Origin: an uncultured Gammaproteobacteria bacterium | GTDB lineage: Bacteria > Pseudomonadota > Gammaproteobacteria > UBA9214 | Direction of reading: 5' to 3' | NCBI GenBank assembly: GCA_963827755.1 | Contig: CAWHCQ010000045.1 | Span: 1 to 12,515 of the forward strand | Length of the DNA: 12,515 nucleotides | Part shown: piece after piece, positions 1-12,515 of the stretch | How positions within the stretch are numbered: position 1 is the stretch's first letter | How the letters are laid out: every line of letters begins with the position of its first letter | Position numbers and translations under genes: made by a program | The notes under the pieces: generated by a model | Databases searched by the model: none | Told to the model about the DNA's origin: nothing | The model's input: only the letters and a program-made list of their open reading frames with translations

Positions 1-203
1 TTTTGCTGTTCAGCCAGTTTCCTGTCTTCCATGGCCTTGAGCACACCCTGGTCTACCAGCACTGCCTCGATCGGTTCGGTCGTCCCCGGCTGGATGACCG
101 ATGGCGTCCAGTCAAGCCCGACCATCAGCAGGGCCAGCAACACCAGGTGCACCAACACGGCATAGATGACGGCGCGTGGATTTTCGCGGACGACCTTCCA
201 CAT
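1..203 (-). CDS. tolA: Cell envelope integrity protein TolA, N-terminal part only (runs off the window start)
   Basis: Not in the ORF track. ATG at 203, 1 nt after the tolR stop, reads MWKVVRENPRAVIYAVLVHLVLLALLMVGLDWTPSVIQPGTTEPIEAVLVDQGVLKAMEDRKLAEQQ with no stop. It has a single TM helix with the conserved His, an IEAVLVD motif and the start of a charged helical region, and follows tolQ-tolR. Confidence 0.9.
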   Translation of the reverse strand, partial: MWKVVRENPRAVIYAVLVHLVLLALLMVGLDWTPSVIQPGTTEPIEAVLVDQGVLKAMEDRKLAEQQ

Positions 204-204
204 G

Positions 205-627
205 TTACCGGGTCGGATCCGTCACCAGGCCGACACGCGGCACACCGGCCTGCTGCAGCAACACCATCGCCGCAACCACCGTGCCGTAATCCACGGCATG
301 ATCGCCGCGTACCAGTACGGTCCGGTCCTGGCGGCGGCGCACGATGGTCGATACCTGTTTCAGCAGCGTCTCTTCATCCACCGGTGCATTCGGCGTATCG
401 CCGATATTCAGGTAGAGCTTGCCACCTGCATCCACGGTCACCAGCAGCGGTTCCTGCTGGTCCGGTGTCAGGGTTTCAGCCGCCGCCTCGGGCAGGTCAA
501 CCTTGACACCCTGGGTCAGCAAGGGCGCCGTGATCATGAAGATCACCAGCATGACCAGCATGACGTCGATATACGGCACGACGTTGATCTCGGCCATGGG
601 TTTTTTGCGAATGCGATGACGTGCCAT
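205..627 (-). CDS. tolR: Tol-Pal system protein TolR (ExbD/TolR family)
   Basis: AEINVVPYIDVMLVMLVIFMITAP TM motif with conserved Asp; C-terminal VRGDHAVDYGTVV...GLVT; lies between tolQ and tolA. Confidence 0.96.
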   Translation of the reverse strand: MARHRIRKKPMAEINVVPYIDVMLVMLVIFMITAPLLTQGVKVDLPEAAAETLTPDQQEPLLVTVDAGGKLYLNIGDTPNAPVDEETLLKQVSTIVRRRQDRTVLVRGDHAVDYGTVVAAMVLLQQAGVPRVGLVTDPTR

Positions 628-654
628 AGGCTCGGCTCTCTCCCCGGTCTGCGC

Positions 655-1329
655 TCAGTCGTGCGCCTGGCGCTGCAGGATGGTGGAGAATTCCTCCAGA
701 AAATTGTCGTAGCGGTTAATCAGCCGTTCCACGTCATTCGAGTAGCGGTTGTAGGCAATCACCGCCGGGATGGCCGCGAACAGGCCCATGGCCGTTGCGA
801 TCAGCGCCTCTGCAATACCCGGCGCCACCATCGACAGGGTTGCCTGCTGCGCATTACCCAGGCCGCGAAAGGAATTCATAATGCCCCAGACCGTGCCGAA
901 CAGGCCGACGTAGGGGCTGGTGGAACCCACCGTGGCAAGAAATGACAAATGCGTTTCCAGGTCATCGGTCTCCCGCGACAGGGCCACGCGCATCACCCGC
1001 TGCGCACCCTCGACCACCGCGCGCGGCTCGGCGCCCGATTGTTTGCGCAGGCGTGCAAACTCGCTGAAACCGGCATGGAAGATACCCGCCATACCGATAG
1101 TATGTTCCGGGTGTGCCGACACGTCGCGAAACAGGGCCGCCAGGTCGCCGCCGGACCAGAAGCGGTCTTCGAAGGCATCGGCCTCCTCGCGGGCCTGCTG
1201 CAGGGCACTGCGGCGCCTGAAGATCATTGTCCAGGAAACCATGGAAACCACCAGCAACAGCAGTATCACCAGTTGCACCACTGCGCTGGCACCCATGATG
1301 AGGTGGAAAAATGACATGTCAGTCGACAT
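655..1329 (-). CDS. tolQ: Tol-Pal system protein TolQ
   Basis: FEDRFWSGGDL, FLATVGSTSPYVGLFGTVWGIM and VAPGIAEALIATAMGLFAAIPAV motifs; GAAGGAG SD upstream; start overlaps the ybgC 3' end by 11 nt. Confidence 0.97.
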   Translation of the reverse strand: MSTDMSFFHLIMGASAVVQLVILLLLVVSMVSWTMIFRRRSALQQAREEADAFEDRFWSGGDLAALFRDVSAHPEHTIGMAGIFHAGFSEFARLRKQSGAEPRAVVEGAQRVMRVALSRETDDLETHLSFLATVGSTSPYVGLFGTVWGIMNSFRGLGNAQQATLSMVAPGIAEALIATAMGLFAAIPAVIAYNRYSNDVERLINRYDNFLEEFSTILQRQAHD

Positions 1330-1732
1330 CCGCTATCTCCTTCAAAATAAATTCCGGTATGGCTTGCGGACGCAGAGAGACTGCATCCAGGCAAGCGATT
1401 TTTATTTCGCCGCTGCAAATCGGCCCGCCGTCGTCCTGGCAACGACTGATCAGCTGGCCGAATGTCAGGCTGGCACGGCCGCGAGCGACAATATCGGCGC
1501 TGACGCTGAGCAAATCATTGAAATGTGCGGTGCGCAGGTATTCAATGCGGGCGGAGCGTACGGCAAACAAAACGCCCTGCTCCTCGATCAGGCGGTCCTG
1601 CTCAAAACCCAGTGATCGCAGCCATTCAGTCCTGGCACGCTCCATGAAACGCAGATAATTGGCGTAATAGACCACGCCACCGCTGTCCGTATCCTCGTAG
1701 TAGACACGTACCTGCCATTTAAATCCGGACAC
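1319..1732 (-). CDS. ybgC: Tol-Pal-associated acyl-CoA thioesterase
   Basis: RVYYEDTDSGGVVYYANYLRFMERARTEWLR hot-dog thioesterase signature; GTG start with AAGGGGA SD; directly upstream of tolQ. Confidence 0.95.
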   Translation of the reverse strand: MSGFKWQVRVYYEDTDSGGVVYYANYLRFMERARTEWLRSLGFEQDRLIEEQGVLFAVRSARIEYLRTAHFNDLLSVSADIVARGRASLTFGQLISRCQDDGGPICSGEIKIACLDAVSLRPQAIPEFILKEIADVD

Positions 1733-1856
1733 TCGATCAATTCCCCTTGCAGTTGAACCTTACTGACCGCAAAACCGCACAGTAATTCCCGCGGCAGTTG
1801 CCACACTTTCAGTCATTGGAATCTCGAAGCTGGAAAAATATCGAAGGCCGTCTGAT

Positions 1857-2921
1857 TCAGCGCGAATAGTCCTCACCCGGTTCATCGGCAAACAATTCCT
1901 CTGTTGCGTTTGCAGGCCCTGCCGGCGGTTTCAGGCCACAGTGCAGCCAGGCGGTACGGGTCGCCTGGCGACCGCGCGGGGTGCGCATGATATAACCCTG
2001 CTGAATCAGGTAGGGTTCCAGCACATCCTCGATGGTGCCGCGCTCCTCGCCGATGGCGGCTGCGAGGCTGTCAACGCCGACCGGCCCACCGTCGAACTTC
2101 TCGATAATCGCCAGCAACAATTTACGGTCCTGTGCATCAAAGCCCTGCTCATCGACATTCAGCATGTCCATGGCCAGCCTGGCGACGCCCTGCGTAATCA
2201 CGCCGTCGGCCTTGACCTCGGCATAGTCACGCACCCGGCGCAGCAAGCGGTTGGCGATGCGCGGCGTACCGCGCGAGCGGCGCGCCAGTTCCCCGGCGCC
2301 CGCGGCGTCTGTATTGATGCCGAGGATGCCGGCGGCACGCAGCAGGATGAATGCCAGGTCATGCGTGTTATAAAACTCCAGCCGCTGCACAATGCCGAAG
2401 CGGTCGCGCAAGGGCGATGTCAGCAGCCCCGCGCGGGTGGTGGCGCCCACCAGTGTAAACGGCGGCAGGTCGAGCTTGATGGAGCGCGCGGCCGGTCCCT
2501 CGCCGATCATGATGTCGAGCTGAAAATCCTCGAGGGCCGGGTAGAGGATTTCCTCGACCACCGGGCTGAGCCGGTGGATTTCATCGACAAAGAGCACGTC
2601 ATTCGGTTCGAGATTGGTCAACAGGGCCGCCAGGTCTCCCGGCCGCTCCAGTACCGGGCCGGAGGTATGGCGCAACACGACGCCCATTTCGTTGGCGATG
2701 ATATGGGCCAGCGTGGTCTTGCCCAGCCCCGGCGGGCCGAAGATCAGGGTGTGGTCCAGCGCCTCACCGCGGCCCTTCGCAGCCCTTATAAAAATATCCA
2801 TTTGTTCAGATACTTGCGGCTGCCCCACGTACTCTTCCAGGGTCCTGGGACGGACGGCGCGGTCGAGCACCTCGTCTGCCCGGGAGGCCTTCGGGGTGAT
2901 CAGTCGGTCCGCTTCAATCAT
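1857..2921 (-). CDS. ruvB: Holliday junction branch migration ATPase RuvB
   Basis: Walker [10 protein letters not shown], Walker [45 protein letters not shown]. Start placed at ATG 2921 (MIEADRLI, typical RuvB N-terminus) rather than 2957. Confidence 0.97.
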
Positions 2922-2968
2922 GGCTGCTAGTGTCGGCGCTCGGGCGTCCCGAATCAAGGGGCAGTGAT

Positions 2969-3562
2969 CTATTGAACGGTTGCCTGCAGGGCCTGGCGAA
3001 TAATCTCTTCCGAGGACAGGTCTTTGGCATCGATAACGCGCACCATGCGGCTCGCCTCGTTGGGTTTGTAGCCCAGCCCGACCAGTGCACTCACGGCATC
3101 CTCGACCGGGTTCGCCGCGCTGCTGGCGACGCCACCCGTGCCCGGGGCCACGTGCGTGAAGGCTTCCAGCCGGTCGCGCAATTCGATAATCAGGCGTTCC
3201 GCCGTCTTTTTACCCACACCCGGCAGGCGCACCAGGGCATCGCTGTTGGCCTCCAGCACACAGCCGACAAAGGTTTGTGTATCCATGCCGGAGAGAATCG
3301 TCAATGCCAGCTTTGCGCCGACGCCGTTCACCCGCAACAGGCTGCGAAACAGGTCCCGGTCAGTGAGTTTCGCAAAACCGTACAGGGTATGCGCGTCTTC
3401 TCGCACCGCAAGATGGGTAAACAGGGTGACCTCCGCCCCGACGGCAGGCAGGTCATAGAAGGTGGTCATCGGCGCATCGATCTCGTAACCGACGCCGTGT
3501 ACATCCAGCACCAGCCGTGGCGGCTGTTTGCTGAGTATCCTGCCGGACAGTTGCCCGATCAT
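2969..3562 (-). CDS. ruvA: Holliday junction DNA-binding protein RuvA
   Basis: MIGQLSG...[20 protein letters not shown], HhH motifs [10 protein letters not shown] and [13 protein letters not shown]-terminal [12 protein letters not shown]; ATGA overlap with the ruvC stop at 3559-3562. Confidence 0.97.
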
Positions 3563-4077
3563 TCGGCGAACTCCCGGTTGTCACCGCGCATGGCGCTGAC
3601 GCGCCGGCCGGTTTCGCGATGGTGACCATGACAGATGGCGACTGCCAGCGCATCGGCCGCATCGCTCTGTGGCTTTTTCTGCAACGCCAGCAGTACACAG
3701 ACCATGTGCTGCACCTGCTCCTTGGTCGCACCGCCCTTGCCAACCACTGCCTGCTTGATGGCGCGGGCCGCATATTCAGCGACCGGCAGCCGCGAATGCA
3801 CGCCGCTGCAAATGGCCGCACCCCGGGCCTGGCCGAGCTTCAGCGCGGAATCGGCATTCTTGTTCATGAACACCTGTTCAATACTCATTTCCTGCGGTGA
3901 GTATTCATTGATGATCTCGACGACACCACTGAAGATCATGCCGAGGCGCTCGGCCAGCGCCTCGCCCCTGGTGCGTATACAGCCGCTGGCAATATATCGG
4001 AGCTGCTGCCCCTGCTGGTCGATTATGCCGTAGCCCGTCACGCGCGAACCGGGATCAATACCAAGGATACGCGTCAT
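3559..4077 (-). CDS. ruvC: Crossover junction endodeoxyribonuclease RuvC
   Basis: [32 protein letters not shown] and [12 protein letters not shown] catalytic motifs. Start placed at ATG 4077 (MTRILG), 172 aa. Confidence 0.97.
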
Positions 4078-4132
4078 GCCTTGCAGACCATTTTCATGCA
4101 CCCTCTCCCGCAGCGGCATTCATGGTAACCGG

Positions 4133-4879
4133 TTATTCCAGCTGTTTCAGGATCTCTTCGGAAATATCTGCATTGGAATAGACCTCCTGGACATCATCCA
4201 GATCTTCCAGGACTTCCAGCAGGCGAATCATCTTTTCGGCATCTTCCAGTTCAAGCGGCGATGTATTGTCTGCACGCATGGTCACCCCGGCATCTTCCGG
4301 TGCCTGGCCTGCCTCCACCATGGCTTCCTTGATATCCACAAAACGGTCAGGCTCGGTCAGTACATCCAGGGAACCATCATCATTATTGACCACATCCTCC
4401 GCGCCGGCTTCAAGGGCTGCCTCGATAACCCGGTCTTCATCGCTGTCCGGCGGATAACTGAGGACGCCGCTCTTGTTGAACTGGTAGGCAACCGAGCCGT
4501 CGGTGCCCAGGTTGCCGCCCGCCTTGGTGAAGGCATGGCGAACCTCGGCGACGGTGCGATTACGGTTGTCGGTGACACAGTCGACCATCACCGCGACGCC
4601 ACCCGGACCGTAACCCTCGTAGCGCACCTCTTCATAATTCTCACCGTCCTGTGCCCCTGAACCGCGCTTGATGGCACGGTCAATGGTGTCCCTCGTCATG
4701 TTACCCGCAAGGGCCTTGTCGACGGCCGTACGCAGGCGCGGATTGGATGCCGGGTCCGGATCACCCATGCGGGCAGAAACCGTGATTTCACGGATTAACT
4801 TGGTAAACAGCTTGCCACGCTTGGCATCCTGGGCATTCTTGCGGTGTTGTATGTTTGCCCACTTGCTATGTCCCGCCAT
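4133..4879 (-). CDS. yebC: YebC/PmpR family protein
   Basis: [37 protein letters not shown] and [13 protein letters not shown] motifs; GAGGTG SD; upstream of ruvC. Confidence 0.97.
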
Positions 4880-4910
4880 TGCCGTTCACCTCGTATTGCA
4901 CAATTTGCGC

Positions 4911-4919
4911 AGTTTAACA
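4911..4919 (-). promoter_or_regulatory. Candidate extended -10 sigma70 promoter (TGT-TAAACT) for yebC-ruvCAB
   Basis: Minus strand reads TGTTAAACT about 31 nt upstream of the yebC start; no convincing -35, as expected for an extended -10. Confidence 0.4.
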
Positions 4920-4960
4920 TTGCTGTGCGGCTGAGTTACAGCGATGCACCTGCGCCCGCC

Positions 4961-5587
4961 CTAACCGCGGCTGAAATGCCCGTCCCTGAGAAAACGGCAG
5001 ACCTCAATGGCAACCTCACGGGAAAACATCAGTCCCGTGTGGGTGGTATTGACGCGCAGCGACCCGCTGGCATGCTCGAGCCGGGTCTCGGCAACTGCAA
5101 CGGTGCCGTCGTTGTCCCCCGCCAGGCCACCGATGAGCCGCCCGATCCCGACTGGCCGGTCACCGGCAATCACGCCCAGCGGCAAATGGCCCTGCCAGCC
5201 CGGACCGTCACCGAGCAATCCGTGGTGGCCGCTGCGGCCGAGCATCCAGCCCAGGCGGCGCGAGCGCTGCAGGCGGCAGGCCACGCCACTGCCTTTCACC
5301 GGGCTGCCAAGCAGCACGATGCGGCCGCGAACGAGATCGGGTTCTGCCTGCAGGGCCTGCAGGATGACCAGGCCACCGAGGCTGTGGCCCACCAGGTGGA
5401 TGCCGGCATCGCCCTGTTGGCGGACAAAGGCGGCAAGCTGTTGGGCATTGATTTCAAGTGTTGCCGAGAGGGAGGGATAACCGAACATGCGCACCCGGTA
5501 ACCGCAACGCCGCAGGCGCCTGGCAAGAACGCCCATCACCAGGGCGGGCATCCACAGACCATGCAGCAATATGACGGTTTCGGGCAT
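4961..5587 (-). CDS. Small alpha/beta-fold hydrolase (esterase/lipase-like)
   Basis: VILLHGLW oxyanion motif, GHSLGG nucleophile elbow, LLGSP, NDGTV (Asp) and THTGL (His) give a Ser-Asp-His triad; no signal peptide apparent. Confidence 0.88.
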   Translation of the reverse strand: MPETVILLHGLWMPALVMGVLARRLRRCGYRVRMFGYPSLSATLEINAQQLAAFVRQQGDAGIHLVGHSLGGLVILQALQAEPDLVRGRIVLLGSPVKGSGVACRLQRSRRLGWMLGRSGHHGLLGDGPGWQGHLPLGVIAGDRPVGIGRLIGGLAGDNDGTVAVAETRLEHASGSLRVNTTHTGLMFSREVAIEVCRFLRDGHFSRG

Positions 5588-5660
5588 CAGCGACTGTTGA
5601 TGACGACGCCGGAACGCAAGGCCCTGCCATGGGCACAGGCGTCTGCCTGTTCAGTACAGG

Positions 5661-7211
5661 TCAAACGCTGCCAAGCGCACCCACATGTTTTTCATACCAG
5701 GCGCGGCACTGCCGGCGTTGATAATGAATACGCCCGGGGTTGGCATATTCACGGCGGATGTTCTCTTCAATCGACATAAACATCTCGACCGGCAGGTGCT
5801 CGGCACCTTCCGGGTCCTTGCCCTTGACCGGTGCTTTCAGCAGGCGCTTTACGGCCACATCAAATGCCAGCGGGTTGTAATTGAATACCTCCTCCAGCGG
5901 CAGCTTCAGCCCGTTGTCGATGAGGTTGCTGTCGATCATGTCCTCGACCGGGTAGAGCCCGCGGGCCGCGGCAAGCGGATAGTCACTGCCGTAGACCATG
6001 CGATAATTGAAGTGCTTTTTATCCGGCCCGAAGAAGGCATTGAAATGCTGGAAGTTCTCCTCCACGGTCAATGCAGAGATGTCACCGAACAGGCACCATT
6101 GAAATTCATTCTTTTTACTCGCCATCATCTCGATGAAGTTCTCGTTGTTATGATAGGTTTTCGTATAGGTCTCGAGCCCCCAGTTCCATTCATCAACCGG
6201 TTCCGGGTAGCGCTTCACATCTTCACCACCGGCATGCGAGAGAATGACCGGGATGCCGAAATCCAGGGCCCGCGTCATCAGCAAGGGGTCTCCAAGGCGC
6301 TGGAATTCGGGATCCATCGGCCTGAAGCTATCCACGGCACCGCTGTGCGACATGATGACCTGGCCGTTCTTTTTTACACGCCGGTAAAATTCATTGTTGG
6401 AGATGTCGGATGGATCAAACCCCATCGCGGGCGCGATCCACTTGATATAACGACTCTTGTCTTTCAGGCTTTCTATCTGCTTGATCGCATCGACACGATA
6501 CGGATTGACTGAAACAACCGGTACGAAAGGATTGCTGTCACTGAACCGGCTGTTCAGGCACTCCGCGAGCTTGATGACATACCAGTTGGAAATATAGACA
6601 TCCGTTTTTTCCCTGATCAGCTCGGTACCCTTTTTATCATAATGCCCGTCAAGTGCCAGCAGGTGAATGCGCACATCGTATTTTTTGTTTCGAAACGGTT
6701 CGCTGGAGGCCTCCGGCACTGCATCGGGCGTGGCACACACCGTGCCGTGACCACGCTCGCCCGGCGTAGCGGTCAGCCCCCGGACCAGCTTTTCCAGCCG
6801 GCAGAGTGCCTGCTGGTCCGCCGTTTCCCTGTTGCCCTGGTCAACCCCCATGGTATCCATGAGCACCCGGGTCCTGAACCACCACCTGGGGCTGGAGTTG
6901 AAATCGAAGCGGTCTTCATTGATCCAGCTTTCCAGTTTTTCACCGCGAGGTACATCCGATAAATCCATGGCCGGACAGAACTCCGCCAGGTCCTGCCCGC
7001 TTCCGATCACGTGCAGGTGATGGTCGATCAACGGAACCCCGATGTCATAGGCCTTGTTGACGAGTCGTAGTGCTGTGCCGCTCATGCTTGTTTTCATCAG
7101 CAGCGGATTTTCCCGGTCAAACCCGCCGCCCAGTTTTGTTGCCCACCAGGATGCGCAGCCGCTCATGCTCATCAAGCAGAAAACCAGCAATACCGACAGT
7201 ACCTTTTTCAT
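5661..7211 (-). CDS. Amidohydrolase-superfamily metalloenzyme (Amidohydro_2-like TIM barrel), predicted lipoprotein
   Basis: Metal-ligand motifs IDHHLH (HxH), IKW, VIMSHSG, VILSHAG, LFGDISAL and RMVYGSDYP. N-terminus MKKVLSVLLVFCLMSMSG-C19 looks like a signal peptidase II signal. AGAGG SD upstream. Confidence 0.82.
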   Translation of the reverse strand: MKKVLSVLLVFCLMSMSGCASWWATKLGGGFDRENPLLMKTSMSGTALRLVNKAYDIGVPLIDHHLHVIGSGQDLAEFCPAMDLSDVPRGEKLESWINEDRFDFNSSPRWWFRTRVLMDTMGVDQGNRETADQQALCRLEKLVRGLTATPGERGHGTVCATPDAVPEASSEPFRNKKYDVRIHLLALDGHYDKKGTELIREKTDVYISNWYVIKLAECLNSRFSDSNPFVPVVSVNPYRVDAIKQIESLKDKSRYIKWIAPAMGFDPSDISNNEFYRRVKKNGQVIMSHSGAVDSFRPMDPEFQRLGDPLLMTRALDFGIPVILSHAGGEDVKRYPEPVDEWNWGLETYTKTYHNNENFIEMMASKKNEFQWCLFGDISALTVEENFQHFNAFFGPDKKHFNYRMVYGSDYPLAAARGLYPVEDMIDSNLIDNGLKLPLEEVFNYNPLAFDVAVKRLLKAPVKGKDPEGAEHLPVEMFMSIEENIRREYANPGRIHYQRRQCRAWYEKHVGALGSV

Positions 7212-7297
7212 CGCCCAGCCTCTTTACTTATTTGTATTATCCGGCCTGAACCGGAACCACTCTTTTTATTAACAGCTATGTTCGCACGAAAGTCCGT

Positions 7298-7732
7298 TTA
7301 ACCCGTCACATATTCAAGGATCGCGTCCCTGTTGGTGGAAGAACCGGCCAGCACTGCAGCTTCAGCGCGTGGCAACCAGCGGTACGCCGAGTGCTCTTCC
7401 CTGTTAATGCAAATTTCCGCCCGCTCCGGGCAACAGGCGACAAATACATGCTCACGGTTGCTTTGTGTACCCGGTGCAAAGCACTCACGCCAGGCGGGCA
7501 GTATTTCAAACTCGTGGCTGCGCTGACAGTCCTTCACGGCGATATCAAGACCGGTCTCTTCGCGCAATTCGCGCCGCGCCGCGGCCAGTGGTGATTCACC
7601 CTGCTCCAGTGAACCGGTGACTGACTGCCAGAAGCCCTCAGGCCGTAGACGCTGCAACATCAATACATCACCCCGGGTAGTATAAACCACCACGAGGACA
7701 GATTCAGGGCGTTTGTAGCCGGCGCTGGTCAC
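7298..7732 (-). CDS. nudB: Dihydroneopterin triphosphate diphosphatase (Nudix)
   Basis: YKRPESVLVV, FWQSVTGS, Nudix box GSLEQGESPLAAARRELREETG, NREHVF, EH and SSTNRDAI; follows aspS as in enterobacteria; GTG start. Confidence 0.92.
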   Translation of the reverse strand: MTSAGYKRPESVLVVVYTTRGDVLMLQRLRPEGFWQSVTGSLEQGESPLAAARRELREETGLDIAVKDCQRSHEFEILPAWRECFAPGTQSNREHVFVACCPERAEICINREEHSAYRWLPRAEAAVLAGSSTNRDAILEYVTG

Positions 7733-7829
7733 GTTTCCCGGCTAATAACGGCCTGCGGCCGGGTCAGATTCAAGGGGCCTGTCGAGGTATCCCATGCATC
7801 CCCTGGCCGACTTGCCGTGGCAATCCGCC

Positions 7830-9611
7830 TCAGCTGTCGACAGCGGGCGGCTTGCGCAGATGGATGCCGAGTTCAAGCAACTGGCCGCTGATCACCGCAG
7901 AGGGCGCATCGGTCAGCGGGCAGGCCGCCGTTTGCGTCTTCGGAAAGGCCATCACCTCGCGAATCGACGCCGCACCGGTCATCAGCATGACCAGCCGGTC
8001 CAGCCCGAACGCAAGCCCCCCGTGTGGCGGACAACCATGCTTGAGTGCATCGAGCAGGAAACCGAACTTTTCACGCGCCTCGGCTTCACTGATGCCGAGC
8101 AGCCTGAGTACGGTCTCCTGCATCGCCGTCGAGTGAATACGAATCGAACCGCCACCCAGCTCGGTGCCGTTCAGGACCATGTCATAGGCACGTGACAGGC
8201 TGGTCCCCGGGTTGGCTGCAAGCGCTTCCGGGTCATCGATATTCGGCGCCGTGAAGGGGTGATGCAGGGCCATCCAGCGATTTGCCTTTTCATCACGCTC
8301 GAACATCGGAAAATCAACCACCCAGACCGGCTTCCATTCAGCTTCCAGCAAATCACGGTCCCTGCCCAGCCGCACCCGCAAGGCGCCGAGCGATTCGTTG
8401 ACGACTTTCTCCCGGTCGGCACCGAAGAAAATCAGGTCCCCGTTGACCACGCCGGTGCGTGCAACGATGGCCTCGACCACATCGGGCGGCAGAAATTTCA
8501 GTATCGGCGATTGCAGCCCGTCCGGGCCGGCGGCCACATCGTTGACCTTGATATAGGCCAGGCCACGCGCACCGTACTTGGCGACGTAAGCGGTGTAGTC
8601 ATCGATATTCTTGCGGCTCAGATCGCAGCCGCCGGGGACGCGCAGGGCCGCCACCCGCCCCCCGGGGTCATTGGCCGGGCCTGAAAACACCTTGAATTCC
8701 ACAGCCTGCATGACGTCGCCCAGGTCAACCAGCTCCAGCGGGTTGCGCAGGTCCGGACGGTCGGTCCCGAAACGCAGCATGCTTTCGGCGTAGCCGATGC
8801 GCGGAAAAGGATTCGGCAGATCGACTGCGAGCACGTCGCGAAACAGATCACGCACCATGGCTTCCGTTATGCCCATGATTTCATCCTCGTTCATGAACGA
8901 GGTTTCGATATCCAGCTGGGTGAACTCGGGCTGGCGGTCGGCGCGCAGGTCTTCATCGCGAAAACAGCGCGCGATCTGGTAGTAACGGTCCATGCCGCTC
9001 ATCATCAGCAGCTGCTTGAACAATTGCGGTGATTGCGGGAGTGCAAAAAATTCCCCGGGATGGGTGCGGCTCGGCACCAGGTAGTCACGCGCGCCTTCGG
9101 GCGTGGAGCGTGTCAGCAGCGGGGTTTCGATATCGATGAAGCCGTGGGCGTCGAGAAAGCTGCGCAGGTTGTGGGTGATGCGTGCACGCAGACGCAGGCG
9201 CTGCTGCATTTCAGGACGTCTTAAATCGATATAACGGTAACGCAGCCGGGTCTCTTCGTGAATATCGCTGTCATCCAGCTGAAACGGCGGTGTTTCCGCG
9301 GCATTCAGCACCACCAGCTCCTTGCCCAGCACTTCAATTTTCCCGGTGGCCATATCGGCATTGATCGTGCCTTCGGGACGCGCCCTGACACGCCCCTTGA
9401 CCTGCAGCACGAACTCGTTGCGGACCCGCTCGGCTGTCGCGAAGGTTGCCTCGGTATCCGGATCAAAAACGACCTGGACAAGTCCCTTGTGATCGCGCAG
9501 GTCAACAAAAATCACGCCGCCATGGTCGCGCCGGCGATGCGCCCAGCCACAGAGTGTCACCTCCTGGTCGAGGTGTGATTCGTTCACTTCACCACAGTAA
9601 TGACTGCGCAT
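7830..9611 (-). CDS. aspS: Aspartate--tRNA ligase, probably non-discriminating tRNA(Asp/Asn) type
   Basis: MRSHYCG start (ATG 9611), [24 protein letters not shown], motif 2 [18 protein letters not shown], motif 3 [15 protein letters not shown] insertion domain. Confidence 0.98.
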
Positions 9612-9679
9612 AGATAATAATCCGGTTACAGTTGGGTCGCGCACACGCGCTCGTATAGACTCATGACAGCCCTGCAATA

Positions 9680-9967
9680 TCAGCCGGAATCAGCCGGCTT
9701 CTTCGCCTTTGCAGTGCCACCCGATTCGGCCGCCTTGGCCGGTTTCTTTTCTTTCTTGTCAGCCTGGGCAACATTTTTCTTGTTACCCGTTTTGAAATCG
9801 GTTTCATACCAGCCCCCGCCCTTGAGCCTGAAGGCAGGCGAAGAAACCAGTTTCCTGAGCGTGGCCTTGCCGCACAGCGGACAGTCGATCAGTGGTGATT
9901 CACTGATCTTTTGCAGGGTATCGAAAATATGACCGCAGGCATCACACTTGTATTCATAAATCGGCAT
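9680..9967 (-). CDS. FmdB-family zinc-ribbon protein (95 aa)
   Basis: [12 protein letters not shown]...CPLCG...[13 protein letters not shown] followed by a Lys/Ala-rich tail. Start placed at ATG 9967; the longer 299-aa ORF merely runs antisense into the ABC gene. Confidence 0.93.
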
Positions 9968-10030
9968 GGCAAAAATCCGTCTTCGGGCGGCAGCGCCCGA
10001 TATTTTCCGTATCGAAAATACAAAACCTGT

Positions 10031-10036
10031 ATTATA
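10031..10036 (-). promoter_or_regulatory. Candidate sigma70 -10 box (TATAAT) for the zinc ribbon-aspS-nudB transcript
   Basis: Perfect TATAAT on the minus strand about 64 nt upstream of ATG 9967, in an AT-rich divergent intergenic region; no good -35 at 17 bp. Confidence 0.45.
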
Positions 10037-10172
10037 CAGACCCACGGGAGTCAGGTGATAGCCAAAATATCTGCACAAACGTGATCCAGTGAGGCGAGGC
10101 CCCGGGTTTCGAGGTACAAACCAGTCAACCGGCACTTCCCGCCGATTCCATGCACGCCCCGCGTAGATAGTG

Positions 10173-11996
10173 ATGATCAGACGACCTGTCAGCCTGCCGG
10201 ACCCGAACGGAAATGACCTGAAAACGCTGCGTTCGCTGGCGCCTTTCCTGTGGCTGTACCGCGGCCGGGTGCTCGCCGCCCTGGCGTGCCTGGTGCTGGC
10301 CAAGGTGGCCAATGTCGGCGTCCCGCTGGTTCTGAAGAACATCGTCGACAACCTCGACATCAACTCCGGTGCATTGATCGTGCTGCCGCTGACCCTGCTG
10401 CTGCTATACGGCCTGCTGAAGCTGGCCAGTTCGCTGTTCAACGAACTGCGCGATGCGGTGTTTGCACGAGTACGCCACGGCGCAATGCGCCGTGTCTCCA
10501 TCAAGGTGCTGGAACACCTGCACAGGCTCTCGCTGCGTTTCCACCTGGAACGCAAGACCGGCGGCCTGTCCCGCGACATCGACCGCGGTACCCGCAGCGT
10601 CAGCTCGCTGATGAATTACATGGTTTTCAGCATCCTGCCGACGCTGGTGGAGATCAGCCTGATCGCCGTCATCCTGCTGGTGAAGTATGACGCCATGTTT
10701 GCGGTCATCACCTTCGTCTCGGTGATTGTTTATATCGTATTCACCATGAAGATTACCGAGTGGCGCATGAAATACAGGGTCGCCATGAACGCACAGGACT
10801 CGCAGGCCAACACCCTCGCGATCGACAGCCTGCTGAACTATGAAACGGTCAAATACTTCGGCAACGAAGAGCATGAATTGCAGCGCTACAGTGAACGCCT
10901 GCATGAATGGGAAAAGTCCGCCATCAAGAGCCAGACCTCGCTGGCTTTACTGAACTTCGGGCAGGCCGCCATTATCGCGGTTGCCGTGACGCTGATGATG
11001 ATCAAGGCGGCACAGGGTGTGGTCGCGGGCAGCATGACGCTGGGCGACCTGGTGCTGGTGAATGCATTCCTGCTGCAACTGTTTATTCCGCTGAATTTCC
11101 TCGGCATCGTCTACAGCCAGCTGAAACATGCACTGGCCGACATGCGCCTGATGTTCGATGTGCTGGAACAGGAACCTGAAATCATCGACCGCCCCGCGGC
11201 GCCTGACCTGAACGCGGATAATGCGGAAGTGCGTTTTGAACATGTTTCTTTCGCCTATGATGCCGACCGGCCGATCCTGCATGACATCAGCTTCAGCATT
11301 CCCCCGGGTCGCAAGGTGGCGGTGGTCGGTCCCAGCGGCGCAGGCAAGTCCACCCTTGCCCGCCTGCTGTACCGCTTCTACGACATCACGGCAGGAAGCA
11401 TATTCATCAACGGCCAGGACATCAGCCAGGTCACGCAGAAAAGTCTCCGCCAGGCCATCGGCATCGTTCCCCAGGATACCGTGCTGTTCAATGACTCGCT
11501 GCTTTACAACATCGCCTACGCACGCCCCGAAGCCACCCAGGCGCAAATCGAGGCAGCCGCACGCATGGCCAATATCCACAGCTTCATCGACAGCCTGCCG
11601 CAGGGCTACGACACGGTGGTCGGGGAACGCGGCCTGAAACTCTCCGGCGGTGAAAAACAGCGCGTCGCCATCGCCCGCGCCATCCTGAAAAACCCGCGCA
11701 TCCTGGTGTTCGACGAAGCCACCTCCAGCCTCGATTCGCACTCGGAACAAAGCATCCTCGACGCCCTGCGCGAAGTCGCCACCAACCACACCACCCTGGT
11801 GATCGCCCACCGGCTGTCAACCATCGTCGATGCCGACAACATCCTCGTCATGGAAGCAGGCCGCATCGTCGAACAAGGCCCGCACCAGCAACTGCTCGAG
11901 AAGAACGGCAGCTACGCGCGGTTGTGGAAAATGCAACAGGAAAAATCCCGAGAGGAACTGGCTGCCGACCTGCAGCCGCTGTTGCAGGACAACTAA
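10173..11996 (+). CDS. ABCB-family fused permease/ATPase, ATM1/AtmA-like exporter (glutathione or metal conjugates)
   Basis: N-terminal TM domain with LHRLSLRFHLERKTGGLSRDIDRG, DSLLNYETVKYF and QLFIPLNFLG (ATM1-type). Walker A GPSGAGKS, Q-loop VPQD, signature LSGGEKQ, Walker B ILVFDEATS, IAHRLST. Start is ATG 10173 or GTG 10170. Confidence 0.93.
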   Translation: MIRRPVSLPDPNGNDLKTLRSLAPFLWLYRGRVLAALACLVLAKVANVGVPLVLKNIVDNLDINSGALIVLPLTLLLLYGLLKLASSLFNELRDAVFARVRHGAMRRVSIKVLEHLHRLSLRFHLERKTGGLSRDIDRGTRSVSSLMNYMVFSILPTLVEISLIAVILLVKYDAMFAVITFVSVIVYIVFTMKITEWRMKYRVAMNAQDSQANTLAIDSLLNYETVKYFGNEEHELQRYSERLHEWEKSAIKSQTSLALLNFGQAAIIAVAVTLMMIKAAQGVVAGSMTLGDLVLVNAFLLQLFIPLNFLGIVYSQLKHALADMRLMFDVLEQEPEIIDRPAAPDLNADNAEVRFEHVSFAYDADRPILHDISFSIPPGRKVAVVGPSGAGKSTLARLLYRFYDITAGSIFINGQDISQVTQKSLRQAIGIVPQDTVLFNDSLLYNIAYARPEATQAQIEAAARMANIHSFIDSLPQGYDTVVGERGLKLSGGEKQRVAIARAILKNPRILVFDEATSSLDSHSEQSILDALREVATNHTTLVIAHRLSTIVDADNILVMEAGRIVEQGPHQQLLEKNGSYARLWKMQQEKSREELAADLQPLLQDN

Positions 11997-12063
11997 CGTT
12001 GTTGTTTTGATTGGGTTTGCCCTGTTGGGCACGGTGCTTTTCTTGTTTTGTCTATTTGTTGGG

Positions 12064-12087
12064 GCGCCTTGCAGGCGCGGTTTTATT
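12064..12087 (+). terminator. Possible intrinsic terminator of the ABC transporter formed by the REP-like hairpin
   Basis: GCGCCT-TGC-AGGCGC stem followed by GGTTTTATT, 68 nt after the stop codon; the U-tract is imperfect. Confidence 0.3.
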
Positions 12088-12141
12088 GGATGCGGGCTTT
12101 CGCGCCCGCCGGCGAGGTGCTTTTCTTTGCTGCGTCGATTT

Positions 12142-12163
12142 GTAGGAGCGCCTTGCAGGCGCG
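12142..12163 (+). repeat. GTAG-type REP sequence (family A)
   Basis: GTAG-GA-GCGCCT-TGC-AGGCGC-G: GTAG tetranucleotide followed by a short palindrome, the layout of RAYT-associated REPs. A degenerate copy (GTTG-GG...) lies at 12058-12079. Confidence 0.7.
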
Positions 12164-12175
12164 GTTTTATTGGAT

Positions 12176-12396
12176 GCGGGCTCTCGCGCCCGCGCGGCGA
12201 GATACTTTTCTTTGCTCCGCCAAAGAAACGTATCCAAAAGAAAGGCGGCCCGAAGGCTTGCCCGCCCTGCGCGGGTTCCCTGCGCTTCTCGCGAAAACCG
12301 GCGCATGCGCAACTCGCAATCTCGCTGCGCTCGAAAGCTCAAACAGGGCGCATGCTTCATCCGGTTTTCACTGCGATGCTCGGCTGCGCCTACGGG
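12176..12396. other. Highly structured non-coding element (candidate non-autonomous mobile repeat or structured RNA/ssDNA)
   Basis: Complementary segments: 12176-81/12188-93; 12182-87/12197-202; 12201-14/12221-34; 12217-21/12244-48; 12249-57/12388-96; 12261-65/12271-75; 12289-92/12373-76; 12293-301/12361-69; 12303-10/12348-55. Confidence 0.7.
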
Positions 12397-12436
12397 AGGG
12401 GTAGATCAAAATCTTAAAACCTGGAACCATAGCCAG

Positions 12437-12515
12437 GTAGGATGGGTAAAGCGCAGCGTACCCATCAGGGTTCGGTGCTTTGATGGGTACGGCCTTCGGC
12501 CTTTACCCATCCTAC
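12437..12515. repeat. Inverted REP doublet (REPIN/BIME-like), GTAG family B
   Basis: Left REP (+, 12437-12467) is GTAGGATGGGTAAAGCGCAGCGTACCCATCA. Right REP (-, 12481-12515) is GTAGGATGGGTAAAGGCCGAAGGCCGTACCCATCA. The spacer is 13 bp and the outer 14 nt are perfect inverted repeats. Confidence 0.88.

Follow-up and report, generated by a model that had tools for sequence, protein, structure and literature searches.

The minus strand of positions 12201-12248 in the window (the whole 12,515-nt stretch of DNA that was analysed) is the conserved 3' module of a ~230-nt structured arm, and sequence comparison indicates that this module very probably adopts a real three-stranded fold, one not recognised before as a triple helix. 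In the proposed fold, the minus strand of 12200-12248 would form a 15-pair hairpin (S2) with a 6-nt loop, four to five of the loop bases would pair with an upstream CCGCC (S1), and the 8-nt pyrimidine linker between S1 and S2 would occupy the major groove of S2 and run parallel to the purine strand there, a geometry that would allow eight consecutive U·A-U / C+·G-C triples. To the whole account, in which this pseudoknot-triplex RNA module caps the 3' part of the arm transcript, we assign a probability of about 0.6.

Read on the minus strand, positions 12201-12250 are GGCCGCC-TTTCTTTT-G-GATACGTTTCTTTG-GCGGAG-CAAAGAAAAGTATC. A repeat search identified an inverted repeat of 14 nt (12201-12214 / 12221-12234; 93% complementary, loop of 6 nt), which together with the sequence bears out the minus-strand layout and the 13/14 stem described in the original prediction. 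CCGCC (12248-12244) complements GGCGG, which is made up of the last stem G and the loop bases 12220-12217, and TTTCTTTT (12243-12236) is a parallel match to AAAGAAAA within the 3' arm of the hairpin. The parts of the module, with the evidence for each, are:

12244-12248, minus strand: S1a, CCGCC, 5' strand of the pseudoknot helix whose partner is the hairpin loop (alignment columns 34-38 with 63-67, both-side changes in all)
12236-12243, minus strand: L1, the 8-nt putative pyrimidine third strand TTTCTTTT, parallel to the purine strand (columns 40-47 versus 70-77)
12221-12235, minus strand: S2a, 5' arm (pyrimidines) of the long hairpin; G12235 closes the helix as half of a conserved G·U pair (inverted repeat and S2 covariation)
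12215-12220, minus strand: hairpin loop GCGGAG, in which GCGG (12220-12217) is S1b and AG is the short loop crossing S1 (sequence and alignment)
12200-12214, minus strand: S2b, 3' purine arm CAAAGAAAAGTATC, followed by T12200, the partner of G12235 in the G·U pair (inverted repeat and alignment)

S2 is laid out as one junction pair, the eight putative triples and six further pairs, with the linker abutting the stem without a spacer, and no indels were found in the module columns among the 96 aligned sequences. The deep groove of an A-form helix brings strands ~6-7 pairs apart into proximity. The window copy has a G opposite an A (12229 / 12206) within the stem, and 8 of the 101 type-A rows in the genus alignment share this variant. 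The module RNA has a folding energy of -15.1 kcal/mol, and its dinucleotide shuffles average -12.4 +/- 3.0 (z = -0.9); with the 107-nt context z is -1.1, and single-sequence values overall (z from -0.9 to -1.4) are uninformative. Since the single-sequence fold is no better than chance, the case for more than chance is the comparative evidence.

For the covariation analysis we used an alignment of 96 sequences, in which copies from within a genome are near-identical, so that independent events are far fewer than the sequence count. Among these sequences, 99.5% of the cells of the S2 hairpin are paired and six of its pairs have both-side changes (e.g. pair 50-81: UA 44, GC 25, AU 19, CG 6). All five pairs of the S1 pseudoknot helix have both-side changes in the same alignment (e.g. 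pair 36-65: GC 44, CG 40; pair 37-64: GC 56, CG 24, UA 7), with only 78.5% of the S1 cells paired. Inside the genus alignment, S1 pair 29-60 is CG in 51, TG in 26, TA in 14 and CA in 2 sequences. Combinations of upstream strand and loop include CGCC/GGCG, TGCC/GGCA, GGCC/GGCC, TGCGC/GCGCA, GGTGC/GCACC, TTGGGC/GCCCAA, CCCCC/GGGGG and TGTC/GACA. Type-B arms contain an upstream hairpin (GCAC-CGGG-GTGC) that competes for S1a, and in one lineage a change in S1a is compensated in this competing hairpin, not in the loop. The order of elements is that of an H-type pseudoknot (S1a - L1 - S2a - S1b - L3 - S2b), with both helices kept by compensatory change. An H-type pseudoknot had been predicted from the window alone, with covariation of the loop and CCGCC named as the check, and the 5/5 covarying pairs agree with it; we regard the pseudoknot as highly likely to be real.

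In 761 of 768 cells (382/384 plus 379/384) the 8-nt linker matches the purine strand in parallel orientation, T going with A and C with G; none of 500 shuffles attained this level. The linker was left free in one search pattern and was specified solely as eight pyrimidines in the class-wide pattern; 80 of the 120 stretches from the linker-free search were read (those other than the 40 labelled L202-L241), and 80 of the 81 listed rows of the class-wide pattern search match at all eight linker positions. The linker tracks at least eight different purine tracts, with the tract/linker pairs AAAGAAAA/TTTCTTTT, AAGAGAAA/TTCTCTTT, AAAAGAAA/TTTTCTTT, AAGAAAAA/TTCTTTTT, AAAAAAAA/TTTTTTTT, AAAGAAGA/TTTCTTCT, AAAAGAGA/TTTTCTCT, AAAGAGAA/TTTCTCTT and AGAGAAA/TCTCTTT. 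Where the stem with AAAGAAGA carries a U·G pair, the linker base is C, showing that it is the purine strand that the linker tracks and not the linker's own look-alike arm. As a control, antiparallel pairing reaches 84.1%, below the shuffle mean of 90%, with 0 compensatory pairs; asymmetric tracts fit the parallel relation only, which rules out a direct repeat and an alternative Watson-Crick hairpin. The triple match is broken in recombinants of the genus that combine a B-type linker with an A-type stem (C19:10235, L084:479 and L116:875) and in point variants (L040 with TTTCGTTT, L046, L076 and L108; in the wider set L145, L191, L184, L180 and G437:C179). C+·G-C triples require protonation, according to the excerpted text of PMC7583470, and the two C+·G-C triples of type B may weaken its triplex at neutral pH. 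The parallel third strand had also been predicted, with about seven triples, and its tracking of the purine strand proposed as a check: the parallel match holds up, and the linker compared here offers eight consecutive possible triples. We have good confidence, from these comparisons, that the triple helix is real.

With regard to the strand that folds, pair 48-83 is GU in 90, GC in 2 and other in 4 of the 96 sequences, and pair 51-80 is U·G in 34 of the 96. These pairs would be A·C mismatches on the opposite strand, which favours the minus strand. Across the whole arm there are 250 G·U versus 35 A·C, and the alifold energy is -31.8 as compared to -22.0 for the reverse complement. The conserved G·U pairs point to the minus strand as the folding strand. 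The folded molecule is, in our judgement, probably RNA rather than single-stranded DNA. In Aggregatibacter, a stretch on the same strand matches the RNA-seq-defined sRNA family RF02902 (45.8 bits), and this stretch ends 23 nt 5' of the TAC that opens the search pattern and lies inside S2a. A promoter scan of a full copy of the element and of the window gave no sigma-70-like promoter, and no U-tract was found 3' of the module. Five sequencing runs contain small shares (0.05-0.19) of a full copy with its flanks, and four of the five are recorded as RNA; contigs of the four RNA-library runs span both arms and both modules, which does not by itself show strand, ends or transcription. The depth of these contigs is inflated by other copies and relatives. 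Covariation is equally compatible with RNA and with single-stranded DNA.

The module belongs to a larger element whose arms are multi-copy, intergenic, located just past gene ends and arranged mostly as divergent inverted pairs. The window's genome contains 12 full pairs, and the intergenic-repeat context that had been assumed for the fold is confirmed. The parts of the arm around the module are:

12249-12275, minus strand: small hairpin GCC-TTCG-GGC and variable-length hairpin CCCGC-GCAGG-GCGGG, 5' of the pseudoknot (other copies have hairpins of differing length and sequence at the same place)
12276-12412, minus strand: arm core with conserved single-stranded motifs, P1, P2 and the apical motif CCTGTTTGAGC...GCGAGTT (comparison of A and B arms, RNAalifold)
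12293-12301 with 12361-12369, minus strand: helix P1 (compensatory differences)
12303-12310 with 12348-12355, minus strand: helix P2 (compensatory differences)
12033-12199, minus strand: 3' terminal hairpin region, enlarged in this copy to ~2.2 tandem 84-nt units, each with a nested REP-type hairpin GCGCCTTGCAGGCGC (tandem-repeat search, period 84)
12437-12515, no strand assigned: separate 79-bp palindromic REP GTAGGATGGGTAAAG...CTTTACCCATCCTAC at the centre of the element and the end of the contig (inverted repeats)

Both P1 and P2 show compensatory differences between arm types A and B, and in the RNAalifold prediction for the arm 18 of 27 pairs have at least two Watson-Crick types. Terminator-like hairpins of the 3' terminal region face an ABC transporter gene. 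The genome has 113 occurrences of the GTAGGAGCG REP, which also borders a Y1 transposase gene. The window copy of the element is cut by the contig end. In a full copy on contig C17, the same palindromic REP sits between the two arms.

Within the genus, 25 of the 37 species have matches to the module, with per-species counts running from 0 to 27, and the module was also found in Pseudomonas relatives, in Xanthomonas, Comamonadaceae, Thiobacillus, Methylococcales, Ralstonia and Ilyobacter. The class-wide pattern (eight pyrimidines, GGNTAC, pyrimidine arm, 5-7 nt loop and purine arm) was run on 401 genomes sampled from Gammaproteobacteria, a class that in the genome collection includes Burkholderiales, and matched 29 of them, against none for the reversed pattern. 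Among plasmids, the Ectopseudomonas module query matches only the Ralstonia 1.98-Mb and Ilyobacter 0.96-Mb replicons; no phage matches were found with this query, and no E. coli genomes match the Aggregatibacter query. The module is joined to different 5' cores by lineage: to the TwoAYGGAY motif in Ectopseudomonas, and to a CUGUYUGAGCG...GCGAGUU core in the window's genome, Ralstonia and Acidovorax. This shows that the most widely shared part of the family is the module, not the Rfam core.

Using cmscan, we found the module 72 nt 3' of a TwoAYGGAY match (RF01731) on the same strand at 7/7 Ectopseudomonas loci, with a divergent partner arm; the TwoAYGGAY scores range from 39.1 to 44.4 bits, with one exceeding the gathering threshold of 43. 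Nothing real from Rfam, TwoAYGGAY included, was found at window positions 11500-12515 at E <= 10, and TwoAYGGAY gave no match at three loci of the window's own genome (L012, L015 and L017; E <= 0.01) or at the module loci of Xanthomonas, Methylobacter, Acidovorax, Thiobacillus and Ralstonia. The window arm does not belong to RF01731 as defined by two adjacent AYGGAY-loop hairpins and at least 43 bits. The module itself has no Rfam match in 16 short loci, and in Aggregatibacter it is adjoined by RF02902. The original prediction could not assign the fold to a named family, which stands for the window arm (no Rfam match) but not for Ectopseudomonas, where the module is the 3' part of TwoAYGGAY RNAs.

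According to the main text of a preprint (bioRxiv 10.64898/2026.09.22.753630), extended TwoAYGGAY RNAs have a predicted "3' pseudoknot", and their core is proposed to be a Csr/Rsm protein sponge. From the position of the module relative to TwoAYGGAY matches we infer that it is this 3' pseudoknot. The words 'triple helix' and 'triplex' are absent from the preprint's main text; its supplements may bear on the point. Like the RNAs described in that text, the arms occur as mostly divergent doublets with REP arrays downstream and mobile-like variation in copy number, and some copies in the window's genome have AYGGAY-loop hairpins inside the terminal 3' hairpin, a variant that the preprint mentions. 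The extended architecture is found here with a 3'-side pseudoknot, 12 divergent pairs and REP-bearing 84-nt units 3' of the module; unlike those RNAs, the window arm has no TwoAYGGAY match and its core is CUGUUUGAGC...GCGAGUU. Among the literature naming TwoAYGGAY, the extension is treated only by the 2026 preprint. Literature searches by concept returned no bacterial repeat-borne triple helix, and searches by sequence words returned only primers or unrelated text.

The arms behave like a mobile element. Five other genomes have 4-13 listed matches each, and within any one of them the matched 37 nt are the same or almost the same from match to match; module variants differ between species. Copies in Methylobacter marinus have a 14-nt terminal inverted repeat (77 sites, <=1 mismatch) with TA on both sides; in the window's genus, the inverted repeat is the two arms themselves. 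An autonomous parent element was looked for: the 11 kb between solitary arms in contig C4 encode SoxY, a two-component system, cytochrome c and others, without a transposase, and a 1.9-kb Methylobacter copy turned out to be an ordinary copy into which an IS with a DDE_Tnp_1_4 transposase had inserted. The module as a scaffold of TnpB/IscB guide (omega) RNA, which would be expected beside a tnpB/iscB gene or an IS200/IS605 end, was rejected as well, with no PF07282 match in the window's own genome (91.8% complete) and no such gene near the copies examined.

These observations bear on the alternative that the same fold forms in single-stranded DNA and is recognised by a recombinase, a transposase or the replication machinery while the element is copied. 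DNA could accommodate these interactions (T·A-T and C+·G-C triples, G·T wobbles) just as well as RNA, a distinction to which covariation is blind, and the near-identical copies per genome, the species-specific variants, the 0 to 27 matches per species and the four genes for Y1 (HUH) transposases that the window's own genome carries would suit such copying. However, no transposase lies in or beside the element (11 kb examined), no TnpB was found, and the sole Y1 gene with flanking repeats has a different REP. The Methylobacter marinus arm sits inside a separate shell with 14-bp terminal inverted repeats and TA duplication, the mark of cut-and-paste transposition of double-stranded DNA, a process that would have no need of the fold. 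Considering also that the module is tied to the TwoAYGGAY RNA motif and to an RNA-seq-defined sRNA, we hold a single-stranded DNA fold to be unlikely. The linker and the 5' arm also satisfy what H-DNA requires of a sequence, being the two halves of a homopyrimidine mirror repeat separated by 6 nt, and many palindromes in the element could in principle extrude as cruciforms, so that duplex DNA might block polymerases or promote recombination. Neither the same-strand purine arm nor the pairing of the loop with the upstream strand is required for H-DNA, yet both covary; the conserved G·U pairs make the strands unequal, and 8-nt arms are short for H-DNA. A duplex-DNA feature is hardly credible on these grounds.

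If the pseudoknot is real and the linker is not its third strand, the linker could be kept for protein binding or for a switch to an alternative Watson-Crick hairpin. The common core 7-mers are mirror-symmetric (TTTCTTT, TTCTCTT) and so also allow antiparallel 7-bp pairing and a one-base-offset direct repeat; the antiparallel register shifted by +1 is 91.1% paired, and linker and stem are near-invariant per lineage. Such a role is nevertheless improbable: AAGAAAAA/TTCTTTTT, AAAAGAGA/TTTTCTCT, AAAGAAGA/TTTCTTCT and AAAGAGAA/TTTCTCTT fit the parallel (mirror) relation only, in-register antiparallel pairing lacks compensatory change and falls below shuffles, and the symmetry of a mirror repeat means nothing to a protein dimer. 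The module could also be a ligand sensor like the SAM-II / SAM-V / preQ1-II / guanidine-III pseudoknots, with a small molecule completing the triple helix, which is the common riboswitch solution (PMC7583470, excerpted text). We consider this very improbable, since the loci scanned have no Rfam riboswitch match, there are many copies per genome past gene ends and beside unrelated genes with no consistent downstream gene, and the eight uninterrupted canonical triples leave no obvious pocket.

The pseudoknot-triplex RNA reading can be compared with known systems. To our knowledge, natural RNA triple helices are few, and in bacteria they are known only as short ligand-filled riboswitch triplexes. 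Like telomerase RNA as described in excerpts of PMC7583470, the module is an H-type pseudoknot whose U-rich loop 1 would occupy the major groove of stem 2 and run in parallel with the purine strand; telomerase RNA has three consecutive U·A-U triples, as compared to eight possible canonical ones here (including one or two C+·G-C), and the module is bacterial, multi-copy and repeat-borne, with no reverse transcriptase context seen. The SAM-II, SAM-V, preQ1-II/III and guanidine-III riboswitches are likewise bacterial H-type pseudoknots with a major-groove triplex (same excerpts), but they have two canonical and one to four non-canonical triples around a ligand in 5' leaders, whereas the module would have a long canonical triplex on the 3' side of a dispersed repeat, without an Rfam match. 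The ENE, MALAT1 and PAN RNAs share long U·A-U runs with interspersed C+·G-C (in part from the excerpts of PMC7583470). ENEs, which are eukaryotic or viral and not bacterial, use a U-rich internal loop to clamp an A-rich 3' tail; in the module, loop 1 of the pseudoknot would supply the third strand and the purine strand lies internally, so with the hairpin 3' arm as its purine strand and a pseudoknot topology it is not of the ENE type. The element resembles REP, BIME, REPIN and MITE sequences in being a dispersed, palindrome-rich mosaic past gene ends with terminator-like hairpins facing flanking genes, in its nested REPs, and in the Methylobacter shell with terminal inverted repeats and TA duplication. 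In contrast, REPs are simple 20-40 nt hairpins, as compared to a ~230-nt arm with covarying helices, a pseudoknot, a putative triplex and cross-class conservation, and no cognate transposase was identified for the arm.

In the account we favour, the RNA would be transcribed outward from the centre of the arm pair, and the triple-helix knot, compact and hard to unwind, would act as a cap by which the 3' part of the RNA is defined or is protected against 3' exonucleases. The proven roles of RNA triple helices are catalysis, ligand binding and stability only, going by the excerpted text of PMC7583470. The original prediction had suggested end protection, a roadblock for polymerases or nucleases, or recognition by a protein as possible functions. 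We put forward 3' protection tentatively as the role of the module, by likeness to the eukaryotic ENE/MALAT1 triple helices. It is doubtful, though conceivable, that the module is a self-contained, horizontally spread RNA 'cap', which would make it the first bacterial counterpart of ENE/MALAT1 and give it the longest canonical triplex of any natural bacterial RNA. In that event, eight consecutive triples would block 3' exonucleases (or helicases or polymerases), with a strength tuned by pH via one or two C+·G-C triples, and the 5' cores would be interchangeable (TwoAYGGAY or CUGUYUGAGCG), so that the module would be more widespread than any single core. What is new is a probable long canonical triplex in many dispersed copies across Gammaproteobacteria and at least one Fusobacterium, with unusually clean three-way covariation, in a ~60-nt module that is compact enough for direct experimental study. 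It may serve as a portable RNA-stabilising part for bacterial engineering, and it would give a structural handle on the function of TwoAYGGAY-type repeat RNAs.

The window's minus strand at 12201–12250 reads GG-CCGCC-TTTCTTTT-G-GATACGTTTCTTTG-GCGGAG-CAAAGAAAAGTATC. An inverted-repeat search found two 14-nt arms (12221–12234 and 12201–12214), complementary at 13 of 14 positions, with a 6-nt loop between them; GGCGG (the last stem base plus loop) is complementary to the upstream CCGCC, and the linker TTTCTTTT is a parallel match to the purine tract AAAGAAAA. The original prediction, an H-type pseudoknot with a matching pyrimidine third strand, was thus reproduced in both its description and its coordinates. 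Taken alone, the fold of this single sequence is no better than chance (folding energy −15.1 kcal/mol vs −12.4 ± 3.0 for shuffles, z = −0.9). The Rfam search that had been proposed as a check found no family in window positions 11500–12515 (E ≤ 10).

Homologues were collected using two patterns. The wider pattern (5′ arm, free 6-nt loop, 3′ arm and CTCGCC only), applied to contigs of one genome per species, matched at least 120 stretches, from which 80 loci with 85 matches were inspected; the looser pattern consists of 8 pyrimidines, GGNTAC, N plus 7 pyrimidines, G, 5–7 N, C, 8 purines and GTNNC. Our test alignment comprises the window, a type-B copy, 79 wider-pattern and 15 looser-pattern sequences, 96 in all, each 107 nt long. 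Selection constrained the arms by their Y/R character alone and left complementarity, the loop and the upstream strand free, and for the 79 sequences the linker too. In hairpin S2, 99.5% of cells are paired; the pair adjoining its base is UA in 44 sequences, GC in 25, AU in 19 and CG in 6, and UA/CG swaps occur at three central pairs, in 17–47 sequences. In the pseudoknot helix S1, 78.5% of cells are paired and all five pairs show two-sided changes (35–66: UA 61, CG 19; 36–65: GC 44, CG 40; 37–64: GC 56, CG 24, UA 7; 38–63: CG 77, GC 6), so that the pseudoknot proposed from one copy does covary among its homologues. For S1 and S2 jointly, 94.3% of cells are paired vs 82.0% in shuffles (0/500 shuffles equal this), and pairing falls to 48–55% when the partners are slid.

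For the third strand, the eight linker/purine contacts were coded as parallel 'pairs' for the covariation test. Parallel T with A or C with G was observed in 382/384 and 379/384 cells, which none of 500 shuffles reached, and CG/UA swaps are found at five of the eight positions (96 sequences). The antiparallel control on the same columns gave 84.1% and no compensatory pairs, less than the 90.0% that shuffles average; the third strand tracks the purine strand, as had been anticipated. Among the 81 looser-pattern rows listed (one of them from G336, an unpublished genome), 80 match at 8/8 linker positions, and there are 10 further rows beyond those listed.

Purine tracts and the linkers found with them (tract, then linker)
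AAAGAAAA, TTTCTTTT
AAGAGAAA, TTCTCTTT
AAAAGAAA, TTTTCTTT
AAGAAAAA, TTCTTTTT
AAAAAAAA, TTTTTTTT
AAAGAAGA, TTTCTTCT
AAAAGAGA, TTTTCTCT
AAAGAGAA, TTTCTCTT
AGAGAAA (Ralstonia), TCTCTTT

Tracts that are asymmetric settle the matter at the sequence level: the linker is the mirror image of the 5′ arm, and both a direct repeat of the 5′ arm and a Watson–Crick helix of the linker with the purine arm are ruled out. With tract AAAGAAGA, the linker has C where the stem has U·G, which argues that the linker reads the purine strand. As judged from these comparisons, the linker is shown to be under exactly the constraints expected of a Hoogsteen strand, and the predicted single-strand pseudoknot fold to be conserved.

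The order of the pseudoknot, S1a - L1 - S2a - S1b - L3 - S2b, is compatible with this geometry. The linker L1 would leave the S1/S2 junction and follow S2 from 5′ to 3′, parallel to the purine arm, exactly as a pyrimidine-motif triplex requires of its third strand. No spacer nucleotides separate L1 from the stem's first G. S2 comprises one junction pair, eight triple-capable pairs and six further pairs (GGNUAC/GUANCU); strands separated by six to seven pairs approach each other across the deep groove of an A-form helix, so this length would be right for the chain to cross back. No indels are found in the linker and S2 columns of the 96 sequences.

Some observations speak against the triplex model. 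Recombinants within the genus combine an A-type stem with a B-type linker (C19:10235, L084:479, L116:875), and scattered point variants lose one triple in the genus (loci L040, L046, L076, L108), in the wider set (L145, L191, L184, L180) and in the looser-pattern set (G437:C179). Type-B arms have an upstream hairpin, GCAC-CGGG-GTGC, that competes for the S1 5′ strand, and in one type-B lineage a T-to-C change in that strand is compensated in the upstream hairpin, not in the loop. Since copies within a genome are near-identical and the A/B difference is one old split, the independent events perhaps number a few dozen, not hundreds.

The repeat-rich stretch that holds the module begins 37 nt after the end of an ABC transporter gene.

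Features of the window
10170–11996, plus strand: fused ABC transporter gene (ABC_membrane and ABC_tran domains)
12033–12216: tandem 84-nt units, about 2.2 copies, first in plus-strand order of the repeat-rich stretch
12200–12248, minus strand: hairpin/pseudoknot module
next to the module in plus-strand order, before the core: variable hairpin
to about 12412: conserved arm core
12437–12515: 79-bp palindromic REP, distinct from the 84-nt-unit REP; the contig ends inside it

Each 84-nt unit contains a terminator-like hairpin GCGCCTTGCAGGCGC and then GGTTTTATT, facing the ABC transporter gene. We note that the unit, an outer hairpin of the element, has a REP (GTAGGAGCGCCTTGCAGGCGC) nested in it and resembles an intrinsic terminator toward that gene. 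The REP GTAGGAGCG nested in these units occurs 113 times in the genome, and seven of these lie around a Y1 transposase (RAYT-like) gene at C17:34362–34580. The 79-bp REP at the element centre (GTAGGATGGGTAAAG ... CTTTACCCATCCTAC) has an inner 11-nt inverted repeat; its GTAGGATGGG occurs 26 times in the genome, including some tandem arrays (e.g. C18:16–544).

A search of the window's own assembly (2.85 Mb, 52 contigs) with the 421-nt stretch 12000–12420 returned 40 matches. These include 12 full elements of 614–811 bp, with two inverted arms around a short centre, besides two arms that stand alone and two copies truncated at contig ends (including the window's), which bears out the repeat setting first proposed for the fold. 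Read on the strand carrying the fold, the arms of each pair point outward (a divergent pair). Types A and B are usually partnered with each other, and they show compensatory differences within arms (GAAAACCGG/CCGGTTTTC vs CCAATCCGG/CCGGATTGG, and ATGCGC/GCGCAT vs CGCGCA/TGCGCG); one arm position carries hairpins very unlike in length and sequence between copies. Each arm therefore appears to fold on itself, not against the other arm. In crude ORF calls, the closest ORF on the left is directed at the element in 10/12 cases and the closest on the right in 7/11, and the gap is ≤40 nt on at least one side for 9/12 full elements.

The two solitary arms, both type A, lie inverted and 11 kb apart (C4:87462–87805 and C4:98837–99093; L121), which suggests either that a rearrangement split one element or that two elements underwent an inversion between them. 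Ordinary genes, for SoxY, a LuxR-type response regulator and PAS histidine kinase, cytochrome c and a CBS protein, lie between them, with no transposase in these 11 kb. In some copies (C40:74829–74900 and C4:87520–87575 of this genome, and locus L032) the terminal 3′ hairpin is replaced by a two-hairpin insert with AYGGAY-type loops, CATGGATG; cmscan gave no TwoAYGGAY match at E ≤ 0.01.

The module and its 5′ neighbour are present in 25/37 species genomes of the genus (own genome counted), and in 14/19 of those at least 90% complete. The genus alignment has 170 module instances, from 60 stretches of relatives and further loci: 101 are type A (purine tract AAAGAAAA; about five are partial look-alikes from 84-nt units), 56 are type B (AAGAGAAA) and 13 are other or broken. 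Both types are found throughout the genus. By record title, the 80 wider-pattern loci come from Pseudomonas, Ectopseudomonas, Aquipseudomonas, Stutzerimonas, Halopseudomonas, Xanthomonas, Lysobacter, Dyella, Rheinheimera, Alishewanella, Aggregatibacter, Polaromonas, Acidovorax, Variovorax, Hylemonella, Giesbergeria, Thiobacillus, Methylotenera, Methylobacter, Methylovulum, Crenothrix and Methylocaldum, and from MAGs labelled Ectothiorhodospiraceae or Gammaproteobacteria, which bear the arm types of the window's genus. BLAST placed the module on a 1.98-Mb Ralstonia replicon and at six sites on a replicon of Ilyobacter polytropus (Fusobacteriota). The looser pattern was found in 29/401 sampled genomes of the class (26/320 genera; backwards control, 0). 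Five other genomes have 4–13 listed matches each, identical or nearly so over the matched 37 nt, and the variants differ between species. Loci labelled Candidatus Kapabacteria or Paceibacterota (L127, L190, L163) have modules identical to Comamonadaceae and Methylobacter types, so these contigs are likely mis-binned. A MAG labelled Cystobacterineae has a unique all-A/all-T variant.

A 2026 preprint (10.64898/2026.09.22.753630) describes, in its main text, 'extended' TwoAYGGAY RNAs in Pseudomonadota, with 16,086 matches in 1,148/1,324 Pseudomonas strains, 68.4% of doublets divergent and REP arrays downstream. From its position relative to TwoAYGGAY matches, we infer that our module is the 3′ pseudoknot of that text. 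The window's arm is a relative with a different core, CUGUUUGAGC...GCGAGUU, which is present too in Ralstonia and Acidovorax; the arm gives no Rfam TwoAYGGAY match (window 11500–12515 and three own-genome loci). An apical motif, CUGUYUGAGCG...GCGAGUU with a covarying closing stem (window 12311–12347, Ralstonia L243 1392–1484 and the Acidovorax consensus), holds the place taken by the TwoAYGGAY hairpins in Ectopseudomonas. On these comparisons the family is a mosaic in which no part is shared more widely than the module.

The family has further mobile DNA layered onto it (nested REPs, a shell in Methylobacter marinus and an IS inserted in one copy). In M. marinus (L279, G054:C1:498739–499058), a single arm lies inside a unit of 320 bp that has the inverted repeat AACTGATGTTACGC at its ends and TA on both flanks (TA duplication). 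This repeat has 77 sites in that genome (≤1 mismatch), often as pairs 120–510 bp apart with other contents, and the unit probably represents a separate MITE shell family. A putative second small pseudoknot lies 3′ of the module in Methylococcales and Comamonadaceae copies (L138, L139, L142, L157, L171 and others): CUCG and CGAG enclose a loop containing UCGGGU or GCCGGG, and ACCCGA or CCCGGC comes next.

As to which strand folds, the closing pair is G·U in 90/96 sequences and G-C in 2, the second pair is U·G in 34/96, predicted pairs across the arm include 250 G·U vs 35 A·C, and RNAalifold gives −31.8 for the sense alignment vs −22.0 for its reverse complement. The G·U excess and the sense preference indicate that one strand folds, the window's minus strand. 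This fits RNA and single-stranded DNA alike, and a fold serving the copying of the element as single-stranded DNA is one of two main alternatives to our reading. Pointing to RNA, the module has in 7/7 Ectopseudomonas loci a TwoAYGGAY (RF01731) match 72 nt to its 5′ side, on the same strand and with a divergent partner (39.1–44.4 bits; gathering score 43), and in Aggregatibacter an RF02902 match on the module's strand ends 23 nt 5′ of the search-pattern TAC (inside S2a); text in PMC5909427 traces RF02902 to an RNA-seq sRNA survey. RNA-library contigs span a full copy, and such contigs prove neither strand nor transcription; no promoter-like site was found in a full copy and the window, and no U-tract 3′ of the module. 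The other main alternative is recognition of the fold by a protein. Within a conserved single-stranded motif, GCGCAGGGAAC at window 12276–12292 (Methylococcales, GCAGGAAG; Ectopseudomonas, GCGAGGGAAC), there is an A(N)GGA-like core, which presumably resembles Csr/Rsm binding sites. The preprint's main text suggests Csr/Rsm protein sponging and mobile-element-like expansion.

That preprint already covers the repeat family and predicts a 3′ pseudoknot, and its main text (supplements apart) has no occurrence of 'triple helix' or 'triplex'; our literature search found no published report of a triple helix in a bacterial repeat of this kind. In the account of natural triplexes drawn from the review PMC7583470, telomerase RNA has three U·A-U triples and riboswitches have two canonical and one to four non-canonical ones, whereas eight consecutive canonical triples are predicted in the module. 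Such a run in a bacterial repeat RNA would be new, within a known kind of structure. The same account lists stability elements as the third functional class of triplexes. In our preferred reading, the folded molecule would be an RNA transcribed outward from the centre of the pair, and the knot with its eight triples would form a rigid 3′ domain that is hard to unwind; tentatively, at a probability of about 0.35, the knot may protect or define the 3′ part of this RNA.
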